Below, in pieces: positions 1 to 64,000 of a DNA stretch of 64,000 nt (position 1 is the first letter of the stretch; every line of letters begins with the position of its first letter). The position numbers and the translations under genes were made by a program. Below the pieces are notes generated by a model. It had not been told where the DNA came from, did not search any database, and saw only the letters and a list, made by a program, of their open reading frames with translations. The stretch lies in the IMG/VR virus record IMGVR_UViG_3300028048_002144. One strand, given 5' to 3'. The DNA comes from a virus (lineage: Duplodnaviria > Caudoviricetes).

Positions 1-1
1 A

Positions 2-1006
2 TAAGGTTAATCCTTTCGCTTCATCACACATTTCATTAAATCCACTAAAGTTATATTTAAGCAAATCTGCATTCTTATACATTATCTTTATCATATCAAT
101 TTCTTCTTGCGTTAATTCTTCATTCACATCTTTAGCAGATAAGAGTTCATATAAATTCTCAATATAACTTAATTTATCTTTTATAAGTCCTTTTGTTGTG
201 TTAGATAAAATATGATCTATATTAATTGAATTATTAAAATCTTCAACAAAATATGTAGGGACCTTTTTATCGCCTAAATACTTATTTATGCTCTTTACGA
301 AAATGTCTTTTATGATTACTGCTAAATTATATTCAATCATCGTTAATACTACGAAATCTTCGTCTTTTATCTTCTCATATTCACTTTCGCTTAAAAGCAT
401 CTTTAAATATCTTTTAGCTTCTACATCTGGATACATAGAAGTTTTATCTTCATTGTATCTAAATCTATTCTCAAAATATATAAATGATAAAGGAATAGAT
501 TTTATCTTTCTTTTACCTAAAGCATAATCTGAAAATACATTCTTACACATATCCAGCTGCTCAGCATCTAAAGTTTTATTGTTTCTCATCTTACCTTTAT
601 TATAGAGGATTTGTGTTAAATAATATCTTATACTTTGGTTTTTTGAAGAGTCCTTCTTTTTATTTATTTCCTTATATCCGAAATTTTCGATCTTCTCAAC
701 CGTAAAATGATATGGTAAATCTAATTTGTCTAATTCCCTTTTCAGTCCTTTTAGTATAAAATCATATAAATCATTACATACTATATCTATTTTCTCTGTT
801 GAGATTATCAGATTAGGGATAAAGTAATTTAATGCGTATTGTTTTTGCGTCTTTTGATTTGACTTCAGCATTAGTAAATAATAAGCAGGGATATCTAATA
901 GATTATTCCCTCTTGCTAAACTATATACTGCGTTTTCATATATTTGTATTTGATCTTCAAATTTAAGTGCTTTTTGTACACTAATTTTTAAATTATGAGC
1001 TTGCAT
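2..1006 (-). CDS. hypothetical protein, truncated at window edge (MQAHNLKISVQKALKFEDQIQ...)
   Basis: ATG at 1006 after GAAAGAGG RBS; frame read by eye appears open to the window start; absent from ORF track because no stop in window. Confidence 0.75.
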   Translation of the reverse strand, partial: MQAHNLKISVQKALKFEDQIQIYENAVYSLARGNNLLDIPAYYLLMLKSNQKTQKQYALNYFIPNLIISTEKIDIVCNDLYDFILKGLKRELDKLDLPYHFTVEKIENFGYKEINKKKDSSKNQSIRYYLTQILYNKGKMRNNKTLDAEQLDMCKNVFSDYALGKRKIKSIPLSFIYFENRFRYNEDKTSMYPDVEAKRYLKMLLSESEYEKIKDEDFVVLTMIEYNLAVIIKDIFVKSINKYLGDKKVPTYFVEDFNNSINIDHILSNTTKGLIKDKLSYIENLYELLSAKDVNEELTQEEIDMIKIMYKNADLLKYNFSGFNEMCDEAKGLTL

Positions 1007-1076
1007 AGAAAACCTCTTTCTTTTTTTGTAAAAAAATCGTTCATATTTTAAATAGTTAGATATTGAAAGAAAGGAG

Positions 1077-1412
1077 TTGATTAATATGTTTTTTACACAT
1101 AGTCAATCCAAAAATTCTTTCGGGTTCGTGTTTACAGCTTTCAAATTGTCTGTTAAGTTAACTGTATTTATCTGGATATTTGCACAGTGTTTAAAGATTA
1201 AACCTATGCTTGCCCAGGAACTAAATAACGGTTTTAATTTTACTCAGACACAGAATCCAGCAGTTGTAACAATGAACACCGAAACCCCGAACTCTTTCAA
1301 TATATTTAATGGTTTAAGTAATATTAAAAAGGACTACGATAGCCTTTTTGATACTTGGGAAGAAACAAAAATAATTCTTTCTAACCCAGATTACTTAAAT
1401 ACAATGAATTAA
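1077..1412 (+). CDS. hypothetical secreted/membrane protein
   Basis: AAAGGAG RBS, TCATATT motif at ~1041, hydrophobic N-region, terminator follows. Confidence 0.6.
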   Translation: MINMFFTHSQSKNSFGFVFTAFKLSVKLTVFIWIFAQCLKIKPMLAQELNNGFNFTQTQNPAVVTMNTETPNSFNIFNGLSNIKKDYDSLFDTWEETKIILSNPDYLNTMN

Positions 1413-1420
1413 GTTAGAGT

Positions 1421-1456
1421 AAAAAACGGTAGTCTTATAATTTGGCTACCGTTTTC
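1421..1456. terminator. bidirectional intrinsic terminator
   Basis: AAAACGGTAGTC-loop-GGCTACCGTTTT between convergent genes. Confidence 0.75.
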
Positions 1457-1458
1457 TT

Positions 1459-2259
1459 TTATTGATTTTCACTTTCGTTTATCATCTGTTCTAATTCTTT
1501 CATCATATTTTGCTCTTCTTCAGTTGAATTCGTATCAGACGTATTTTCTTCAGCATGTTCTTGAACATAGTTTTGCATTTCTACTTGTTTTTGATTATCA
1601 TTCATCTTTACGATGAAATTTAACAGCTCTGAGCCATTATCTTCATTTATCGTGTAATAACAAATATCTGTTTTATTATCGAATTCTTTTATATACAAAA
1701 CAGTATGATCAGATGTATCTACTATTTCATATAATCCATTCTCCATCTTTTTAATATCTGGATTATTTTTATTAAGTGTTGGCATAATGTAGAACACATT
1801 TGTTTCGTCTTTTACATATACGTAATTCTTATCAAAGTTCTTTTCTTTAATAAGATCCTTTATCTTTAGTTTCTCAAAAGATAGATTTTCTGCCGGAATA
1901 TTCTTTTCTTTTGCATACTCTACAAAAGTCTTATATCCTAAATCCTTACCAGTTTTAAGATATATACTTTTGACTTCATCTGGTATGTCGTTCATATAAT
2001 CTAGTGATTTGTCTTCTGGTTTTTCTTTACCTATTGCCATTGATACAGCATCCTGTAATGTAGGTTTCTTCTTTGTTTCAAATTTCTGTTTGAATGCAAA
2101 CATACCCATTTCAATTGATACACATAATATTGTTATAACAATTGTAACTATTACAATCGTTCCTATCAGTGAACGAGTTCCTGCCTTATCCGAGTCTTCT
2201 CCATTACTACGTCTTTCCTGTATTAACTGATTTGCGTTTATCTTTTTATTTTTAAACAT
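1459..2259 (-). CDS. membrane-anchored hypothetical protein
   Basis: 266 aa, single N-terminal TM (LIGTIVIVTIVITILCVSI), RBS and promoter motif upstream. Confidence 0.75.
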   Translation of the reverse strand: MFKNKKINANQLIQERRSNGEDSDKAGTRSLIGTIVIVTIVITILCVSIEMGMFAFKQKFETKKKPTLQDAVSMAIGKEKPEDKSLDYMNDIPDEVKSIYLKTGKDLGYKTFVEYAKEKNIPAENLSFEKLKIKDLIKEKNFDKNYVYVKDETNVFYIMPTLNKNNPDIKKMENGLYEIVDTSDHTVLYIKEFDNKTDICYYTINEDNGSELLNFIVKMNDNQKQVEMQNYVQEHAEENTSDTNSTEEEQNMMKELEQMINESENQ

Positions 2260-2370
2260 ATTTCCACCTTTTTAAAAATCTCTTTTATCTAAATATGACA
2301 GAACTGGCTAACGACATAAAAAAAACACCCCTTATATTAATAAGGAGTGTTTTTCAATCTTTTACTGTTT

Positions 2371-2859
2371 TTAGAAAACGATTACCTTTCTTTTATCAGC
2401 TTTAAGATTGTTGATTTCTGGTTCTCTATCGGAAATCACATCAGCAATTTCATCAATAGCTTTGAACTCATCAATTACTTCTTCAACAAATGCAGCAATT
2501 TCTTCTGCAGTCTCTTCAATATCGTCAGTTGGATCAGATACATAAACATCAAGTGGTAATTCTGCTTTAGCCATCATTTTCTTTACAAAGAAGAACTTAT
2601 TAACAAGTCTCTTACAAGTCTTGGCATAATTTCTTTCAATGTATTCTGGTTTATAAGCCAACTTCTGGTTGTAGAAATAGAAGATTGTCTCACACTTCTT
2701 GTAGTCATAATAGCAATCAAGAAGTTCAATAATGTTCTCAAGCGGATATGTAAACTTGTTGTTTCTTGGATTTGTATATCCGTTCTCTTCCTCTGATGCG
2801 ATATAAAGTGCTACATTTTCGTTGCTCTTGTTTTTGAAGTCATAATAGTTGTTGTACAT
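2371..2859 (-). CDS. hypothetical protein
   Basis: 162 aa, AAGGGAG RBS, conserved leader upstream. Confidence 0.75.
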   Translation of the reverse strand: MYNNYYDFKNKSNENVALYIASEEENGYTNPRNNKFTYPLENIIELLDCYYDYKKCETIFYFYNQKLAYKPEYIERNYAKTCKRLVNKFFFVKKMMAKAELPLDVYVSDPTDDIEETAEEIAAFVEEVIDEFKAIDEIADVISDREPEINNLKADKRKVIVF

Positions 2860-2970
2860 TTTATTCTCCCTTCTCTCTGCCTCATTTCGCAGAAAACAAA
2901 AAGTCAGGAGTTGTACTTACTCCTGACTTTCATTAAATACTTTACAATATTTATATGACAGATTTTTTAT
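2860..2970 (-). promoter_or_regulatory. promoter plus 5' leader with terminator-like hairpin (copy 1)
   Basis: TCTGTCATAT motif, then AAAGTCAGGAG-loop-CTCCTGACTTTTTGTTTT; near-identical copy at 63663-63770. Confidence 0.65.
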
Positions 2971-2990
2971 TATTTTTCTTACGTTTTATT

Positions 2991-3536
2991 TTACTTCATT
3001 TCATAGCCTTCTTTTATAGTAATAGTAGAGAAACTTTCAATAGTTGAAAGCTTTTTCTTTAGTTCGTCAATTGTCTTGCCATGATATCCGATAAGAATGC
3101 CTGGATTAGATGAAACTAATAATATATCTACCTTATTAGACTCATCCTTAGAAAGTACACACTGAATATTAGCGTATTTCTGAAGGTTGTTTTTATGAAC
3201 CCATTCCTGTATTTCATATAAAATTTTATTGATTCCATTTATTTCATATAAATTTTTGTTATTCGTATGGTCGTTATGAGGTACATCAGCTTTTCTTTCG
3301 CTCTTTGTCATATTATTGCATACAGTATCAATCATCTTCTGCTGCGTTTGAACGATTTCAAAAAGTTTATCAATGCAGTCATACATAATCTCACGTTCAT
3401 TATAACGATGATGCCAGCTGCTCGAACCATGACTATGATCAGTATTTCGGACATCACTTAATCGCCAGTCGATTGATTCGATACACTTTGCAACACTCTC
3501 TTTCATGTTTTTAATATAAGCTTTGTCTATTGCCAT
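2991..3536 (-). CDS. protein with C-terminal KH (ribosomal S3-like) RNA-binding domain
   Basis: ILLVSSNPGILIGYHGKTIDELKKKL fits the KH GxxG loop; start MAIDK after AAAGGAG. Confidence 0.65.
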   Translation of the reverse strand: MAIDKAYIKNMKESVAKCIESIDWRLSDVRNTDHSHGSSSWHHRYNEREIMYDCIDKLFEIVQTQQKMIDTVCNNMTKSERKADVPHNDHTNNKNLYEINGINKILYEIQEWVHKNNLQKYANIQCVLSKDESNKVDILLVSSNPGILIGYHGKTIDELKKKLSTIESFSTITIKEGYEMK

Positions 3537-3660
3537 TATTTTTTCTCCTTTCAAACTTTAAAATTCTAGTATTAATATGAATGATTTTTATAATAAAAAA
3601 AATACCCAGGAGCTATGCTCTAAGATATTTTTCTTATTGTCTTATTAATCACCCTTAAAT

Positions 3661-3957
3661 TTACTTATGCATTGCCTTTTTCTTCTCTGCAATAATCTCT
3701 TCTACACATTTTCTAGCAATTCCTAAATGTATTAGATACTGACCAGCATTAGGATCATTATCTTTATTGATTCGATATTTCTGTTCATGCTGTTCTATTA
3801 CTCTTTTAGTTTTCTCCAGACTGTCAATTGGTATTCCAAAAGCTGTACAGTCTAAAGAGCCTGTATTAGAAATTATATTTTCACTCTTAATCTGGAGAGA
3901 TTTATCACCCTTAAATGCATCTGATAATGCTCCAATAAGTTCTGCTCTATTATCCAT
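3661..3957 (-). CDS. hypothetical protein
   Basis: 98 aa, GAGG RBS, operon-like spacing. Confidence 0.7.
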   Translation of the reverse strand: MDNRAELIGALSDAFKGDKSLQIKSENIISNTGSLDCTAFGIPIDSLEKTKRVIEQHEQKYRINKDNDPNAGQYLIHLGIARKCVEEIIAEKKKAMHK

Positions 3958-3959
3958 TC

Positions 3960-4550
3960 TTATTCCTCATTTTCTAAAAAGTTGACATTTAAACTTAATA
4001 ATTCACCAATAAAAAGTTTTTGTATATAATCTTTATCCCTTTTAATAGGATAATTTATATTGAAAAAATCATCAGAAAGGTTTTCTAACATTTCTACAAC
4101 ATCATCTTCTGAATTAATATCGGGATTAATATCAGGTACAGAGAGTCCTAAAAAATGCAAATTAGGTTCTGGACCAGCTGCTAGTGATACATAAACTTCA
4201 TACATATCGGCATCTAAAACTCGACAGACAATTCTAAGTCCATATTTTAAAACACCTCGTACATATGGTTCCCAGTATTCAGCTTTACCTTTAGAATAAA
4301 AATGAAGATCATTACTAAAATCTTTAAGTAATGGAAATTGTTCTAGTGGATATACTCGAACATACTCTTTTACTGTTTTTACTGCAGCTTTATTTTCTGC
4401 TACAGTAATACATTCTTTTAAATAATTTAATTCATCTTTAGTGAAGTTTATATTAGTATTATCTTCTTGAATTGCCTGTGTTATATGATTTAACATATAT
4501 CTACTAGGGTGTGCTTTTGATATTACTTTTACCATTTTCATCCTCCTCAT
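3960..4550 (-). CDS. hypothetical protein
   Basis: ~190 aa ORF coupled to neighbours. Confidence 0.7.
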   Translation of the reverse strand: MRRMKMVKVISKAHPSRYMLNHITQAIQEDNTNINFTKDELNYLKECITVAENKAAVKTVKEYVRVYPLEQFPLLKDFSNDLHFYSKGKAEYWEPYVRGVLKYGLRIVCRVLDADMYEVYVSLAAGPEPNLHFLGLSVPDINPDINSEDDVVEMLENLSDDFFNINYPIKRDKDYIQKLFIGELLSLNVNFLENEE

Positions 4551-4986
4551 CTAATCTTTTCTTTTCACTTTCTTTCATCATTTTTTCCAATTTAGGTGTT
4601 AATGGTGTTTTAATTATTTCCAAAGCATTATTTTTTAGAGCTTCTCTATAATCATCTCCATCATATAAGACTAAGATGCATAGTTCATAACTATAAGGCA
4701 GCACATCTTTTACTAACTTTTCTAATTCATCTGAATGTTCTTTTATAAATTTAGAACGTTTATTTAGTAAATATTTGCTAATTAACATAGGACCAAATAT
4801 CACAACATAGAAACCCCAAGAATAAAGTAAAATGCACGATATTGTTGGATTTATACTTTGCCCAATTGGTGTGTCATATATAAATTTTATAAGTCCCCAA
4901 AATAATAGGATATTACACAAATACATTAAGAAAAATGTGCAAATATCTTTGTTATGTTGTTTTATAACAAATTTCGTATTCATCAT
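4504..4986 (-). CDS. hypothetical membrane protein (2 TM)
   Basis: two hydrophobic stretches, AGAGG RBS. Confidence 0.7.
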   Translation of the reverse strand: MMNTKFVIKQHNKDICTFFLMYLCNILLFWGLIKFIYDTPIGQSINPTISCILLYSWGFYVVIFGPMLISKYLLNKRSKFIKEHSDELEKLVKDVLPYSYELCILVLYDGDDYREALKNNALEIIKTPLTPKLEKMMKESEKKRLDEEDENGKSNIKSTP

Positions 4987-4996
4987 ATTTATCCTC

Positions 4997-5293
4997 TTAT
5001 TCTTTTAAAAACTTTCGATAAATGTTATCAATTTCTTCTTTTGTGGTTGTAATATTTCTATCTTTCCCTTTATTGATTATGTCTTCATAATCTCCTGGGA
5101 TTAACTTATAATCACAAAACCTAGATGAATGTATGGACCACAAAGAATACAATTCTTTTTGCACAAAATTTATCTTTTTATACAGTTTTGCTCTCGGAAC
5201 CTCTACAAAAATTATGAAATATATAAATCCTGCTATTGCTGTTGTTATAGCAATTGTCGATACTATGTAAAAAATGGTATATATCGTATTCAT
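4997..5293 (-). CDS. small membrane protein sharing a C-terminal module with the HAD protein
   Basis: N-terminal TM; AAAGGAGG RBS. Confidence 0.7.
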   Translation of the reverse strand: MNTIYTIFYIVSTIAITTAIAGFIYFIIFVEVPRAKLYKKINFVQKELYSLWSIHSSRFCDYKLIPGDYEDIINKGKDRNITTTKEEIDNIYRKFLKE

Positions 5294-5313
5294 ACAAAGC
5301 CTCCCTTTATTAC

Positions 5314-5769
5314 TTATTCGTGGATCTCGTTCTCTGACTTCTCAAACTTTACTTTTAGTCTTTCGTATTCGGCACGTTCTTTCGCTTCTTCTTCTAATTT
5401 CTTCTGCTTTTCTTTAGTTTCTCTCTCGGCAGCTTCTAGTTCTTTTTCCTGCTGACGAAGTTTATAATATTCATGTCGTGCTTCTTCCTGATCTAATAAA
5501 AGCCATTCTGATTTAATATCTTCGCATTCAGAATAAGTATCTCCATTAGCTCCAGAAGTTCCACTAACAGACAAATCGCAGCCTAGCTTATATGAGTTTT
5601 GATGATATATATGATGCTCTTTTAAAATATCAATTTCGTTTATATCTTCTACTTCACGCAAAATATCTGATAGTCTATCTTTGATAGCCTCATACTTTTC
5701 AACTATTTCTTTTATTTCTTCTGTTGTAGTTATATCTTTATAACCTATTACCTTAATTGGGTTTAGCAT
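5314..5769 (-). CDS. hypothetical coiled-coil protein
   Basis: 151 aa, GAGGAG RBS. Confidence 0.7.
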   Translation of the reverse strand: MLNPIKVIGYKDITTTEEIKEIVEKYEAIKDRLSDILREVEDINEIDILKEHHIYHQNSYKLGCDLSVSGTSGANGDTYSECEDIKSEWLLLDQEEARHEYYKLRQQEKELEAAERETKEKQKKLEEEAKERAEYERLKVKFEKSENEIHE

Positions 5770-5785
5770 TGTTTTCTCCTCATCA

Positions 5786-6556
5786 CTACTTCAAAAACAA
5801 TCGGAAAATACCATCAATTTCTTCTTTTGTAATTGTAAGATCTTCGTTTTCCCCTTTATTGATTATGTTTTCGTAATCCTCCAAGCTTAACTCAAAATCA
5901 CCAAATGCAGGTTGATGCGTATCATATAAGGAATTTAATTCTCCAAGTATAAATTGAACTTTATTTTTAGGTTTTGTTATCTTTACTACACATGCACTAG
6001 GACTTGGTTTCCCTATTACAAAACATTCATTTTTAGACTTCTCTTCATTCGAAAATTTATCCAAAAATGTAGTTACATGATACAAATCTACTCTTCTATC
6101 AAACTCATTTAATTCTAAGATTTCTTGTTCAATATCAATAAGTGATTCCAAGTTATCATCTATATACGCAAAATGCTCTCTATAATTCTTTTCTTCATGA
6201 CAAATTTCATCGACTAAAAATTTAATTACTGTTCCTTTCTGATCCGAACTATTAACTCCCCAGAAATCATCTCTATCTACAACGTCAGGCATATATCTAT
6301 CCAGGAAGTCTAATTTAGCAAATATTTCCTGGCTACCTCTTGAACAAGAAGACAAGATTAGAATTCTATTGCCTTCATCTTTTAGTCTTTTAATCACGTT
6401 AATTACCGGCACAAAAGGCTTACTATATTCGTCATAACAGGCTCTTATCTTTCTGATATTATTTTCAAAATCATTAGGATCTACCATGATAGTGCCTTCT
6501 TTGTCATTAAAACGAGGAGTAGAAATAACACCATCGAAATCAAAAATATAAATCAT
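5786..6556 (-). CDS. HAD-superfamily hydrolase
   Basis: motif I IFDFDGV, motif II ILILS, motif IV YIDDN. Confidence 0.8.
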   Translation of the reverse strand: MIYIFDFDGVISTPRFNDKEGTIMVDPNDFENNIRKIRACYDEYSKPFVPVINVIKRLKDEGNRILILSSCSRGSQEIFAKLDFLDRYMPDVVDRDDFWGVNSSDQKGTVIKFLVDEICHEEKNYREHFAYIDDNLESLIDIEQEILELNEFDRRVDLYHVTTFLDKFSNEEKSKNECFVIGKPSPSACVVKITKPKNKVQFILGELNSLYDTHQPAFGDFELSLEDYENIINKGENEDLTITKEEIDGIFRLFLK

Positions 6557-6947
6557 AAAGTGTCCTTCTTTCTAATAAAAACTACTCACATATTTAATAT
6601 GACAGTTCGTGAGTTTATTTCTTATTTATTTACCTATTTCTCTTTTTGTCTCCATATATAATTATGGTAATTCTGGAAATAAATAAGCATAAAGAAACAC
6701 CTAGTCTCATACAAGGCTAGGTGCTGTAATTTATTCATATGATTTAATTAATAATCAAAGGTTCTTTTTCTTCCAGACGCAAATATTCTTTATAATACTC
6801 TCTATCAGACGTAAAACCTTTTTCTACAAAATGATTGACAACTTTTTCAAAAGCATCTTCTTTTGTGTCAGCCTTTACATAACCATCATGTCCTTCGAAA
6901 TAGAAATAAAACATATACAAAACCCCTTTCTATAATTTTCTTTTTAG

Positions 6948-7031
6948 TGGATAGGGTAGGACTTGAACCTACAATGTCAATAAGACGACAGTTTTACAGA
7001 CTGCTGCATTACCAATTCTGCTCATCTATCC
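6948..7031 (-). tRNA. trnY: tRNA-Tyr(GUA)
   Basis: GCAGT-CTGTAAA-ACTGT anticodon arm, long V-arm, GGTTCAAGTCC T-arm. Confidence 0.9.
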
Positions 7032-7051
7032 ATATTCTATTCAATGTCTAT

Positions 7052-7246
7052 TTATTGTAAAAAATACATAATTAAAATTGAAGCTCCAAACAATATAAAA
7101 GCTTTAAGCATAGCTTGTATACTATCAATTTTTCTTTCATCTTTTGTATTTTGATAAGATAAATAAGGAATAAGTCCTTTAAATACAAAATAAACCATTG
7201 AAATTGATGTACCTACTATTGCTGATATAAATAAAATAGTTTTCAT
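7052..7246 (-). CDS. small 2-TM membrane protein
   Basis: 64 aa, GAGG RBS. Confidence 0.6.
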   Translation of the reverse strand: MKTILFISAIVGTSISMVYFVFKGLIPYLSYQNTKDERKIDSIQAMLKAFILFGASILIMYFLQ

Positions 7247-7290
7247 TTTCTTTTCCTCTTTTAATAAGCATTAAGATAAATACATTTAAA

Positions 7291-7379
7291 AGTAGGTGAT
7301 CGGAATCGAACCGATGATCTATAAATAAGACGTACAGTTTTGCAGACTGCCTTCTCGAACCAACAGAGAATTCACCTAC
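7291..7379 (-). tRNA. trnC: tRNA-Cys(GCA) with atypical long variable arm
   Basis: acceptor GTAGGTG/CACCTAC, U73, GCAGT-CTGCAAA-ACTGT, 18-nt variable region. Confidence 0.8.
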
Positions 7380-7557
7380 ATATATAATTATTTTTCTTTG
7401 GTAGTTTGCAATATTGGATATTTGTTCTAGGTTTAGGGCATTGTTCTAATGGTTTCCATTTGAAGCTATCCATTAAATATCCTAGAACACATTGCATTTC
7501 GTATTTGCTACAAGGACTAGATTCAAGTGCTCTACATCCATCACATGATTTTTTCAT
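7372..7557 (-). CDS. small Cys-rich protein
   Basis: 61 aa with CxxC and further Cys; AAGG RBS. Confidence 0.55.
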   Translation of the reverse strand: MKKSCDGCRALESSPCSKYEMQCVLGYLMDSFKWKPLEQCPKPRTNIQYCKLPKKNNYICR

Positions 7558-7559
7558 AA

Positions 7560-7856
7560 TTATCCTTCTTTACTATCTATCCATATAAGTGTAGCTGGAG
7601 CAATTACCAGATAAAATATTGCAATTTTACTAAGAGTTTTCGGTATCAACAAAAAAATTTTCGGAATTAAAAAGAAACACAATAGATCAATAAGATAAAG
7701 TCCTGCTATCATGCGTGGAACAAATCTTTTTGCATGTTCTTCCATTTCATGTTCAGCCTCTCCAATCTTTGTAGTTTTCTCTTCTGGAGAAAGTTCTTCA
7801 TTAGTTATTGTGCTTGTCACTTTTGTTGCAAACTTCATATATTCCTTGAGAAACAT
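7560..7856 (-). CDS. hypothetical membrane protein
   Basis: 98 aa, GGGAG RBS, 2 TM. Confidence 0.65.
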   Translation of the reverse strand: MFLKEYMKFATKVTSTITNEELSPEEKTTKIGEAEHEMEEHAKRFVPRMIAGLYLIDLLCFFLIPKIFLLIPKTLSKIAIFYLVIAPATLIWIDSKEG

Positions 7857-7877
7857 TTCTTTACTCCCTATTAAAAT

Positions 7878-8210
7878 CTACCAGCCTATTGTTAATAAAT
7901 CCAAGCATGTTTCATTATCATGTGTAAATTCTTGATATCCTACTACAATCATTTCCGGATCATAAGAGTCATAGTCTAAAGGATTAATCTTTCCATTTTC
8001 GATTTTAAACACACCACAAAAACCAAACACATTTGACCATCCAGGAATTTTACTTACATCATGTAACTGGATTACAGCATATTTATCCGAAAATAAATCT
8101 GTTTTATCAAACTCAGTTGGCTTTTCTAAAAATGAAAAATCTTTATAGTCATCAGTATTTAATACACGTTGTTTAAGTTTTTCAAAGGTTTCTTTTTCAT
8201 TCATTATCAT
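7878..8210 (-). CDS. hypothetical protein
   Basis: 110 aa, translationally coupled (ATGA overlap). Confidence 0.7.
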   Translation of the reverse strand: MIMNEKETFEKLKQRVLNTDDYKDFSFLEKPTEFDKTDLFSDKYAVIQLHDVSKIPGWSNVFGFCGVFKIENGKINPLDYDSYDPEMIVVGYQEFTHDNETCLDLLTIGW

Positions 8211-8506
8211 GCCTCAAAACAATTTTTATTAGTTTTTGTTTCTGGGTTTTCTGCTAATATTGAATCAAGAATTACTACTCGTGTTCTTTTGGTTTGTTGT
8301 CTAAATTTTTCTAAATCACGATCATCACTAACAAAATATGTATCTGTGTAATTACACTCTAACTCTCTTTTAACAACATCAGAAACAGATTCATATTGCT
8401 GACGTTTTGCGTATCGCAAAAATGCTGCTTTAGCAGCTTCGAAAAAGGGATCTCCTTCTTCTTTTTTAGGCTTAAAAAGATTTTTTATACAAGATAATAC
8501 TTTCAT
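8207..8506 (-). CDS. hypothetical protein
   Basis: 99 aa, AAGGAG RBS. Confidence 0.65.
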   Translation of the reverse strand: MKVLSCIKNLFKPKKEEGDPFFEAAKAAFLRYAKRQQYESVSDVVKRELECNYTDTYFVSDDRDLEKFRQQTKRTRVVILDSILAENPETKTNKNCFEA

Positions 8507-8545
8507 ATTTTCATTCTCCTTATAAATTCAATTATGTTTCTAACA

Positions 8546-8842
8546 TTAATTGTCCTGTAATAATATAATAAGATTTTTCAGAGCTTCTTCTGGAGTATTG
8601 CCTTTACCGATAATATAATCGTTTACATCATGGTCAGGATCATTTCCTTCCCAAAAGTTTTGGCATTCAACATCTCCTGCATCAACAGGAAGTTCAAAAA
8701 ATATATATGATGGAGATAGATTAAACGCAAGAAAGCAAGCTCCCGAATATGCTCCACCATATCTGTCTTCGATAATGCAAAGAGGACATGGTATTTTTAA
8801 ATTTATAAGTTCAGATGATTTCTGGTTTAAATCTTTATTCAT
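8546..8842 (-). CDS. hypothetical phage-like protein
   Basis: true start MNKDL after AAGGAG; the longer track ORF overlaps tRNA-His. Confidence 0.7.
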   Translation of the reverse strand: MNKDLNQKSSELINLKIPCPLCIIEDRYGGAYSGACFLAFNLSPSYIFFELPVDAGDVECQNFWEGNDPDHDVNDYIIGKGNTPEEALKNLIILLQDN

Positions 8843-8865
8843 ATTTTCGTTCTCCTTATAAAAAG

Positions 8866-8951
8866 GGTGAAGGAGGAGACTCGAACTCCCACGAGCATTA
8901 CACTCGGCAGATCCACAATCTGCTGCGTCTTCCAATTTCGCCACCAACACC
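8866..8951 (-). tRNA. trnH: tRNA-His(GUG) with atypical long variable arm
   Basis: G-1:C73, GCAGA-TTGTGGA-TCTGC, V-arm CGAGT-GTAAT-GCTCG; two U:U mismatches in acceptor. Confidence 0.8.
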
Positions 8952-8954
8952 CTA

Positions 8955-9029
8955 TTGCAGAACTGGGAGTCGAACCCAGTATCTCGAGATTATGAGACTC
9001 GAATGGTATATCCGTTCCACTCTTCTGCC
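8955..9029 (-). tRNA. trnM: tRNA-Met(CAU), initiator-like
   Basis: CTCATAA loop, G1:A72 mismatch, A73, GGTTCGACTCC T-arm. Confidence 0.75.
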
Positions 9030-9067
9030 ATGTTATAAAATTATTACAACTAGATTTAGGAAGGTCT

Positions 9068-9138
9068 CTCCCCAGTACAGGACTCGAACCTTGATTTCTT
9101 CGTTTCCAAAGTGTTCTACCGATTGAACTAACCGGGGA
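9068..9138 (-). ncRNA. tRNA-like RNA with GAAA tetraloop replacing the anticodon loop
   Basis: TCCCCGG/CTGGGGA acceptor, G73, normal D-arm, CTTTG-GAAA-CGAAG arm, TTCGAGT T-loop. Confidence 0.65.
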
Positions 9139-9163
9139 TTCGCCTTCCATGTCTAATTGTTTA

Positions 9164-9236
<73 letters not shown>

Positions 9237-9250
9237 CTATTAATAATTAA

Positions 9251-9356
9251 TGTCTACGGTCCGAAAACGCCTCGTCTGCAGCCGATACCTTTTATACTGA
9301 AATAACAGTTTAAGCATGGCCAAAAACTGTGCAAACGTATACACAAGGAATAGACA
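9251..9356 (-). ncRNA. candidate structured RNA between tRNAs
   Basis: nested stems TGTCTA/TAGACA, CGTTTGCA/TGCAGACG, CAGTTT/AAACTG. Confidence 0.4.
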
Positions 9357-9360
9357 GTAG

Positions 9361-9433
9361 TGATTCCTGCGAGAATCGAACTCTGCATCTTAGCCTTGAA
9401 AGGGCTATGTCATAACCATTAGACCAAGGAACC
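9361..9433 (-). tRNA. trnE: tRNA-Glu(UUC)
   Basis: TAGCC-CTTTCAA-GGCTA; one bulge in T-stem. Confidence 0.88.
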
Positions 9434-9543
9434 ATGACTCGTTGTTTAGCTAATTTTTAAGTGGACAACGATAACCACTCGCACTAAATTGTAAAACATA
9501 AAGTTTCATTTAATAATTCAAGTTTAGCCTACTTGTTTATTTG

Positions 9544-10545
9544 TTATCTATCGTCTCCGATATCAAAATCGTCCATAGAATCCGAGATATCTTTTTCCTT
9601 TTTGATATTCGGTTCTGGCTTTTTGTAACATATATCTCCACGTTCTAAATGTATTTCTAAAGCGTGATCCAAAATACGTTCTTTTCTTTCTTGTATCATT
9701 GTCTTATAAAAATTCTTACGAGTATCTGATATGATAGGTGTCTCATCAATGATTTTATTGATTTTATCCATATCAATATTTGGAACGATTTTCGCAATTG
9801 CTCTTACACAATTAATATCATCACTTGAATTAAGCATCTCGTGATAAGTGTATTTTTCTGCATGCTTAATGTCATCTGTTTTTAATAGTGCTGCTTTAGG
9901 AAAATCGTACATTCTTCTATCGATTTCTTCCCTGCTACTTAGAATTTTTTCAAATGCCTTTTCAGCCAATCCAGGATATAAAGAACTACCACAATCATAA
10001 ACAGGTGCTAAACGAATTGTTCGTTCTTGTTCATTAACAAGATATCCCCAGTTCCCCTTATGGCGATCAAAATTGCCAATCAAAGCATCTGCAACAAATG
10101 TATCCCAATACCTAGCTATCGATTCATCTCTAATTACGGATAATAGAGATCGATCTATGGTTCCATATATTTGATTGTATGTTGGTATGCGACCAATCTC
10201 GTTTTTTCTATATACAGTACGCATAAACCAATCGAACTCCTGAAGCTTTTCACCTGGTTGTACAAAGTCTTTACATGCAACAACCGGTTCATCCTCATAC
10301 ACACCTAATAAAGTATCGTGTGTTGGTAATCCCAAAGATCCTACTATATGGCTACCAATGTATTCTGAGAATACGCTGTTTGAGGTGCTTGTTGTCAAAT
10401 CATTAATCTTTTGTTTTTCATCGGCAAATTTAAGCATATAATGTTCGCCATTATAAATGATTGATTTCTTAGAATCTGAACCACCATAATCACGCAAACC
10501 TTGTTGTGCATATGTAAAATCAATGATTTGTTCCATATATACCAC
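9544..10545 (-). CDS. HipA-family Ser/Thr kinase
   Basis: YGGSDSKK loop, YMLKF, SEYIGS, IGNFDRHKGNWG catalytic loop, LAPVYDCGS. Confidence 0.85.
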   Translation of the reverse strand: MVYMEQIIDFTYAQQGLRDYGGSDSKKSIIYNGEHYMLKFADEKQKINDLTTSTSNSVFSEYIGSHIVGSLGLPTHDTLLGVYEDEPVVACKDFVQPGEKLQEFDWFMRTVYRKNEIGRIPTYNQIYGTIDRSLLSVIRDESIARYWDTFVADALIGNFDRHKGNWGYLVNEQERTIRLAPVYDCGSSLYPGLAEKAFEKILSSREEIDRRMYDFPKAALLKTDDIKHAEKYTYHEMLNSSDDINCVRAIAKIVPNIDMDKINKIIDETPIISDTRKNFYKTMIQERKERILDHALEIHLERGDICYKKPEPNIKKEKDISDSMDDFDIGDDR

Positions 10546-10741
10546 CTCTACAGTAATAATCTTTTAAAGCTTCTTGTTGTTCTCGTGTCAAATCGATATC
10601 ATATGAATTAATATCCGAACGAAGATTGTCCATGTAACAATCTGGAAGCTCGCCACCACTGTTTAAATACTCTAACAATTCATCGATATCTCTTTGAATC
10701 AAATACGGAATATTAAAATCGAACTTCTTTGCATAATACAT
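10520..10741 (-). CDS. small acidic protein, putative antitoxin of the HipA-like kinase
   Basis: start MYYAKK after AAAGGAG; overlaps kinase start; own TGnTATACT extended -10 at ~10806-10814. Confidence 0.55.
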   Translation of the reverse strand: MYYAKKFDFNIPYLIQRDIDELLEYLNSGGELPDCYMDNLRSDINSYDIDLTREQQEALKDYYCRGGIYGTNH

Positions 10742-10860
10742 ATATTGTGCTCCTTTTAAATATGTATATCTTTTTATTTGAAACAAAATAACGTTCCATA
10801 TAATTAGTATAACATTATCATTTCTACATTATTTACAAAAATAGATTCGATTTAAAGGAA

Positions 10861-10917
10861 TAGCGATAACCGGATTCGAACCGATACCTTGCAAATGCAC
10901 CATTACACCATATCGCC
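10861..10917 (-). ncRNA. 57-nt mini tRNA-like RNA lacking anticodon arm
   Basis: GGCGATA/TATCGCT acceptor plus A, D-arm GTGT-AATGGT-GCAT, ATCGG-TTCGAAT-CCGGT T-arm; 9 nt between D and T arms. Confidence 0.65.
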
Positions 10918-11144
10918 ATCAGACCGTTTTTAGTCGCCTTTAAAGTTTAATCTCAAAGGATCTCTTGAGTGCGTGATCAAACTCTGTGTCTTTTAATGCC
11001 CTATAGGCTCTGTTCTTTAATGCCCTGTAGGCATGATACTATGATAGGTTTATGGTCTCTTATCCCCGACCTCTCGGATATGTTTAAAGTCTCTAACCCG
11101 ACTAATTTTGAATCGTCCACTAAAGCAGGACCTCTCTAATTTTA

Positions 11145-11489
11145 TCAACTATTTTTAACTAGGATATTCTTCATAAAAATATAGTCATTCAAAAAATCTT
11201 GTATTTTAGCCTTAACCTTTATTGATCCTAGAGTATCTTTCGTTCTATTCATTGTTGAAAATACTAAATCTCTTCTTTTTACATCATCATCAATAAAATA
11301 ACGGGTATCACAATGAAGAGAATTACAAAGTAGTTCTAAATCAAAAGTATTAATTTCTTCGTAAGCAAGTTCATTAGCAATTAGTTTCTTAATTACATCT
11401 TCATCTACAAAAGACTCTTTAGATAAAATAGAACAATCAATATTCAACATATTCATTCTTTTACGCAATTCATTACCAATGTACTTCAT
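11145..11489 (-). CDS. XRE/HTH-like transcriptional regulator
   Basis: IGNELRKRMNMLNIDCSILSKES...LELLCNSLHCDTRYF resembles Cro/XRE fold; AGGAG RBS. Confidence 0.6.
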   Translation of the reverse strand: MKYIGNELRKRMNMLNIDCSILSKESFVDEDVIKKLIANELAYEEINTFDLELLCNSLHCDTRYFIDDDVKRRDLVFSTMNRTKDTLGSIKVKAKIQDFLNDYIFMKNILVKNS

Positions 11490-11538
11490 ACGTAAACTCC
11501 TATTTAACTATGCTTACAAAAGATATCAAAAATATTAT

Positions 11539-11920
11539 TTATCGTGTTTTAGATGATAGAATTTTCATCCAAATCAATCTATATGTATGAATTAAAGACT
11601 CTGTGTATTCTTGCATTTCTTTTAGAATTTTTGGATCTTCAATATGCTTAGGATACCCATATTTTGTTGCATTTAAAAACAAGTGTATCTTAACGTATTT
11701 CTCTCGTATTTTTAATTCTTCCTCAGTCGTATGGTTACCAATATGTATTCCATACTGACCAAACTATTATTTTTAACCAAAACGGAACTTTTTTCATTTC
11801 TTGAATCATTTCTGGGTGATCTATAATATAAATAATTTTACATTTCTCAAGATAAATACGAATAAGAATAAGAATAAGAATTACTATAATTGCTCCAATT
11901 GTAATAATAGTTTCATTCAT
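11539..11920 (-). pseudogene. frameshifted membrane-anchored protein
   Basis: MNETIITIG frame stops at 11735; a second frame (GIHIGNHTTEEELKIREKY...KTR) runs to 11539 without its own start. Confidence 0.4.
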
Positions 11921-11953
11921 TATTGCAATATCTTCCCTTTCTAAAACACTGAG

Positions 11954-12037
11954 CAGGCGTGGAGAGATTCGAACTCTCAGTATCCTTTCGGAGTCATGGT
12001 TTTGGAGACCACTGCTGTTCCGTTGAGCCACACGCCT
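11954..12037 (-). tRNA. trnW: tRNA-Trp(CCA) with atypical long variable arm
   Basis: AGGCGTG/CACGCCT, G73, GTGGT-CTCCAAA-ACCAT, V-arm TCC-GAAA-GGA. Confidence 0.85.
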
Positions 12038-12092
12038 ATAAATAAGTATCAATATTAAGCAATTGTCTAAAATACGAGGTCTCAATACATCA

Positions 12093-12177
12093 GGAGCGTT
12101 GCAGGGAATTGAACCCTAAACTAGTATTTTCCTTCGGCTCAGAACCGCTGTGCTATCCGTTACACCAAACAACGCTC
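12093..12177 (-). ncRNA. atypical tRNA-like RNA (CAGCGGTYCTGA family, copy 1)
   Basis: 8-bp acceptor GAGCGTTG/CAACGCTC, D- and T-arms present, no canonical anticodon arm. Confidence 0.6.
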
Positions 12178-12274
12178 ATATAGGTAATTTAGGCATTTTG
12201 CCAGGGTTTTATGTTGCCAGATGCCTCCATCTTAGCGCAATCTTAAAACCACAACCTATTTACCCACATTTTAA

Positions 12275-12358
12275 CGCAGTATCCAGGACTCGAACCTGGA
12301 AACCATTTCTGGATGCTTGATTAGTAGTCAAGTGCTGTACCAATTGAGCCAATACTGC
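12275..12358 (-). tRNA. trnS: tRNA-Ser(ACU) with long variable arm
   Basis: CTTGA-CTACTAA-TCAAG, V-arm CCA-GAAA-TGG, G73. Confidence 0.75.
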
Positions 12359-12525
12359 ATAATTAATGCAGCTCCTCTTGTCTCGAACCTTTACAGATAG
12401 GAAAGTTAGCTATTCTTTCGTTCGTCTGTTTTCCCCAGATCAAATATGCTGGTCTGTCAGGGGACTCAAGGATACTGCTTTAACTAGGTCGTAATGCCTA
12501 AAATACGAGGTCACAATGCCCCAAG

Positions 12526-12597
12526 CGACTCTACTGGGAATCGAACCCAAATCTTCGGATAGACAGTCCGACATAATAGCCGTTATACCATAGAGCC
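12526..12597 (-). tRNA. trnD: tRNA-Asp(GUC)
   Basis: TCGGA-CTGTCTA-TCCGA, G73. Confidence 0.9.
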
Positions 12598-12859
12598 ATA
12601 GTGCCTACCAATTCACATTATCATACATGGGGGGAGGTTCAAATATGTATGAATATGCTATAAGCTCGGCTTTGCTTCCATTTCAAAAGGAGAATTCTAA
12701 TAATGAAAATAAACGCAGTAAACTATAAACAAAATGAAAGGGGAATACTAAAACAAACACAAAAAAAGTGAATGGTATTTAGTAAACATGCGCTTATTCT
12801 ATTATTAGAGTGCATCTAATGGGATTCGAACCCATACTCTATTGCTAGAAAGGGATTTT

Positions 12860-13545
12860 CGTACCACTATATCTTTCAATACCCATCTGTGTATATGGTT
12901 TGTGGTCTGGAATCAATCTTTGCCCACTACTAAAAGTGTTGGGGCAGGACATGTATATTCTCTACGCACTCACTTAATAGTGATTGGCACGGTATTGCTA
13001 CTAGGAAAAGTTTCACCGTTTAGTGTCCATTCAGCGTAAATATTCCTATTTACCTGCTCATGCTTACCAGAGTAATTCAACTTCTTTTAGTCTGTTTTCC
13101 ATTCGATATAAAAGTTTATAACTATGACTACCTACTTTTCCTGAACATGATTTACTACAAGTTAAATAACGTGTTCTACCACGATTTATATCAACATAAA
13201 ATCTTGTCCATTTATCGCTTTTCATAACAAACTTAGCACCACAAATAATACAGGTTTCAATTGTATCTTTGTATTTTCTAGAATGTTGTTTTTGATGCTC
13301 ACCATGAACTAAAATTTCTAAATTAGATAAATCATTATTATCTGGGTTTTCGTCTTTATGATGAACATCTTCTTCTGGCTTTAATGGCCTGCCTAGCTTC
13401 TTCGCCATTAAAATTCGAGGATATGAAATTACATGTGGTTTGCCATTTTCATCTACACAGTAAGCTCTCCACCTGCCATCCCTGCATTTGTAAGCTTTTT
13501 TAATAAAAAGATCCATATGCTATCCTCTCTAAGGCCTTACTATCT
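12860..13545 (-). mobile_element. group I intron (IC3/trnL-type) carrying a homing endonuclease ORF
   Basis: inserted after U34, terminal G; P-like CTAAACGGTGAAAC, Q-like AATACCGTGCC, R-like GTAGAGAAT, S-like AAGATTGATTCC; P3 GGACA/TGTCC. Confidence 0.85.
13064..13516 (-). CDS. intron-encoded HNH homing endonuclease with C-terminal Zn-finger
   Basis: EEDVHHKDENPDNNDLSNLEIL HNH motif; CIIC...CSKSC; GAGAGG RBS. Confidence 0.85.
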   Translation of the reverse strand: MDLFIKKAYKCRDGRWRAYCVDENGKPHVISYPRILMAKKLGRPLKPEEDVHHKDENPDNNDLSNLEILVHGEHQKQHSRKYKDTIETCIICGAKFVMKSDKWTRFYVDINRGRTRYLTCSKSCSGKVGSHSYKLLYRMENRLKEVELLW

Positions 13546-13831
13546 AAGTCCCTCGTGTCTGCCAGTTCCACCATAGATGCATATTTGTCTACTTAAAGAA
13601 CCATTAGAAATGTAGACTTTATTCTTTTTAATATAAGGATTTATGTTAATCGTACTACCCTATATTTGGAACCTGGTCAAAAATAAATAATAGATCAAAA
13701 TAATAATAATATTGGTTAGTTAACCTTCGTCTCTAATTCTGTTTGTAAATCTTCTTAAACCCATATCATAAGTCTTCCTTTCTGTAGCCTATTTTTTATT
13801 AATAAAATGAGTTTAATGCTTCATTTTTTAA

Positions 13832-13903
13832 CAGCCCATACTGGATTCGAACCAGTGCATCAGGGAGTCAAATTCCCCTGCCTTACCGCTTGGCTAATGA
13901 GCT
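13832..13903 (-). tRNA. trnQ: tRNA-Gln(UUG)
   Basis: GGGGA-ATTTGAC-TCCCT; Gln-type D-arm GCCAAGCGGTAAGGC. Confidence 0.88.
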
Positions 13904-14076
13904 AGATTGTGGGGTTTATCAAACCCCACATGTAAAGATTGAGTTATCTCAAAAAAATAATGAGATAAAGGGTAGGTAGGATTTCTACCATGAAAGAAAG
14001 TATAAAATCAACATTGAGATATCAAAAAGTATCAAAAATATATCTCGAACTATAGTGAAATGGATACTTTTTATAG

Positions 14077-14150
14077 CGGATTCGCCAGGACTCGAACCTG
14101 GGACATCATGATTAACAGTCATGCGTTCTAACCGACTGAACTACGAATCC
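14077..14150 (-). tRNA. trnN: tRNA-Asn(GUU)
   Basis: CATGA-CTGTTAA-TCATG, G73. Confidence 0.92.
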
Positions 14151-14335
14151 ATACAGGAAACATCACTTTGATAAATGACGTTTCCAGGACATCCTTCTAC
14201 AACATGGTAGACGATTATTCGAGGATTTTGATACCGCAGTTCCACAACTGCGTACAACAAACAGAAAGGAAGGTGACGTTACGTGAAGTGCGACCCCTAT
14301 CTGTCTATTGCATTAAATTGTAAGAGACAGAGTGT

Positions 14336-14943
14336 TACATAAACACTCTATAAGAATAACTGCCGAACTCGTTTTACTAACTTCGCTCTATTCTTAATAG
14401 CACCACTATATTCGATCACATGGAAGATACATGCGAACCTAAATTGTACGGGTTTAGGCTATGTACCCTGGCAAGCCATGAAAGGACTGATACCTTTAAC
14501 TTTCACCACCATTCGCATTAAAATAACAGATCCTTATAAATCTTCTGTTTTTAAGATTTTAATGCAAGCATTAGGCTACTCGTACAGACTTCTATTCTTA
14601 TTGGTAAGAATTTCTTCTTACATCTATGCTTTACCTACTTATTTGATTATTCCAACTGCAGTATCCCTTGTTATCACACGCAGGGCTTACAGGGTTCCCT
14701 ACCTATTTCTAGTGGGCTTATTATCGCAGGTGATAGTTTGTCTTATCTTTAGCTTCGTCTATCAAGATATGCCATAACCAACGTTTGAGAGGTTCCTCTC
14801 TTTTATCTCTATTATTACTAATAAAGAAGTGGGCTCTCACATACACTATCGCATATGCTTATCCTTTGATTGCATTATGCCCTAGCAGAGTTGGCGACTC
14901 TTCTGCACTAGGATGGCAATTATTCTTATAGAATGTTTATGTA
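14336..14943 (-). ncRNA. large structured RNA, ROOL-like (~608 nt)
   Basis: 29-bp terminal helix that is perfect (2 G:U) only on the minus strand; many internal hairpins; inside tRNA array; family assignment from size and context only. Confidence 0.6.
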
Positions 14944-14978
14944 TTTTTCAATGTGCATATTAAGCTATTAAAAGCTTA

Positions 14979-15058
14979 GGGGCACCTAGAGAGTCGAACT
15001 CTAACCGGTGTTTTGTCTTTCAGGACCGCTGATGTGCTACCGTTACACTAAAATGCCC
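14979..15058 (-). ncRNA. atypical tRNA-like RNA (CAGCGGTYCTGA family, copy 2)
   Basis: GGGCATT/GGTGCCC acceptor plus C, D-arm GTGT-AACGGTA-GCAC, TCAG-CGGTC-CTGA short arm, TAGAG-TTCGACT-CTCTA T-arm. Confidence 0.6.
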
Positions 15059-15185
15059 ATACTCAATGTTCTATTTAATGTGGGAACAAAGAAGCCACAG
15101 GGTAAAAGAAATGAATGAATTAACAATCCAAGAAATCTTTGATATGAAGTCTTGAAATGATGCTGCCGACAATAACGACAGCAAG

Positions 15186-15259
15186 TGGACCATGTTGGAC
15201 TCGAACCAACGACAGCTCGCTTATGAGGCGAGTGGTCTAACCAACTGACCTAATGGTCC
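15186..15259 (-). tRNA. tRNA(CAU), probably Ile2 (lysidine), else elongator Met
   Basis: GGACCAT/ATGGTCC acceptor, CTCGC-CTCATAA-GCGAG. Confidence 0.85.
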
Positions 15260-15387
15260 ATGCGAGAGACCAAAAATAAACAAGAGAAAGGAGACTGGTC
15301 TCTCTAAAACTATGAAAAAAATATTGATTTATTAAAGCAGAAAGCCCTATGCTCATATAAAACTTACGATAAGACCTTCTGCCTTAA

Positions 15388-15469
15388 TGACCCTGATGGG
15401 ACTCGAACCCACATGAGCTACGCTCGCATGATTAAAAGTCATGTGCCATACCAATTAGGCGACAGAGTC
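15388..15469 (-). tRNA. trnK: tRNA-Lys(UUU) with atypical long variable arm
   Basis: CATGA-CTTTTAA-TCATG, V-arm GAGC-GTA-GCTC, A73. Confidence 0.85.
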
Positions 15470-15552
15470 ATAGTGCAGATATTCTCTGCACTAAAAACGT
15501 ATTTTGAAAGGAGTATATGCAACAGATGATTTTACTTTATCTATCTTGTTGA

Positions 15553-15575
15553 CATATTTAATATGACAGATATAC
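15553..15575 (-). promoter_or_regulatory. putative promoter of the RNA operon
   Basis: TCTGTCATATTAAATATG, the element-wide motif, at the head of the array. Confidence 0.55.
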
Positions 15576-15605
15576 TCCCTTTTCTTCATTTTTGTTATGA
15601 TTTTT

Positions 15606-15956
15606 TTAAAAGAAATTAAAAATTAAATATATAAGACCAATGGACGCAGTAATTACGCCTGCTAGTTTAAGTAATTCCTTTGATATTCTGAATAAATCTT
15701 CAAAAAAGCATCGAGTAACGCTTTTCTTATATTTATATATACCCGTATATTTATGATCCTTTACAAAACTAGGTTCATAGAAGTAAAAATATCGTCTATT
15801 TCTTACTCTGGTAAGCCTAGGATTACTAGAAAATGGATATTGTGTTCCGAGTTTTAATTCGCCCAGATCTTTATCTTCTCTTATCCATTCAATTTTGTTT
15901 TTGCCTTCTACAAATTCTATTGGCCTTATGTTCTCTATATTTGCTTCGTATCTCAT
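15606..15956 (-). CDS. hypothetical protein with C-terminal TM
   Basis: 116 aa, GGAG RBS, promoter motif upstream. Confidence 0.65.
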   Translation of the reverse strand: MRYEANIENIRPIEFVEGKNKIEWIREDKDLGELKLGTQYPFSSNPRLTRVRNRRYFYFYEPSFVKDHKYTGIYKYKKSVTRCFFEDLFRISKELLKLAGVITASIGLIYLIFNFF

Positions 15957-16057
15957 AAATACTCCATATTCTTTTTATTTTTCTGGCTATCTTTAATATG
16001 AAAGATGCATAAAAGTACAAAAAATACCTCCAACACAAAGTTGAAGGTATTTTACAA

Positions 16058-17173
16058 TTACTTAAAGATAATGATAACATCATCTCCCATATCAATATGA
16101 TCAATATACTCGTTGTTCTTATTCTTCAGGATCTGGAGCGTAGCGACTACTTCTTTCTTGTTGACAGAAACAAAGTCAAACTGAGCATCCTTTGAATCTG
16201 GGATAGTTGCAGGCTGTACAGAAGATTCATCATTGCTTTCTTCGTTATTTTCTATTTCTGGTTCAGAAGTTTTCATATCTTCTTCTGTATTAATAGAAAA
16301 TGCATCAAACAAGTCTTCCATATCAGCAGCAGCTTTAATCGTATTATCCTTCTGATCTGGTTCAGATGGTGTTGAAACTGGCTCTGGAATTACAGGTGTT
16401 TCTTCTGGTGCTTTTTCCTCTGTAATCTTTTCATCCTTTTTCTTTGAACTAAAATCCTTAAATCTTTTAAGTGTTTCAGCCTTTAGATCAGCGTGGCTTT
16501 CCTGGTAATTAAGTTCATTAATTAGTACACAAAGCATACTTGCATCGCCTAGCGCAGAATGAGGTTCATGAATTGTTAATCCTAAACTATCTGCGGCTAG
16601 CTGCTGATTAATCTTCTTATTAGATCCAAAGAATTTCTCGCTAATAGCCTGGGCATCAATGACACAAATATCATCAATAATAGAAATATCTGTATTTTCA
16701 TTTACGCCCTGCTTAATCAATGTCTGAGAAATAAGTCTTACATCAAAATTGGAATTGTAAATATATACTTTCTTATTTCTAAGGATTGATAAGATTTCGC
16801 CCCAGCAGTTCCTAAACTTAGGAGAGATTTCTAACATCCAATCCGGCAGCTTGTTCTTTGCTGTTGCAAAGGTATTACTTTCACAATCTGGTTTAAATGT
16901 TTCATGGTACAACTTCTCTCCATTTACACCAGTAATACCAATTTCGATAACTTCATCAGTATTAGTCAGGCCTGTAGTTTCTGTGTCCAGGAAGACAACA
17001 TTATCCGAAAGATCACCTTTGTTTTTTACAACAAAGAGTTCTTCTTTTACTACTCTTTCGTAAAATGCTTTGTATTTGTCCTGGTTCTCCTGATCTTTAA
17101 ATTTATAGCCAGAAGGTGTTAATTCTCCACCTAAATGAATGGCCATTTTATTTAAAGTATTCATATCAATCAT
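16058..17173 (-). CDS. DEDDh 3'-5' exonuclease (DnaQ-like) with acidic tail
   Basis: ExoI LDTETTG, ExoII YNSNFD, ExoIII HSALGD. Confidence 0.88.
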   Translation of the reverse strand: MIDMNTLNKMAIHLGGELTPSGYKFKDQENQDKYKAFYERVVKEELFVVKNKGDLSDNVVFLDTETTGLTNTDEVIEIGITGVNGEKLYHETFKPDCESNTFATAKNKLPDWMLEISPKFRNCWGEILSILRNKKVYIYNSNFDVRLISQTLIKQGVNENTDISIIDDICVIDAQAISEKFFGSNKKINQQLAADSLGLTIHEPHSALGDASMLCVLINELNYQESHADLKAETLKRFKDFSSKKKDEKITEEKAPEETPVIPEPVSTPSEPDQKDNTIKAAADMEDLFDAFSINTEEDMKTSEPEIENNEESNDESSVQPATIPDSKDAQFDFVSVNKKEVVATLQILKNKNNEYIDHIDMGDDVIIIFK

Positions 17174-17248
17174 TATACTTTCTCCTTTCTTATCTATAAA
17201 AGTCTATCTTTAATATGAATTATTTTTATAGCAAAAAAACCCTGGAGT

Positions 17249-17806
17249 TTAATCCAGGGCTTTACTCTTCAATTCTGCTAACAGTAAAATTTCTTTTGCG
17301 GTCTTATCTACATCATTCAAACGAAGATTATTACAATCTATAATAATATCTTTTTTTAGAGGTATAGAGAAATCTTTTTTATCTGCGATAAGTCTACGTT
17401 CTATTTCCTCTGTAGAGTCTCCTCTTAATTCAGCTCTCTTTTTGATGTTTTCATCAGAAAGATCTAAATACACTCCAATAAAGTCTTTATTCAGTTCTTC
17501 CAGCTTCTTAACTCCATACGGGTTTAATACAATAACTGTATTATCTACAATTGAGTTCTTAGCACTTCCATACTGGCAGTATCCGAAAGCTGCATTATAT
17601 TCCGCTGTTTCAATAAAGAACCCTTCGTTTTTCTTCTGGTTGAATTCATCATTATTTATAAAATGATAGTCAATACCATCTACTTCATTTGAACGTATAG
17701 GTCTAGTTGTGTAAGTAACCACTCTTTTTAGTCCTAACTTCTCTAGTTCCTTTGCAATAGTAGTTTTTCCGCTATTAGTTTTACCAAAAATAACTAATGG
17801 TTTCAT
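17249..17806 (-). CDS. gmk: guanylate kinase-like protein
   Basis: P-loop GKTNSGKTT; YTTRPIRSNEVDGIDYHF signature. Confidence 0.85.
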   Translation of the reverse strand: MKPLVIFGKTNSGKTTIAKELEKLGLKRVVTYTTRPIRSNEVDGIDYHFINNDEFNQKKNEGFFIETAEYNAAFGYCQYGSAKNSIVDNTVIVLNPYGVKKLEELNKDFIGVYLDLSDENIKKRAELRGDSTEEIERRLIADKKDFSIPLKKDIIIDCNNLRLNDVDKTAKEILLLAELKSKALD

Positions 17807-17865
17807 TAAGTGCTCCTTTCTGCTTTTAAATTCTATTTAGAATATGACTTATAATTTTGGTATTT

Positions 17866-18700
17866 AGACATATGGGTGCAATATATGTTCCCATTTGTCT
17901 CAAGTTTTAATAAAAATCTTAATTACAGACATTTGGGTAGTGAATTATAGACATATGGGTACTATTTTCACGTTAACCTTATAATAAAAGCCTTAAATAG
18001 TACCTATTTGTCTCTATTTATAAAACGCCAGTTGTTGTTTTGTATTTTTATATACAACAATTAGTTATTTATTTAGGAGAATTAAAAAGCCTTTATTTTC
18101 AAGGGATTCTAGCATTTATTAAAGACATTTAGGTATTTAATTTAAGACAAATACGTATTATATGATTGACAATCAAGGCATAAAATCGAGACATCTGGGC
18201 ATTCTAAATTACTGACAAATAGGGGCTTTAATTGAGACATATAGAGCTTAATTAAAGACATATAGGGTGTGTTTTATTTCTACTAAAGACAAAATGGTAT
18301 TCTTTTATAAAATAAGGACAAATAGGTAGTTATTTATAGGTTTAATTGGTTTTTCTATGGATTGTTATTACTTTTATTAGATTATATATGCACCCATTTG
18401 TCTCAAGTTTTATTGGTTATAGAAAATAAAGACATTTGGGTACTATAATCTGAGACATTTAGGGAGTCATATTTTTAATTTGAGACATCTGGGTACTGCT
18501 TTTTATCTTTACGTATAAATTCAAATTAAGACATCTGGGTGCTTCGGCTAATTGCACATACACCCATTTGTCTTAAATTAATTAAATAGAGACATTTGGG
18601 TGTTATAATTTAAGACATTTGGGTACCAGAAAAATTGAAATTAAGACATTTGAGTACAGACGAGCACCTTTTTGTCTTTTCTTTTTTAGCATTTTTGTCT
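17866..18700. repeat. iteron array / replication origin
   Basis: about 25 copies of AGACA(T/A)(T/A/C)TGGGTAC-like motif in both orientations, part at ~22-bp spacing, directly upstream of rep. Confidence 0.88.
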
Positions 18701-18762
18701 ATTTCTTTTATATCATTTTTCATTTACTCTATATTAGTAGATTTGTATATTAGGTAGGTATT

Positions 18763-19989
18763 ATGGATAAGAAAAATATTAAACCTTTTAAGCAGGAAAA
18801 TTTATTAAAGTCAAATTTCTTCATTGGCATGAAGTATAAATCAAAGCCTTTGGAAGATAAAATCGTCTTTTTAAGTATGCTTGCAATTCAGAAAAATGAA
18901 TTTGAAGAAAAAGAAGATGGTCTTTATGTGAAGTTACGTGCTTCTGAGATTAAGAAATCACTTAATATTAAAAGTGGCCATTTTTACACTAACTTAAAAA
19001 GTGCAGCAGCTGCTCTTACTGCGACTAATTATGGTTACGTAGATGATAACTCTGAGCAATTCGTTTTTATTACTATTATCAATAAAGCAGAATACAAGGA
19101 CGGGGAATTAATTCTTAGATTCCCGAAAGAGCTTAAAAATGAATTAGTTGGAGTTAGAAGAAAATTTACTAGTTTGCCTAAAGAGTCAGTTATGTCTCTT
19201 AATAAATCTTATACATATCCTTTATACCAATTGCTTAAAAGCCAGTGCTATTATCCAGCTACATATAACGGCCCTAAAGAAAACGTTTTCGCTGTAGAAA
19301 TCGGTTTGTCAGAGCTTAAGTTAGATATGGGTGTCGTTAATTCTAACCTAAAATCTGTTCGAGACGTTTTATCCTTTAGTAAAGGTAGTCCTACTGATTA
19401 TGATAAAGCAGTAGACAAGTCTCCAGAACAGTTATATAGGCGCTGGGGAGATTTTAATAAAAGATGTCTTAAACCGGCTATAGAAGAAATTAATGAAAAG
19501 ACTGATATTTATGTAGAATATACTAAAATTACTAGCGGTTATGGTGGTAAAGTTAAAGGTGTTGATTTTACTGTTTGGCTTAATGGAGCAGAAAAACAAT
19601 ACATAGATAATAAAAAACGTGTTGTTTTAGATGAAGATGAAACTATTCAGATCAAGATGGATGATAGCGATAAGTTTATGTTCCATGTTAATGTTATGAA
19701 TTTGTTTGCTGATTATGCAAAGTTACCTTATGAGGATATTGTTTCTATCTCAGAAGAAGCAGAATATAATATGGAGAAAATTAACCAGGCTAAAAAGGCT
19801 TTACAAGCTAGTAATTCTGTTATTGATAATATAACTGGTTGGATTATAACTGCGATCCGTGATAGTTACACAGCTAATAAGGTTAAACAAAATAAAACCA
19901 CTTTCAATAGTTTTTCTGAAAGAGAAGATATGTCTGAAAAAGATATTTTAGAATTGAACGGAAATATATTCGAAAATAATAAAGAATAA
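18763..19989 (+). CDS. Rep_3-family plasmid replication initiator
   Basis: LLKSNFF start, FT-L...SL-KSYT-PLYQLLKS, DFNKRCLKPAIEEINEKTDI motif; adjacent iterons. Confidence 0.88.
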   Translation: MDKKNIKPFKQENLLKSNFFIGMKYKSKPLEDKIVFLSMLAIQKNEFEEKEDGLYVKLRASEIKKSLNIKSGHFYTNLKSAAAALTATNYGYVDDNSEQFVFITIINKAEYKDGELILRFPKELKNELVGVRRKFTSLPKESVMSLNKSYTYPLYQLLKSQCYYPATYNGPKENVFAVEIGLSELKLDMGVVNSNLKSVRDVLSFSKGSPTDYDKAVDKSPEQLYRRWGDFNKRCLKPAIEEINEKTDIYVEYTKITSGYGGKVKGVDFTVWLNGAEKQYIDNKKRVVLDEDETIQIKMDDSDKFMFHVNVMNLFADYAKLPYEDIVSISEEAEYNMEKINQAKKALQASNSVIDNITGWIITAIRDSYTANKVKQNKTTFNSFSEREDMSEKDILELNGNIFENNKE

Positions 19990-19992
19990 AAT

Positions 19993-20027
19993 AATATCTC
20001 CCCATTATTATGATGGGGAGATATTTT
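19993..20027. terminator. bidirectional terminator
   Basis: AATATCTCCCCAT-loop-ATGGGGAGATATT. Confidence 0.75.
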
Positions 20028-20048
20028 ATGTTTACATATATTCTTTAC

Positions 20049-20810
20049 TTACGATAATCTTGCAAAATCAAACTCGTCTATAAAGTCTAATTTCTTTCTA
20101 TCCTCTTCTCTTGCGTTTATTAGGTTCGTAAAGGTTCCTGCTTGTTCCAGGCTAATATTTATAGGGCTATTACGCTCAAAGCCTTCTATGGCCGAAATAA
20201 CGCCATACAGGTCCTTATCTACTATTTTATAGTTATTAGGACCAAGTATTTCGTTTAATTTTTCTTTAATCGATGAATCCAGGATAGTATTTTTATCTGG
20301 CTTATAAATAATATGCTTTATGCAATTACTATCTATTTCTGCCAGATCCATAATTTCCTTTAATGCTGGGTTCATATATTTACAGTTAGAAAAACCATGA
20401 TCCACCGATAAACACTTATCGTTATATGAACTCTTAATCACGAATTTAGGTACATCATAAGTTACCTTTCCGATTCCATCTAAAAAGTATATAGGATAAA
20501 TACCCTTTTTGCCTATAATGATTAAACTATAGAATTTTGCAGTATTAAAAGACCTAAATGGCGTAACGGTGCAAAGATACCCATAGGTATTTTTCTGCAT
20601 CCATAATTTACTTTCATTCAAGAAAGTGTCGATCATATCATATGTATTATCGTATACTCTCTCGTACATTTTATCGCCTAATTCTTTAGCTCTCTTTTTT
20701 CCGTCTTTTAATAGTATAGGAGAAGCAACCACTCCTCCTAATACTAAAAAGATTACCACAAACAAAAAGATTTTTAATATTAGTAATAGTATCTCTAACA
20801 TAATTATCAC
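20049..20810 (-). CDS. membrane-anchored degenerate NERD-like protein
   Basis: N-terminal TM; LIIIGKKGIYPI aligns with the neighbour's NERD core but lacks D/ExK. Confidence 0.5.
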   Translation of the reverse strand: MIIMLEILLLILKIFLFVVIFLVLGGVVASPILLKDGKKRAKELGDKMYERVYDNTYDMIDTFLNESKLWMQKNTYGYLCTVTPFRSFNTAKFYSLIIIGKKGIYPIYFLDGIGKVTYDVPKFVIKSSYNDKCLSVDHGFSNCKYMNPALKEIMDLAEIDSNCIKHIIYKPDKNTILDSSIKEKLNEILGPNNYKIVDKDLYGVISAIEGFERNSPINISLEQAGTFTNLINAREEDRKKLDFIDEFDFARLS

Positions 20811-20816
20811 CTAGTA

Positions 20817-21749
20817 TTATCTTAGTTCTTCGCTTCTATCTGATGCGAACTTAATCTGATCTTTTTTCTCTTCTTCAGTTACATTCATCTTCTCTCTAAA
20901 GAAGGCTTCTAGCTTATCAACCTCAGTATCGGTTAATGGACTGGCCTGGATATTTCTTTCCTCTTCTCTAATAGTACCAAGCACTTTATCTTTTAATGTT
21001 TCATACTTAGACATCTTTTCCTTTGTATCGTCAATAACAATTGGTACATTCTTAGTGTTTTCTCGCATATCTCTAAGTTCTGTGTATGCTCCATATACTA
21101 TCATTGAACGGAATTCAACGTTCATATCATTAAGGTACTGCTTAAGAACATTAATATGAGTTTCATTCTGCTTAATAGGGGAATACTTGAAGGTAGATTT
21201 ATTACCTCTAGTAATTACTTCCCAATGCTTATCATCTGTAGCAGTTACCTTACCGTTATAATCTTTTGCTTCAATAACCCAAACAGCCTTGTTGCCAATT
21301 ACGATATCATCAATCTGAGTGTATTTACCATTCTCAGATAAATATATTCCGTGTAAATCAGAGATATTTTCCTCTAATACGTCCGGATTTACAGAATCTC
21401 TGTGGAATTCTTCTTTAGCATTTTTATTAACGCTATAATCATAGCTTGTATCAATATCATTAGTAGCAGCAGTATTATTCTGCATATACATCTGACGGAA
21501 TTTATCGTTCTCTGCCTTTTCTCTCATACCAATAAATGCGCCATTGAAAATCTTCTTTCCAATCTTATAAACAATTAATGCCAGGAGCAGGATCCATACG
21601 CCAAAAGATACTGCTGGTATAGGACTATTATCTTTAATAACCTGGATCTGGTATTGTAGATCAAAAAAGTTCTTTCCAGACATTGGTGCATCAAATGGTA
21701 ATATAAAAGCTCCTAATATTGATAATAATATATACCCTATTTTTAACAT
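20817..21749 (-). CDS. membrane-anchored NERD-domain protein
   Basis: TQIDDIVIGNKAVWVIEAKDYNG and SPIKQNETHI motifs. Confidence 0.8.
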   Translation of the reverse strand: MLKIGYILLSILGAFILPFDAPMSGKNFFDLQYQIQVIKDNSPIPAVSFGVWILLLALIVYKIGKKIFNGAFIGMREKAENDKFRQMYMQNNTAATNDIDTSYDYSVNKNAKEEFHRDSVNPDVLEENISDLHGIYLSENGKYTQIDDIVIGNKAVWVIEAKDYNGKVTATDDKHWEVITRGNKSTFKYSPIKQNETHINVLKQYLNDMNVEFRSMIVYGAYTELRDMRENTKNVPIVIDDTKEKMSKYETLKDKVLGTIREEERNIQASPLTDTEVDKLEAFFREKMNVTEEEKKDQIKFASDRSEELR

Positions 21750-21931
21750 TGTTTCATTCTCCTTTTTATTTTGTTTTTGAGTATTTATAAAAAACCTTTT
21801 ATATTATACTGCAATTTTTATATTTATCTATATATAATATGACCTTAACAATACGTTTTTTGTGATTTTTTGAGCAAAAAATATACCCAGGGAATTCCCT
21901 GGGTATACTTCTACTCGATTTTTAAAAACTA

Positions 21932-24900
21932 TTAGAAATAACTAACTGATGAACTTTGATTAACTAATGGTGCTGATTCATCGAATCCATCAATATCAGC
22001 GATTGTATCTGGATTTAAGCTATAGTATTTTGTACTATCAATTTCAGCCAACTCTTTATCCATACAAAGTCCTAATGTTTTAATTGTAGAATCTTTTCTA
22101 TTCTCATCTTTAGAGAATGGCTCTTTATTATTAGGAGCCATATTTTGACGCATAGCTACAGACTCGTTTATATATGTTGATGAACGTATATTAGTTAATG
22201 TACTTTGCAAGTTTAGTAAATCGTTAGGAGTAGCTTTATTTGCTGCCTGAGCATCAATTGCTTCGCCTAATACATCTCTAGCATTATTATCTGGTTTTAA
22301 TTTTTTGCTTTCAGCGATCTTTCTACTATTCGCTTCAGCTTCAATCTCTGCTATTGATCTTTTTACAGATAATGTCTTTTTCTTTAGGATATAAATATTT
22401 TTACTGTTTCCATCTGCAGTATATTTATAGAATGGCATCATTTCATATCGTACTTTACGTGCTTTAAATGGTGCTATACCTCTCAAGAAGAAGATACACT
22501 GATCATTATCCATTGTTCTTAATTCATCTGGAGTCATTAATGCTCTCTTAGATGCACTATCTGAATAACTTACTGAACCCTTACCATTTTTAGATATAGA
22601 AGTATTACGTTTTATAATAGTTGTTTCACCTAAATACTTAGATATATATTCGAGCGTTTCTGGATCATTAGAACCTAAGAATAATAATGAATCACAGTTA
22701 CCTATAATTGTACCGTAGTTATCTTTATAGATATTCTTAATCTGTCCAATATTCTGAAGAATAATAGTAGCTGAGATTTCATACTTTCTCATTGTTGCTA
22801 GTTTTTGCTCAAAGTATGGGATTCGACCTACGTTAGCAAACTCGTCTAACAGGAATCTAACGTGGAATGGCAACCATTTACCAGCTCGTGTAATCTTACA
22901 ATTTTGCATTGCTAGTATCTTTGATTTAGCAACTTTTTCTTCACTATATGTTTTAAATAATTCAAAATGTTCATTTAACACATTTTCATCCGTCAGATCG
23001 TATTTAGAGGTAATATCTACTTCTTCCTTTGGTGGCTCCTCTTCAACCTTTTTCTTATTATTCCCTAAATTAGAGATAGCACTTAAAATGCCCTTCTTAG
23101 CTTTAAGTTCTTCTTCCTTTTCATCATTTTTAACTTCTTTTTCTGGTTCTTCAGGAACAACTTTTGGTACGTAAATCTCGTATTTTGAACCTCTCTGAAT
23201 CATTACCGCATGTTTTGCTCTCTTTACAAAGTATTCAGCTTCTTTTTTAGCTTCATCGTTTTCTTCGCCAATACTATCGTCTGGTCTTGTTGCTTCGTCT
23301 TCGGCATCATCATTTACTCTATCTTCACCAGTAAGAACTTTATATTCTTTCTTACCTTGTACTATGTTATCTTCATCAATGAATATTCCATTATCTTCAT
23401 CAAGGGTTAATCCGTCATTTTGCTGTCGTTTTTCATCTTCTTTAATCTTAGTCTCCTTCTTGAAAATGCTTATTATTTTATCAAGAATAGACTTTTTCTT
23501 TTCTTTTGTTTCTTCCTCAGCTTCTGTTTCCTTTTCGCCCTGGCCGATAACTTTACCATTCTTGATTACGAAAGCCTTTGATATTTCATTAGTTTCAACA
23601 ACTTCTTCTTCAACATGTTTATTCTTTATAATCTTTATACGTTCTCCAACACTGTCTTCTATCATATAATTTCCCTGACATAAAGCATTAGCCTGGAAAT
23701 ACAGTGTCTGGAACAGCTGAGTATAAAGAATAGCGGCCAAGAAGTTAAATGAATCATGTTCCTGTGGCAAAATTGCAAATAATGCAGTCTTTTCCATTCC
23801 GACTTGTTCAAGGTTAATTGTATCTTCAGTAAGAAGATCTGCAATCTCTTTTGAATCGAGCGTAGAAAGTCTTGATAATGCAGAAATAAGAATACTCTGT
23901 AATGTTTTTCCAGCAGCTGACTTAAACTTATGATACTGTCGTATAGAAATATCTACACCATAAGGTTCATGGTATTTATAAAGATTAGCTTGTCCTCTTG
24001 GAGGTTTCCCTAATTGGAAATTACCGTTTTCGTCAAAATACCATCCATCAGACTCAATAGCCTGGAAGTATTTATCAGTTTTATTCATTTCAGTTGTTGA
24101 GGAGTCTTCACTAACTTTACAATCTTCCATTAACTGAACTACAGACAATAGGTTCTGTTTCAAACCTAATTCTGGTCCATGTAACCATAACAAATAAATA
24201 AAGGACTGTATCATCAACTTCTGTGCTTTTTCCCAGAAGTCATCTCCACCTTTGGCATTTGCATCTTTAGTATTTTCAAGGATAACGTCTGTCAGAATAA
24301 GTACATCAGTATCAGTATGAATATATCTCATAGGATTAAACTTATCTGATTTTTCCATCTCATATAAGTTAAAGACTTTAATCTTATATCCCATACTCTC
24401 TAGCAAATGTCCGGTATCTTGTAATAATTCTCCCGATGGATCGGAACAAACAAAAGATGTATTTAGCGGCATTAACGCAAGATTAGGCTTAACAAAGAAT
24501 CTTGATTTACCTGTACCAGCACCACCAATTACAACGACATTATTGTTTCTTCTTGTCTGTCTAGTATCCATTGACATATAAACAGTATCTGAGAAAATCA
24601 TATCCTTTGTTGGTTTTTCAAGTGAATATGCTCCAGCAGAATATGTATAATGACTATTCCATACTGTTAGTTTTGGATCTTTTTCAGTATACCAGGCTGC
24701 AGTACCATCTTCTGTACCTTTTTTTGCATGTCCATTCTTCCACATTTCTTGTAAATACGCATATATCATTACCATTGATATTGAACTAAGTATTACAAGC
24801 AAATTTGTACCTAGATTAACTGGCATAGCTGGTAAGGAAAATGGATTGGCTGATATTCCTTCCATTGTTTTACCGAGTATAGTGAACGTAGTATCTATTG

Positions 24901-25024
24901 GCGAAGCCAATGCTTGATATGCGCTATACTGTACGCCTACATATATGCCTACTGCATATATTATTCCCCACATTATTATAAATTGGAGATTCAGGCTTTT
25001 TTCTGTACCTTTTTTTAAGTCCAT
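21932..25024 (-). CDS. virD4: VirD4/TraG type IV coupling protein
   Basis: 2 N-terminal TM, Walker A GGAGTGKS, SDPSGEL, DDFWE, Walker B FLLDEFAN, RALMTPDEL. Confidence 0.92.
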   Translation of the reverse strand: MDLKKGTEKSLNLQFIIMWGIIYAVGIYVGVQYSAYQALASPIDTTFTILGKTMEGISANPFSLPAMPVNLGTNLLVILSSISMVMIYAYLQEMWKNGHAKKGTEDGTAAWYTEKDPKLTVWNSHYTYSAGAYSLEKPTKDMIFSDTVYMSMDTRQTRRNNNVVVIGGAGTGKSRFFVKPNLALMPLNTSFVCSDPSGELLQDTGHLLESMGYKIKVFNLYEMEKSDKFNPMRYIHTDTDVLILTDVILENTKDANAKGGDDFWEKAQKLMIQSFIYLLWLHGPELGLKQNLLSVVQLMEDCKVSEDSSTTEMNKTDKYFQAIESDGWYFDENGNFQLGKPPRGQANLYKYHEPYGVDISIRQYHKFKSAAGKTLQSILISALSRLSTLDSKEIADLLTEDTINLEQVGMEKTALFAILPQEHDSFNFLAAILYTQLFQTLYFQANALCQGNYMIEDSVGERIKIIKNKHVEEEVVETNEISKAFVIKNGKVIGQGEKETEAEEETKEKKKSILDKIISIFKKETKIKEDEKRQQNDGLTLDEDNGIFIDEDNIVQGKKEYKVLTGEDRVNDDAEDEATRPDDSIGEENDEAKKEAEYFVKRAKHAVMIQRGSKYEIYVPKVVPEEPEKEVKNDEKEEELKAKKGILSAISNLGNNKKKVEEEPPKEEVDITSKYDLTDENVLNEHFELFKTYSEEKVAKSKILAMQNCKITRAGKWLPFHVRFLLDEFANVGRIPYFEQKLATMRKYEISATIILQNIGQIKNIYKDNYGTIIGNCDSLLFLGSNDPETLEYISKYLGETTIIKRNTSISKNGKGSVSYSDSASKRALMTPDELRTMDNDQCIFFLRGIAPFKARKVRYEMMPFYKYTADGNSKNIYILKKKTLSVKRSIAEIEAEANSRKIAESKKLKPDNNARDVLGEAIDAQAANKATPNDLLNLQSTLTNIRSSTYINESVAMRQNMAPNNKEPFSKDENRKDSTIKTLGLCMDKELAEIDSTKYYSLNPDTIADIDGFDESAPLVNQSSSVSYF

Positions 25025-25684
25025 ATAATTTTCCTTTCGTATTGAGTTTTATTATTCTTTTTACTATTATTAATATGAAAGATTAACTTTTGTTCAGTGC
25101 CACTGATTTCATTAGTCTTTTTAATTTGAATAATCTTTTTATTTCTTTTAGTTTTTTTATTCTTTTTGAATCTTCTAATGCCTTTATAACTTCTAATGTA
25201 AATAAAGAATCTATATGTAATGAATAAGGTGTGTAATACATAGAATACATAGCCTTTAAAACAATCATTCCCATTAAGAAAATCATTTACAATGTTTTAT
25301 CTGATTACAATAATAATAACGATATATTTGTTGGAAATATGATATTTAGAGCAAATGAAGAAAATAAATAAGTCGGAGAATATAAAAGAATTAAATGTAT
25401 TAGTAGATATAGGCTTAATAAAATAAATGAGAAACCCAAAAGAAATATAAGAAACAAAAGAAACGGATAATATAAGCGTAATAGTAAAATTAAATATAAT
25501 AAAAAATACATTTTTAGTCGTTTCTGTATAACAAATCAAAAGAATAATTGATGCAGATTTATTAGATGAAAGAGTAGCATTAAGTAAATCGATGTTTTTA
25601 AAAAGAAGATACAAAATAACACATATAATTCTTGTATAAAAATTAGATAATTAATATAATATATTTTTAGCAAAGGAGAATTAT

Positions 25685-26440
25685 ATGAAGACTATTATGA
25701 TTTCAAATCAGAAGGGTGGAGTAGGAAAGACTACAACCACTTTAGAATTGTTATATTTATTTGGACAGGATTATAAAGTTCTGGGAATAGACCTAGATCC
25801 TCAGATGAACCTTACATTATATTGCGGGGCCAAAGGTGAAAAGACAGCTAAAGATGTATTAGATGGAGATGCATTATTAGAAGACGCAGTAGTAAATGTA
25901 GGAAATTTTGATTTACTTATGGGTGATCCTAACTTATCTAAAGCAGATAAATTATATGGAGATGCAGATGATATATTCTTACTGAATGATATATTAGAAT
26001 ATGCAGACTATGATTTCGTGTTTATAGATTCAGCTCCTGGTAGATCAACTTTATTGTACATGGAATATATAGCTTCTGATTACTCTATTATACCTACAGA
26101 ATGTGATGAGGGTGCTATTGAAGGTATTATCAATACTAGAGAAGATATGAAGAGGTTCCAGAAAAGAGGACAGTCACACGTTAAGATTTTAGGAACTATA
26201 CTAACCAAAACTGAAAATACTTCTCTTCATCAGATGGCATACCAGGATTTAAAAGATATTCATGATAAGATCGGAGCAGATCCTTTTAAAACAGTTATAA
26301 GGAAATCTATTGTGGCTTCAGAAACTAAAACTGCCAGAATGAGTATTAATGAATATAAAAAAGACAATAATGTAGCTAAAGATTATCGTATGTTATATAA
26401 AGAGATTTTAGATAGAATCGAGAAAGATAATGAGCAGTAA
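25685..26440 (+). CDS. parA: ParA/Soj partition ATPase
   Basis: NQKGGVGKTTT, IDLDPQMNLT, YDFVFIDSAP. Confidence 0.92.
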   Translation: MKTIMISNQKGGVGKTTTTLELLYLFGQDYKVLGIDLDPQMNLTLYCGAKGEKTAKDVLDGDALLEDAVVNVGNFDLLMGDPNLSKADKLYGDADDIFLLNDILEYADYDFVFIDSAPGRSTLLYMEYIASDYSIIPTECDEGAIEGIINTREDMKRFQKRGQSHVKILGTILTKTENTSLHQMAYQDLKDIHDKIGADPFKTVIRKSIVASETKTARMSINEYKKDNNVAKDYRMLYKEILDRIEKDNEQ

Positions 26441-27161
26441 TAGAGATAAAATTAAGCAGCTTAGGGCTAAACGAATCGAAGAATTAAAAAGCAAGGAAAT
26501 CGAAACTCCAGCAGAAGACTTTTCTAAAAGAGTAATCGACAACGGATCTGCTACTAAAACCCAAAATACAGGGAATAAGATAGCATCAAAAGAAGATACT
26601 GTTAATACAGTAGAAGAGAAAGTACAGGTTGATGCTAAAGGCAACAAGCCTATAAATAAAGAAAATACTGTTCAAGGCGCATTAATTAAAAAAGAGGAGA
26701 GCGCTGTCTTACCTTCAGAAGATAATGAAGGCTCTGAATATCATTTCTGTTATTTAAACAAAGGAGATAAATCAGTATTTCCGTGGCTTGCTACAAAGTT
26801 TGATTCTAAAGAGTGGGAGAATACTAAAAATCAGTCAATTTGCGTTACAGACAAGACATTTAAGTTCCTTAAAATCAGAAGTAAACAGTTATCAATACCA
26901 GCAAGAAGATATTTAGCTATTTTGATTGAGGAAATGTATAATCGTATTTCAACTGGTGATATTCCTAATGCTTATGAGATAAATTTATCTGAGTTACCAA
27001 GAAAACCTAAATCATATCTCTTACCGGTTACGACAGGAGATTATATTAAGAAAGCATCAGAGATTATTGGTTTAGGAAAGTCTGAGCTTATAGAATGGAT
27101 TGTTGATGAAGAAATCAACAGGGAAAACCAGTTAGGTAATCGAGTTAATTTAGAAAAATAA
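26430..27161 (+). CDS. putative ParA partner / centromere-binding protein
   Basis: overlaps parA; disordered N-terminus, two ribbon-helix-helix-like C-terminal segments. Confidence 0.55.
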   Translation: MSSNRDKIKQLRAKRIEELKSKEIETPAEDFSKRVIDNGSATKTQNTGNKIASKEDTVNTVEEKVQVDAKGNKPINKENTVQGALIKKEESAVLPSEDNEGSEYHFCYLNKGDKSVFPWLATKFDSKEWENTKNQSICVTDKTFKFLKIRSKQLSIPARRYLAILIEEMYNRISTGDIPNAYEINLSELPRKPKSYLLPVTTGDYIKKASEIIGLGKSELIEWIVDEEINRENQLGNRVNLEK

Positions 27162-27245
27162 GATAGAGAAATAATAACATAAATAAGAGCCTCACTATAT
27201 TGATAAGTGAGACTCTTATTTTTTGGACAAAATGCAAAATTTTGT

Positions 27246-27725
27246 TTATGTAATATTTGCTGCAAGATTTACAGAGGTAAGTCCGATACAATAACAAATA
27301 TCGCAGGCAGTAAGATATTGATTACTGTCTTTTCCATATCTGTTTTTTATATCCTTGAGCCTTTCAAATACAGTTACTTCATTTCCTTTACTATCAACTT
27401 GCATATCTGCCATGTTTAATATTATATATTCATCTGTTATTTCAGTCGGATACTTACCATGTTCTTTAATTGCCTTATATAAAGGCTTTATTAAGTCGGA
27501 GCCAAAAGGGTCTTCATTCATAAACATTAACATTTTTGCACTTATATCTGGGTGCTCTGATTGTTTTTCTGAAAATTCATACCCAACATCATGAATCCAA
27601 CCCAGCATAAAACATTTATAACAAAAATCCTCTTCATAACCCATATCTTTCGCTATTTTATAAGCTTTACGGGCAACTCCTATAATATGATGAAGACGAT
27701 CTTCTGATATACCGATATAATCCAT
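27246..27725 (-). CDS. HD-domain protein
   Basis: H...GWIHDVG...H...D. Confidence 0.8.
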   Translation of the reverse strand: MDYIGISEDRLHHIIGVARKAYKIAKDMGYEEDFCYKCFMLGWIHDVGYEFSEKQSEHPDISAKMLMFMNEDPFGSDLIKPLYKAIKEHGKYPTEITDEYIILNMADMQVDSKGNEVTVFERLKDIKNRYGKDSNQYLTACDICYCIGLTSVNLAANIT

Positions 27726-28068
27726 ATTATTTACCTCGCATTCTTAAGATTCAAACCAATTAGGTGTTGTCTCACATGTTAATATACGTTCGAATTCTTT
27801 CATTCGCTGAATTTGGCTCACAGGCAAAAGAACGACATTTGTATGGTTTGAAATTGTTCTTGATCCTGAATAACCTATACAGCTTATATTTACATATTTA
27901 TAATTCATAGTTTCCTTCATAGTTTTTCCTTTCTAATTCTAAATGCAAAACATTTAAAACTTTGCATTAACTATTGAATATTTGCGTTAAAAATTGTAAA
28001 TAACGGTCGAACAGAAGTAGTTGAAACGTCTTTCAATCTATCGGAAAAATATAAATTTTTAGGATGTT

Positions 28069-28770
28069 TTACAAAAAATTATTCATTTCTTCATTTTCCC
28101 ATGTTTTGTTATAGTTGCCATTCGGGTATAATTTTGGAACTGTTGGTTCATCAATTATATTTGTTTCTCCATGTATGCTTTTCTTAAATCGTACGCCTTT
28201 ATAAAAAGCATATTCGTAGCTGCCATTTCTATACCAATCTAAGTTATTTAATAGTTCCCAAATTTTAGGATCATCGCATAATTCTTTAAAATCTGGAGTA
28301 AAATACATAGATACTGAGCGTCTTTTAAACAGCCCTTTAGTGGTCTCTATAAAATCTATTAATTTCTTATATGTTAAATGCTCATCACCGGCAATTTTTA
28401 CGTTGATTTTATCTCCATGAATTACCCAGTAATCTAATTCCTTTTTACTATGAACAGTAACCTGTATATAATCAAAATCATCATATATATCAGAGATAAC
28501 ACTTTTTAATTTTCCGTTAGTAGACATAATAATTTTAAATCCATACTTATGTACAAGCCTTGCTATTTTGATTAACTTTTCTGAACCAATACAAGTCGGC
28601 TCTCCACCTAATAAAAGAATTTCTAATTCTTTATCTGTCTTTTGTCTTAACTTTTTTAAAAAATTTTCTTCATCTGATATTCCTCTGAATTTATCAATAC
28701 AGAATGGACAATTCATATTACATTTATGAGTCACTACAATATCTGCATGATCTAAGATGATATTTCCCAT
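28069..28770 (-). CDS. radical SAM protein
   Basis: CNMNCPFC, LLGGEPT, MSTNG. Confidence 0.85.
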   Translation of the reverse strand: MGNIILDHADIVVTHKCNMNCPFCIDKFRGISDEENFLKKLRQKTDKELEILLLGGEPTCIGSEKLIKIARLVHKYGFKIIMSTNGKLKSVISDIYDDFDYIQVTVHSKKELDYWVIHGDKINVKIAGDEHLTYKKLIDFIETTKGLFKRRSVSMYFTPDFKELCDDPKIWELLNNLDWYRNGSYEYAFYKGVRFKKSIHGETNIIDEPTVPKLYPNGNYNKTWENEEMNNFL

Positions 28771-28870
28771 ATCCCAGCCTTTCTTATATTTTATGTAATT
28801 GTCTTATAAATAATATGACATATATCAAAAATAGGCTCAGAAAAATCCGAGCCTATTATATTTATATATC

Positions 28871-31771
28871 TTAATACCAAGCATAAAAACCAATTAATTG
28901 CTTTGCATCCCATTTTTTCGCCCATGCATCATCATTTAATGGATGTCGTTTTAATAAGAAATATGAATATTCATGATATGGATCTAAATTATCTGGTACA
29001 TTTAAAGAATCTATTTTTTCATAATCATAAGTACCATCAGGTTTTTTCTTTAATTTAACGTGTGTGCCTGAAGTATTTCCTCCGGCAGTAACATAGCTTT
29101 GTCCATTGTCTACCGTAGTCATATAAACTTCTACGTGTCCACCTTTAACAGTTCCAGACTGATGTACTCCATCAAATTTTTCTTTATTATATGCATAAAT
29201 TGCTATATAACCTGGTTTAGCTTTTGAAGGATCTTTTCTGAATTCTTCCCAGCTTAAGAAAGCATTTTCTTGAACAGCTAGGTTGTACCATTGTAATGAA
29301 CCAGAGTACACATCTTTAAATTCACTACCATCTTTATGCGTTCCACCGCCATTAATCATGAAGTATGAACATGTATCTGCGCACCAGTCTTCGTGAGGCT
29401 TACCAAATGCTTGTTTAGTAAAGAAATCAACCGCTCTAGTACCATCTAAGGCATTTCCAACTTGATTGCCATTAGCATCTTTTCCGTATAAAACTTCAAA
29501 TACTTTTTGGCAAACAGAATTGTCATCTATAGTATCTCCTACGCCTTCTTTATCGAATTTAATATTCCATAATACCTTATATTTATCGAAGTATTCTTCA
29601 GCTTTCTTTTTTCTTGCAGCTATAGCTTTTTCATCACCCTCATCTTCGTATTCACGTATATAATCTGTATACATGATTTCTGCTGCTGAATCACAGGCAT
29701 CATATTTATCATAATTATCTAATCCATGTAATTTGCTATAAATTCCAGTACCAAAGAAATTTGATATTTTACTACTGAATTTTTCCGATGTGGACCATAA
29801 GAAATATTGATCCTGGGTTTGTATTGCAGATAAGACATCTTGGCTTGTTGGCTCTGGTAAATGGTTTTCTTTTGCGTATTCTGGTACTGATTTAACCATG
29901 AATCCAAAACCATCTCCAGTAAATTCTTCTGTCCAACCATATAACCAGTTTCGAGTTAACTCATTTACACCACGTTCGAAATCATCATCTGTTGCATTTT
30001 CATTCGCATCATCAAGAGAATTTGTTTTAGCTTTTGAATATCTGGAACTGTAAGGATCTATTCCGTATCCAGAATCTGTTTCATAATACATATTAGATAA
30101 GATTCCACATATTGTTCCAAAGGAGAAATCTCCCTTTAAATCATCATAGACTTTCTTACAAATTGCATCTTGACCAACTCTTTTTACTTCTTCGGGATAG
30201 CTTTTCCTTTGTTGCTCTGTTCTAGCTAATCGTTCATTAGTTGCAGCTTTATCAGCAACTGATAAACCTATAAGAGGGACAAGAACAATTGAAGCTATAA
30301 TAATTAATGGAACTATAGCTGGAGTAATTAAAGCTATAATTTTAGCTATCAATTGAGCAAATAATTGAGCCATTCTTTGTCTTAGTCTAGCTAATAAAGA
30401 ATTTCTGAGCATTTGTCTAAATTGTGCTTTTGCTCTCTCGACCGGATCTATAAATTTTCCTAACGGAGTTTTTTTAAGAAGTTTCTTTGCGCCCTTTTTA
30501 GCCTTTTGTTTCGTCTTTTTCTTTAAAGCTTTAGTTTTCTTCTTTATTACTTTGCCAGGAGTGTTTATCTTTTCTTTTAATTTCTTACCAGCTTTTTTAG
30601 CAGCTTTTTTATCGAGGCCTTTTTTCTTTATTAAATATTTTTGGTATCTTATCTGCATCACTTTAGATGGAGCATAAGATGCCACTCTATATGTAGCTTG
30701 TGCACCTAATCCAATTTTTCGTATAGTGTTATAACCTTGATACGTTTCATTTGGTGCTAATTGCTTTCTTAAAATTCTTTTTCCGGTATATTTTGCATTT
30801 TTAAGAAGGTTTTTCAATTCGCTTGGAGCAGTAGCATCTGCCTGCGCTAATTTCTTTAAGAAATCTAGCTCCTGTTTTGAGACTTTCGCTAAAGGTCCTT
30901 TTCCTCTTTTAGCTAAACTTATATTATGGAGTAAAATAGATTTGGTCATTTGATGTGGTTTTACGACATTGCCATGAGTATCTAAGAATTTTACATTTCT
31001 ATATTTTGGATCAGTTGCTAAGTATGATTGTACAGAGTGCCATACATTACCAAATTCGTTTACTTTATCAATCTTAAATTGGCTTTGGAATCCTTCCATT
31101 CCATAAGTCAAACTTGAACTCATCTGATCATTTAATGTTTTTAATGATACTGTAGATATTATTGTACTTTTTCTTGAGCCATATTCAGTTCCTAGGTCAA
31201 TATTTATTCCATTAGCATTTCCAAGATTGATATTATATGTTTTAAGCTCTTGTCCAGGCATTGAAGCTTCAAAATTTAAGAATGCATTCGTCTGTCCGTT
31301 GCTTTTTTGAAATACAATATTAGCGTTTGATACAGAATTATGATCTAAAGATGATAAATTCATATCTACTGGTTTAAAAAAAGCATTTCCTTTATCATCA
31401 AGTCTATGTGTATCAAAAGCACCATTTTGGATAATCTGATGCGCTGCGTTATTAGAAAATCTATCTATAGCTTGTGTTATTTCATTCTGGCTAAATTCAT
31501 AGTGAGTATTTATAGTTTCCATACCCAGATTTTGTAATCTGGTATTTAATGTTCTTAATGTTTGCGTATCTGAAGTAAAATCTCGGACATTGTTATAGTA
31601 TTCTTGGTTACTAAACATATGCCCTAAATCTCGTGGGATATCTGCTACAGGTGCTATAGCTGTATACATCATCATAGCACCAGTTCCAGTATCGCCTAAA
31701 TGATTTTTAGCATTAGTAGATGCACTTTTTGCAACTACGTCTATATTGTCTATAACTTTACCTAACCCCAT
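28871..31771 (-). CDS. conjugation peptidoglycan hydrolase (lysozyme-like plus CHAP)
   Basis: TM at ~aa 470-505; ICGILSNMYYET lysozyme-like motif; WCADTCSY...GHVEV...GGNT CHAP motif. Confidence 0.7.
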   Translation of the reverse strand: MGLGKVIDNIDVVAKSASTNAKNHLGDTGTGAMMMYTAIAPVADIPRDLGHMFSNQEYYNNVRDFTSDTQTLRTLNTRLQNLGMETINTHYEFSQNEITQAIDRFSNNAAHQIIQNGAFDTHRLDDKGNAFFKPVDMNLSSLDHNSVSNANIVFQKSNGQTNAFLNFEASMPGQELKTYNINLGNANGINIDLGTEYGSRKSTIISTVSLKTLNDQMSSSLTYGMEGFQSQFKIDKVNEFGNVWHSVQSYLATDPKYRNVKFLDTHGNVVKPHQMTKSILLHNISLAKRGKGPLAKVSKQELDFLKKLAQADATAPSELKNLLKNAKYTGKRILRKQLAPNETYQGYNTIRKIGLGAQATYRVASYAPSKVMQIRYQKYLIKKKGLDKKAAKKAGKKLKEKINTPGKVIKKKTKALKKKTKQKAKKGAKKLLKKTPLGKFIDPVERAKAQFRQMLRNSLLARLRQRMAQLFAQLIAKIIALITPAIVPLIIIASIVLVPLIGLSVADKAATNERLARTEQQRKSYPEEVKRVGQDAICKKVYDDLKGDFSFGTICGILSNMYYETDSGYGIDPYSSRYSKAKTNSLDDANENATDDDFERGVNELTRNWLYGWTEEFTGDGFGFMVKSVPEYAKENHLPEPTSQDVLSAIQTQDQYFLWSTSEKFSSKISNFFGTGIYSKLHGLDNYDKYDACDSAAEIMYTDYIREYEDEGDEKAIAARKKKAEEYFDKYKVLWNIKFDKEGVGDTIDDNSVCQKVFEVLYGKDANGNQVGNALDGTRAVDFFTKQAFGKPHEDWCADTCSYFMINGGGTHKDGSEFKDVYSGSLQWYNLAVQENAFLSWEEFRKDPSKAKPGYIAIYAYNKEKFDGVHQSGTVKGGHVEVYMTTVDNGQSYVTAGGNTSGTHVKLKKKPDGTYDYEKIDSLNVPDNLDPYHEYSYFLLKRHPLNDDAWAKKWDAKQLIGFYAWY

Positions 31772-31791
31772 TATCTTCCTCCTTTCTTACC

Positions 31792-32604
31792 TTACATTGT
31801 TTTCTTTCTTATATGTTTTATTATTAAAGTAATTACTGTTCCTATTACTAAAATTACCCCTCCAGCTATCACAGTTGGAATGGCTTTATTTTTAGTTTTA
31901 GGCTCTTCTTTAACAAAAGACATTTCTTCTTTAGGAATTTTTTTAGAGTTATCTGATTCTGTTATTTTTACTTGCCCATCATCCTGCACATTTTTAGCCT
32001 TTACAGTATTGTACATATCATCATACCCAGCTTTTCTTTCTTCATCAGAAGGGTGGTCCATTGTATTTTTAGTAGATCCCGTATCTTCATATACCGAAGA
32101 CATCATATTCTCTCCGTTCTGATATCCAGGGATTTTAGTTTTATTATTTTCGATAAAATCTTTATCCCCAAATAAAACGGTATATTCTACAGATTGTCTC
32201 CCTACAATACTAAAGTTCGGATCCTGGTTAGAATATGTATTCTCTCCATTCTTAAAATCATTTCCATGATTAATAGTCCAGATTTTAACTCTATAATCAC
32301 TATCTCTTAATCCGGTTACAACCTTTTTGAAATTATCTTTAGCTGTAATTTCTCCAGAAGAAACTAATACATTTCGTTCTTTTTTCTCGAATATAGAATA
32401 GTTAATGCTTATATTAGCTGCATGTTTGTCTTGTACTACGCAGTTTATTGCTAAAGCTCCAGTAAGGTTTTCCAAAGGCATAGCTTCATACGTACTAAAG
32501 CTATCTGCATATACTGTGTTTATTGTTTTCATAGGTGTTAGACCAACTACTAACGCTGAAACGGTTATAGCTACTTTTTTAATCAATTTATACATAATAA
32601 GCAC
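31792..32604 (-). CDS. secreted protein with C-terminal membrane anchor
   Basis: signal peptide ending VYA; C-terminal TM plus basic tail. Confidence 0.7.
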   Translation of the reverse strand: MLIMYKLIKKVAITVSALVVGLTPMKTINTVYADSFSTYEAMPLENLTGALAINCVVQDKHAANISINYSIFEKKERNVLVSSGEITAKDNFKKVVTGLRDSDYRVKIWTINHGNDFKNGENTYSNQDPNFSIVGRQSVEYTVLFGDKDFIENNKTKIPGYQNGENMMSSVYEDTGSTKNTMDHPSDEERKAGYDDMYNTVKAKNVQDDGQVKITESDNSKKIPKEEMSFVKEEPKTKNKAIPTVIAGGVILVIGTVITLIIKHIRKKTM

Positions 32605-32606
32605 CT

Positions 32607-33257
32607 CTACTCTACGTTGTTATATTGGTTAACCAATCCTATATTTACAGCCTGTCTATTCTTGATTTCTTCTTTGTCTTTTTCTGTGAAATCATAAATA
32701 TCAACATCATCTTCATCGAATACTAATCGTATAGTATCTAATTTCTTAATATTGATATTTGAAGGCATTAGTAACCAGTATTTAGGATTAACAAAAGATA
32801 CATAGCATTCATCAGCTGCTTCTGTAGGAATAATGTTTAAGAAGAAGTATTCTGTACAAGATGGATCGTTCATCATATCTTCTCCATAAGCACTTAATAC
32901 CTTCCAGACAGATAACATTTCTGGTGTAGTGTCAGATTTAAAAACAAAATCTAACATTATAGTTCCTTTACCAGCAGATAGTTTAACTTCACCCTGAGTG
33001 ATTGCTCGTTCTGCTGCAGTTCTATAATTAAGTTTGTTGTCAGCATCTCCACCTAAAAATTTCATGATACTCAAACTAGCACGGGCTTTTGGTTGATCAT
33101 CCTCATCTAGCCCCTGGACCATTTTTAATACTCTATATTCCTTCTCTTCTGTTTTTTCATTTTCTATATTGGTATTTTCCTTGATATTTTCCATAGAATT
33201 GCCCTTTCTAAAAAATCTTTTTCTTATAAAATATGACAGAAGAAAAGCACCTAACAC
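32607..33257 (-). CDS. hypothetical protein (likely start MENIK)
   Basis: GAAAGGG RBS before MENIK; promoter motif at ~33232. Confidence 0.65.
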   Translation of the reverse strand: MLGAFLLSYFIRKRFFRKGNSMENIKENTNIENEKTEEKEYRVLKMVQGLDEDDQPKARASLSIMKFLGGDADNKLNYRTAAERAITQGEVKLSAGKGTIMLDFVFKSDTTPEMLSVWKVLSAYGEDMMNDPSCTEYFFLNIIPTEAADECYVSFVNPKYWLLMPSNINIKKLDTIRLVFDEDDVDIYDFTEKDKEEIKNRQAVNIGLVNQYNNVE

Positions 33258-33277
33258 ATTGTGTTAGATGCTTTTTG

Positions 33278-34069
33278 TTACTCAATAGAACTTTCTCCAG
33301 TGCTATAATCAATTTTTATATTTGGCTGAACATTATATACATATCTGCAAAAATGAAAATTACCTTTATCTTCTACAGACATACATTCCATTAATACTCC
33401 TCTAGCGACTAATTCGTTATCCTTAAATATTGGAGTTACCCTATATCTCACATGGTTATTAGTTTTTCGTAAATAATCTGTTACACTTTCTTCTAGTGGT
33501 AACATCCCTTCTGTATTTAGGTATCTCGTACCTGTGATCAGATTGTTCTCATTAGCATTCTGGCCAGTTAATGCATACATGATTAAATGGCAACGGTTAT
33601 ATAAATATAAATCCTTAATTACTCCAGGATATTTTACTGTATGCCATCCAGAAGGCTTTATTTGCCCTATATAGCCCCTCTTCTCTTTAGGCATATTCTC
33701 CTTGCTTATAAGTACGTCACAGCCAGTACAGCGCCCAAGAGAGTCTAATTCACCATATTCTTCGTATGGTTCTATTTCAGACATAGAATTTGGAATATCA
33801 AAATAAGGGAAATTATTATTTACTTCTACACTAGGCTGACCACTATACTCAGGAATATCTTCGAATTTAAAATCTTTCGAGGTTTCTATCTCTGTGTTGT
33901 CAGAAGGAGAGGATTCCTTTTTATCTTCATATTCCTTTACAGTTATCCCTTTTGTAGACGTATTAGATGTTTTGTTTAAAACACCCATTTTATTAAAAGG
34001 ATTTGAAATAATACATAATAAAATTACGCCTATAAGTACACTGAGCGTTCTATATCTTTTATTTTTCAT
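33278..34069 (-). CDS. membrane-anchored DNA/RNA non-specific endonuclease (EndA-like)
   Basis: LDSLGRC, KPSGWH, YNRCHLI, NLITGTRYLN. Confidence 0.88.
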   Translation of the reverse strand: MKNKRYRTLSVLIGVILLCIISNPFNKMGVLNKTSNTSTKGITVKEYEDKKESSPSDNTEIETSKDFKFEDIPEYSGQPSVEVNNNFPYFDIPNSMSEIEPYEEYGELDSLGRCTGCDVLISKENMPKEKRGYIGQIKPSGWHTVKYPGVIKDLYLYNRCHLIMYALTGQNANENNLITGTRYLNTEGMLPLEESVTDYLRKTNNHVRYRVTPIFKDNELVARGVLMECMSVEDKGNFHFCRYVYNVQPNIKIDYSTGESSIE

Positions 34070-34184
34070 AAGTTCTCCTTTCTTTATGTAAGTTCTATAT
34101 GGAATATGAATTATTTTTAGGGAATTATTGTTAACAAGAATAAGAATAAGAATAAAGGTTTTGAATAAGGGTAATTATTTTTAA

Positions 34185-34904
34185 TTAAGAGATTCTCTTT
34201 TTAGCGATATTGAAATAATCTTCGTTTTGTTCGATTCCAATGAAATTACGATTAAGATTTTTACAAGCAACACCAGTTGTGCCACTGCCCATACAATTAT
34301 CTAGCATGGTATCTCCTTCATTGGTATAGGTTTTGATGAAGTATTCGCAAGCTGCTACTGGCTTTTGTGTAGGGTGTAATTTACTTTTTTGCGTGTCCCA
34401 TTTGAATTTTAGTATATCTCTAGGGTATCTATCTGTATTTCCTCCACCAGATACTCCTGCTTTTGTGGCTCCATAATTACTTCCGTCATCACTATGTTTT
34501 GTATATGAATGTACGGGTGTATGTCCGGTTGTTTTCTGGGGATTATATGTAGGTAGTTTCTTATAGAATATCAGAACATTTTCATGGGCCTTTAGTGGCA
34601 TTTCCTTTGCATTTAGAAATCCAGTTCCTTTTGTTTTTTCTATGATCCATTCATATCTAAACATATTAGGATTTGACATAATAAGATATGCTGAGAATGG
34701 TACTTGGCTCCATAAAGCTATAACTCCATTATCTGTAATTATTCTATTGTATTGTTTCCACAATTTATCCATAGGAATAATATTATCCCATTCATTTCTT
34801 GCGGTAGTACCGTATGGTAAATCGCAGAGAATTAAGTCTACCGACTTATCGGGTATAGACGGTAGTATATCTAGGCAATCGCCTAGTCGTAAATCGATTT
34901 GCAT
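34185..34904 (-). CDS. orphan N6/N4 DNA methyltransferase (beta class)
   Basis: DLPYG, HPTQKPV, LDNCMGSGTTG. Confidence 0.9.
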   Translation of the reverse strand: MQIDLRLGDCLDILPSIPDKSVDLILCDLPYGTTARNEWDNIIPMDKLWKQYNRIITDNGVIALWSQVPFSAYLIMSNPNMFRYEWIIEKTKGTGFLNAKEMPLKAHENVLIFYKKLPTYNPQKTTGHTPVHSYTKHSDDGSNYGATKAGVSGGGNTDRYPRDILKFKWDTQKSKLHPTQKPVAACEYFIKTYTNEGDTMLDNCMGSGTTGVACKNLNRNFIGIEQNEDYFNIAKKRIS

Positions 34905-35021
34905 ATAAAGTGTCTCCTTAAAAACAAAAAAAGACCTATCAACAGATTTTTCTGCTGATAGGCCTTAATAACCTTTTACTATTTATCACTATATTTTTAT
35001 TTTTCTTAGTATCTTTACATT

Positions 35022-37454
35022 TTAGAATAAACTCTTTCTATCAGTTTTTTGTGTATTATGCTTTTTCTTATCATCTGGTTTAGTTGTAAATAACTTATAC
35101 AACAGTAGATTCTGTGGGAATTCATTTACAAATGGTATAGTTACACCATCTTTTCTAATAAGTCCCTGCCCAAATGGTGATTCATCAATAAATGCTAACT
35201 GAGATTCTGATAAGTTATAATGGTCTCTCAAAATCTCAATACCAGTAGGCTTCTGCGACAGAATCATCATGAATGATGAGTTATCAAGTACACTAAATCC
35301 AGCTTCACTATTAAAGTCTACAATACTCTGTGTAATAGCTGTTGGAACGCCATCCCACTTTCTAGCTCTTCTCCAGATTGTAGATAAGTATTCAGCAGCT
35401 GTTGGAGTCTTTAATGCGTGATGTGCCTCATCAATATAAATACGTGTTCTCTTTCCTTTCGCAAAGTTAGCAATAATCGTATTCCAGATGTGGTCAAGGC
35501 ATACCATGTATCCAGTTTCCTTTAGTCCAGATCCTAATGACTTGATATTGTATACTGTAAATCTGTTATTTACCTCAATATTTGTCTTATGAGCAAATAT
35601 ATCATGAGTTGTAGTATAAAGTTCAAGCTGTGCAGCCAGGTCAGGCGCATATGGGTTATTTTCACTTCTTATGGCATCAATGAAATCTATAAGTGTTGGT
35701 GAGAACTCTGGCTGACAGGTAATACTCTTGTCCTGCAGTAATCTCATTTGTTCAAGATATGGTCTATACATCTTTACTACTGCACTAGAAATCAAACTCT
35801 GTTCTGGAAGTGTCAGTGATCTTGTTTTACCTATCATAGTATCCACTAGTGATAAGATATAATCTGATTTTACCTTTACAGGATCCAGATTAGTCTGATT
35901 ATCTTCATCACCGTACTGTAAGTCCATATCGAATGGGTTCAAGAATAATGTTGAACCTTGTGCAAGTTTAATTTCTGCTCCATTAAATGCTTTTATTAAT
36001 TCTGAATACTCTCCTTCAGGATCAATAATGATAATATCATCATCTGTATTTAAGAATACACTTGCAATCTCTTGCTTTGCAGCCATTGATTTACCAGAAC
36101 CAGGAGTACCAACGATAATTCCGTTAGGGTTATTTCCTTTCGTTCTATCATAGATAAGCATATTCTTTGTATTAGCATTTAATCCGTAGTAGATACCACC
36201 TTCATCCATAAGTTCTACAGAATTAAATGGAATAAACAATGCTACGTTATCAGATGGCATTGTAAAAGGTGTGATTCCATCATCTCTACACAATGGAAGA
36301 ACAGTCTTAAATCCGTCTTCCTGTCTAAATGATAATCTATCTGCCTTAATGATGAATGTATTTAATTCGGTAAGCAATGTTTGCTCATTCATATTTAATT
36401 CATCTAATGTATCAGCAGTAATTAAGAATGTGCAACTGAATAAGAACAGCTTCTGATCTCCAGACTGTACTTCTTCGATTAATTCATTAGCTTGCTCATG
36501 TGCATACTTTAATTTTGGAGAAATCAAATCTCCACTATATCCAGCTTTAAATGCCTGTTTTTCTGCATCAATTACGTCACCACGGATTCCAGTAGCTTTA
36601 TCATTCAGCTTTTTGATAGCTTTATCCTGAGATAATGGAATAATGTTATATGATGCAACTACATTTATTGGCAGTGAAGCTATTGAACTTACAACATCAG
36701 TATTTAAAAGGCTAGGATAATTCTTTACGAATATTGTTCTCGCATATAAATTACCCATTCTAAAGTCATTGATTGAGTTGAAATAGAATCCAGATGGAGC
36801 AATGAAATCTTTAGTTGAGTCGCCACGTTTAGTTAATGTAGCGATATCTATTCTCTCGTCACCCTTGATCTCTTTATTAGTAATCATTTCCTGGATAGTC
36901 GTTAATCTATCTTCAATAGTCTGTGTTTTTACAATAGGCTTAGATGTTTTTGCAAGTCTAGTAAGCTGCTTCTTAATTTCAGAATCATTTCGACCTAACT
37001 GGATTCTTGCTTCTTCTACATCTACAGCTTCTACACCTATTACTAAGTATTTATCTGTTATGATATTATTTCTTCCAGATTTACTCTGTATTTCGAGAAG
37101 TTTATTATAATCTTCTCTATATTCATTGTATGAATCACTTTTCATTCTGATCTTAACTTTTTGAATAGCTGTTTCGTTATCTATTGTTTTATTATGGATA
37201 ACTAACTGTATTCTAGTATTAGATGAAAACGAATTTAAAAATCTAACATAATTGTCGAAGATTTTTTCTTGTTCAACATCAGATGCAGCTGAAAAATTTA
37301 TATCATCCAGCTTATATGCCTTAGTAAAGAACTGTGGTTTTGATTCGATAATACCATCATCATATATGCTGTAATATGGTATAGTCTCTTGTGCTGTTCT
37401 TGGCTTTGGTTCTTTCGCCTTTTTAGGGCTTTTTTTGATATTAACAAAACTCAT
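35022..37454 (-). CDS. virB4: VirB4-family conjugation ATPase
   Basis: YYGLN, GTPGSGKS, IIDPEGEY, IYIDEAH, RRARKW. Confidence 0.92.
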   Translation of the reverse strand: MSFVNIKKSPKKAKEPKPRTAQETIPYYSIYDDGIIESKPQFFTKAYKLDDINFSAASDVEQEKIFDNYVRFLNSFSSNTRIQLVIHNKTIDNETAIQKVKIRMKSDSYNEYREDYNKLLEIQSKSGRNNIITDKYLVIGVEAVDVEEARIQLGRNDSEIKKQLTRLAKTSKPIVKTQTIEDRLTTIQEMITNKEIKGDERIDIATLTKRGDSTKDFIAPSGFYFNSINDFRMGNLYARTIFVKNYPSLLNTDVVSSIASLPINVVASYNIIPLSQDKAIKKLNDKATGIRGDVIDAEKQAFKAGYSGDLISPKLKYAHEQANELIEEVQSGDQKLFLFSCTFLITADTLDELNMNEQTLLTELNTFIIKADRLSFRQEDGFKTVLPLCRDDGITPFTMPSDNVALFIPFNSVELMDEGGIYYGLNANTKNMLIYDRTKGNNPNGIIVGTPGSGKSMAAKQEIASVFLNTDDDIIIIDPEGEYSELIKAFNGAEIKLAQGSTLFLNPFDMDLQYGDEDNQTNLDPVKVKSDYILSLVDTMIGKTRSLTLPEQSLISSAVVKMYRPYLEQMRLLQDKSITCQPEFSPTLIDFIDAIRSENNPYAPDLAAQLELYTTTHDIFAHKTNIEVNNRFTVYNIKSLGSGLKETGYMVCLDHIWNTIIANFAKGKRTRIYIDEAHHALKTPTAAEYLSTIWRRARKWDGVPTAITQSIVDFNSEAGFSVLDNSSFMMILSQKPTGIEILRDHYNLSESQLAFIDESPFGQGLIRKDGVTIPFVNEFPQNLLLYKLFTTKPDDKKKHNTQKTDRKSLF

Positions 37455-37894
37455 TATTCCAATCTCCCTTTTACATTCTTAGTCATTTTCTTGTATTCTT
37501 TTAGTTCCTTCTCAGTAAAGTCCGGCAATCTATGCATGTTGTATTCAACTTCGTATGCATTGATCTTGTAATATGGTCTCTTTTTATTGAACATATTACT
37601 GATAACTATTACTAAAAATTTTTCCATTGGTATACCGTATGGTTTTTTAAAGCCACAAAAGAATATCGGTACTCCAAATATCGCTCCTACAATGAGTGAA
37701 AATACATCTATAAATACTGTTCGTAATAAAAAATAAATCGAAACAGATACTACTCCACCAAGTACCAAACAAATAAGTTCTCTTAATTTGAAAGGCCCCA
37801 TAAATTTTGGTTCGTAGGAGTCAATATCTCTTATCATTTCTCGCTCTATTGACATAATATTTCCTTGCCTTTCTTTAGATTCCAAATACATCAC
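37454..37894 (-). CDS. prgI: PrgI-family (VirB3-like) protein
   Basis: DIDSYEPKFMGPFKLRELIC, 2 TM, directly upstream of virB4. Confidence 0.85.
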   Translation of the reverse strand: MMYLESKERQGNIMSIEREMIRDIDSYEPKFMGPFKLRELICLVLGGVVSVSIYFLLRTVFIDVFSLIVGAIFGVPIFFCGFKKPYGIPMEKFLVIVISNMFNKKRPYYKINAYEVEYNMHRLPDFTEKELKEYKKMTKNVKGRLE

Positions 37895-39155
37895 TAGTTA
37901 ACTGTGATGATTTTGCCATTAGCCCTATAGTGGTTATAGGTAAGATAAATCTCGCTACTAAAGCATCACCCGTTCCCGAGGCTGCTTCCATGATTGAACT
38001 ACTTGCCATTTGTGATATAACCAGAATTAAAACTAATACTCCACCTTGTAATACTACTCCTAAGTATTTCTTCATAAATCGTACTGCTGGGGAAGACATT
38101 ATTCCTCCAGAAGAGAAGAAATCGCTTATAGCTATTGGTGCGAATATTGTGTATAAAAGAAGCTGTATAGTTCTTCCGGCTAGGAAAGCTATGCTAATAG
38201 CATTTAAAAATGCATATGCTGTTCCACCAGCTTTTAGTGATTTTGTTTTGTCTTTTATATCACCTATAGAAAATGGTGCACTTGCATATGTAGCTGTTAC
38301 TTTACTTTGTGCTGCAGAATTATTCTCTAAGATTTCAGATTTAATCTCTTTCTTTAATAAACCAGATTGAATACCAGTCTTATCTGGAGATGTATAATCT
38401 CGCATATGCTTATTGTCAATGATACTTTTATCGCCAATCTCAACAAGGTTACTCCAACCATATCCATTAAATTCTTGTTTTAAGAGATCATTATTGAGTC
38501 GTAAGAATCCTACTCCTACCGAATCACCATTTTTATTTCGATTAACTAGTAAAGGATATTCTGGATATTTGCCATCTTTTCTTTCCTTGCCAGTTGCTTT
38601 CCGTTTATAACTTTTTAGGGTTGAATATTCATAATCATTTCCACTACCATATTTAGCCCCTATATTTGAGTATAATACTATTTTCTCATTTGATTGGTCT
38701 GGGTTCGTAAAGCCATTTAATGCCATTTTACTTATTCCATAACCCACTTGATTTAATCCCGTAAATAGATTAAATCCTTCTATGATAAACACCATTGCCG
38801 TGATAAACTCGATTGCCGATCGGACTAACATGTGTTGCGTTAACTGATCTTTGGTTAACTTATCTATTAAGGCAAATAACCACCACATAACCGTTAATCC
38901 TACACCTACTACTGCTAATGCTTTATATGCAGGCTCACATTTTTGCCATGCACTAGATAGTGGTCCGTTCATGACATCCATATATTTTAATGCTGTAGCA
39001 TATGTATCTGGGCTAGACACCTTTACATATTCATGTGAAAATTCGGCTAGTCGGTAGGCTCTTTGACAATTTAATCCAGAGCCATTAGTTATACTAGACA
39101 TGGAGTTTTCATTCATTTGTTCAAATAATGAACTAAACCATTCTACTATCTTCAT
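37875..39155 (-). CDS. VirB6-like polytopic T4SS protein
   Basis: GRTIQLLLYTIFAPIAIS...RFMKKYLGVVLQG; multiple TM; synteny. Confidence 0.75.
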   Translation of the reverse strand: MKIVEWFSSLFEQMNENSMSSITNGSGLNCQRAYRLAEFSHEYVKVSSPDTYATALKYMDVMNGPLSSAWQKCEPAYKALAVVGVGLTVMWWLFALIDKLTKDQLTQHMLVRSAIEFITAMVFIIEGFNLFTGLNQVGYGISKMALNGFTNPDQSNEKIVLYSNIGAKYGSGNDYEYSTLKSYKRKATGKERKDGKYPEYPLLVNRNKNGDSVGVGFLRLNNDLLKQEFNGYGWSNLVEIGDKSIIDNKHMRDYTSPDKTGIQSGLLKKEIKSEILENNSAAQSKVTATYASAPFSIGDIKDKTKSLKAGGTAYAFLNAISIAFLAGRTIQLLLYTIFAPIAISDFFSSGGIMSSPAVRFMKKYLGVVLQGGVLVLILVISQMASSSIMEAASGTGDALVARFILPITTIGLMAKSSQLTSDVFGI

Positions 39156-39227
39156 TAAAAATACCTACTTCCTTATAAAATAAGGCTCCGATAATCAATA
39201 GATACCAGAGCCTTATTCCTATTTTTC

Positions 39228-39647
39228 TTAGCTAATATACTGTGATGCTCCACCACCTACAGCATTGAAGAATGTCTTGATTACCTGTAAAATAGCAATA
39301 AGGATAATCGCAATTCCTACGTTTACTGCATTCTGCTTTGCTCTTTCACCGTTCTGTTCGTTCATTGCGGAGAACCACTGTACAATAGACATAATTCCAT
39401 ATACTGCTCCGACACCCTGGACGATCATAACTGCGTAGTTTACTACTACCTTGATTCCACCTTTGATGTTAGGATCATCTGCACATACTTGCATTACTCT
39501 TAACAATGGTGTACTCAGAACTGCTGTTTCAGCCATTACTTCAAGTTCAAGCTTCTTATCAGCAATTCGGTCTTTAATTTTTGTTAAAGCTTTCATGTTG
39601 TTCCTCTTTTCTTTTTCTCTGTTGCTGAGTTTCGTGCTTACTAGCAC
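39228..39647 (-). CDS. VirB2/pilin-like T4SS membrane protein (likely start MKALT)
   Basis: two hydrophobic helices, upstream of VirB6-like gene. Confidence 0.55.
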   Translation of the reverse strand: MLVSTKLSNREKEKRNNMKALTKIKDRIADKKLELEVMAETAVLSTPLLRVMQVCADDPNIKGGIKVVVNYAVMIVQGVGAVYGIMSIVQWFSAMNEQNGERAKQNAVNVGIAIILIAILQVIKTFFNAVGGGASQYIS

Positions 39648-39683
39648 ATATATATTATGACTACTTTTTTGCCATTTTTATCA

Positions 39684-40436
39684 CTACTGCGCAGGAGTAG
39701 GTATCGCATCCTTTTCCTGGATTCCATTTACAGGAGATTCTATAATTTTGTCGTTATGTTTTATTTCAGTAAACATTGTTTTCATACCATCGTATGCTTG
39801 TTTACCGAAATCAGTTTTAGTAAATACAAAAAATCCGACTAAGAATACTACTGCTCCTACAAATAGTGTTTTGGCTAATTCTATTGCCCAACCATAATTT
39901 TTAGCTTTCTTTATAGGCGTTTCTGTATATTCGATTTTTGGTGGGATATATGATTCTTTTGGCGGTTCCTTTTTCTTGTCTTTAAGGTTTTCGCTCAGTT
40001 CTTTGATAGCATCTACTACTTCATTATTAGATGTATTATCGTTTTTTCTTCTTTTCTTTTTATTTCCAGAAAAGCTTTTACCCATCACCATTTCGTATCT
40101 GTCTTTTAATACTTCTTTTAAATCGGCATCTGGGCAAGTAAATTCCTGGTTATCAATGTTTACGTATATTACTCCACCAGTTTTATCAGAGTCTTCTACA
40201 TAATCGTATACGACTCCTTCTTCAATTAATGCAGCTAAGACTCTTGTATATAAAGCATTTACTTCGTCTATTTTTTCAATAGGCTCATTCTTATTTATAC
40301 AATCATCTTCCGTCTGCTTTTTTAGTATCATGAGATTTTTTAAAATCATCATGTAATAATGCTTTTTTTCATATAGAAGATTATTGACTGTCCCAGTCTT
40401 ATTCGCTATCTCCTGCATAGATCTCAAACCTCTCAA
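39684..40436 (-). CDS. hypothetical protein with C-terminal TM
   Basis: 250 aa ORF in operon. Confidence 0.65.
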   Translation of the reverse strand: MRGLRSMQEIANKTGTVNNLLYEKKHYYMMILKNLMILKKQTEDDCINKNEPIEKIDEVNALYTRVLAALIEEGVVYDYVEDSDKTGGVIYVNIDNQEFTCPDADLKEVLKDRYEMVMGKSFSGNKKKRRKNDNTSNNEVVDAIKELSENLKDKKKEPPKESYIPPKIEYTETPIKKAKNYGWAIELAKTLFVGAVVFLVGFFVFTKTDFGKQAYDGMKTMFTEIKHNDKIIESPVNGIQEKDAIPTPAQ

Positions 40437-41001
40437 GAATCAAATCATCTCTTTTGATCTTCTTATTATCGTCTCGCTCCTTAAACTTTGTCTGGATACT
40501 GCAAAAAGCTACAATATCATTTCCTTCTTTTAATTCGTTTGTCTTATAAAAATCGCTGTCAGCGTTATAGATTGTTACTTTGACAGTATTTTCCTTACAA
40601 GATACAGTTAAGGTCTTGATATTATCAGTTAGTTCATTAATAGCTACAATCTGTCCAGATACCTTAACTGTGTTTTCAAATGCCTTATCAGTAGCAGGAG
40701 ACTCTAAAAGGCTCTTTGCTTTCTTGATCTGATATCCACTGAATTCCTGACTGATCTTAAAAGAATTGTTATCATTGTTTTTAATCTTGATAGTTTCAAT
40801 AGAACCTAGAATTTCAACTCGGTCCTTCTTCTCAAACTTTTCAGCTTCTTTTGCGTTCTCGCCAGTAAATACAACTGTAGGGAAATTAGGTACCTTCTTT
40901 GTTTTGGTGTATACCTGCATTACTACAATTCCTGGCATCTTTTTGATGTTAGTGATTTTTCCTTTAATCACTCCCATATTCTCGTTCTTAACTCTACTCA
41001 T
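40399..41001 (-). CDS. tandem OB-fold ssDNA-binding-like protein
   Basis: two repeats of N-V-I-G-I...V(E/A)-GSI(E/Q)T pattern typical of SSB OB folds. Confidence 0.6.
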   Translation of the reverse strand: MSRVKNENMGVIKGKITNIKKMPGIVVMQVYTKTKKVPNFPTVVFTGENAKEAEKFEKKDRVEILGSIETIKIKNNDNNSFKISQEFSGYQIKKAKSLLESPATDKAFENTVKVSGQIVAINELTDNIKTLTVSCKENTVKVTIYNADSDFYKTNELKEGNDIVAFCSIQTKFKERDDNKKIKRDDLILERFEIYAGDSE

Positions 41002-41026
41002 TTTTCTTTTCCTCTCTTTAATTTGA

Positions 41027-41452
41027 TTAGTTTAATAAAAAATTTGGTAATAATATAATGAAAAGCACTGCCATAATAAGTAGATATAATTTATCTTTAG
41101 TATCTACCTCTATATAGGTGCCATCATTTACGGGTAAATATCCTATAGGAATTCCTTCTAAACGGTCATATACGTTTATTATTTGCCCTCTTTTAGTCTT
41201 TAGGGCATTTATAGGTGAATTCCCAAACAAACGTCTTCTGGTTAAGAAGATGTGGCCTTTTACCTCACCAGGAGGTAACGTATAGCCTTTTATTTGCTCA
41301 GCTTTTAAAAACGTTACCCCTCTTTTGGTTTGGGTAATAAATTTATAATCATCTTCGTCATAGCCATATTTGAAGAAATCTTCTTTAAAATTAGAATTTT
41401 CTTCTAAATATGTATTCAATAAAATTGATTTTCTCTTCTCTCTTTTTCTCAT
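41027..41452 (-). CDS. hypothetical protein with C-terminal TM
   Basis: 141 aa, AAGGTG RBS. Confidence 0.65.
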   Translation of the reverse strand: MRKREKRKSILLNTYLEENSNFKEDFFKYGYDEDDYKFITQTKRGVTFLKAEQIKGYTLPPGEVKGHIFLTRRRLFGNSPINALKTKRGQIINVYDRLEGIPIGYLPVNDGTYIEVDTKDKLYLLIMAVLFIILLPNFLLN

Positions 41453-41462
41453 AGCTCACCTT

Positions 41463-42821
41463 TTAATTATCAACTCGTGTACCATCTTCATAGATTCTGA
41501 ATGTGCTTGTAGATAAATCACAGTCACTATAATTATTAGTGTTCTTTAAGATGATTCGATAAAGTCCTACATCTAATCCCTCTAAAGTAATAGTCTTATT
41601 TACATTTTCCTTTAAAGTTTTTATCTTTTTAGGCTTATCAATTGTTCCATCTTCTTTTATCTTCGCATAGTAAAGAGTTGGTTTCTTCTTATTGTCTGGA
41701 TCTCTCTTTGCTCCAATAGCGACTTTGATGGATACTTTATCAAATGCTTCATCATCACTAGTTATATTTACATCTCTATAAAGAGTAGATGTTTTATCCT
41801 GTACAGAATCGTAATCGCTATATTCAACGTCTGGAGCATCTTCATCTTTCTTTGCAGGGTTAAATGTTTCTTCGCCCTTATCGTCATACTGGATAATAGA
41901 TTCGTTTTTATTCTTTTCACCGTCTTCTGGATTTACATATTTAAAGATTCCGAAATCATTTATAGAATAATATCCGGTCTTTAAATACTCTGGGAGCTTA
42001 ATCTTCATTACTCCGTCTTTTACGAATTCATATCCTTCACATTCGAAGGTACTCTTTTCCATTGATGAGAAAATTCTAGTATCTGCCTGTACTTTCTTTA
42101 CATATCGTTTAGTTCCGATATATACTTCCATTTCATACCAGGAGTTTCTCTTTAGACCTTTTATAGTTCCACTTTTTGATACATCATCTTTAGTGATGTT
42201 CTGTTTTCCTAGTTTTGCTATAGATACTGCAGGCGGTTCATCAGCATCAGATTCAAAAGCTCCTTTAGCAAAACTCATAGTAGAACCGTTCTTAATTCCG
42301 CATCCGTCCTGCGCTTTAACTATGTACTGATCGATATTGTCGATATTTCGATACAGTCCATAAATTCCAACACTCACTCCGTGATCATAGAAATGTTCTA
42401 GTGTTAGTTTATCTGGCAATTTTTCCTGGGATTTGAATATTAGTTCATCTCCCTTTCTCAATGTTGGTATTTTGTCGTCATTTTTAGCTAACATCCAAAA
42501 TATTCTTTTACCACTTCCGATATCAGTTGTACTTCCAGTTACAGCTCCTTCTTTGTATACTGGAGTGAAAATTTTATTTTTATAATTCTTGAATTTAGAT
42601 GTATCTACAGAAATATCTGAAGCTAAATCTTTTTGCTTGGAATCATGCCATACATAATAAGCTTTATCCATTAATTCATTTGAATCATTAGTAGCAAATG
42701 AATCATCCGTTTTTAACTTTTCTGTTTCAGCATTCTTACTATTTCGTATAATAGAACATCCACTCAAGGTTCCGAGTAACAACGGGATAACTAATAACCC
42801 GCAAAGTTTTCGTTTATTCAT
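41463..42821 (-). CDS. lipoprotein
   Basis: MNKRKLCGLLVIPLLLGTLSGC lipobox; native RBS displaced by an insertion. Confidence 0.75.
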   Translation of the reverse strand: MNKRKLCGLLVIPLLLGTLSGCSIIRNSKNAETEKLKTDDSFATNDSNELMDKAYYVWHDSKQKDLASDISVDTSKFKNYKNKIFTPVYKEGAVTGSTTDIGSGKRIFWMLAKNDDKIPTLRKGDELIFKSQEKLPDKLTLEHFYDHGVSVGIYGLYRNIDNIDQYIVKAQDGCGIKNGSTMSFAKGAFESDADEPPAVSIAKLGKQNITKDDVSKSGTIKGLKRNSWYEMEVYIGTKRYVKKVQADTRIFSSMEKSTFECEGYEFVKDGVMKIKLPEYLKTGYYSINDFGIFKYVNPEDGEKNKNESIIQYDDKGEETFNPAKKDEDAPDVEYSDYDSVQDKTSTLYRDVNITSDDEAFDKVSIKVAIGAKRDPDNKKKPTLYYAKIKEDGTIDKPKKIKTLKENVNKTITLEGLDVGLYRIILKNTNNYSDCDLSTSTFRIYEDGTRVDN

Positions 42822-43047
42822 AAAATTATTCAGGTGCGGAAACCCACTACCTTTAGGTGGTGGGAGGAGCACCGTCCTCCTTTCGTTATGATATAGAATC
42901 TTGTCTCTCTGTTAAAAACAGTTTTGGCTTTTCTACCAACTGTATTCTCTCGTAACGTAGTGCTAACGAATTTCTGCTGTTGCACTTAGGCTAGTCAACT
43001 TTGGGCTTCTGCAAGCCCATTCCCTTTAGGGAATGGGTAGTTGACAT
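42822..43047 (-). mobile_element. internally deleted IscB-type IS200/IS605 element (truncated omegaRNA)
   Basis: GTCAACTACCC-hairpin-GGGCTTG...GTTGACTAGCCTAAG...CTACGTT start; CCCACCACCTAAAGGTAGTGGG end hairpin; no ORF. Confidence 0.75.
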
Positions 43048-43056
43048 GAAACACCT

Positions 43057-43650
43057 CTAATTTAACCTGATCATGCCCTCTACATCATTAGGGTTTATAT
43101 CTTCCTCGCTATCAAATTTCTTAATATGATTTAATGCCATGTTTAGCTGAGCATATTCAGCGCTTTCTGGCTGCTGATCTAAGAATATGAGTGCATTTAT
43201 TTGTGATTGATATATAGCGTCTTCTTTTTCTTCGTTATTATTAGCTAAAAAGTACGCCATTTCTTTTGCATCTTGGTTCTCAAGAGTATTTACGCACTCT
43301 AATATCTTTACCCATTTAGGAATTAAATTAATTGCATCCTGGATAAAAATTCGATATCTACTAAATGACTCTTCTAATTCAGCATTAGATAAATTTTCAT
43401 TAAGAGTTTTGATCTGGATAGTTACGCCATTTTTATTCGCTTCATTTAATGGAATCGAAAGCTCTAATGGTTCTACAGAATGAATCTTGCTTTCTTTTCC
43501 ATCTTCATCCTTTAATACAAATTCTAATCGCAATTTTGAAGTGTCTTTATTACAGTACACTCTTAATATATTTCCAAATTCATCATCGTATCGGCAAACG
43601 CCTTTATCTAAAAATAGATTCTTCTTTAAAACTAACATTCTTTCCTCCAA
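43057..43650 (-). CDS. hypothetical protein
   Basis: ~190 aa, promoter motif at ~43704. Confidence 0.65.
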   Translation of the reverse strand: MEERMLVLKKNLFLDKGVCRYDDEFGNILRVYCNKDTSKLRLEFVLKDEDGKESKIHSVEPLELSIPLNEANKNGVTIQIKTLNENLSNAELEESFSRYRIFIQDAINLIPKWVKILECVNTLENQDAKEMAYFLANNNEEKEDAIYQSQINALIFLDQQPESAEYAQLNMALNHIKKFDSEEDINPNDVEGMIRLN

Positions 43651-43787
43651 TTTTTGGTTGCGTATATTTTTGATATGTTGTTTAGAAATCTTTCTATATT
43701 AATTATGACAGACTGCCAAATCTACATTTGGGCATTATAAAAGCCTGTGCAAGTGGTTAACTTGCAACAGGCCCTTTATTAATATGC

Positions 43788-45281
43788 TTAATACACTCCT
43801 AAGTCTCCGAAGTTTCCCATGAAGGCTAGGAAGAATACTACCATGTCTATCATTAGTTTAGCTCCACCAAATATTTGTGGAGATAAGAATAACATGTACA
43901 TACCGGCTATTGAGTTTTCATTAGCTAATCGCTCGGCTTTGTCTAACATTAAGTTATTTCGATTAATAATGTCTCGTATCTGCTGATTAACATCTCCACC
44001 AGATCCATTAGATATTGCATAGAACAACTTCATAGATGATGTTATTTCAGGCATATCAAAGAATTTCATGAATTCTATATATGGAAGTGATGCGTTAGGG
44101 TTTTCAGTTAAAGCATTACTTAACTTGATAAGTTCTGGCTTTAATACCTCTCCAGCAGAATTAATACTCTTATACAATGCTACCTGTACGTTATTTGACT
44201 GCATAAGAAGTGCCATTTCCATTAGCCATCTAGGGAACTGGATAGTAATTTCTTTCTTTAAGAGCTTTAATCTCTTTGCGTATACAATCTTATGTCTTAA
44301 TAGAATGAATACAGCGAAGAATGCAGCTAATACTAAAGCAAACCATTCAGCAGTATAAAAAGCTAATAATACTAAAATAATGGGAATTACTAGCATCTTT
44401 AAACTCTTCATAAATTCCGTTTTAGCATCATAGTTCATTATATACTTATAGTATCGTCTTACTTCGTTAGGGTTCATATTCTCTGTTCCTTTTAACCAGG
44501 ATACAGAAATACTTTTATCTGTAAGGTAATATATAAACAAACTAGCTATGAATAATAAAGTAGATGTAACCTGTGTCAGAACCAAGTTCGAGATATTTAC
44601 CTGGGATGGTAATATTCTCTCCATGATGATACAGATGAGATATGATGTAATGATTGACATCATAATTGTCGTTTTCTTCTGTTTCTTTTCCTTCTGGAAG
44701 TCAAGTGTTCTGTCTACCCATTTAGTTCTATCAACAAGAAGAAGTTCAATAGTATCATCTACATCTCCTCCTCGTCTTTCAGCTTCAATTAGTACCTTAT
44801 GTGCCTGCTTCATCTTGTTACAATCATATTCTTTTTCGATATGATCAAGTGCAACTTCGATATTCTTATCTGTTACTAACTGCTCTGCTTCTCGGATTAA
44901 CTTTCCCATTGGCCCATTTGCAAATAATGGTTCTACTTCCTTTAGAGATGTTAGTATTTTCTTATTTCCTCTGAATGAATAAAGCATTTGTTCTATATAC
45001 TGAGATACATCAGAGAACTTCTGCTGTTCAAATCTCTGCTTATATGCATTCATTATAATGGCTGGTAAGAATATAAATCCGGCCATTAGAGTAATAGACA
45101 TAAATGGTGGTGTTAGCTTAAACATGAATCCAGCTACTACAGTTAAGAAGAAATATACAAGGAAAATTATAAGGATACTTTTTACGGATATCTCATATCC
45201 ATAAGTCTTTACCTCTGAACTTATATTCTTCCAACTCATATAGTGGATTAAGCTTTGTATCTTTTTCTTTAGCTTTTCCAT
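43788..45281 (-). CDS. fused TadB/TadC-like pilus platform protein
   Basis: two T2SSF-like halves with TM pairs, downstream of CpaF ATPase. Confidence 0.7.
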   Translation of the reverse strand: MEKLKKKIQSLIHYMSWKNISSEVKTYGYEISVKSILIIFLVYFFLTVVAGFMFKLTPPFMSITLMAGFIFLPAIIMNAYKQRFEQQKFSDVSQYIEQMLYSFRGNKKILTSLKEVEPLFANGPMGKLIREAEQLVTDKNIEVALDHIEKEYDCNKMKQAHKVLIEAERRGGDVDDTIELLLVDRTKWVDRTLDFQKEKKQKKTTIMMSIITSYLICIIMERILPSQVNISNLVLTQVTSTLLFIASLFIYYLTDKSISVSWLKGTENMNPNEVRRYYKYIMNYDAKTEFMKSLKMLVIPIILVLLAFYTAEWFALVLAAFFAVFILLRHKIVYAKRLKLLKKEITIQFPRWLMEMALLMQSNNVQVALYKSINSAGEVLKPELIKLSNALTENPNASLPYIEFMKFFDMPEITSSMKLFYAISNGSGGDVNQQIRDIINRNNLMLDKAERLANENSIAGMYMLFLSPQIFGGAKLMIDMVVFFLAFMGNFGDLGVY

Positions 45282-45298
45282 ATGTGGATCCTTTCTGA

Positions 45299-46783
45299 TT
45301 ACTTCTGGCTTTTATATGCCATAATCTTTTCCTCTATTGAATTTTCATCTTGTATTAGTTCTGGTTCAAGGGCAGCCATTTTTATATTTTCATTATTATT
45401 CTCATCTGAATTATTCTTGTTTGGTTCAGTATCATTAGCCTTTACAACATCAGTAGCTTTTAAATTAAGCTTATCTCCCCAAATAGCTGCAGCTTTTTCT
45501 TTGTCCATTTTATCTTTCTTTGTTTCTTTATAGCCCTGCTCTATTAAGTTTTCTTTTACAAGCTCATTTTCAAATGGATTTGTAATCTGGGCATTCTTGA
45601 ATTTCTTCTTTATCTTTGAAGGAATTACTGTTCGATAGAATTCTCCATCATCTAATAACAGATAACATTTATTTTCCCCTTCATCATTTGAGAAGAATCC
45701 GATCTGATCGATATATCGTCTCTGTCCACCTTTTCCATCTGGTTTCATAGATACCATGATCGCTACATCTATGAATTCATATACGTTATTCTTGAATCGC
45801 TTCTCTACAATACTATCATCAATCATGTTTACCATTCGTTCTGGTACTTTTCTTACATCATCTGTATGTAGTGTAGTGATTCCGTTTACACCAGTAGTAA
45901 ATCCCTGCATAAGATACTTAACTTCGTTTGCTCTTGTTTCAGCGATCATTATCCAGTCTGGATTCTGCTTTAGTGATGCTACAATTGCGTCTGAATATGT
46001 AATATCTTTATTAGTCTTCATTTCAATTACATCTGCAGTTGGATTCAAGGCTTTATAATGCCATTCAAGTACATCTTCAATAGTGATTACTCTTTCGAGA
46101 TCAGGGATATACTTTGAAATAAATTTTGCAAGCTCTGTTTTTCCGGCTCCAGGGTTTCCACAAATAATTACATTCATATGTGCTTTTACGAAATTAGCAA
46201 GCAAACATAATACTGGTTCGCTTACATAAGCTTCTTCAAGAGCTTTACCTTCTTTGATTCGTTCTACTACAGGTGTCTTTCTGATACAGATAGATAATCC
46301 TGTCTGAGCAATAGATGGATGCACAGATGAAAAACGAAGATCTTTTGTTTCAGCTTCCAAGAATGGATTCTTCTGATTGAATTCCTGGGACTGGATATTT
46401 GCTACGTTCTGCGCAAGCTTTGTCATAGCTTCGATTGTTAATTTACTCTTATCGAAGTATTCTGGTGTATGTCCATCTTCGATTTCTTTTCCATTTGCAT
46501 CGTATTTCGCTAACATATCCTCTCCGTCTTTAGCTTTCCAATGACGGTTATAGATATCTGTTAATACTAATTCTCCATTGTTATAGTCTACGTCAGTTAT
46601 ATCTGTATTCTGTACGTAACCTTTAATGGATTCGAAATCCTCTATAAACAACTGAAATCCAGCATGTGTTTCTGATGCCTGGACTCCTTCTTTCTGTTCG
46701 ATCTTTTCTTTTATTGTGAATGCGTCATCTGAAAAAACGTTTTTATTATCAATCGTTTCTTCGGGTATTTTTTTATTGAACAT
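45299..46783 (-). CDS. tadA: CpaF/TadA pilus assembly ATPase
   Basis: GNPGAGKT, ITIEDVLE, LKQNPDWIMIAETR, ITTLH. Confidence 0.85.
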   Translation of the reverse strand: MFNKKIPEETIDNKNVFSDDAFTIKEKIEQKEGVQASETHAGFQLFIEDFESIKGYVQNTDITDVDYNNGELVLTDIYNRHWKAKDGEDMLAKYDANGKEIEDGHTPEYFDKSKLTIEAMTKLAQNVANIQSQEFNQKNPFLEAETKDLRFSSVHPSIAQTGLSICIRKTPVVERIKEGKALEEAYVSEPVLCLLANFVKAHMNVIICGNPGAGKTELAKFISKYIPDLERVITIEDVLEWHYKALNPTADVIEMKTNKDITYSDAIVASLKQNPDWIMIAETRANEVKYLMQGFTTGVNGITTLHTDDVRKVPERMVNMIDDSIVEKRFKNNVYEFIDVAIMVSMKPDGKGGQRRYIDQIGFFSNDEGENKCYLLLDDGEFYRTVIPSKIKKKFKNAQITNPFENELVKENLIEQGYKETKKDKMDKEKAAAIWGDKLNLKATDVVKANDTEPNKNNSDENNNENIKMAALEPELIQDENSIEEKIMAYKSQK

Positions 46784-46863
46784 ATTTTTTCCTTTCTTTT
46801 AAAAAAGAGGCTCTAGTAATAGAGCCTCTATCTTTTTGCCTTTTTAGGGCTTTCTTACAGTTA

Positions 46864-47067
46864 TTATGGGTTTGGTTTAGCATCTGGAGTATTGATACTT
46901 GAATTATTCTTCTGCTGGAGAGAATCTGTCTGTGTCTTGAAGTCACTTACGATTCCCTTCATATTTGCATCAATTGTTCCTCTCAAGGAAATTACAATTC
47001 CGATCAGAATAATACATGCTACTGCAGTGATAATCGTTGGTCCCCATTCACGTAAAAATGATACCAT
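46864..47067 (-). CDS. Flp-like pilin
   Basis: 67 aa, short leader then hydrophobic helix, first gene of the tad unit, AGGAGG RBS. Confidence 0.55.
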   Translation of the reverse strand: MVSFLREWGPTIITAVACIILIGIVISLRGTIDANMKGIVSDFKTQTDSLQQKNNSSINTPDAKPNP

Positions 47068-47342
47068 AAGTCTTTTCCTCCTAAGTTGAATAAAAAGTTT
47101 ATATTAGCAAGGGCTTAATTGCTTTTAACAAAATCCCCATTGCTCTTTTAGTTTTTTGCGGTAATCTGGAGTAACAAGAAACATCAGAAAAATCTTGTTA
47201 CTCCTTCTACCTTACCGAGTTAGTTTTGTTCGGAGCTTTGCTTTTGTTAGATAACTTGGACCTATCCTTCCTTATTATCTTCGCATTGCTCTTACTATTA
47301 AAAATATGACAGATAGATAAATCTGCTATATTTTATCGAAGC

Positions 47343-47891
47343 TTACACATACGAATTCTGTAAAAACTCTATTGTTTTTTCGTGGTAATTAGCATTCTCC
47401 GTCTTACTCATTAAATCGAACGCTTCTTCTCTAGTTAATGCGTCTCGATATGGTCTTGACGATGTTAATGCTTCATACACATCTATCGTATGCAGGATCT
47501 TTGCATATTCTAGTATCTTTTCCGTTTTCTTAAATTCAACCGGCATTAATGTTTCAGGATTTTCAGTATGATGATACAGTATGATGTATCGAACTTCTTC
47601 ACTTATGTTCGTTTCATTTAATAGTTCAAAACTAAAATATGCATGGTAGTTAACTATCTTTCTTTCAAGATTAGTTAATCGTCCAGGTTTATTCAGAATG
47701 CTTTCTGATAGGTAATATTTTCCTACGTCATGGAATAATGCTGCGGTAGATAAAACCCCTTCATCTAAATTTAGGGTTTGTTCTAAAACCTTCGCTATGT
47801 TATACATTCTGATACTGTGTCTTCGGGTAATTAAGGGTAATCTCTCTACGAGTTCACTTTCCTTATCTCCCCACTGGTCAAAATTTTCCAT
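47343..47891 (-). CDS. HD-GYP-type phosphohydrolase (GYP motif degenerate)
   Basis: HSIR, ALFHDVGK, ILNKPGRLT, YHH-E, DVYEALTSSRPYR. Confidence 0.8.
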   Translation of the reverse strand: MENFDQWGDKESELVERLPLITRRHSIRMYNIAKVLEQTLNLDEGVLSTAALFHDVGKYYLSESILNKPGRLTNLERKIVNYHAYFSFELLNETNISEEVRYIILYHHTENPETLMPVEFKKTEKILEYAKILHTIDVYEALTSSRPYRDALTREEAFDLMSKTENANYHEKTIEFLQNSYV

Positions 47892-48261
47892 CTATTTCTT
47901 AGCAGGATACCTCGATTTTTATAAGTCAAGAATCCCCTACGTCTCCTTTCTGTAAATTACTGATATGTTTATTGCTATAAGCCGGTACATACCAACCGTA
48001 ATGCAGCCTTCGCCAATGTTATTATGAGGTTTTTGTAAGCAACACTGTTCCTACCCATCAGAACTGTTTAATCACTTACCTTAGAGCTACAGACTAGGCT
48101 GTACATCCGTAGGTAACTATACATGACAATGAAACTGCTAATGTTTCATTGTATATTCTCATATAACGTAGTCAGTTAAGACTTAGGCTAGTCAATTAAG
48201 GCTTTTACAAGCCTCCACTTCAATGATTATGAAATAATCGTAAGTGGTGGGTTATTGACAT
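47892..48261 (-). mobile_element. ORF-less IscB-type element with full-length omegaRNA (HEARO-like)
   Basis: GTCAATAACCC...GGCTTG...TTGACTAGCCTAAG...CTACGTT...CCTACGGATG...CCTAGTCTGTAGCTCT...AACATTGGCGAAGG; RBS GAAAGGAG runs straight into right-end hairpin. Confidence 0.8.
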
Positions 48262-48367
48262 ATAATTTCCTTTTAGTTTTTGTTTACATTTTTAATATGA
48301 CAGATGTATATTTTTATATTTGGGCATGAAAAAAGACCGTTATTTTAAACGGTCTTTTATTAAAATA

Positions 48368-48706
48368 TTAACTTCTATATGTTGCAGCAAAGAATCCTAT
48401 TAAAATATTATCATCTCTCATCACCTCATAATTTGTTTCTTTGTAATAAGTGTCCTGTGTCAACCAATCGGTATATATTCGATAGATAATCCTGGCTATT
48501 TTAAAACTTCTTTCATCTACTGATAAGTCTTTATAAGTATTCGATGATCCAAATTCTTCGTTCCAAATCTTATCTACTAATTTCTCTGCTCGATCAGATT
48601 CAGACATATCAGTATCAAAAAGAAATAAATTAAGCAGTTTTCTTTTGCATCTTGTTTCGCTCATACCATTAAGTTTTAAATACACAGTGCTGGTCACTAA
48701 TCCCAT
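48368..48706 (-). CDS. hypothetical protein
   Basis: 112 aa, coupled to upstream gene. Confidence 0.65.
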   Translation of the reverse strand: MGLVTSTVYLKLNGMSETRCKRKLLNLFLFDTDMSESDRAEKLVDKIWNEEFGSSNTYKDLSVDERSFKIARIIYRIYTDWLTQDTYYKETNYEVMRDDNILIGFFAATYRS

Positions 48707-49059
48707 AGCTTCCTAACCTCCAATTCTTTTCCATGCTCCATTAAGTATGGTTTAATATCATGAATAAGCTTAACAGCGTTTTCTTCTAATAGATTTATGC
48801 TTGCAAATGCGATAGATTTTTCATCACAGCTTTCTAAAACAAGATAATATTCTCTCTTACAAGAAAATATTGTTGTTCTAATATTCTTATATCTAGGTTC
48901 TGTTTTGATGGTTTCGTTTATCGAAATTAAATCAAACAGGTTGCCTTTAAATATAAAGCGATGAACTTCTTTGTTATTGACACGAGTATTTACTTTTTCG
49001 TTTTTAATTTCTTCTTTTGTAGAAGAATTAAAATCTTTAGGCGAAAATGTATAGTCCAT
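48697..49059 (-). CDS. stand-alone MecA C-terminal-domain-like protein
   Basis: RFIF..LFDLISI...TTIFSCKREYYLVL...INLLEE...YLMEHGK resembles MecA ClpC-binding domain. Confidence 0.6.
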   Translation of the reverse strand: MDYTFSPKDFNSSTKEEIKNEKVNTRVNNKEVHRFIFKGNLFDLISINETIKTEPRYKNIRTTIFSCKREYYLVLESCDEKSIAFASINLLEENAVKLIHDIKPYLMEHGKELEVRKLWD

Positions 49060-49087
49060 CTATTTTCCTTTCTATTTTAGGTTATTC

Positions 49088-49561
49088 TTACAATTCATCC
49101 GCAAGATATTCAAATTCACATCTTACTAGATTTTCTTTAGTGAATTCATAAGATGTATAACCCTGCTCTACTAATTTCGTATCAGTTAGTGGTGTATTAG
49201 CTTCATGGATCAGCTCTACATCTCTCTGTTCTAACATTTGATTACCTCTTTCGCAATCAAGATAAGAAAAAGCTAATTTGAAATAATTCTTTTCCAAGTC
49301 CTTAAGCTCCTCTTTCTTACCTAACTCAATTAGAGCAATCTTTGCCCAAATGCCAAAATAAGTTAGATTACAGATAAATGCGTTTCTTCCAGTTCCAGAA
49401 AAACCAAGTTCGCTATATGAATAATCATCTTCATCTTCTAGGTTTAATGCAAAGCTATATTCACCAATTTCCTGCGTATCTTTTATAATTGTCCAGAATT
49501 TCTTTAGATCCATAGTTGTCTTAACTTCTACTTCTCCATAACAATCAGATAGATTTGCCAT
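49088..49561 (-). CDS. acidic hypothetical protein
   Basis: 157 aa, AGGAG RBS. Confidence 0.7.
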   Translation of the reverse strand: MANLSDCYGEVEVKTTMDLKKFWTIIKDTQEIGEYSFALNLEDEDDYSYSELGFSGTGRNAFICNLTYFGIWAKIALIELGKKEELKDLEKNYFKLAFSYLDCERGNQMLEQRDVELIHEANTPLTDTKLVEQGYTSYEFTKENLVRCEFEYLADEL

Positions 49562-49562
49562 T

Positions 49563-49832
49563 TTATTTTCTCCTTCTTTTTGCTTCTACTTTTTCTTTAT
49601 AATCTCCAAAGCTTACTCGTAGTCTTTTTGTCAGCTTATTTGCTATATAGACTACAATTCCCTTGCAGCCATTCTCTTTTAGCTTCTTTTTCAGTTCATC
49701 AAGTCCATAACCACATTCATTACGAGACAAATTCCTCGTCTTATCCCAGGCTTCTCTCTTACTATTAGCTATCATAGTGATACTATTTATCTCTTTCGTT
49801 TCTTTGTCCTCAAAATCAATTGCATATAACAT
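49563..49832 (-). CDS. hypothetical protein
   Basis: 89 aa, AAGGAG RBS. Confidence 0.65.
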   Translation of the reverse strand: MLYAIDFEDKETKEINSITMIANSKREAWDKTRNLSRNECGYGLDELKKKLKENGCKGIVVYIANKLTKRLRVSFGDYKEKVEAKRRRK

Positions 49833-49858
49833 GTTTTTCTCCTTTTAAATTTAGATAC

Positions 49859-50245
49859 TTACATTGAAAGCATTATTACTGACTGCTTAATATGTTCAAT
49901 ACAATTACTGTAGTAGCATTTATTAGGGTTTAATCTACTTACTCTTATTTTCGTTTTTGCTCCCATATCATTAATTGATGATAAAGAGTCTCTTACCTCT
50001 TCAATATATGTTTTGTCTTTTACGGTATATTTCATCACAGGGTAATAAAGCGAATATGAATAAGTGTTCCCATCTACATTTTCTCCAGAATGGTCTTCTC
50101 TCTTAACTTCAACAAGTTCAGCTTCTGTCTTATGTGTAGTGAACAGTCTTATAAAATGCATTATTCCTAAAAATATGCTAGTAAGAATCTGTGCAGGGAA
50201 TGCCATACAAAGTATTGCTGCAATAATTATCATTACTATTATCAT
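49859..50245 (-). CDS. DUF3592-like membrane protein
   Basis: TM then AELVEV...YYPVMKYTV...YIEE pattern. Confidence 0.55.
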   Translation of the reverse strand: MIIVMIIIAAILCMAFPAQILTSIFLGIMHFIRLFTTHKTEAELVEVKREDHSGENVDGNTYSYSLYYPVMKYTVKDKTYIEEVRDSLSSINDMGAKTKIRVSRLNPNKCYYSNCIEHIKQSVIMLSM

Positions 50246-50571
50246 TTGTTTTCTCCTTTCAAACTTTAAAATTCTAGTATTAATATGAATGAAAAATACA
50301 AAAAAATACCCAGGAGCTTCGCTCCCAGGTATTTATGTTTGATTAAAAACATAACCATTCATCCGCTATCTCATAAATAGCTTCTTTTAAGTCTTCTATG
50401 AATTCTCTCATCTGTTCTTAATTTCCTTTTTCTTTTCTTCCCACTTTCTTTCCTGCTCTTCGGTCATTACTACACAGTATGTTCCGACTTGTGATCTTAA
50501 AACATCAGAACCAACTACCTCTGCACATACCGTAGCAAGTTTTAGTGTGGGGAATGATGTTATTGTTATCA

Positions 50572-50775
50572 TTATTCTTCCTCATAATCTACATATATCT
50601 CTACGTAGATACCATCTTCATCAATTGCCTTTAAATAGATAACCGTATTCTCGTTATATTTAGCATCTATCGAGTCTTTACCGTTATATTTACCGATAAT
50701 CTTTCCATTCTGATCTCCGAGTGTGATGTTTAGATTTTCATTTAATCCAAACAGCATTTCTAATGTAATTTCCAT
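50572..50775 (-). CDS. small acidic protein
   Basis: 67 aa, AGGAGG RBS. Confidence 0.65.
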   Translation of the reverse strand: MEITLEMLFGLNENLNITLGDQNGKIIGKYNGKDSIDAKYNENTVIYLKAIDEDGIYVEIYVDYEEE

Positions 50776-50784
50776 CTAAACCTC

Positions 50785-51012
50785 CTATAGACTATGAATC
50801 TTATCTGATGTATATTCTGATCCGAACAACATCTTCTGACATTCAACACAATATCCAGTCTTTATAAACTCCCTTTCTATAGGATTCAATTCTGGAAATA
50901 CTCTCTGAATGAGTTCAGTACCGTTCATATATCTATCGTATTTTTCTATATCTACAGGCATTGAATTTGCTTTACCACATAGTGGGCAACGCTTTACTAT
51001 TTTTTTCTCCAT
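50785..51012 (-). CDS. small Zn-ribbon protein
   Basis: CPLC...CVEC; AAGGAG RBS. Confidence 0.7.
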   Translation of the reverse strand: MEKKIVKRCPLCGKANSMPVDIEKYDRYMNGTELIQRVFPELNPIEREFIKTGYCVECQKMLFGSEYTSDKIHSL

Positions 51013-51025
51013 ATTCTTTCTCCTT

Positions 51026-51676
51026 CTATGCTGCAGTTATCATCCAATCAAGTCCCAATGTTTCAGATGATAGCAAGGCCTTAAATTTAATCTCTATTTC
51101 TTCTTTTTCTTCTACACAAAATTCATACATACAATCTATAAAATATTCGGTACCAGAAATTGCATCTAGTGCCTGCTCTAGTAGTTCGTCTTCTATCTGA
51201 AGGAAAGCACTGGCATTTTTTCGGTTATATAATCCTGCTAAATAGAAAATTCTAAGATTAGGATTATATGTGTTGCAAACTTTATAGAGTTTTGTATTAA
51301 TCTTGCCGGATCTGATTCCCTGGTCTAATACTTTTCTGGATATCTGATAACAGCCATGCATATTCTCACAGGAATCATCTTCGTCTACATATTCCTCTAC
51401 AATATCTTCGGGAATATCGAATTCGAAATAGCAAATACAACTTTCTTTTGAGTTAGTTAGTGCTGCAGCTATCTGCGCTGATTCTACTGTTTCAATCAAT
51501 ACTTCATATTCATCTTCATCATCAGAATCATAGTTACTAGAAAAATCTTCTCCTTTTCGCATATACAACATATCTTCATCTGATACGTCCCAGATAGTTT
51601 TTACTTCGCCTAGGAAACTACCTTTTTCTTTTATCTTCATAGCATTCTCATATGCTGTTCCATGATAAAACTTCAT
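51026..51676 (-). CDS. acidic protein with N-terminal YHGT (ADP-ribosyltransferase-like) motif
   Basis: MKFYHGT...IKEKG. Confidence 0.5.
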   Translation of the reverse strand: MKFYHGTAYENAMKIKEKGSFLGEVKTIWDVSDEDMLYMRKGEDFSSNYDSDDEDEYEVLIETVESAQIAAALTNSKESCICYFEFDIPEDIVEEYVDEDDSCENMHGCYQISRKVLDQGIRSGKINTKLYKVCNTYNPNLRIFYLAGLYNRKNASAFLQIEDELLEQALDAISGTEYFIDCMYEFCVEEKEEIEIKFKALLSSETLGLDWMITAA

Positions 51677-51801
51677 TTTTGACTCTCCTTTCTGTCTTTA
51701 AAATTTCATTTAGAATATGAAAGATTTTTATATATAAAAACACCACCCTGCTCTCATAACGAGATTAGGATGGTGTTATTTTTGTAGTTATTCTTATTTA
51801 C

Positions 51802-52491
51802 TTAATTCTTTAGGTTGCCAACAGTCCACTCTGTCACATCATTAGGTTCGTTACCAACAACGACACGAATAATGGCTGCATATGTTCCGTCATCAGAGAT
51901 CTTAAAGAAGACATTTTCTCCTTCAATTTTTTCATTCTCTTCAAGTTCGATTCTTTTCTCTTCCTCAAACTGTCTTCTGAGTTCTGCTACAGCTTCTTCT
52001 TCTGTATCAAAGAGCCATACAGGAACTTCGGAATCAAAAGAGTAATGAACAACAAGGGGATATAAATCCCTCTTAGATATCTGTTTGGATTCATCGAAAT
52101 CTTCTGGGAAGGTAACTCCAGCAGCATTATATAGGCAATCAAATATATCAAAGCCTATTTCATTGCCACAAGTATCTAAGCCACCGTCATCGCCAACAGC
52201 GACAAGTTTCCAGGCGTAATCTTCTTCATCTACATCTTCATCAAGTGTAGCGATAAATTCTTCATCGAATTTATTAAGAACGGCCATGAAACGTTGTTCA
52301 TCCTTATACCAGTATGGCTCCCATTTCATATACCACTTGTAAATAGTTGTACCATCAGAAAGAGTCTTACGAGCCTGGGGATCAAAATTATCTCCTACTG
52401 TATCGCTTCTATGTTCTGACTTAATAAATTCATCAATCGCTTCTGTTACTTTTCTTCCAGTCTGAAGACCAATGTTGTACCACTGTCCCAT
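51802..52491 (-). CDS. highly acidic hypothetical protein
   Basis: 229 aa, D/E-rich, AAGGAG RBS. Confidence 0.7.
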   Translation of the reverse strand: MGQWYNIGLQTGRKVTEAIDEFIKSEHRSDTVGDNFDPQARKTLSDGTTIYKWYMKWEPYWYKDEQRFMAVLNKFDEEFIATLDEDVDEEDYAWKLVAVGDDGGLDTCGNEIGFDIFDCLYNAAGVTFPEDFDESKQISKRDLYPLVVHYSFDSEVPVWLFDTEEEAVAELRRQFEEEKRIELEENEKIEGENVFFKISDDGTYAAIIRVVVGNEPNDVTEWTVGNLKN

Positions 52492-52510
52492 ATTTTCTAT
52501 TCTCCTTTTC

Positions 52511-52795
52511 TTATTCTTCTACAAATTCTGGGAAGTCGATTAAGAGATTTTTATTCATCTCATCGAGTTCTTCTACTTCCTCTTTAGTGAATCCTACTTC
52601 CTCTGTCAAGTAATCGAAGAATTCTTCTTTACTCATCGGGGAAGCTTTACTAGATACAATCTCAAAGATCTTCTGTAGCGGATCATCTGCAATGTATGTA
52701 AACAAGATTTCCTCTGCAGTAAGATCTAATGTCTCATATGCTTTTACCGTGAGATTTTTAGCTAATCTCTCTTTTCTTTCTTTGTTTAAACCCAT
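52511..52795 (-). CDS. acidic hypothetical protein
   Basis: 94 aa, GAGG RBS. Confidence 0.7.
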   Translation of the reverse strand: MGLNKERKERLAKNLTVKAYETLDLTAEEILFTYIADDPLQKIFEIVSSKASPMSKEEFFDYLTEEVGFTKEEVEELDEMNKNLLIDFPEFVEE

Positions 52796-52806
52796 ATATC
52801 TACCTC

Positions 52807-53079
52807 TTATTCTTTACTTGCCTTCTCTACTTTTTCAGATACTTCCTGCAAGTTATACCAGAGAAGAATCTCTACTGCCTTATCTAATCCAGCTTTAAAT
52901 TCATCTGTACCAGAAATGTATGCGTACATTAAGTCTTCATACATGGTATGTGTTGTTGTTGCAGGATCTGTTAGTAGCTCTGACATTACTTCTGGAGCCT
53001 TATTACCTATTCGGTCCAAAAAGGCGTTTAATTCGCTTCGATCCATGTCTTTTATCTGTTTCATGTTATCTCCTTTCAC
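52807..53079 (-). CDS. acidic hypothetical protein (likely start MKQIK)
   Basis: AAAGGAG RBS, promoter motif at ~53100. Confidence 0.7.
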   Translation of the reverse strand: MKGDNMKQIKDMDRSELNAFLDRIGNKAPEVMSELLTDPATTTHTMYEDLMYAYISGTDEFKAGLDKAVEILLWYNLQEVSEKVEKASKE

Positions 53080-53271
53080 TTTTTAAAAATTCATATAGAA
53101 TATGAATGATTTTTAGATGATTTTTTAAGAGTAAATGGGAAGGTTAAATGGATTATTATTAAATGACTGCTTGGGAGTTTAGATTATGTAGGCAGCAGCT
53201 AAAATATTAATAATAAAAAAATACCCTAGCTTTATAGCTAAGGTATTTTATGATTACTTATTAGATTTAGA

Positions 53272-53934
53272 TTATTCATTAGATTTTTCTTCTGATTCAG
53301 AATCTTTTTTACCAAATATCTTCTTCCATTCTTTAAATGCTGTATGGTAGATATCATCATCAAAGAGTAATGGTGACATAGTAAATCGGACCATATATGA
53401 GTCTTCATGTCCATATAATAGTTCATCCACATGCATTTTATCTTCCCAGAAACTTTTATAACACTCTGACTTTCTCCAATACTCTACCTGTTCATCTGTA
53501 GAAATGTCTTCTTCATCGAGCCAATCGTGTTTCTCTAACAGTTGTTCTTTTGTCATCGTTTTAAATGGTTCTGCGTATTCTGGAAAACCAAGATTGTCAT
53601 AACACTCCCAGTCATAATCCTGATCACATGAGTTCTGATAATGCCACTCCATCGGGAATAGTGAGTTCATCTCTTTAATATAATCAGTTCCTACAATGCA
53701 AAACAATTTTAAAGATGGGTAATACACAAAACGGAATGTAAACATCTTTCTTAAAATATCAATGAGACTAGAAGCGCTTTCGATACGCTTTGGATCACGA
53801 TACGTAAATGGAGTATTTTCTTTTATGTACTCTCTCATATTTTTACATGCAGCATCACAAAATGATTGTGCAATCGGATATATATCTTCCTGCTTCTCTA
53901 CCTTTACCATTGACAGTGCTATATATTCGCTCAT
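53272..53934 (-). CDS. hypothetical protein
   Basis: 220 aa, AAAGGAG RBS, promoter motif at ~53972. Confidence 0.75.
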   Translation of the reverse strand: MSEYIALSMVKVEKQEDIYPIAQSFCDAACKNMREYIKENTPFTYRDPKRIESASSLIDILRKMFTFRFVYYPSLKLFCIVGTDYIKEMNSLFPMEWHYQNSCDQDYDWECYDNLGFPEYAEPFKTMTKEQLLEKHDWLDEEDISTDEQVEYWRKSECYKSFWEDKMHVDELLYGHEDSYMVRFTMSPLLFDDDIYHTAFKEWKKIFGKKDSESEEKSNE

Positions 53935-54044
53935 TTTTTCTCCTTTCAGGTCTTAGTATTTGTTATCTGTAATATGAATTATTTTTAGCGAGTTTTATAT
54001 AGGCCTATATAGGCAAGGGCAAGAGAAAAGATATTTATATACGT

Positions 54045-54505
54045 ATAGAATAATATCTTTATACAGATAGAGATACTGCTCTTATATAAGCAGGGGAATA
54101 ACATTCTTATATAGGCAAGGAATAATATATCTATACAAGCAGATAATAATATTCTTATATAAATAAAGGATAATACGCCTACACCAGTAAGGATAATATG
54201 CTTATAAGGGTGAGAAATATCTTTTATTACCTATAATCTGGTATATATTGAATATCTTTAAATTTATTTTTGTTACATTTATTACCTATATACTGATAAC
54301 AAAAGTAAATTATTTTTCTTTTAGCTTGGGAATTACTATTCTTTTAATTACCTTTATACTGGTATTAAACTTATGGAAAAATATATTTATAGTGGGGCGA
54401 AGATATTCTTTTTATTACCCATATACTGATAATATTTATTGGCATTTTAAGGATTTTCTTCTTCGTAAAGTGATTTTTTATTACCTATATATTGATAATT
54501 TATGT
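54045..54505. repeat. two degenerate repeat arrays upstream of relaxase (candidate oriT region)
   Basis: ~24-bp TATATAGGCAAGGAATAATATTCT-like tandem units, then five ATTACCTATATACTGATAA-like sites spaced 55/66/67/66 bp. Confidence 0.55.
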
Positions 54506-54993
54506 ATTCGCTGCGTTTATTTATATTGCCCAGGAGACAGATATGTATGGGTGTGCGAGGATATATTAATAGACGTATGTGGGCGTATATGCTCTTTTAG
54601 GCCTGTATTAGCTTTATATGGGCCGGAATGGGTATTAAGTGGTGAACGGGTTAGATATTCTTTTGATAGGCGAATATAGATGATTTAGGGTGACTAGAAG
54701 TATTGTTGGAGGTGGGATAAGTATTATTAGGGTTGAGAAAAGTATTATTAGGGTTAGAACGGGTATATCTATGCATCTCAGGAGAAGTAATGGCTATGAT
54801 GATGGCAGAAATAGTGGCTTATGGTTATATCATATTTATTCTCTTATTCATAACCGAAGGGTATTCGTTTTTAATCATATGAGAAGTAATATTTATGGAG
54901 AAGTGTATGATATACTACACTTCATTAAAGTGTAACACTTTTAATTTGTCATATTATATTTACAACGAATTAAATAGAAAAGAGGTAAATATT

Positions 54994-56064
54994 ATGGCTA
55001 ATACATTTGTTGTTAAAATAGAGAAGGCAAAATCCAACAGAACTAAATCTGTTGGAAGTATTGCACGAAGATATGAACATAATTTAAGGACTACTCATGT
55101 CCCTGCTAACGTAGATCCGGAGCTTTCATATCTTAACAGAACACTTATAGAACTCCCAAATGGGAAATCATATAGTGACGTATACGAGGAGGCTATAGCA
55201 GAATGTTATAAGAATGGTACTATGTCTGGGAAAATCAGAAAAGATGCAGTTCTAGCCTGCGAATGTGTAATCAATCTAAATATATCGAAAGATGAAAATA
55301 TAGATTATGAAAAGTGGGCTAAAGACAGTACAGAATGGCTGAAAGAAACCTTTGGTGAAAATAACGTTAAATCAGCTGTTTTACATATGGACGAATCCAC
55401 TGGTCCTCATATTCATGCTTTTATAGTGCCGATTAATGAAAAAGGCAGATTGAGTTACAAATCCTTTATTGATGGTAAGAAGGATTTATCTTCTTTACAA
55501 ACCCAATATGCTGAAAAGGTAGGACACAAATACAATTTAGAGCGTGGACAAAAGTATTCTAATATAAAAGCCCAGACTATGTATCAATTTAAAAATGCTA
55601 CTATAGGGAAGGCGCTTATTAAAGAAGAGGATTATAAGCCTAGAGAAGAAGAATTAACCAGAGATAATACTATTACTTATGATTATGTAGATCGTATTAA
55701 GGAAGTCGCCCAAACAGAACGATTCCAGCATTTAGATGAAATGAATAAGCTTATTCAAAAAAGTAGTGATGAACAAGCTATCCTTCGTCAGCAAATTGAA
55801 GAACTAAATTTACAGAATATGTTACTTCGCAATCAGCATGAAAAAGAACGTGAAGATAAAACTAAATTAAAATATATCCTAGAAAAAGACGATATATCAT
55901 TTGCAGAAGCTATTAAAATGATAAAAAGCTTTAAGTACCTACAAAATGGATTAAAACTAAAAGAAAATGCTGAAATAAAAGAACAGGTTAATAACATTAT
56001 AAAGTCAGAAAGAAATAAATCTAAAAACAAGGAAAAAGAAATTGACAAAAAATTAGGTCTTTAA
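54994..56064 (+). CDS. mobV: MobV/Pre relaxase
   Basis: EHNLR, NVDPELSYLN, IRKDAV, FGENNVKSAVLHMDESTGPHIH; C-terminal coiled coil. Confidence 0.9.
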   Translation: MANTFVVKIEKAKSNRTKSVGSIARRYEHNLRTTHVPANVDPELSYLNRTLIELPNGKSYSDVYEEAIAECYKNGTMSGKIRKDAVLACECVINLNISKDENIDYEKWAKDSTEWLKETFGENNVKSAVLHMDESTGPHIHAFIVPINEKGRLSYKSFIDGKKDLSSLQTQYAEKVGHKYNLERGQKYSNIKAQTMYQFKNATIGKALIKEEDYKPREEELTRDNTITYDYVDRIKEVAQTERFQHLDEMNKLIQKSSDEQAILRQQIEELNLQNMLLRNQHEKEREDKTKLKYILEKDDISFAEAIKMIKSFKYLQNGLKLKENAEIKEQVNNIIKSERNKSKNKEKEIDKKLGL

Positions 56065-56114
56065 TAAAATAGCTTTATTATCAAAAAACAAAATAAAAGA
56101 AAGGTTATGAAGAA

Positions 56115-56420
56115 ATGGAGAAAGTAGATTTACAATTAACTGTTTTTGATAATCATATTCATTTAGAAAATCTTGATACTACTAAAAAAATCATATTATT
56201 TAGACCACATACATATTCAATTGATATTTTCACTAAGGTAACGCCAGGAAAGAAATTTAGATACTTATATGATGTCACAGGGTCCGATATGGATATTTAT
56301 GACGATGGATTAGTTGAATTATTTAAAATGAACAATATATCCTCGGAAACGTATTTATATTCAAACGATATAGGTATATATGTAATGGCTCTACCTAAAG
56401 AAAAAATCATAGCAAATTAA
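56115..56420 (+). CDS. hypothetical protein
   Basis: 101 aa downstream of mobV, terminator follows. Confidence 0.6.
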   Translation: MEKVDLQLTVFDNHIHLENLDTTKKIILFRPHTYSIDIFTKVTPGKKFRYLYDVTGSDMDIYDDGLVELFKMNNISSETYLYSNDIGIYVMALPKEKIIAN

Positions 56421-56431
56421 AACAAAAAAAA

Positions 56432-56465
56432 GAAAAAGCTAGGAGTTAATCTCCTAGCTTTTCTT
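56432..56465. terminator. bidirectional terminator
   Basis: GAAAAAGCTAGGAG-loop-CTCCTAGCTTTTC. Confidence 0.75.
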
Positions 56466-56500
56466 TTATCTAAGTATTATTTAATATCTTACTTAATATC

Positions 56501-59500
56501 TTATGGGAATATAGTCCAAGAACCAATAAGCTCTGAATTTCTATTATATCCACCTGCTTGTGGGCAATATACCCAAGCTCTACCTCTATAAGAACCGATT
56601 GACCATCCTCTACCGAAGTTATCTCCAGTATTTGAACCATGTAGTTCCCCTACACCCGCATTTGCTCTAACTGCGTCAGAAGAAATTTGATATGGATGAT
56701 ATCCGCCCCTACTTGTAGCGGTTCCTGTATGAGCATTTGAAGATTTCCAATGAGCATAAAGTGTTATATTAGATGTCCAAGTATATTTATTTGTATTAGT
56801 AATCTTAGTACCACCACTTGCAGCGGTGTACCAACCATCAAATGTATAATCAGTTCTATACTGTGGCGTACAAAGTCTATCCCAGTAGCCTAAATCGTGT
56901 CCACCATATCCATGCCATACTTCTGTATCCCAATACTGAGTACCATTCCAGATACCAGATGAAGCCTTAGAAGCTGATGGTAAGGATAAGTTACTGCCAT
57001 AACTAAATGTCTTTGTTGTAGTATTACAGCTACCGCCATTTGCGTTAAATGTAATAGTATAAGTATTTGCCTTAAAATTAGCAGTTAAATGAATATCTCC
57101 GAGTACATTTCTATTAATTACAGGATTAATAGTTGGTTTGTCAAATCCAGTTCCAGTCCATCCAGTAAATGTATATCCGGCTTTTGATACACTAGGAATT
57201 GTAAGCTTCTGTTCTTTATTATGAGCATCTGGAAGATTAACTCCTTGTGCAGCTTTTCCACCATTAAGGTTATAAGTAATCTTATAAGCTATTGGTTTCC
57301 ATACAGCTGTCATAAATACATCATCATGACATGTTTTAAGAACAGTAAATGACATTATTCCATTATGTGATGTAAGAGAATTTGCTCTTATTCCTGCAGA
57401 AGCAAGTTGAGTATTGATCTCGTCTAATGTCTTACCTTCCCAGAAACTCTTATCGAAGGTATAATTGCCTACATTAAGTGACCATCCTTCGAATTCGTAT
57501 CCTGGTCTATCTGGTAATACATTATATTCTTTCTCTTCACTATACTTAAATGTATCAATATCTTTAACAATTCTGTCTTGTGATAAATTACCGTCATTAT
57601 CATATACAAAGTTATTATCATCTTCATTTACAATATAAGTTGCTTCTTCATAAACTGGACTAAATGTAATTGTAGCTCCGTCTGTAATAGTAAGTGACTT
57701 ATTAATTTCTTTAGTGAATATCTCTCCAGTTGCATTATTCTTCCAACCAACAAGATTAAATCCAGGCTTAATTGTAAGCTGACTGAATTCTGTATCAGTT
57801 ACTCCGAATGTATGTGCAATTAGAGGTTTTACTTCATCATACTTTATTTTAGCAGATAATGTCTTTGATAAGCCAGTAAGATTAATTGTATAAGTAATAG
57901 GTTTCCACTGTGCATATAAAGTAAATGTATCGTTATCAGTGTCACAAAGAGATTTAACTACCTCTCCACCCTTATAGAGTGGTTTATAATTAGCATTATC
58001 ATCTTTGTACGAGTCTGCTTTAGTATCCCATCCAAGGAAGATATATCCTGGTCTGTTAAACATATTCGCAGATACAGTAATATTATCTGGATAATTAATA
58101 TCATTTATTATCTTCTGTGTTGCATCTGTTCCAAAATTACTATCATATGCAAGATTATACTTATTAGCTACCCAAACAGCCTTCATTGTAAGCTTACCAC
58201 CGTTTTGCTGCTCATAGAATTTATCATTAGCCAAATAAATCTTATTTGAATGAGAACTCTGCCAGCCATTAAATGTGTAACCTTTCTTTTCTGGTGTGTC
58301 TGCTAATGTTGTATAACCATCTGGTCCTATAACTGTATCAGTTACAGTTCCTTTACCGCCATCTAAATCATAAGTAAGTGTATAAGGATTATTTCTACCC
58401 CAGATAGCATAAAGGGTAATCTCATTAGATTCACTATCGTTATCTGCAAGGTTTTCTACTACTGCCATATCAGAATAGATTGGCTTACCGTTTGGTACAT
58501 CACTCCATCCCATGAAGTGATATCCGTCTTTAGTATATTCGCATTTCTTGAGTGCAAATGAAACACCATTATGAGCAATAGAATTGTCCATATGTCCAGA
58601 TGCATTTGATGGATCATATATGATTGTGTATGGTGCATTTAAGTCTTTCCATACTGCATATAATTCTACAGATTTAATAGTTTCATCATCAGGAGAAATA
58701 TTAGCCTTTACCTTATTCTTATATTCAACCTTTCCATTAGGAGTTGTACTCCATCCAAGGAATTTATGGTTTTCTCTAGTATATTTATTTGCTGGTAATT
58801 GTGCTTTCTTTCCGTATTCGTACCATTTTTCGCTCATTACTCCATCACCGCCATTGGCATTGAAGTAAACAGCGTATTTGCTAGTATCCTTAATAAGGTT
58901 ATCAAGACCGTCTTCGCTCTTATCCTTATATTTAATATTATCATTAGAATCTTTAGCATAAGCCCTAGATTTGACTAAGATATCATTATAGAAGTTTTTG
59001 AGTGAATCTTCTCTATCGAAGTTCTCTCGTTTCCATGTTCCATCTTCGTTTAATCTATACTTACCATTCTCAAAGTTAGTCATTGCATTCTTATCGATCC
59101 ATTCCTGGCCATTTAAGATATCGTTCTTTCCAAGAGTAAATGCATACATACAATGCTTTAAATCTTCCGATTTAGTCTCTTTAGAGAAGAGTTTATCTTT
59201 GTTAGAATACAGTGCTTTTTCATCATTTAAGAATGATTCTAATACTTTTCTGTAATTATCGTTCCAGTACCATACTGAATAATCTTCAAGTCCACCTTTT
59301 GCATGTCCTTTTGATATAGGCTTCCATGTAGCCTTATCATCTTTCTTTGCATTAGGTGCTTTTGATGGATCATTCTTATCGTAATTATTCTTATCAATAA
59401 ATCTTACATAATTCGCAGTAAATTGATCTTTTCCTGTAGTTTTATCTTTAGCTCTATTTCCGTCATTATCAGTCTCTCTTGTCTTGATAGGATCAGAACT

Positions 59501-62500
59501 ATTTACCCAGACATCTACAGTCTTATCAGTTATATTTCCGGCCCAGTCTGTCGCTCTATAAGTTACAGATACTGAACCTCTTTCATCAATATTCTTAAAT
59601 TCATTTACATTGTAATCAAGAATATATACTACATCATTATCAACTGGAGCATTATTTACACTATCTAAACATGTTGTTTTAAGTGCAGTTCCATCTAAAT
59701 CATCACGAAGTTTGAATATATTGTAATATCCGTCTTCGTTATCATTTATTTCAGCATAATTATTATTGCCTTTTACAATAGCTTTAAATAAATCTTTTTT
59801 AGTAAGTGTCTTTGTTTTATCTGTAGTAATATACAAATTCTTTGAACTTGTGAATACTGGTGATTTATCCCAGATAGCATACACATTAATTACAGCACCA
59901 TTCTTATATTCGCTACGATTTGATTTAATAATATTTTTTAATACTATAGCACTATCTGGTTTTCTCTTAATATTATTTGCTGCATCTGTTAAATCACTTC
60001 CAGATACGTTCAAATTTCTATTAATATTGATTCCATAACCATTATTTCTAGGCTTATTCTGGTTTTTATTTAGATCCCAACCAGTAAAAATATAATGATT
60101 ATTGCTATCTTCTGGTTCAATAAAAATGTTCTTAATCTTATTAGCCTGGTCTTTAGTATAAGCACCCTTAGTTGGGGCATTTGTTGTTTGTCCAAGTGTA
60201 TTCATTCCACACTTATCTCCAATATTTTCATACTGAATTGTTTGTGAAATATAATCATCTGGACGGTTATTATTATTATGATATCTTAATTCATAAGTAT
60301 TAACTTCCCAAATAGCTATAAGATTTATACTTCCTTTAGTACCATTTGTAGGTAGACCAAGGGCTTTCCAAGAAGCTTCGTTAAATCCACCATTTCCGGC
60401 TAAAACTTTACCAGGATCTGCAAATTTATCATTTCTAGTAACATTTCTATTACCTTTGTTGATAGCCCAACCTTTAAAAGTATAACCTTCTCTAGTTGGA
60501 ATTTGGTTAGAGATTTGGCATGGTTTTTCATATGAACCTGACTGGTTAGCAATTCTAGTTCCGCCATTAGAATCATAATTAATATTAAATTCCCAAGCTT
60601 TAGCTTTAAAATTAACTGGATTAGAACCAGGGATTATATGAACATTTTGATTATTTCCTTGTGTGTAACTATAACCAAAGGCAGGTATTGCACTCACTGA
60701 TTGAGTTGTACCAGGGAAATACCAACCTTCTCCGCTTTTACTAATACAATGTTCTGCATTAATAGTCACGTATCCGTTAGGCAAACTAACAGCCTGGTCA
60801 TACCATTCGTTATAATCTTTAGCAGAACCACCACCAAAACGACCTTTAAAGCCTAATCGAGCAGCATAATAATTAGCTTCATCTTTACTATTTGCGTCTG
60901 CATAATGTGAACCATTATATATAAACTCTACTTGATGAGCATTAATGTAAATTGTACAAGATGATAAACCATTACCATGAATATAATTATTTACTGCATT
61001 AATACCGCCAGGGCAATTTGCAGCAATATCACTATAATAATAACGATAATCATTATATCGAATACCATTTGACACATAATCTCGATATGCAACGTCAGGA
61101 AGTGTTGCTGTAAATACACCGTTAATACTAAAGTCTTTAGAATGTACTTGAAATCTTGTACTACCAGTAGCTGCATGAGATTCAGTATGGTGTTCAATTC
61201 CATTAGGTCCAACCGTATAAGCAACCTGTGGTCTTAATAAGTCTGGTATAGTAGGGAATGGTACAGAAGGCTCATCTTCTGAATCTTCGGTCTTAGCATT
61301 CTTAATAATATCTTTTACTCTATTCTCATCTGATAAAATAGCATTAATATTATCATTATCTATAAAACCATTTCCAAAATAAACATCCTTACCAGAGTCT
61401 CCTAAATCACTCGCAGCATTTTTAAGAATATCATTTACATAATAAACATTATTCTTTTTATCAATACCTAAGTTATTAATAGACTTTATTACGTTAGTTA
61501 CTAATCCAGTAGCAAAACTTGTAGCATTAGATGTACCAGAATATCTAACATTGTGTTCAGTATCATCATAATCGCCATAAGTTGAGAAATCTACGTTAGC
61601 ACCAAAGTTTGAATAAGATGCTCGTGATTTATCTACTATTGTGGCAGATATTGTAATTGCATCATTAATGTTAGCTGGACAATAATCTTTAGTATCACTA
61701 GAATAGTTTCCGGCTGCGGTAATTACAGGTATACCATTCTTTTTAGCTTTTTTAATACTATCCTTCAAAATAGATGAAGAACCTTTCATAGTAGAAGGGA
61801 TACAAATAACATCTACTTTCTTTTCGATAGCATTTAGAATAGCTGTGTTAAGTAATGATACATTACTAATACCTTGTGAACCAAAGATCTTAATAGGGTA
61901 AATTTTAGTATTTTCGTTTCCTGTTTTTACGATATCTTCTGCCATCAAAGTTCCATGTCCATTAAAGTCCATATAGTTTTCATAGTCTTTTTCATCATAA
62001 GGAACGAAATTCTTAAAATCACTATTATAAGAAACTAATTTACCATCTAACAACTTATCTTTTGGATTTACACCAGTATCAATAAGAGCAACTATAACTT
62101 CATTACCATTTACTACATTTTCATTAGTAAGAGTATCTACTGTTTCAACATCTTTTTTTACTTCGGAACTATCATTAGTTGTCTTATCATTCGCATCAAC
62201 AGATACAAGTGATAAGTCGTAATCAACTTTAAGCCCCATATCTTTGAATTTGTTATAGGCTGCTTCTGCTGATTCATTATTTTCATAAGTCAAAATATAA
62301 AAATCTGATCCAGCAGTTGTTTCTTTAGCTCCATAAGTATTATTTAATTTTGTTGCTTTAACTATGAGTCGCTTTGAAATTTCTGAAGAAGTTTTGATCG
62401 TGTTATTAAGCTCACTGGCTAATATAGTGTCTGTAGACTCCTTCGTGACTTCTTCTGAAGGAGGCCCTTGCGCTCTTGCATAAATTGGCGTATTAGTGAA

Positions 62501-62581
62501 AATCATCGCTAATGCCAGAACAAGAGATGTCACGTTCTTACATTTGGGCAAATGTAAGCTTTTGTAATGCCTAAAATTCAT
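56501..62581 (-). CDS. large secreted S8 subtilase with Listeria-Bacteroides (InlB B-like) repeats
   Basis: signal peptide; triad LIDTG / GHGT / SGTSNA; many YDxNGG...GYTFxGW...LYAxW repeats. Confidence 0.85.
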   Translation of the reverse strand: MNFRHYKSLHLPKCKNVTSLVLALAMIFTNTPIYARAQGPPSEEVTKESTDTILASELNNTIKTSSEISKRLIVKATKLNNTYGAKETTAGSDFYILTYENNESAEAAYNKFKDMGLKVDYDLSLVSVDANDKTTNDSSEVKKDVETVDTLTNENVVNGNEVIVALIDTGVNPKDKLLDGKLVSYNSDFKNFVPYDEKDYENYMDFNGHGTLMAEDIVKTGNENTKIYPIKIFGSQGISNVSLLNTAILNAIEKKVDVICIPSTMKGSSSILKDSIKKAKKNGIPVITAAGNYSSDTKDYCPANINDAITISATIVDKSRASYSNFGANVDFSTYGDYDDTEHNVRYSGTSNATSFATGLVTNVIKSINNLGIDKKNNVYYVNDILKNAASDLGDSGKDVYFGNGFIDNDNINAILSDENRVKDIIKNAKTEDSEDEPSVPFPTIPDLLRPQVAYTVGPNGIEHHTESHAATGSTRFQVHSKDFSINGVFTATLPDVAYRDYVSNGIRYNDYRYYYSDIAANCPGGINAVNNYIHGNGLSSCTIYINAHQVEFIYNGSHYADANSKDEANYYAARLGFKGRFGGGSAKDYNEWYDQAVSLPNGYVTINAEHCISKSGEGWYFPGTTQSVSAIPAFGYSYTQGNNQNVHIIPGSNPVNFKAKAWEFNINYDSNGGTRIANQSGSYEKPCQISNQIPTREGYTFKGWAINKGNRNVTRNDKFADPGKVLAGNGGFNEASWKALGLPTNGTKGSINLIAIWEVNTYELRYHNNNNRPDDYISQTIQYENIGDKCGMNTLGQTTNAPTKGAYTKDQANKIKNIFIEPEDSNNHYIFTGWDLNKNQNKPRNNGYGININRNLNVSGSDLTDAANNIKRKPDSAIVLKNIIKSNRSEYKNGAVINVYAIWDKSPVFTSSKNLYITTDKTKTLTKKDLFKAIVKGNNNYAEINDNEDGYYNIFKLRDDLDGTALKTTCLDSVNNAPVDNDVVYILDYNVNEFKNIDERGSVSVTYRATDWAGNITDKTVDVWVNSSDPIKTRETDNDGNRAKDKTTGKDQFTANYVRFIDKNNYDKNDPSKAPNAKKDDKATWKPISKGHAKGGLEDYSVWYWNDNYRKVLESFLNDEKALYSNKDKLFSKETKSEDLKHCMYAFTLGKNDILNGQEWIDKNAMTNFENGKYRLNEDGTWKRENFDREDSLKNFYNDILVKSRAYAKDSNDNIKYKDKSEDGLDNLIKDTSKYAVYFNANGGDGVMSEKWYEYGKKAQLPANKYTRENHKFLGWSTTPNGKVEYKNKVKANISPDDETIKSVELYAVWKDLNAPYTIIYDPSNASGHMDNSIAHNGVSFALKKCEYTKDGYHFMGWSDVPNGKPIYSDMAVVENLADNDSESNEITLYAIWGRNNPYTLTYDLDGGKGTVTDTVIGPDGYTTLADTPEKKGYTFNGWQSSHSNKIYLANDKFYEQQNGGKLTMKAVWVANKYNLAYDSNFGTDATQKIINDINYPDNITVSANMFNRPGYIFLGWDTKADSYKDDNANYKPLYKGGEVVKSLCDTDNDTFTLYAQWKPITYTINLTGLSKTLSAKIKYDEVKPLIAHTFGVTDTEFSQLTIKPGFNLVGWKNNATGEIFTKEINKSLTITDGATITFSPVYEEATYIVNEDDNNFVYDNDGNLSQDRIVKDIDTFKYSEEKEYNVLPDRPGYEFEGWSLNVGNYTFDKSFWEGKTLDEINTQLASAGIRANSLTSHNGIMSFTVLKTCHDDVFMTAVWKPIAYKITYNLNGGKAAQGVNLPDAHNKEQKLTIPSVSKAGYTFTGWTGTGFDKPTINPVINRNVLGDIHLTANFKANTYTITFNANGGSCNTTTKTFSYGSNLSLPSASKASSGIWNGTQYWDTEVWHGYGGHDLGYWDRLCTPQYRTDYTFDGWYTAASGGTKITNTNKYTWTSNITLYAHWKSSNAHTGTATSRGGYHPYQISSDAVRANAGVGELHGSNTGDNFGRGWSIGSYRGRAWVYCPQAGGYNRNSELIGSWTIFP

Positions 62582-62720
62582 AGCAAAAGTCCTTTCTAAA
62601 AATATTTATTTGTACTATAAAAATATGACAGATTATCATATTTTGACGGATTTTTTATATAAAAAAAAGAGCAAGAAATTATCTTGCTCTTTTTAGGGGA
62701 GGAAATCACATGAATAAATA

Positions 62721-63662
62721 CTAAGCAGCTACCACATGTTTATGGTCATAACCAGTAATAGTAACGTTATCCACGTTCGCATTAACGTATTTAGCTAGGC
62801 GATATTTGAAAACTTCAACAATATTCTCAAGAGAAACAGCGTATCTTTCATTGAAGTAATTAATAATATCCTCATGTTTAAGGATATCATCATCCTTCTT
62901 TGCAAAATACATGAATAAATAAGCGCCCTGCTTAAATACATCATCTGGCAAACTATCCATAAATTCCTTGAATTCCTTATCCGACATCTTTTTGTCTGGA
63001 TTTGGATTGTCAGTAGTAAAGATATTCTTCATCTTATAGTAGCTTTTAAGAGAAATACATGCAGTTTTAGGTACTGAATCCTCACATTTTCTGTGTGTAT
63101 AAGCATACATATTAGTGTATGCCCATAACTCCTCAACAGAATCAGTCTGCACATCCATACCAGCTTTTTTAGTTCTAATAAAAATCTCATTAGTATACTG
63201 TGTAAGATTTTTATAAGATTTTTTAGCAAGCTGAAGAGCTGCTTGACGAGATCCATGCTTTATAGGGAAACTGTGACAAATTCTCTTTGCAACATCTGTT
63301 GAGTTATAAGTACGAATTAACTCGTCTAACATACCTTTAAGAATAGTCCCGTTAGCTAATTCAACGTTCTCAAAAGACTTTGCATACTCATCATAGCCAT
63401 AATAAGCCTGAGTCTTAACCAGATTGTGACGAAGTATATTCCCGTACAAGCCACATAAACCTCTATAAGCGAGAACTTTACTTCTACCACCTTCTAAGTA
63501 TAGACTAGCATATCCTCTAGCTACAGTAGTCCTACCATATAGCTTAACAAGCTTCTTATAAGACTCTGGCATCTGAGTGGATAGAATAAACTTCTCCTTA
63601 CGACCATTTACATGAATATAAACTACAAGATCCTCATATGTCAATGTACTAGTTCTTCCCAT
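62721..63662 (-). CDS. hypothetical protein
   Basis: 313 aa, AAAGGAG RBS, conserved leader upstream. Confidence 0.75.
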   Translation of the reverse strand: MGRTSTLTYEDLVVYIHVNGRKEKFILSTQMPESYKKLVKLYGRTTVARGYASLYLEGGRSKVLAYRGLCGLYGNILRHNLVKTQAYYGYDEYAKSFENVELANGTILKGMLDELIRTYNSTDVAKRICHSFPIKHGSRQAALQLAKKSYKNLTQYTNEIFIRTKKAGMDVQTDSVEELWAYTNMYAYTHRKCEDSVPKTACISLKSYYKMKNIFTTDNPNPDKKMSDKEFKEFMDSLPDDVFKQGAYLFMYFAKKDDDILKHEDIINYFNERYAVSLENIVEVFKYRLAKYVNANVDNVTITGYDHKHVVAA

Positions 63663-63770
63663 TTTAATTCTCCTTTCTTTCTGTCCTTTACAGAAAACAA
63701 AAAGTCAGGAGATAGGTAACTCCCGACTTTCATTAAATACGTTTCAATATTTATATGACAGATTTTTTTA
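63663..63770 (-). promoter_or_regulatory. promoter plus 5' leader with terminator-like hairpin (copy 2)
   Basis: near-identical to 2860-2970 with different loops. Confidence 0.65.
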
Positions 63771-64000
63771 TCTTTTTAGTAGGGTGTTTAAAATTATATA
63801 ATCCTACTTCTATAACACAATTTGCTTTGAATACAAGTAATTAGGAATATAAGAAGTAAAGAGGATAATGTAAAAAAATAGTTGAATAAAGCTATAACCT
63901 GTAATAGAAGTAAGCTGGTTAATGCTATATAACAAGACTCCATAAGAAGAATAAAATGAGTATATAGGTAATATAGAACCCTATGCCATAAATAATAGCA

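Follow-up and report, generated by a model that had tools for sequence, protein, structure and literature searches.

The island and its carrier

The stretch of DNA analysed here (64,000 nucleotides; hereafter the window) matches a section of a 205,255-bp ENA contig with 99.99% identity. The plasmid genes found encode a type IV secretion coupling protein (VirD4), VirB4-like and VirB11-like ATPases, a Mob_Pre relaxase, Rep3 and ParA. The carrier is a conjugative gut-bacterial plasmid of about 205 kb, and these conjugation and replication genes bear out the plasmid setting proposed in a first-pass annotation of the sequence. The plasmid holds an island of about 8.6 kb with 18 tRNA-shaped units, all co-oriented on the minus strand from 15470 to 6947. 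ARAGORN detected 13 units and the Rfam tRNA model 14; two more were found by the tRNA-Sec model only, below its threshold, and direct reading of the sequence revealed the split tRNA-Leu and a look-alike at 15058-14979, both recovered by a purpose-made T-arm/acceptor scanner. On inspection, CCA follows directly 3' of none of the 18, so that the number, orientation and lack of a clear CCA claimed previously are all upheld.

Nine of the 18 units depart from the canonical tRNA form, in line with the earlier estimate of about half. Five have a long variable arm (Lys, Trp, His, Cys and an ACU-anticodon tRNA) and four are non-decoders: one with a sealed GAAA anticodon loop, one armless unit and two paralogous look-alikes. 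The decoding-capable genes (14) comprise readers for all seven middle-A amino acids (Tyr, His, Gln, Asn, Lys, Asp and Glu) together with the intron-split Leu-UAA, Thr, Cys, Trp, the ACU tRNA and two CAU tRNAs.

The picture drawn by the first-pass annotation, of normal, remodelled and look-alike tRNAs mixed with a ROOL RNA and structured spacers on a plasmid, largely holds; its proposals of one promoter and of an RNA operon covering the whole stretch do not. Positions 15575-11950 form an RNA-only block whose sole protein gene is an intron ORF. About 10 ORFs with ribosome-binding sites are interleaved in 11950-6947, which speaks against an RNA operon over the full length. The proposed promoter (TTGACA-16-TATACT, 15549-15576) is located on the plus strand and thus points away from the island. 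Promoter-like sites are not enriched (41 found against 43 expected), and none could be attributed to the island.

The RNA-only block

The features of this block are the following:

15471..15575, minus strand: leader before tRNA-Lys; fold z = -3.8, 9-bp hairpin stopping 1 nt before the tRNA
15387..15470, minus strand: tRNA-Lys(UUU), long variable arm, A73, no CCA (ARAGORN; Rfam tRNA 59.2 bits)
15260..15386, minus strand: structured spacer; z = -6.4 on the minus strand versus -1.75 on the plus strand
15185..15259, minus strand: canonical tRNA(CAU), Met or Ile2 (ARAGORN; Rfam)
14979..15058, minus strand: non-decoding tRNA look-alike, unit 3 (scanner: 7/7 acceptor and 5/5 T-stem pairs)
14346..14936, minus strand: ROOL RNA (RF03087, 205.4 bits against a gathering score of 99.1; full model, 1-574)
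14151..14345, minus strand: structured spacer; z = -4.6, closing with a 13-bp hairpin 5 nt before tRNA-Asn
14076..14150, minus strand: canonical tRNA-Asn(GUU) (ARAGORN; Rfam 74.2 bits)
13831..13904, minus strand: canonical tRNA-Gln(UUG) with a 10-bp hairpin ahead of it (ARAGORN; Rfam)
12811..13580, minus strand: tRNA-Leu(UAA), class II, A73; read from the sequence, exons 13580-13546 and 12859-12811
12525..12597, minus strand: canonical tRNA-Asp(GUC) (ARAGORN; Rfam)
12274..12359, minus strand: ACU-anticodon tRNA, long variable arm, G73 (ARAGORN)
12177..12273, minus strand: conserved structured spacer; z = -3.25
12093..12176, minus strand: tRNA look-alike, unit 9, called 'Gln CUG' by ARAGORN (tRNA-Sec model only, 25.4 bits)
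11953..12037, minus strand: tRNA-Trp(CCA), long variable arm (ARAGORN; family alignment A2)

In 15575-12176, seven spacers have folds much more stable than those of shuffled versions (z between -3.3 and -6.4), and in three of them (15386-15260, 15184-15061 and 12814-12598) the signal is clearly confined to the island strand. The structured spacers proposed earlier are thus real in this block, although part of the downstream half consists of protein genes instead. Hairpins of 9-13 bp end no more than 5 nt from the 5' ends of tRNA-Lys, Met, Asn, Gln and unit 3; the spacer at 15260..15386, for instance, has a 20-bp hairpin followed by a U-rich run and closes with a 10-bp hairpin, 4 nt short of tRNA(CAU). 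The spacers have no match in 220 comparison loci and belong to no Rfam family. The TTGACA/TATACT motif falls within the leader, on the opposite strand.

Unit 3, for which neither ARAGORN nor Rfam gives a call, has intact acceptor, D and T arms, and in place of the anticodon arm there is a 4-bp stem carrying a 15-nt loop. Its paralogue is unit 9, which has a 3-bp anticodon stem and a self-complementary hexamer directly 5' of the T stem. The long arm of tRNA-Trp is a 3-bp stem with a GAAA loop, and the 5' half of the ACU tRNA is paralogous to the island Thr and Lys tRNAs (repeat family D2).

ROOL RNAs are known as cage-forming RNAs, and this copy may form oligomeric cages too. The full-length match confirms the ROOL-like RNA recognised in the first reading; its fold stands out as well (z = -5.8). 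It lies between unit 3, 42 nt upstream, and tRNA-Asn, with a promoter-like site of its own directly upstream.

The tRNA-Leu is interrupted between U34 and A35 by 686 nt (13545-12860) whose last base is G. An ORF inside (13516-13064) encodes an HNH endonuclease (HNH_3, 27.6 bits; homing-endonuclease models also match). The group I intron that had been proposed is thus a candidate only: the Rfam group I model finds nothing here, even with E relaxed to 10.

The downstream half

Protein genes and tRNA-shaped units alternate here:

11537..11920, minus strand: small membrane-protein gene, frameshifted in the window
11145..11489, minus strand: 114-aa ORF with a weak Cro/C1-type HTH (HTH_26, E = 0.072)
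10918..11144, minus strand: spacer with a conserved element, 88-91% identical in two other metagenomic contigs (L223 and L224)
10861..10917, minus strand: armless tRNA look-alike, 57 nt, no anticodon arm (Rfam tRNA 38.6 bits, arm deleted)
9544..10741, minus strand: two-gene kinase module (HipA_C Pfam 45 bits; CtkA 3akj 6e-65; PDC-M03A 106 bits)
9360..9433, minus strand: tRNA-Glu(UUC) (ARAGORN; Rfam)
9163..9237, minus strand: tRNA-Thr(UGU) (ARAGORN; Rfam)
9069..9137, minus strand: sealed look-alike, GAAA tetraloop for anticodon loop (Rfam tRNA 39.5 bits; alignment)
8955..9029, minus strand: second tRNA(CAU), G1xA72 mismatch, U31.U39 pair (Rfam tRNA 39.5 bits)
8865..8951, minus strand: tRNA-His(GUG), long variable arm (ARAGORN; Rfam 38.2 bits)
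7052..8842, minus strand: six small ORFs with ribosome-binding sites, no family match
7291..7379, minus strand: tRNA-Cys(GCA), long variable arm, U73 (ARAGORN; tRNA-Sec 41.7 bits, below the gathering score of 47)
6947..7031, minus strand: tRNA-Tyr(GUA), ordinary bacterial class II (ARAGORN; Rfam)

The six ORFs in 7052..8842 are protein genes rather than spacers. Compared with the 205-kb contig, the window lacks 2 nt at about 11756, which causes the frameshift in the membrane-protein gene. In the spacer at 10918..11144 the first 100 nt or so (11140-11043) are conserved and are followed by two 24-nt tandem repeats (11031-10984; D18). Since a GAAA tetraloop on a 5-bp stem replaces its anticodon loop, the unit at 9069..9137 is non-decoding. 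In tRNA-His a G-1 is encoded opposite C73, and the acceptor stem contains two U.U mismatches.

The HipA-like kinase reported earlier is present: a 73-aa ORF (10741-10520) overlaps the start of a 330-aa HipA/CtkA-family Ser/Thr kinase (10536-9544). The small upstream ORF recurs in kinase relatives. A tRNA island accompanies only one of 92 kinase loci, a few others having one to three tRNAs, and no tRNA linkage was found for the closer relatives. The kinase and its small ORF are an independent mobile module, and the earlier view of the kinase as a component of the system is not supported.

A probable mosaic accessory island

The locus is best explained, with a probability of about 0.68, as a tRNA/ncRNA accessory island of a conjugative plasmid from a low-GC gut Firmicute. 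It would have been assembled horizontally as a mosaic long tRNA array, such as megaplasmids and phages are known to carry, and unrelated mobile protein modules (the kinase with its small ORF; small membrane proteins) would have lodged in its downstream half. In a published precedent, horizontally spread long tRNA arrays (L-arrays) are found on a megaplasmid; homing endonucleases are linked to them and protein genes lie within them (PMC8421152).

The most likely role of the decoders is to provide and insure the tRNAs that the AT-rich plasmid uses most, which would also be those targeted by anticodon nucleases; phage tRNAs are known to overcome tRNA-cutting defences (PMC11555353). Island tRNAs read 57% of the 14,814 codons in window ORFs, and the earlier view that the cassette is not a codon supplement is not supported. 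Nevertheless, simple supply fits poorly with three long-arm tRNAs that serve rare amino acids (Trp 1.0%, Cys 1.1% and His 1.5% of window codons), and the accessory-island reading leaves ROOL, the look-alikes and the conserved spacers without a role.

The long-arm tRNAs of the island retain their identity marks (Lys A73; Trp A1:U72 and G73; His G-1:C73; Cys U73) and belong to a design widespread in viral tRNA islands. At least 120 viral contigs carry a long-arm tRNA-Trp, and 401 Clostridia genomes gave no match. In those viral loci 118 of 123 Trp tRNAs measure at least 82 nt, and long Lys, His, Cys, Asn and Arg tRNAs are present too. Among 87 distinct tRNA-Trp sequences, 63 have arm hairpins of at least 3 bp and 38 have GAAA, GUAA or GCAA loops; arm stems vary in sequence between members and keep their complementarity.

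In Firmicutes, CCA-less tRNA precursors are processed by RNase P and RNase Z, followed by the CCA-adding enzyme. Because no unit encodes CCA, a 5' cut by RNase P, a 3' cut by RNase Z and CCA addition would be expected at every tRNA shape. This processing would free ROOL, the look-alikes and the spacers as a by-product, many of the spacers being left with a stable hairpin at the new 3' end.

Rival readings and the atypical units

It could be argued, though this is rather unlikely, that the island protects the plasmid on entry into a new host: long-arm tRNAs would evade tRNA-cutting or tRNA-modifying toxins, and the sealed, armless and palindrome-bearing look-alikes would be CCA-tagged decoys. 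The tRNAs for middle-A codons are the usual anticodon nuclease targets, and the island holds every reader of such codons, but an AT-rich replicon would need the same set anyway. Retron-Eco7 and PrrC are defeated by tRNA supply (PMC11555353), and Septu cleaves the variable loop of tRNA-Tyr (PMC13096335); however, no defence is known that a long variable arm or an anticodon-less tRNA would block, and the look-alikes have only two known relatives. The long arms themselves, placed on rare-amino-acid tRNAs beyond codon demand, argue in favour, as does the occurrence of the design in viral contigs and in none of the 401 genomes of the host class, Clostridia.

The first-pass annotation regarded the RNAs between the tRNA shapes as the purpose of the cassette. 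The shapes would mainly mark the sites of cleavage by RNase P and RNase Z, from which ROOL and small regulatory RNAs would emerge to act in translation control or anti-defence. Punctuation by tRNA shapes is plausible; that it is the purpose seems unlikely. The absence of protein genes from 15575-11950 apart from the intron ORF, the strength and strand bias of the spacer folds, and the position of ROOL between a look-alike and tRNA-Asn all favour it, as do the hairpins that abut tRNA 5' ends, where RNase P cleavage would leave hairpin-protected 3' ends. Conservation, on which the annotation had staked part of its case, was found for some elements: two spacers, the armless unit and one of the look-alikes are retained in L223 and L224 and show compensatory changes. 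The spacer at 12177..12273 is 93% identical in L224, where five of five variable pairs are still paired, one being changed on both sides, and in the 10918..11144 element two pairs are changed on both sides (L223 and L224); this covariation comes from only two or three sequences. On the other hand, any tRNA cluster releases its intervening RNA, from which the importance of the spacers does not follow. The spacers matched neither the 220 comparison loci nor any Rfam family, ROOL has its own promoter-like site, and most units are plausible working decoders with their identity marks intact.

Least probable is decay of a redundant, horizontally acquired cluster, in which atypical units would be pseudogenes produced by deletions and point mutations: the armless unit did arise by a 13-nt deletion between TGCAAG repeats (shared with L224, the L223 homologue being full length), tRNA-His and the second CAU tRNA carry acceptor mismatches, a neighbouring ORF is frameshifted and L-arrays are often poorly expressed (PMC8421152), but most units retain sound acceptor and T stems (scanner), unit 9 persists as a module in two other contigs with 96-99% conservation amid diverging or replaced flanks, the armless form persists in two lineages 7% apart with changes that preserve pairs, the sealed GAAA loop closes a clean 5-bp stem, and the long arms are structured. 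As a deletion product, the armless unit could be inert.

Comparison with known systems

The island is a mobile tRNA array with ROOL, an architecture of a broadly known kind. It had been put forward as a candidate for an undescribed system; however, ROOL in mobile tRNA islands and tRNA arrays bearing homing endonuclease genes have been published (PMC5737381, PMC12286853, PMC8421152). The unusual designs of half the tRNA-shaped genes matched none in the papers found.

ROOL is reported near the tRNA islands of phages, prophages and megaplasmids (Weinberg 2017, PMC5737381; Kretsch 2025, PMC12286853), and the present case shares the full-length match, the mobile element and the co-orientation among tRNAs. 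Here, by contrast, the carrier is a conjugative plasmid and a non-decoding look-alike directly precedes ROOL.

The allo-tRNAs and selC* tRNA-Cys (Mukai 2017, PMC5389517) likewise have long arms with non-serine anticodons and occur in irregular-tRNA polycistrons; selC* is also a tRNA-Cys(GCA) with U73 resembling tRNA-Sec. The island tRNAs differ in that a 7/5 acceptor/T-stem split can be drawn, cognate identity marks are kept and the tRNA-Sec threshold is not reached.

The kinase resembles CtkA of Helicobacter pylori (PDB 3akj) and the HipA/HipT toxin kinases in its full-length CtkA match, HipA_C domain and conserved catalytic motif. It differs in that it has no N-terminal HipA domain and that its partner is a small unannotated ORF.

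In cyanobacteria and plastids, a group I intron lies in the anticodon loop of tRNA-Leu(UAA). The island intron shares its U34/A35 insertion point, terminal G and homing-endonuclease ORF, but escapes the Rfam group I model and seemingly leaves no room for P9 after the putative P7. Non-tRNA RNAs that tRNA-processing enzymes can release also lie between the tRNAs of phage T4, whose cluster yields the stable species 1 and species 2 RNAs, and a similar layout underlies the mitochondrial tRNA punctuation model. In the island, co-transcription and such processing are presumed.

Close parallels are also the L-arrays, such as the 26-gene trn operon on the megaplasmid of Anabaena PCC 7120 (PMC8421152), and the Mycobacterium tRNA array units with GOLLD (PMC5966550), which have in common with the island dense co-oriented supernumerary tRNAs, a mobile replicon, a homing endonuclease and embedded protein genes. 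Compared with L-arrays, the plasmid island has fewer tRNAs, half of its units are atypical and anticodon-less look-alikes are included.

Structure of the tRNA island

All RNA genes of the island lie on the minus strand, from 15470 to 6947. ARAGORN called 13 tRNAs and the Rfam tRNA model 14, including three missed by ARAGORN; two further units matched the tRNA-Sec model alone, where they scored 41.7 and 25.4 bits and so stayed under the gathering score of 47, and sequence reading together with our own T-arm/acceptor scanner added the look-alike at 15058-14979 and a split tRNA-Leu(UAA). The island comprises 14 decoding tRNAs and four look-alikes in 8.5 kb. The 18 tRNA-shaped units in one orientation counted by the first-pass annotation were found again by combining ARAGORN, Rfam, sequence reading and the scanner, and two of its further statements were confirmed: CCA follows none of the 18 units on sequence reading, and half of them deviate from the ordinary form (nine of 18, five with a long arm and four non-decoding), the other nine being ordinary.

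tRNA-shaped units of the island (all on the minus strand)
Ordinary units: one tRNA(CAU), Asn, Gln(UUG), Asp, Glu and Thr
Tyr and Leu: normal class II tRNAs
Second tRNA(CAU): counted as ordinary, with minor flaws
Lys(UUU): base-paired long variable arm, identity mark A73
Trp(CCA): base-paired long variable arm, identity marks A1:U72 and G73
His(GUG): base-paired long variable arm, identity mark an encoded G-1 opposite C73
Cys(GCA): base-paired long variable arm, identity mark U73
ACU tRNA: base-paired long variable arm
9137-9069: non-decoding, GAAA tetraloop on a 5-bp stem in place of the anticodon loop
10917-10861: non-decoding, 57 nt, without anticodon arm
15058-14979 and 12176-12093: non-decoding paralogous look-alikes with a common D arm and start of the next helix

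Cognate identity marks are kept in the long-arm Lys, Trp, His and Cys units. The Cys unit and the look-alike at 12176-12093 (unit 9, called 'Gln CUG' by ARAGORN) were considered as tRNA-Sec or allo-tRNA and set aside, both being under the tRNA-Sec threshold. Allo-tRNAs and selC* tRNA-Cys have an 8/4 or 9/3 acceptor/T-stem split and a tRNA-Sec-like body, whereas the island units are drawn as 7/5 by ARAGORN. The motif GACCTCGTATTTTAG, located 3' of two units, is not significant, since its four matches in the window were equalled in 7 of 100 shuffles.

Long-arm tRNAs in viral islands

A search pattern made of the tRNA-Trp anticodon arm with at least 7 extra bases before the T loop matched at least 120 viral contigs and none of 401 Clostridia genomes. 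In the loci among the matches listed, 118 of 123 Trp tRNAs measure at least 82 nt, and long Lys, His, Cys, Asn, Arg, Ile and Met tRNAs are also present. Across the 87 distinct Trp sequences among these listed matches the extra arm spans 12-22 nt, with a hairpin of 3 or more base pairs in 63, a GAAA, GUAA or GCAA cap in 38, and a nearly invariant G73. The Lys, Trp, His and Cys tRNAs of the window fit the same description (class I anticodon, cognate discriminator and paired arm of 12-22 nt) and are of a viral-type design, known to date from viral contigs. No published description or name for long-arm class I tRNAs of viral islands was found in the literature.

Several related observations were made in viral loci. 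ACU tRNAs that combine a long arm with G73 and an A34 predicted to read AGU occur in five of them (L144, L145, L154, L156 and L161) as well as at 12274-12359 of the window; the viral ones have a tRNA-Ser-type body, and the one of the window has a 5' half common to the island Thr and Lys tRNAs. The 250-kb viral contig L017 carries a tRNA-Cys(GCA) at 6844-6928 whose variable arm is long and whose U73 is followed by an encoded CCA; CCA is encoded by all ten tRNAs of its island, compared with none in the window. GOLLD, an RNA related to ROOL, was detected in one of 15 scanned viral islands with long-arm tRNAs. A GOLLD RNA at L153:9195-9643 (164.7 bits) has a tRNA embedded at 9507-9577, and its viral island has a long-arm tRNA-Trp. 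Besides, a family of tRNA-shaped RNAs uncalled by ARAGORN recurs in viral tRNA islands (L104:9475-9554, three copies in L139, two in L153, and L147, L186, L202, L121 and L214). Behind the acceptor strand stands a hairpin whose loop resembles that of an anticodon arm (CUUAUAA, for instance); next come the conserved motif GUAAYUGG and a short hairpin, and then the T arm.

The interrupted tRNA-Leu

A 686-nt insert that ends in G interrupts the tRNA-Leu(UAA) between U34 and A35 (boundaries read from the sequence); it carries an HNH ORF (HNH_3, with matches to homing-endonuclease models). This position of tRNA-Leu is a classic group I intron site. RF00028 gave no match at E up to 10 in 12780-13640, and the fold of the 3' part of the intron alone is unremarkable (z = -1.25). 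R-like and S-like group I core motifs were spotted by eye and are no more than a lead. With the Rfam model silent, we call this a putative group I intron. The insertion site, terminal G and homing-endonuclease ORF fit the group I intron annotated at first, and a catalytic core (P3-P8) was not recognised by the family model.

ROOL RNA, promoter and organisation of the island

The ROOL-like RNA proved to be an unambiguous match to the full RF03087 model (205.4 bits, gathering score 99.1, model positions 1-574 of 574), and it has tRNA-shaped units on its flanks, on a conjugative plasmid. The proposal of one promoter above the island is not supported: the strong TTGACA/TATACT motif at 15549-15576, where the island had been given its upper boundary, is on the plus strand and thus the wrong one, and promoter-like sites are not enriched (41 seen, 43 expected from shuffled sequence). 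As for the RNA operon, 15575-11950 is the only block free of protein genes if the intron ORF is excepted, and some ten ORFs, each with a ribosome-binding site, are spread from 11950 to 6947, so that the whole stretch is not an RNA operon.

Seven spacers of the RNA-only block fold far better than their own shuffles, and several end in hairpins of 9-13 bp at most 5 nt from the next tRNA; terminal hairpins stand at 15471, 15264, 14156 and 13909. The reading of tRNA shapes as processing punctuation, which almost any cluster of tRNAs lacking CCA would invite, is plausible and at the same time unspecific.

Conservation of look-alikes and spacers

Two metagenomic contigs, L223 and L224, were found with a pattern common to the two paralogous look-alikes. 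Unit 9 is 96-99% identical in both, and its flanks are diverged or replaced. A self-complementary hexamer stands just 5' of the T stem, ACUAGU in unit 9 (12118-12123) and ACCGGU in the paralogue (15003-15008). Unit 9 of L224 has four substitutions, two of which convert ACUAGU to GCUAGC, so that the self-complementary hexamer is preserved; this hints at RNA dimerisation or at a palindromic protein-binding site. The unit without an anticodon arm lacks it in L224 too (93% identity, with pair-keeping substitutions), and its homologue in L223 retains the arm; the armless form is therefore the product of a 13-nt deletion between TGCAAG repeats that then persisted.

Regarding the spacers, all five variable pairs are kept in 12273-12176, one of them with both partners substituted. 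In the 100-nt element at 11140-11043 both partners have changed in two pairs, and one pair is broken. These changes, read from two or three sequences, support genuine RNA structure in some spacers. No nhmmer match to ROOL, the look-alikes or any spacer was obtained in 220 loci. The conservation predicted for spacers and atypical units was hence found for unit 9, the armless unit and two spacer elements in L223 and L224, and did not extend to the 220 loci. The two contigs also have in common an ORF-free segment of about 250-330 nt (L224:820-1060, L223:5720-6050) with no Rfam family match, at a place occupied in the window by no more than two tandem repeats of 24 nt (11031-10984). This segment may represent a further structured RNA module.

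The kinase module

The 330-aa protein encoded at 10536-9544 (minus strand) has a HipA_C domain (Pfam, 45 bits), aligns with CtkA of H. pylori at 6e-65 over residues 4-298 and matches the defence-candidate model PDC-M03A. Residues D153, N158, D160, R161, H162, N165 and D184 are invariant among 31 homologues. More than 1,500 homologues are present in gut metagenomes, with relatives at 95% and 71% among those found. Most of the closer relatives have an ORF of 72-80 aa just upstream, usually overlapping the kinase start, as does the 73-aa ORF of the window (10741-10520, minus strand); this small ORF has no family match. In L098, the locus of one relative, an HTH gene precedes the small ORF and the kinase, and in the window a weak-HTH ORF is set apart from this pair by a tRNA look-alike and a spacer. 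A three-part HipBST-type toxin-antitoxin system, in which a small protein of HipS type and the repressor HipB are encoded directly upstream of the kinase, is a possible reading of this pair. A tRNA island lies near the kinase in one of 92 related loci and in none among the closer relatives. As the relatives are without tRNA neighbours, the inclusion of the kinase in the RNA system is rejected, and the kinase is an independent mobile module.

The carrier plasmid

The window encodes a VirB4/TraG-type T4SS ATPase of 810 aa (35022-37454), a VirD4-like coupling protein (213 bits) resembling its counterparts from conjugative plasmids of Firmicutes, a VirB11-like ATPase, a Mob_Pre relaxase, Rep3 and ParA, all assigned with Pfam, and a surface protein of 2026 aa; the conjugation gene set is complete. 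A 205,255-bp ENA contig contains the window sequence at 99.99% identity. Both the conjugation and replication genes and this contig bear out the description of the DNA as a plasmid. A phage origin, suggested by a PHROG 'terminase' match to the 810-aa ORF and by faecal 'Bacteriophage sp.' contigs, is overruled by the VirB4/TraG-type Pfam assignment and the conjugation genes.

The PHROG in question, 2666 ('terminase large subunit'), matches the ATPase at 35022-37454 with 1.3e-22, and full-length homologues 35% identical to it occur in GenBank faecal 'Bacteriophage sp.' contigs (records unverified). Some of these records may be plasmids, because they encode VirB4-type ATPase homologues; the contigs matching this ORF contain no tRNAs and no Rfam families. 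Searches for close DNA relatives by megablast and blastn against plasmid and phage collections returned canonical tRNAs only. The kinase, an exonuclease and the VirB4-like protein each had no matches in a protein-based locus search of viral contigs, and the search for exonuclease homologues gave one match, on a 1.5-kb contig.

Two other features of the window were recorded. A full-length HEARO RNA is encoded at 47998-48259 (minus strand; 128.6 bits, gathering score 83), with a 182-aa ORF just downstream on the same strand (47343-47891); HEARO is an RNA linked to HNH/IscB-type genes. At about 11756 the window is without two nucleotides (TC) present in the 205-kb ENA contig, a loss that cuts a 127-aa membrane-protein ORF (11920-11537) to a 61-aa stub and reflects a genuine frameshift or else a discrepancy between the assemblies.

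Possible roles of the island and comparison with known systems

The island tRNAs read 57% of the plasmid codons and include all seven middle-A-codon tRNAs, a set consistent with codon supply to a replicon rich in AT. Insurance against anticodon nucleases fits equally well, and phage tRNAs are known to overcome such nucleases (PMC11555353). Some of the long arms belong to tRNAs whose amino acids are rare (Trp, Cys, His), and for these demand alone is no explanation.

A broader possibility is a dedicated RNA cassette for insurance and counter-defence on entry into new hosts, in which long-arm substitutes, decoy or dimerising look-alikes and excised ROOL and spacer RNAs would act jointly; we regard this as tentative, with a probability of about one in five. 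The long-arm tRNAs would replace host tRNAs and go unrecognised by host toxins that target tRNAs, the sealed, armless and hexamer-bearing look-alikes would be CCA-tagged decoys or dimerising RNAs, and the tRNA shapes would excise ROOL and the conserved hairpin-ended spacer RNAs, which would have functions of their own.

Mobile elements often carry tRNA arrays and ROOL RNAs. Here, one transmissible plasmid brings together working tRNAs, a viral-type long-arm design, at least three kinds of non-decoding tRNA shapes and ROOL. Should the atypical units prove to be produced, CCA-tailed and stable, this would suggest a layer of tRNA-shaped RNAs with which mobile elements oppose, or work beside, the translation and defence machinery of the host, and would also provide a tractable plasmid system for the study of ROOL function. 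Should they not be produced, the island would be a mosaic tRNA array of the ordinary sort in which some members have decayed.

The island had at first been proposed as a candidate for an undescribed system, a claim that goes too far given that both ROOL inside tRNA islands of mobile elements (PMC5737381, PMC12286853) and horizontally spread tRNA arrays are already published. The latter are long arrays of megaplasmids with embedded homing endonucleases and protein genes (PMC8421152), and the island shares with them a dense group of many co-oriented tRNA genes on a mobile element, in this case a conjugative plasmid. What is unusual here is the combination, on such a plasmid, of long-arm tRNAs, non-decoding look-alikes and conserved spacer RNAs.

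What the first reader, a model, noticed from the sequence alone, without database searches (positions are those of the whole stretch)
7291..15469. Four normally class I tRNAs (Cys, His, Trp, Lys) carry base-paired long variable arms
Seen: Cys (GTCT-loop-AGAT), His (CGAGT-GTAAT-GCTCG), Trp (TCC-GAAA-GGA) and Lys (GAGC-GTA-GCTC) all have V-arms. They retain cognate discriminators (U73, G-1:C73, G73, A73). Known: bacterial long V-arms are normally limited to Leu, Ser, Tyr and Sec and are a SerRS determinant; anticodon nucleases such as PrrC and PARIS AriB target tRNA-Lys. Inference: the extra arms either shield these tRNAs from host tRNases/toxins or cause Ser/Leu mischarging.
Basis: partly seen in the sequence, partly recalled or inferred. 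Interest (0 to 1): 0.82.

Follow-up and report, generated by a model that had tools for sequence, protein, structure and literature searches.

The report
Phage-plasmid tRNAs with extra arms
A large phage-plasmid of gut or rumen Lachnospiraceae carries real cysteine, histidine, tryptophan and lysine tRNA genes with an extra hairpin arm that textbooks reserve for serine, leucine and tyrosine tRNAs. This build is recurrent in phages, I found no paper describing it, and its purpose (perhaps escape from bacterial tRNA-cutting defences) is untested.

Summary
Observation confirmed. ARAGORN, Rfam/Infernal and free folding all show tRNA-Cys, -His, -Trp and -Lys of 82-89 nt with a 14-18-nt variable region holding a 3-5-bp hairpin. 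All four keep their cognate identity elements.

Two related metagenomic elements carry homologous long-armed Lys, His and Trp genes. Substitutions in their stems preserve pairing, including one compensatory change in the His extra arm. So the genes are maintained, not decayed.

The arms look acquired by module exchange. Cys shares its anticodon arm and half its extra arm with the neighbouring tRNA-Tyr, and it aligns best to the tRNA-Sec model, like the published selC* tRNA-Cys.

In unselected IMG/VR samples, long arms occur in 6% of Lys, 17% of Cys, 4% of Trp and 3% of His tRNAs that match the same anticodon-arm pattern. None was found among about 135 tRNA-Lys matches in 401 Bacillota genomes.

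This scan has already found long-armed Lys/Asn/Thr tRNAs on other phage DNA. This window adds His, Trp and Cys together in one array.

Function is inferred, not shown. Most likely these are working cognate tRNAs whose changed shape evades host tRNA-targeting enzymes. Serine mischarging is unlikely, except possibly for Trp.

The parts
15388..15469 (-). tRNA-Lys(UUU) with extra arm; variable region 15413-15426 (4-bp stem, 3-nt loop); A73; 3-bp D stem (13:22 U.U)
   Evidence: ARAGORN. Rfam 59.2 bits with the insert in the variable region. MFE gives a five-arm cloverleaf. Homologues at L193 8082-8163 and L206 6533-6614: 72/72 pair cells paired, compensatory changes at 7:66 and 50:64, extra-arm stem invariant, loop G/U.
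8866..8951 (-). tRNA-His(GUG) with extra arm; variable region 8891-8906 (5-bp stem, 5-nt loop); encoded G-1 (8951) paired with C73 (8866); tandem mismatches 4:69 and 5:68
   Evidence: ARAGORN. Rfam 38.2 bits. MFE keeps the hairpin. Homologue at L206 9477-9562: the extra-arm stem has one compensatory A-U to G-C change and one U.G to U-A change, and the T stem has two compensatory changes.
11954..12037 (-). tRNA-Trp(CCA) with extra arm; variable region 11979-11995 (3-bp stem, GAAA loop); A1:U72, G73; 13:22 C.C
   Evidence: ARAGORN. Rfam 53.0 bits with a 13-nt insert. The homologue at L193 6667-6746 also has an extra arm, but of different sequence (4-bp G+C stem, 3-nt loop), and keeps A1:U72 and G73. 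The MFE fold of the window copy does not pick this hairpin.
7291..7379 (-). tRNA-Cys(GCA), tRNA-Sec-like: 8-bp acceptor, 4-bp T stem, 5-6-bp D stem; variable region 7316-7333 (4-bp stem with a G.U pair, 7-nt loop); U73
   Evidence: ARAGORN. Best Rfam model is RF01852 tRNA-Sec, 41.7 bits (gathering score 47), aligned as 8/4 with a 6-bp D stem. MFE gives the same fold. A 25/26-nt block (anticodon arm plus the 5' half of the extra arm) is shared with tRNA-Tyr. No homologue was found in relatives.
6948..7031 (-). tRNA-Tyr(GUA), ordinary class II tRNA; likely source of the anticodon-arm and extra-arm module of tRNA-Cys
   Evidence: ARAGORN. Rfam 50.6 bits. Alignment A1: identical to Cys over the anticodon arm and the first 9 nt of the variable region apart from U35/C35 and one indel, and unrelated elsewhere.
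12275..12358 (-). tRNA-Ser(ACU), a chimera: acceptor, T arm and short extra arm of the relatives' tRNA-Ser(UGA), with the D arm like the window's tRNA-Thr; G73. Evidence that tRNA domains are exchanged within these arrays
   Evidence: ARAGORN. Rfam 56.9 bits. blastn synteny with L193 14821-15263. Alignment A5 with L193 15116-15197, L206 12445-12527 and L210 4949-5030; the extra-arm stems differ but all pair.
14346..14936 (-). ROOL RNA embedded in the tRNA array (context)
   Evidence: Rfam RF03087, 205 bits. Also present inside the related array at L193 8552-9130, 240 bits.

Best explanation
These are four genuine tRNA genes of a roughly 205-kb phage-plasmid, probably hosted by Lachnospiraceae. 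They most likely decode Cys, His, Trp and Lys codons and are charged by the host's cognate synthetases.

The extra hairpin in the variable region is a maintained structural feature. It comes with the class II-type 3-bp D stem in Lys, Trp and His. It was probably acquired by exchange of tRNA domains with class II or Sec-like tRNAs inside the array.

The window is an unusually complete example of a phage-enriched design that I could not find described in the papers I could search.

Most likely purpose (inferred, not shown): the arm projects next to the anticodon stem and the core, so host enzymes that must grip a class I shaped tRNA no longer fit. Such enzymes include anticodon-arm nucleases of the AriB, PrrC, VapC or colicin kind, and other tRNA-modifying toxins. 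Synthetases, EF-Tu and the ribosome already handle class II tRNAs and would still accept the molecule.

My odds:
- Real, maintained tRNAs with a selected arm: about 0.8.
- Cognate charging: about 0.7.
- Defence evasion as the reason: about 0.4.
For: Real tRNAs with the arm:
- (gene finders, covariance models, folding).
- Hairpins beat shuffles.

Maintained in relatives:
- Homologous Lys, in three lineages: all pairs kept, compensatory changes at 7:66 and 50:64, arm stem invariant.
- His: one compensatory and one conservative change inside the arm stem, two compensatory changes in the T stem.
- Trp: arm present in both lineages with unrelated sequence.

Cognate identity:
- The window carries U73+GCA, G-1:C73+GUG, G73+A1:U72+CCA and A73+UUU. 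These match the bacterial determinants in PMC9976931.
- The same determinants are kept by independent long-armed His, Cys and Trp tRNAs in IMG/VR.
- 100 of 134 long-armed Lys tRNAs have A73.

Co-adaptation:
- 13:22 is mismatched in the window's Lys, Trp and His.
- It is paired in only 41% of long Lys tRNAs against 80% of short ones.

Enrichment in phages:
- Long arms occur in 7/114 Lys, 20/117 Cys, 5/117 Trp and 3/116 His pattern matches in IMG/VR.
- None among about 135 Lys matches in 401 Bacillota genomes (Fisher p=0.004).

Module exchange:
-.

Context for defence evasion:
- Phage tRNAs are a known answer to tRNA nucleases. AriB cuts between positions 40 and 41, three bases from where the arm emerges, and needs contacts outside the anticodon arm (PMC12409363).
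- The window's Lys keeps the sensitive U36-A41 sequence, so any escape would have to be by shape.
- A polynucleotide-kinase-like ORF lies beside the array (5786-6556; weak PHROG hit).
Against: - No expression, processing, charging or cleavage data.
- The comparative sample for the window's own lineage is tiny: 2-3 sequences per tRNA, and the shuffle controls are not significant on their own.
- No homologue of the Cys gene was found.
- The Trp hairpin has only 3 bp and is not in the MFE fold.
- The His acceptor stem carries two mismatches and scores low (38 bits).
- AriB and the other named nucleases are from distant hosts, and no defence system of the real host is known.
- Class switching also runs the other way: 40 of 100 tRNA-Leu in the sampled phage loci are short. 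That could mean arrays simply tolerate shuffled domains.
- The cellular control covered Bacillota around a Mollicutes-like genome, not Lachnospiraceae.
Confidence: 0.5

Rival explanations
1. Neutral by-product. tRNA genes packed in mobile arrays recombine at their conserved arms, so class II arms land on class I tRNAs and are merely tolerated. The arm has no function of its own.
For: - Clear chimeras: Cys shares a block with Tyr, and Ser(ACU) combines Ser and Thr-like parts.
- Switching in both directions: 40/100 tRNA-Leu are short in phage loci.
- The window also holds several aberrant tRNA-like genes.
Against: - Arms persist across three diverged lineages, with pairing kept and one compensatory change.
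- 71 of 115 distinct Lys arms fold better than 95% of their shuffles.
- The D stem is co-adapted.
- Each long-armed tRNA is the only gene for its anticodon found in the array stretches held here: the 64-kb window, L193 and L206.
Confidence: 0.2
2. Recoding or mistranslation. The arm makes SerRS (or LeuRS) charge these tRNAs, so Cys, His, Trp or Lys codons are partly read as Ser or Leu.
For: [quoted passage not shown]
- The element's own Ser tRNAs have equally short 3-4-bp arms.
- Trp has G73, G2:C71, C11:G24 and G30:C40, and its arm hairpin is identical to that of the relative's tRNA-Ser(UGA).
- From my own knowledge: allo-tRNAs and nematode long-armed tRNAs are precedents for charging that ignores the anticodon.
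Against: - All four keep full cognate sets, including G-1:C73 and U73, each sufficient on minihelices.
- Lys, His and Cys lack G73 and G2:C71.
- Lys is 97 per 1000 codons in the element's own genes, so Lys-to-Ser misreading would be very costly.
- Independent phage examples also keep cognate determinants.
Confidence: 0.08
3. Handle for a partner encoded by the element. The arm is recognised by a phage-plasmid factor, for example a processing or modification enzyme, or the ROOL RNA cage embedded in the same array. That partner sorts, protects or delivers the element's own tRNAs.
For: - ROOL sits inside the array here and in the relative.
- ROOL forms a nanocage and lies near tRNA islands, and tRNA encapsulation has been suggested (bioRxiv 10.1101/2024.12.08.627333).
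- GAAA-capped hairpins recur: the Trp arm, the Ser arm, and a tRNA-like gene with a GAAA loop in place of the anticodon loop.
Against: - Most long-armed phage tRNAs in IMG/VR come from very different phages, and I did not check them for ROOL.
- Arm sequences are not conserved between lineages, and the Lys and His arms lack GNRA loops.
- No candidate binding protein was identified.
Confidence: 0.1
4. Non-decoding decoys or decaying pseudogenes. The genes are not used in translation. They soak up toxins or synthetases, or do nothing.
For: - The same array holds tRNA-like genes that cannot decode: a tetraloop in place of the anticodon loop at 9069-9137, and a 57-nt armless form at 10861-10917.
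- His scores low and has acceptor mismatches.
- Overexpressed viral tRNAs were suggested to inhibit AriB by competition (PMC12409363).
Against: - Intact 7-nt anticodon loops with U33 and a purine at 37.
- Their anticodons match codons the element uses heavily.
Confidence: 0.07

Closest known systems
selC* tRNA-Cys (Mukai et al. 2017, NAR 45:2776, PMC5389517)
   Same: For the Cys gene: GCA anticodon and U73 on a tRNA-Sec-like body with a long extra arm, an 8-bp acceptor and a 4-bp T stem. It was reported in anaerobic Firmicutes including Clostridia, the likely host group here.
   Different: Here it lies on a phage-plasmid, with no Sec machinery in view. The anticodon stem has 5 bp rather than 6. 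The anticodon arm and half of the extra arm are shared with the neighbouring tRNA-Tyr. It scores below the Rfam Sec gathering score.
[quoted passage not shown]
   Same: Phage-encoded copies of tRNAs that a host nuclease targets. They differ from the host versions in ways that spare them from cleavage while decoding continues.
   Different: The documented T5 Lys escape rests on base changes at positions 39 and 41. The window's Lys keeps the sensitive U39 and A41 and carries an extra arm instead (against the sequence). Resistance is untested here, and the host phylum differs.
Canonical class II tRNAs (Leu, Ser, bacterial Tyr)
   Same: Long base-paired variable arm and a 3-bp D stem. Accepted by EF-Tu and the ribosome.
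   Different: The anticodons and acceptor identity elements are those of Cys, His, Trp and Lys. The arms are short (3-5 bp). The bacterial serine set is mostly absent.
allo-tRNAs and (8/4) tRNA-His/Ser of phages (PMC5389517); nematode long-armed tRNAs with Gly/Ile anticodons (from my own knowledge: Hamashima et al. 2012)
   Same: Long-armed tRNAs that carry anticodons of class I amino acids, some of them in phage tRNA clusters.
   Different: Those are Ser or Leu acceptors, or have 8/4 or 9/3 branches, and the published (8/4) tRNA-His lacks G-1. The window's His, Trp and Lys are 7/5 with cognate identity sets.
Long-armed Lys/Asn/Thr tRNAs noted earlier in this scan on other phages (for example e1-5378880, e1-4047742, e1-2001464)
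   Same: The same design: a class I anticodon and identity with a short extra hairpin, phage-enriched, and not found in the searchable literature.
   Different: This window adds His, Trp and a Sec-like Cys in one array, in a Firmicute phage-plasmid with ROOL RNA. It also gives direct evidence that the arms arise by domain exchange.

Membership tests
Bacterial class I tRNA-Cys/His/Trp/Lys | Variable loop of 4-5 nt | tested here: not met
   Variable regions are 18, 16, 17 and 14 nt. The window's ordinary tRNAs and the cellular tRNA-Lys matches have 4-5 nt.
Bacterial class I tRNA-Cys/His/Trp/Lys | Cognate anticodon plus acceptor-end identity determinants (U73; G-1:C73; G73 with A1:U72; A73) | tested here: met
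   Read from the sequence against Table 1 of PMC9976931. The minor Cys determinants G2:C71 and C3:G70 are absent.
tRNA (Rfam RF00005) | Score above the gathering threshold of 29 bits | tested here: met
   Lys 59.2, Trp 53.0, His 38.2 bits. Cys is reported under the clan's Sec model instead.
Class II tRNA-Ser (SerRS substrates) | Large variable arm together with G73, C72, G2:C71, R4:Y69, C11:G24 | tested here: not met
   Lys has A73 and A2:U71. His has C73 and U2:A71. Cys has U73 and U2:A71. Trp has G73, G2:C71 and C11:G24, but U72 and C4:G69 (sequence). Actual charging cannot be tested with these tools.
selC* tRNA-Cys (PMC5389517) | tRNA-Sec-like cloverleaf found by the Sec covariance model | tested here: inconclusive
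   RF01852 is the best model at 41.7 bits, E=1e-7 on the local search, but below the gathering score of 47. It aligns as an 8-bp acceptor, 4-bp T stem and 6-bp D stem.
selC* tRNA-Cys (PMC5389517) | U73 discriminator with GCA or UCA anticodon, and a long extra arm | tested here: met
   U73 at 7291, GCA anticodon, 18-nt variable region.
selC* tRNA-Cys (PMC5389517) | Lengthened (6-bp) anticodon stem; genome also carries selA/B/C/D | tested here: not met
   The sixth pair is a G/A mismatch in the Sec-model alignment. Sec genes could not be looked for, because no host genome is held.
allo-tRNA (PMC5389517) | 8/4 or 9/3 acceptor branch with serine identity | tested here: not met
   His, Trp and Lys fold as 7/5. 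Only Cys is 8/4, and it has Cys identity.
Nuclease-escape phage tRNAs of the T5 type | Base substitutions at the AriB cleavage site (positions 39 and 41) | tested here: not met
   The window's Lys reads U39, C40, A41, the sequence cleaved in E. coli tRNA-Lys.
Nuclease-escape phage tRNAs of the T5 type | Resistance to the host nuclease with retained decoding | not testable with these tools
   Needs cleavage assays with defence nucleases of the real host.
Phage long-armed tRNAs with class I anticodons (no published name found) | 10-21-nt variable region with a 3-5-bp hairpin, cognate discriminator, frequent 13:22 mismatch, located in a phage tRNA array | tested here: met
   The window's four genes match the profile of 134 long-armed Lys tRNAs and of the His, Cys and Trp examples from IMG/VR.

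The most novel reading that the evidence does not exclude
The extra arm is a general, isotype-independent armour: a small structural add-on that lets phage and plasmid tRNAs keep working when hosts destroy or disable class I shaped tRNAs. If so, the set of armoured isotypes in an element (here Lys, His, Trp, Cys) reads out which tRNAs its host's defences attack, which would point to still unknown His-, Trp- and Cys-directed tRNA nucleases or toxins in Lachnospiraceae. A still bolder variant, which I give under 5%, is that the arms dock the element's tRNAs to the ROOL RNA cage encoded in the same array.
Probability: 0.3. Interest if true: 0.85.

Novelty: new variant of a known kind. Interest (0 to 1): 0.68.

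Why it matters
The split of tRNAs into class I (short loop) and class II (long arm: Leu, Ser, bacterial Tyr, Sec) is a textbook rule and underlies serine identity. This element breaks the rule for four amino acids at once while keeping their identity marks. Sampling shows that phages do this repeatedly and the cellular genomes I searched do not.

If the arm is protective, it would be a new, shape-based way of escaping tRNA-targeting immunity, beyond the known base changes in the anticodon arm. It could also be used to predict which tRNAs a host's defences hit.

The design also offers natural scaffolds for engineering orthogonal or nuclease-resistant tRNAs. Finally, it warns that automated annotation labels these genes by anticodon without flagging their shape.

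Tried and rejected
Searches for near relatives that found nothing:
- GenBank phages and PLSDB plasmids by megablast: none. A distant search hit only ordinary tRNAs.
- IMG/VR relatives of two array proteins: none.
- The exonuclease next to tRNA-Lys has one homologue only, on a 1.5-kb contig.

Searches limited by what is held:
- The HipA-like kinase inside the array has many homologues, but their contexts (L001-L007, L128, L129) hold no tRNAs. The closest ones (95% and 71% identical, GCA_024712465.1) have no DNA on hand.
- No whole genome is held for the window, nor for the metagenomic relatives or the Lachnospira multipara record. Host chromosomal tRNAs could therefore be checked only in a Bacillota sample.
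- The supplement of Mukai et al. is not held, so I made no direct sequence comparison with published selC* genes.

Literature:
- Searches for a description of long-armed class I phage tRNAs found none. Subscription journals are not covered.

Readings rejected:
- The extra sequence is an intron. It is 10-14 nt, sits in the variable region, and bacteria have no known mechanism to remove it.
- The ACU tRNA is a fifth class I tRNA with an arm. It is a Ser tRNA homologue.
- The element uses a changed genetic code. Long ORFs are open under table 11.

Full report
WHAT IS THERE. The window is A+T-rich (32% G+C). It carries a large terminase (35022-37454, PHROG hit), a replication initiator and a ParA ATPase, a ROOL RNA and a HEARO RNA. 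The window's own copy of the 110-aa ORF at 7878-8210 lies on a 205,278-bp contig. I therefore read the element as a large phage-plasmid.

Between 6947 and 15470 the minus strand holds a tRNA array. ARAGORN finds 13 tRNAs. Rfam finds these plus three weaker tRNA-like genes. Nine genes are ordinary. Cys, His, Trp and Lys are 84-89 nt, where 72-76 nt is expected.

CHECK OF THE OBSERVATION. Infernal aligns Lys, Trp and His to the general tRNA model with the extra 11-14 nt as an insertion exactly in the variable region.

The extra hairpins:
- Lys (variable region 15413-15426): a 4-bp stem with a 3-nt loop.
- His (8891-8906): a 5-bp stem with a 5-nt loop.
- Trp (11979-11995): a 3-bp stem capped by GAAA.
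- Cys (7316-7333): a 4-bp stem with one G.U pair and a 7-nt loop.

Free-energy folding without constraints returns a five-arm cloverleaf for Lys and Cys and keeps the hairpin in His, but does not choose the Trp hairpin. Each hairpin is more stable than most shuffles of its own letters: the fraction at least as stable is 0.09 for Cys, 0.017 for His, 0.06 for Trp and 0.019 for Lys.

They match the bacterial determinants tabulated by Giege and Eriani (PMC9976931):
- Cys: U73 with GCA.
- His: an encoded G-1 paired to C73, with GUG.
- Trp: G73 with A1:U72, G2:C71, G3:C70 and CCA.
- Lys: A73 with UUU.

Lys, Trp and His also have a mismatch at 13:22, which gives the 3-bp D stem typical of class II tRNAs. 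None of the genes encodes CCA.

CYS IS A SPECIAL CASE. Its best Rfam model is tRNA-Sec, at 41.7 bits (gathering score 47). The alignment shows an 8-bp acceptor stem, a 4-bp T stem and a 6-bp D stem, and the MFE fold agrees.

This is the architecture Mukai et al. described as selC* tRNA-Cys: U73, a GCA or UCA anticodon, and a Sec-like body, found in anaerobic Firmicutes among others (PMC5389517).

The Cys gene also shares a 25/26-nt block with the neighbouring tRNA-Tyr. The block covers the whole anticodon arm and the first nine bases of the variable region, and the only substitution within it is U35/C35, plus one indel. The rest of the two genes is unrelated.

RELATIVES. The element has no near relative in GenBank phages, PLSDB or IMG/VR. 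A pattern built from the Lys anticodon arm and T arm found 62 class I tRNA-Lys genes in metagenome contigs and one long-armed one, L132. Through a small neighbouring ORF this led to L193 and L194. Homologues of the 110-aa ORF at 7878-8210 led to a third lineage, L206 and L207. One homologue of that ORF, 82% identical, is in Lachnospira multipara, which suggests the host group. L193 also has a ROOL RNA inside its array.

What the homologues show:
- Lys is present in all three lineages. All 72 pair cells form standard pairs. 7:66 changes G-C to A-U, and 50:64 appears as U-A, A-U and G-C. The extra-arm stem is invariant while its loop varies.
- His in L206 differs from the window copy at ten positions. 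Seven lie in stems and all keep pairing. These include an A-U to G-C double change and a U.G to U-A change inside the extra arm. The odd tandem mismatches of the acceptor stem are retained.
- Trp in L193 has an extra arm of unrelated sequence (a 4-bp G+C stem) and the same A1:U72 and G73.

With two or three sequences per gene the formal shuffle controls are not significant. The pattern is nonetheless that of working tRNAs whose arm is kept.

ORIGIN OF THE ARMS. The tRNA that ARAGORN calls Ser(ACU), at 12275-12358, is syntenic with tRNA-Ser(UGA) of the relatives. It shares their acceptor stem, T arm and short extra arm, while its D arm is nearly identical to that of the window's tRNA-Thr. It is a chimera that still looks like a serine acceptor, and ACU reads a serine codon.

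Together with the Tyr/Cys block, this shows that whole tRNA domains are exchanged within these arrays. That is a simple route by which class I tRNAs could acquire arms.

I also saw that the window's Trp hairpin is identical to the arm hairpin of L193's tRNA-Ser(UGA), and that the His and Lys arms resemble each other. These motifs are short, so the resemblance may be chance.

HOW COMMON IS THE DESIGN.

ARAGORN on those loci gave 134 long-armed Lys tRNAs, with these properties:
- Acceptor stems are essentially perfect.
- A73 in 100 and U73 in 33.
- Variable regions are 11-21 nt.
- There are 115 distinct arms, of which 71 fold better than 95% of their shuffles.
- 13:22 is paired in 41%, against 80% of the short Lys tRNAs from the same loci.

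The same loci hold long-armed forms of other isotypes: Asn 11/55, Cys 8/45, Ile 13/77, Thr 12/90, His 5/53, Trp 4/49 and others. There are none for Ala, Asp or Val. Twenty of the 120 loci have three or more long-armed class I isotypes.

The long-armed His, Cys and Trp examples keep G-1:C73, U73, and A1:U72 with G73 respectively.

In unselected samples using one pattern for both arm lengths, long arms make up:
- Lys: 7 of 114 contigs.
- Cys: 20 of 117.
- Trp: 5 of 117.
- His: 3 of 116.

The same Lys pattern in 401 Bacillota genomes gave about 135 listed matches, all with the class I spacing (Fisher p=0.004). Those genomes are a sample around a Mollicutes-like genome, not the Lachnospiraceae host group.

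Earlier notes of this scan report the same design for Lys, Asn and Thr in other phages. My IMG/VR results agree with them independently.

FUNCTION. Shown: real tRNA genes, a maintained extra arm, retained cognate identity marks, and enrichment in phages relative to the cells sampled.

Inferred: cognate charging. G-1:C73 and U73 are each sufficient for His and Cys identity on minihelices, and LysRS and TrpRS read the anticodon. The serine set is largely missing, except partly in Trp.

Further inferred: the reason for the arm. The best available idea is escape from host enzymes that attack tRNAs.
- Phage tRNAs are an established counter to such defences.
- PARIS AriB cuts tRNA-Lys, Thr and Asn between positions 40 and 41, and needs contacts beyond the anticodon arm (PMC12409363).
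- The extra arm leaves the body three bases further on.
- The window's Lys keeps the very sequence AriB cuts, unlike T5's escape variant. Any protection would have to be steric.
- From my own knowledge, tRNA-Cys and tRNA-Trp are targets of mycobacterial VapC toxins, and tRNA-His is a target of colicin E5. So each of the four isotypes has a precedent as a nuclease target.

None of this was tested here, and the relevant host defences are unknown. The alternatives are a tolerated by-product of recombination, partial serine mischarging, a handle for a partner such as the co-located ROOL cage, or decoys. They are weighed under rival explanations.

NOVELTY AND VERDICT. The Cys gene falls within, or next to, a published class (selC* tRNA-Cys). 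Long-armed His, Trp and Lys tRNAs with cognate identity I could not find described in eight full-text searches. Subscription literature was out of reach.

I rate the finding as a new variant of a known kind: phage-encoded tRNAs, some of which are known to be reshaped against defences. It is real and of fairly high interest, and its function is open.

Noticed in passing
window 12811-13580 (-): A class II tRNA-Leu(UAG) appears to be split in its anticodon loop by an insertion of about 685 nt that encodes an HNH endonuclease (ORF 13064-13516, Pfam HNH_3). Both exon halves are readable. Rfam reports no group I intron there.
   Followed up: partly
window 9069-9137 (-); L193 about 9830-9900; L206 about 9330-9400: A tRNA-like gene (Rfam 39.5 bits) whose anticodon loop is replaced by a GAAA tetraloop on a 5-bp stem. 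The relatives keep the tetraloop while the stem sequence is entirely different, so the shape is conserved and cannot decode.
   Followed up: partly
window 8955-9029 (-); L193 8491-8565; L206 8197-8271: A CAU-anticodon tRNA that ARAGORN misses in the window. It has a 5-bp anticodon stem plus a mismatched sixth pair (or a 9-nt loop) and a G1/A72 mismatch. The feature is conserved in relatives, where it is called tRNA-Met.
   Followed up: partly
window 10861-10917 (-): A 57-nt tRNA-like gene (Rfam 38.6 bits) with acceptor, D-like and T arms but no anticodon arm, just upstream of the HipA-like kinase gene.
   Followed up: no
window 12093-12177 (-) and about 14985-15070 (-): Two related aberrant tRNA-like genes share the D arm and a short hairpin. 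The first (ARAGORN 'Gln-CUG') folds with a 9-bp acceptor and a 4-bp T stem and weakly hits the tRNA-Sec model (25 bits), so it looks allo-tRNA-like.
   Followed up: no
window 9544-10545 (-) with upstream ORF 10520-10786 (-): A HipA_C-only kinase of 333 aa, preceded by an overlapping 88-aa ORF, sits in the middle of the tRNA array. From my own knowledge, this layout recalls the HipS/HipT pair, whose kinase targets TrpRS. Homologues are common on plasmid-like contigs of gut and rumen Firmicutes.
   Followed up: partly
L193 6909-6979 (also in L132 and L194): The related element carries a tRNA with anticodon UUA (an ochre-suppressor type) and apparently a 4-bp anticodon stem. Its acceptor stem begins like that of tRNA-Trp.
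   Followed up: no
L193 about 9590-9830: The relative's tRNA-Thr homologue seems to be interrupted after the anticodon stem by an insertion of about 190 nt. The window's copy (9164-9236) is intact.
   Followed up: no
window, 31 large ORFs: The stop codons are TAA in 26, TAG in 5 and TGA in 0. Long frames are open under the standard bacterial code, so this looks like TGA avoidance rather than reassignment.
   Followed up: partly
window 47998-48259 (-): HEARO RNA (Rfam 128.6 bits) lies upstream of a 182-aa ORF (47343-47891), presumably an IS605/IscB-type mobile element inside the phage-plasmid.
   Followed up: no
L008-L127 (IMG/VR loci): Forty of 100 tRNA-Leu genes in these phage tRNA arrays are only 73-79 nt, so they lack the long arm. 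Class switching in phages therefore also runs from class II to class I.
   Followed up: no

What the first reader, a model, noticed from the sequence alone, without database searches (positions are those of the whole stretch)
12093..15058. Two related tRNA-like RNAs sharing a CAGCGGU(U/C)CUGA hairpin and possible pseudoknot
Seen: 12093-12177 and 14979-15058 share the D-arm GTGTAACGG(A)TAGCACA, a short hairpin CAG-CGGT(T/C)-CTG in place of the anticodon arm, and a purine-rich linker. Both have a downstream (A/G)CCG complementary to the loop CGGT and a C after the acceptor stem. Their acceptor and T stems differ in sequence yet both pair. Inference: a conserved non-decoding tRNA-mimic family rather than two independent pseudogenes.
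Basis: partly seen in the sequence, partly recalled or inferred. Interest (0 to 1): 0.75.

Follow-up and report, generated by a model that had tools for sequence, protein, structure and literature searches.

The report
Two anticodon-defective tRNA-like plasmid genes
Two related genes in a megaplasmid's tRNA/ROOL RNA island keep the upper half of a tRNA but have a scrambled anticodon region; they are rare tRNA-derived RNAs, either processing modules or decaying copies, not a widespread new RNA family.

Summary
The sequence facts hold. Copies A (12093-12177, minus) and B (14979-15058, minus) share the D arm, the 12-mer CAGCGGTYCTGA, an A-rich linker and a C after the acceptor stem. Acceptor, D and T stems pair in every sequence, with 3 double compensatory changes between A and B.

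The structural reading is weaker. No fold of the middle is shared, the CAG/CUG hairpin is weak, and the pseudoknot is sterically impossible in A.

Both lie in a minus-strand tRNA island of a conjugative-type megaplasmid (a 205-kb contig, likely a rumen Lachnospiraceae host). B sits 42 nt upstream of a ROOL RNA. ARAGORN calls A tRNA-Gln(CUG), but with 3 good anticodon-stem pairs and an unpaired 14-nt variable region. Rfam's tRNA model rejects both.

A has 93-96% identical orthologues on two otherwise unrelated metagenomic mobile-element contigs. B has none. A covariance model found no other member in about 300 Lachnospirales genomes, and pattern scans of IMG/VR and 185,579 species genomes also found none.

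Best reading (0.4): tRNA(CUG)-derived, non-decoding tRNA-shaped RNAs cut out by tRNA-processing enzymes, with B marking the ROOL 5' end. Main rival (0.3): recent pseudogenes. Other first-stage notes covered this same island; none reported it on other DNA.

The parts
12093..12177 (-). Copy A: 85-nt tRNA-like gene. Acceptor stem of 8-9 bp, D arm GUGU/GCAC, T arm (U)AGGG/CCCU(G), C after the acceptor stem.
   Evidence: Sequence. ARAGORN calls tRNA-Gln(CUG), 83 nt, with 3 Watson-Crick pairs plus G.A and A.A in the anticodon stem. No RF00005 hit at the gathering score; best clan hit is tRNA-Sec at 25.4 bits, E=0.18. Model R1 scores it 111.5 bits.
12139..12150 (-). Shared 12-mer CAGCGGTTCTGA in A. 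It carries the CUG that ARAGORN reads as the anticodon.
12120..12125 (-). Hexamer palindrome ACTAGT just 5' of A's T arm. It reads GCTAGC in the L019 orthologue.
   Evidence: A weak lead only.
14979..15058 (-). Copy B: 80-nt tRNA-like gene. Acceptor GGGCAUU(U)/(A)GGUGCCC, the same D arm, T arm UAGAG/CUCUA, C after the acceptor stem, no canonical anticodon arm.
   Evidence: Sequence. Not found by ARAGORN or by Rfam at E<=1. Model R1 scores it 73.9 bits, against <=37.3 bits for ordinary tRNAs.
15020..15031 (-). Shared 12-mer CAGCGGTCCTGA in B. The position matching U33 is C.
15004..15009 (-). ACCGGT in B. It is a palindrome and also the 3' partner of AGCGGU (5 of 6 pairs), closing a 15-nt loop.
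14346..14936 (-). ROOL RNA. Its 5' end lies 42 nt downstream of B's 3' end.
   Evidence: Rfam RF03087, 205.4 bits against a gathering score of 99.1.
12064..12092 (-). 3' trailer of A. It is conserved in L018 and repeated after tRNA-Asp (12495-12517).
   Evidence: repeat family D9; terminator-like call for the Asp copy.
12178..12265 (-). 5' spacer of A, conserved in L019 only.
6947..15470 (-). The surrounding tRNA / tRNA-like island: 13 ARAGORN tRNAs plus other tRNA-like genes.

Best explanation
A and B are two diverged copies of one tRNA-derived gene lineage. It descends from the mobile-element type of tRNA(CUG), which carries the GGUGUAACGG..CAC D arm.

Both copies keep the parts of a tRNA that the processing machinery reads: the acceptor/T-arm stack, the D arm and the elbow nucleotides (GG in the D loop, UUCRA in the T loop). 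Their anticodon/variable region has been remodelled into a weakly structured 30-31 nt segment.

They are most likely co-transcribed with the minus-strand island and excised by RNase P, RNase Z and the CCA-adding enzyme like tRNAs. They then persist as non-decoding tRNA-shaped RNAs.

For B the most concrete role is punctuation: its 3' processing would free the 5' end of the ROOL precursor 42 nt downstream. A may serve as a similar processing or stability module, or as a ligand or decoy for a factor that reads the tRNA upper half and C73.

Shown here: the anatomy, the paralogy, the compensatory stem changes, the genomic context, and the conservation of A on other elements. Inferred: transcription, processing, the lack of decoding, and any role.
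For: 1. Upper half maintained. Pairing is 100% in 17 pairs, with 3 double compensatory changes (positions 2:71 and 5:68, and one T-stem pair) and 2 wobble changes between A and B. The D-loop GG and the T-loop UUCAA/UUCGA are intact.

2. Lower half defective.
- B is not callable as a tRNA.
- A has 3 Watson-Crick anticodon-stem pairs, no position 26, two extra nucleotides in the 8-9 linker, a 13-bp acceptor/T stack and an unpaired ~14-nt variable region.
- A falls below Rfam's tRNA threshold.

3. Shared derived characters. The 12-mer occurs twice against 0 expected. Both have G1-C72 with C73; of the other tRNA genes in the island only tRNA-His has C73. A global alignment puts the A-rich inserts in register.

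4. Canonical relatives exist. An array contig (L107) holds ordinary tRNA-Gln(CUG) and tRNA-Gly(UCC) genes with the same D arm, and its Gln gene has ...CGGATTCTGA....

5. A is kept while its surroundings change.
- The only stretches at 79% identity or more, and longer than 60 nt, that the window shares with L018 and L019 are three non-coding blocks: A, a ~95-nt element, and the short tRNA-like gene. They lie in the same order, with the intervening DNA replaced.
- The flanking ORFs tested have no protein match in the window.
- L018 comes from a phage-like contig with DnaB, YorF and an RNA ligase.

6. Punctuation is plausible. RNase P measures the acceptor/T stack and clamps the elbow, not the anticodon arm (PMC4919913). 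In another ROOL locus (G140) a normal tRNA-Lys abuts the ROOL 5' end. ROOL RNAs are reported near tRNAs, possibly co-transcribed (PMC5737381).

7. [quoted passage not shown]
Against:
- The lineage is very rare. B is known only from this plasmid, and A only from near-identical copies, so there is no deep conservation and no covariation in the middle region.
- The compensatory stem changes could date from a time when both copies were still working tRNAs.
- The island visibly decays elsewhere: the 57-nt tRNA-like gene at 10861-10917 is a 13-nt direct-repeat deletion of a Met-like gene that is intact in L018.
- A is flanked on both sides by normal tRNAs (ACU 96 nt upstream, Trp 55 nt downstream), so it is not needed as punctuation.
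- One of the two other ROOL loci examined (G040) has no tRNA upstream.
- The conserved flanks of A fit recent recombination as well as they fit selection.
Confidence: 0.4

Rival explanations
1. A and B are non-functional relics: two paralogous tRNA(CUG) genes of a fast-rearranging mobile-element tRNA island whose anticodon regions were hit by indels recently. The intact upper halves simply have not had time to decay.
For: - The family is extremely rare: 0 hits in the species-genome pattern scan, 0 true hits in IMG/VR, nothing at or above 40 bits in about 300 Lachnospirales genomes, and nothing by BLAST in 401 genomes.
- No fold of the middle is conserved or stable.
- The substitutions in L019 cluster in the middle region.
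- The same island contains a clear deletion derivative of a tRNA gene and other broken tRNA-like genes.
- tRNA arrays with pseudogenes are documented (PMC4758250).
Against: - Damage in both copies is confined to the same region, while 17 stem pairs stay perfect.
- A and B share aberrant characters, which suggests the common ancestor was already aberrant. Yet the stems were kept through about 30% sequence divergence.
- A is one of only three blocks retained between otherwise unrelated elements.
Confidence: 0.3
2. A is still a working, if odd, decoder of CAG, and B is a dead or repurposed copy. A presents a 7-nt loop UUCUGAG on a short stem. Like the island's Cys, His, Trp and Lys tRNAs, it carries extra nucleotides in the variable region.
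For: - ARAGORN calls tRNA-Gln(CUG) at default settings, in the window and in both orthologues.
- The loop has U33, C34-U35-G36 and A37.
- CAG (228) outnumbers CAA (162) in 40 long ORFs of the window, although A-ending codons dominate for Glu and Lys. The island otherwise carries only tRNA-Gln(UUG).
- A's GCCGAAGGA...UACU resembles the variable arm CUCCGAAAGGAUACU of the neighbouring tRNA-Trp.
Against: - A is below Rfam's tRNA gathering score.
- Only 3 Watson-Crick pairs in the anticodon stem, position 26 missing, extra linker nucleotides, a 13-bp acceptor/T stack and an unpaired long variable region.
- The acceptor end, G1-C72 with C73, is unlike tRNA-Gln. The window's Gln(UUG) and the L107 Gln(CUG) have a weak first pair and G73. 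GlnRS and GatCAB identity rules are from established knowledge.
- A CUG isoacceptor is atypical in an island otherwise made of U34 and G34 tRNAs.
Confidence: 0.12
3. One reading: a dedicated non-decoding tRNA mimic in which the hairpin CAG-CGGUY-CUG and a loop-to-(A/G)CCG pseudoknot replace the anticodon arm, possibly charged by HisRS through C73.
For: - All the sequence elements are present in both copies.
- A terminal G:C pair followed by C-C-U matches the end of the island's genuine tRNA-His (g-1...C73-C74-uuu).
- In B the loop lengths would allow the knot.
Against: - In A the knot leaves a 1-nt connector across a ~7-bp stack, and stem 1 competes with the D stem (sequence; energies).
- No homologues are available to test covariation.
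- The anticodon is not GUG and the D arm is unlike the island's tRNA-His.
Confidence: 0.06

Closest known systems
Mobile-element array tRNA-Gln(CUG) and tRNA-Gly(UCC) with the D arm GGUGUAACGGNNNNCAC (for example locus L107, a 2.5-kb 8-tRNA contig of a Lachnospiraceae genome)
   Same: The same D arm and flanking UUU/A. The Gln gene has ...CGGAUUCUGA..., matching A's ...CGGUUCUGA.... These are the best canonical hits of model R1, at 33-37 bits.
   Different: They are 71-73 nt long with 5-bp anticodon stems, 4-6-nt variable loops and 7/5 stacks, and Gln has G73. A and B have the remodelled middle, G1-C72/C73 and 80-85 nt.
Pseudo-tRNA tRNA-Other of Bacillus cereus (PMC3399842)
   Same: [quoted passage not shown]
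   Different: No sequence relation. tRNA-Other has experimental phenotypes and mapped transcripts; A and B have none.
tRNA genes and pseudogenes of plasmid and chromosomal tRNA arrays (PMC4758250 and the cyanobacterial arrays cited there)
   Same: A dense array, plasmid-borne, acquired horizontally, holding canonical genes and pseudogenes and shaped by rearrangement, deletion and duplication.
   Different: Here two paralogues share the same aberrant middle. The array also holds a ROOL RNA and several other anticodon-less tRNA-like genes.
tRNA-linked ROOL and GOLLD loci (PMC5737381; bioRxiv 10.1101/2024.12.08.627333)
   Same: A ROOL RNA in a mobile element next to tRNAs, possibly co-transcribed. 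In G140 a tRNA-Lys abuts the ROOL 5' end.
   Different: In the window the gene directly 5' of ROOL is the non-decoding copy B rather than a normal tRNA. No paper read here describes such a neighbour.
tRNA-like processing signals and stable RNAs such as mascRNA at the MALAT1 3' end and the species 1/2 stable RNAs of the phage T4 tRNA cluster (from my own knowledge, not checked here)
   Same: Non-decoding RNAs with an acceptor/T-arm mimic that RNase P and RNase Z cut, marking the ends of neighbouring RNAs.
   Different: No homology. Processing of A and B is untested.

Membership tests
Canonical elongator tRNA (Rfam RF00005) | Score at or above the family's gathering threshold (29 bits) | tested here: not met
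   Neither A nor B is among the 14 RF00005 hits. With the lax search, A's best clan hit is tRNA-Sec at 25.4 bits (E=0.18) and B has no hit at E<=1.
Canonical elongator tRNA (Rfam RF00005) | Acceptor, D and T arms, with the elbow nucleotides G18 G19 and U54 U55 C56 A58 | tested here: met
   All 17 modelled pairs form in all 4 sequences. The D loops are AACGG(A)UA and the T loops UUCAAUU and UUCGACU.
Canonical elongator tRNA (Rfam RF00005) | A 5-bp anticodon stem, a 7-nt loop with U33, and a 4-5-nt or paired variable region | tested here: not met
   A has 3 Watson-Crick pairs plus G.A and A.A, and an unpaired ~14-nt variable region. B has no such arm, and the position matching U33 is C.
tRNA-Gln(CUG) | CUG at positions 34-36 of an anticodon loop | tested here: inconclusive
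   ARAGORN places CUG at the anticodon position in A and in its orthologues, but not in B.
tRNA-Gln(CUG) | Gln-type acceptor end: a weak 1:72 pair and G73 (identity rules from established knowledge) | tested here: not met
   A and B have G1-C72 and C73. The window's Gln(UUG) and the L107 Gln(CUG) have A/U at 1:72 and G73.
tRNA-His | G-1:C73 at the end of an 8-bp acceptor stem | tested here: inconclusive
   Both genes can be read as a terminal G:C pair followed by C and then U, like the island's tRNA-His. The real 5' end is unknown.
tRNA-His | Anticodon GUG | tested here: not met
tRNA-Sec (RF01852) | A 13-bp acceptor/T stack, a 6-bp D stem, a UCA anticodon, a paired long variable arm, and a score of at least 47 bits | tested here: not met
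   A has a 13-bp stack (9/4 or 8/5), but a 4-bp D stem, CUG and an unpaired variable region, and it scores 25.4 bits.
allo-tRNA (8/4 or 9/3 cloverleaf with a long paired variable arm; from my own knowledge) | A 12-bp stack split 8/4 or 9/3, plus a helical variable arm | tested here: not met
   B can be drawn as 8/4, but neither copy has a paired variable arm.
   Found: A-type copies in L018=L131 and L019=L132 at 93-96% identity. The same plasmid was also found at 99.99% identity in two samples. Not found: any other member in the genome contigs pattern scan, IMG/VR, 151+151 genomes searched with the covariance model, 401 genomes by BLAST, 1.37 Mb of held loci or PLSDB.
H-type pseudoknot | Both stems can form at once, with connecting loops long enough | tested here: not met
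   In A, stem 1 needs C25 of the D stem and the third connector is 1 nt (A37). This follows from the sequence, the energies and a geometric inference.

The most novel reading that the evidence does not exclude
A and B are founding members of a dedicated class of non-decoding tRNA-shaped RNAs that belongs to ROOL-type RNA islands of mobile elements. Anticodon-less tRNA-like genes recur in these islands: four more in this window, one in the G140 ROOL locus, and a double-T-arm element in L018 and L019. They could act as partners or cargo of the ROOL nanocage, as decoys for tRNA-targeting factors, or, if charged through G-1/C73, as a His-accepting CUG tRNA that recodes CAG. A hexamer palindrome before the T arm (ACUAGU, GCUAGC, ACCGGU) could let them dimerise.
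Probability: 0.1. Interest if true: 0.75.

Novelty: new variant of a known kind. Interest (0 to 1): 0.4.

Why it matters
The function of ROOL RNAs is unknown even though their structures have been solved. Their constant company is a tRNA island.

If the anticodon-defective, tRNA-shaped genes in such islands are maintained rather than decaying, they give a concrete, testable handle on how the islands are processed, through tRNA-type punctuation of ROOL precursors. They would also show which tRNA-binding factors mobile elements manipulate.

If they are only pseudogenes, the result still matters for annotation: ARAGORN's 'tRNA-Gln(CUG)' call for A should not be taken as a working isoacceptor.

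Tried and rejected
- **Motif scan of IMG/VR:** 17 hits, all inside unrelated sequence, so chance. Two more IMG/VR scans with the T-arm/acceptor words of A and of B gave 0 hits.
- **D-arm plus motif pattern in 185,579 species genomes:** 0 hits.
- **PLSDB and phage BLAST with A, B, ROOL and the 3.4-kb region:** only ordinary tRNA matches, or nothing.
- **Reaching related islands through the island's HipA-like kinase:** 79 genome loci and 6 contigs, none with A/B-like genes or similar arrays. The closest relative (95% HipA, GCA_024712465.1) has gene gaps that suggest the same island, but its DNA was not retrievable.
- **The RNase T-like neighbour:** one 95% homologue, on a 1.5-kb contig.
- **Exact-protein look-ups with the HNH gene and the 116-aa ORF:** these only returned the same plasmid (99.99% identity) from two samples.
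- **ROOL searches:** 2 of 151 Lachnospiraceae genomes carry ROOL. Three larger ROOL searches failed on the server.
- **Complementarity of the middle regions or the 12-mer to ROOL or the rest of the island:** no better than shuffles.
- **Palindrome as a dimerisation site:** kept only as a lead. Hexamer palindromes occur in 10 of the 17 tRNA(-like) genes of the island. The L019 A-to-G change also repairs a mismatch in an alternative extended arm (9 of 9 pairs in L019, 7 of 9 in the window), so the two readings compete.
- **ARAGORN with the intron option or lowered thresholds:** B then gets only an implausible fold with a 6-nt loop and no anticodon.
Full report
**What is at the coordinates**

Both features lie on the minus strand. 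Copy A (12177 to 12093, 85 nt) and copy B (15058 to 14979, 80 nt) share several elements:
- the D arm GUGU-AACGG(A)UA-GCAC;
- the word CAGCGGU(U/C)CUGA;
- an A-rich stretch;
- a T arm with a standard UUCRA loop;
- a C after the acceptor stem.

The combined motif TAGCA(0-4 nt)CAGCGGTYCTGA occurs twice in the window, against 0.00 expected from shuffles. On an alignment of A, its two orthologues and B, all 17 acceptor, D and T pairs form in every sequence. Three pairs changed on both sides between A and B and two changed by wobble. Pairing drops to 35-61% when the partners are slid. The sequence observation is therefore real.

**What the standard tools call them**

- ARAGORN calls A tRNA-Gln(CUG), 83 nt. 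The anticodon stem has three Watson-Crick pairs plus G.A and A.A, and the ~14-nt variable region is unpaired.
- ARAGORN does not call B, even with the intron option. With lowered thresholds it produces only an anticodon-less fold.
- Rfam's tRNA model finds 14 tRNAs in the window, but neither A nor B.
- In the lax Rfam search A's best hit is tRNA-Sec at 25.4 bits (E=0.18), and B has none.

A also has a 13-bp acceptor/T stack (9/4 or 8/5), extra nucleotides between the acceptor and D stems, and no position 26. B can be drawn as 7/5 or 8/4.

**The proposed hairpin and pseudoknot**

In A the CAG/CUG hairpin must take C25 from the D stem, and it evaluates about 7 kcal/mol worse than the alternative CGGU/GCCG hairpin. 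If both helices formed together, the single nucleotide A37 would have to span the stacked helices. I infer that this is sterically impossible.

In B the alternatives are a 4-bp UCAG/CUGA hairpin or a 4-5-bp CGGU/ACCG helix closing a 15-nt loop. Each is worth only about 3 kcal/mol. Neither whole molecule folds better than shuffles. No fold of the middle region is common to A and B.

**Context**

The window carries a Rep3-type initiator, a type IV coupling protein and a NERD nuclease. The nearest Rep in PLSDB is from a Butyrivibrio fibrisolvens rumen plasmid, at 36% identity. Exact-protein look-ups returned the same DNA at 99.99% identity on a 205-kb metagenomic contig and on a 37-kb Logan contig. 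This is therefore a megaplasmid-sized element seen in two samples.

A and B sit in an 8.5-kb minus-strand RNA island (6947-15470). The island holds:
- 13 ARAGORN tRNAs, several of them (Cys, His, Trp, Lys and an ACU tRNA) with long variable arms;
- four further defective tRNA-like genes;
- small ORFs, an HNH endonuclease gene and a HipA-like kinase gene;
- a ROOL RNA at 14936 to 14346, scoring 205 bits.

B ends 42 nt before ROOL begins. A lies between the ACU tRNA (96 nt upstream) and tRNA-Trp (55 nt downstream). None of the genes encodes CCA, and most 5' ends follow ..AU|G, as do those of A and B.

**Relatives**

One metagenome scan found two A-type copies. L018 is identical to L131. L019 is identical to L132. 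Both are 93-96% identical to A.

The window shares only three non-coding blocks with these contigs, in the same order:
- A with part of its flanks;
- a ~95-nt hairpin-rich element (11043-11142);
- the short tRNA-like gene (10858-10996).

The DNA between the blocks is replaced. The flanking ORFs tested have no protein match in the window. L018 belongs to a 34-kb phage-like contig with DnaB, YorF, a RecD2-like helicase, an RNA ligase and a KTI12-like kinase, and there is no room there for ROOL or B.

I built covariance model R1 from the four sequences. It scores A-types at 108-112 bits, B at 74 bits and ordinary tRNAs at 37 bits or less. It found no further member in:
- 151 Lachnospiraceae genomes;
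- 151 genomes of the same order;
- 1.37 Mb of fetched loci.

BLAST of the A block found nothing in 401 genomes. Pattern scans of 185,579 species genomes and of IMG/VR were also empty, as was PLSDB. B is known only from this plasmid.

**Ancestry**

The best canonical matches to R1 are array-type tRNAs with the same D arm. One 2.5-kb array contig (L107) holds a normal tRNA-Gln(CUG) reading ...GGTGTAACGGCAACACACCGGATTCTGAC... and a tRNA-Gly(UCC). A and B therefore most likely descend from a mobile-element tRNA(CUG).

They differ from tRNA-Gln in having G1-C72 and C73. In the island only tRNA-His shares C73.

A's GCCGAAGGA..UACU resembles the GAAA-capped variable arm of the neighbouring tRNA-Trp. 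This suggests A lost the 3' strand of its anticodon stem from a long-arm scaffold. B keeps a distant ACCG partner but has a loop expanded by about 8-10 nt. A global alignment puts the two A-rich inserts in register, with a 4-nt GCCG indel between the copies.

**Variation in the orthologues**

L019 differs from A at four positions, three of them in the middle region.
- Two changes (A49U and A53G) turn mismatches into pairs in an alternative extended arm (positions 29-37 with 45-55). That arm has 9 of 9 pairs in L019 and 7 of 9 in the window.
- A53G together with U58C also keeps a hexamer palindrome: ACUAGU becomes GCUAGC. B has ACCGGU one nucleotide offset.

Hexamer palindromes are common in these genes, occurring in 10 of 17. 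The two readings also compete for the same change. I therefore record both only as leads.

**Weighing the explanations**

For a maintained, non-decoding tRNA-shaped RNA:
- damage is confined to the same region in both copies while every stem pair is kept;
- the shared aberrant characters imply an aberrant common ancestor, yet pairing was kept through about 30% divergence;
- A is one of the few blocks retained between unrelated elements;
- other anticodon-less tRNA-like genes occur in this island and in the G140 ROOL locus.

RNase P reads the acceptor/T stack and the elbow, not the anticodon arm (PMC4919913). In G140 a normal tRNA-Lys abuts the ROOL 5' end. B as a processing mark for ROOL is thus a concrete and testable role. 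tRNA-Other of B. cereus is a precedent for a recruited pseudo-tRNA (PMC3399842).

For decay:
- the lineage is rare;
- the middle has no conserved structure;
- there are no expression data;
- the short tRNA-like gene at 10861-10917 is demonstrably a 13-nt direct-repeat (TGCAAG) deletion of a Met-like gene that is intact in L018;
- A's flanks are conserved too, which fits recent exchange.

For A as a decoder:
- the canonical-looking loop UUCUGAG;
- CAG (228) is commoner than CAA (162) in the window's long ORFs, although GAA and AAA dominate their pairs.

The many structural defects and the non-Gln acceptor end argue against the decoder reading.

**Verdict**

I rate:
- maintained non-decoding tRNA-like RNAs, with B as ROOL punctuation: 0.40;
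- recent pseudogenes: 0.30;
- A as a working CAG decoder: 0.12;
- the specific pseudoknot/HisRS model: 0.06.

This is a rare variant of a known kind, namely pseudo-tRNA or tRNA-like genes in mobile-element tRNA arrays. It is of moderate interest, mainly because of its position next to ROOL and the recurrence of such genes in these islands.

Noticed in passing
window 14346-14936 (-): ROOL RNA (RF03087, 205 bits, full-length model) inside the tRNA island, flanked by copy B (5', 42 nt away) and tRNA-Asn (3', 195 nt away).
   Followed up: partly
window 47998-48259 (-): HEARO RNA (RF02033, 128.6 bits), the RNA that accompanies IS605-family HNH/TnpB-type elements.
   Followed up: no
window 7291-7379, 8865-8950, 11953-12037, 12274-12359, 15387-15470 (all -): tRNAs with Cys, His, Trp, ACU and Lys anticodons carry base-paired long variable arms, several capped by GAAA. 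These isoacceptors are normally short-arm (class I) tRNAs. The ACU anticodon is itself unusual.
   Followed up: partly
window 9069-9137 and 8955-9029 (-): A tRNA-like gene whose anticodon stem is capped by a GAAA tetraloop, so it has no anticodon. Next to it is a CAU tRNA with a 9-nt loop, or a loop closed by U.U. Both score about 39.5 bits with Rfam tRNA.
   Followed up: no
window 10861-10917 (-); L018 5632-5704; L019 683-740: The 57-nt tRNA-like gene lacking an anticodon arm is a 13-nt deletion between TGCAAG direct repeats, relative to the 73-nt Met-like (CAU) gene in L018. The short form is shared by the window and L019, with stem-preserving changes.
   Followed up: yes
window 12808-12971 (-): An element of about 165 nt closed by an acceptor-like stem (GAGUGCGU/AUGCACUC), with a standard T arm (AUGGG-UUCGAAU-CCCAU) at its 3' side. 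It may be a large-bodied tRNA-like RNA. It lies just downstream of the HNH endonuclease gene.
   Followed up: partly
L018 6632-6761 (-); L019 1319-1448 (-): A 130-nt element closed by an 8-bp acceptor-like stem that contains two T-arm hairpins (GCGG-UUCGAGU-CCGC and UAGG-UUCRAUU-CCUA). It lies next to the A orthologue in both contigs and is absent from the window.
   Followed up: no
window 11043-11142 (-); L018 6049-6150; L019 1061-1153: A non-coding block of about 95 nt, conserved at 88-91% identity, with predicted hairpins and one compensated pair. It is one of only three blocks shared by the three islands and is a candidate small RNA.
   Followed up: partly
window 12064-12086 and 12495-12517: A 23-nt repeat (91% identical) forms the 3' trailer of both copy A and tRNA-Asp. 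The Asp copy is flagged as terminator-like.
   Followed up: no
window 9544-10545 (-): A HipA-like kinase gene (Pfam HipA_C, E=1e-11) with a small upstream ORF, embedded in the tRNA island. Homologues are common in Lachnospiraceae but are not linked to tRNA arrays elsewhere.
   Followed up: partly
L105 (G140:C1) 9558-9624 and 8952-9058 (+): In another ROOL locus, a 67-nt tRNA-like gene has a 9-bp acceptor stem and a GUG..CAC D arm, with only GCAUUGAAAUAG in place of the anticodon arm. There is also a 107-nt tRNA-like gene. A tRNA-Lys(UUU) overlaps the ROOL model start by 9 nt.
   Followed up: partly
L108 (G132:C106) 1501-1573: A tRNA with anticodon CUA (an amber reader, labelled Pyl by ARAGORN) carries the same GGUGUAAUGGCUAGCACA D arm as A and B.
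   Followed up: no
contig behind L018 (GCA_016852305.1, 34 kb): An RNA ligase (PF09414) and a KTI12/AAA_33 kinase lie a few kb from that element's tRNA island. This is an RNA-repair-like pair, as seen in phages that counter anticodon nucleases.
   Followed up: no
window, 40 ORFs of at least 150 aa: CAG (228) exceeds CAA (162), although A-ending codons dominate for Glu (870 against 228) and Lys (872 against 518).
   Followed up: no
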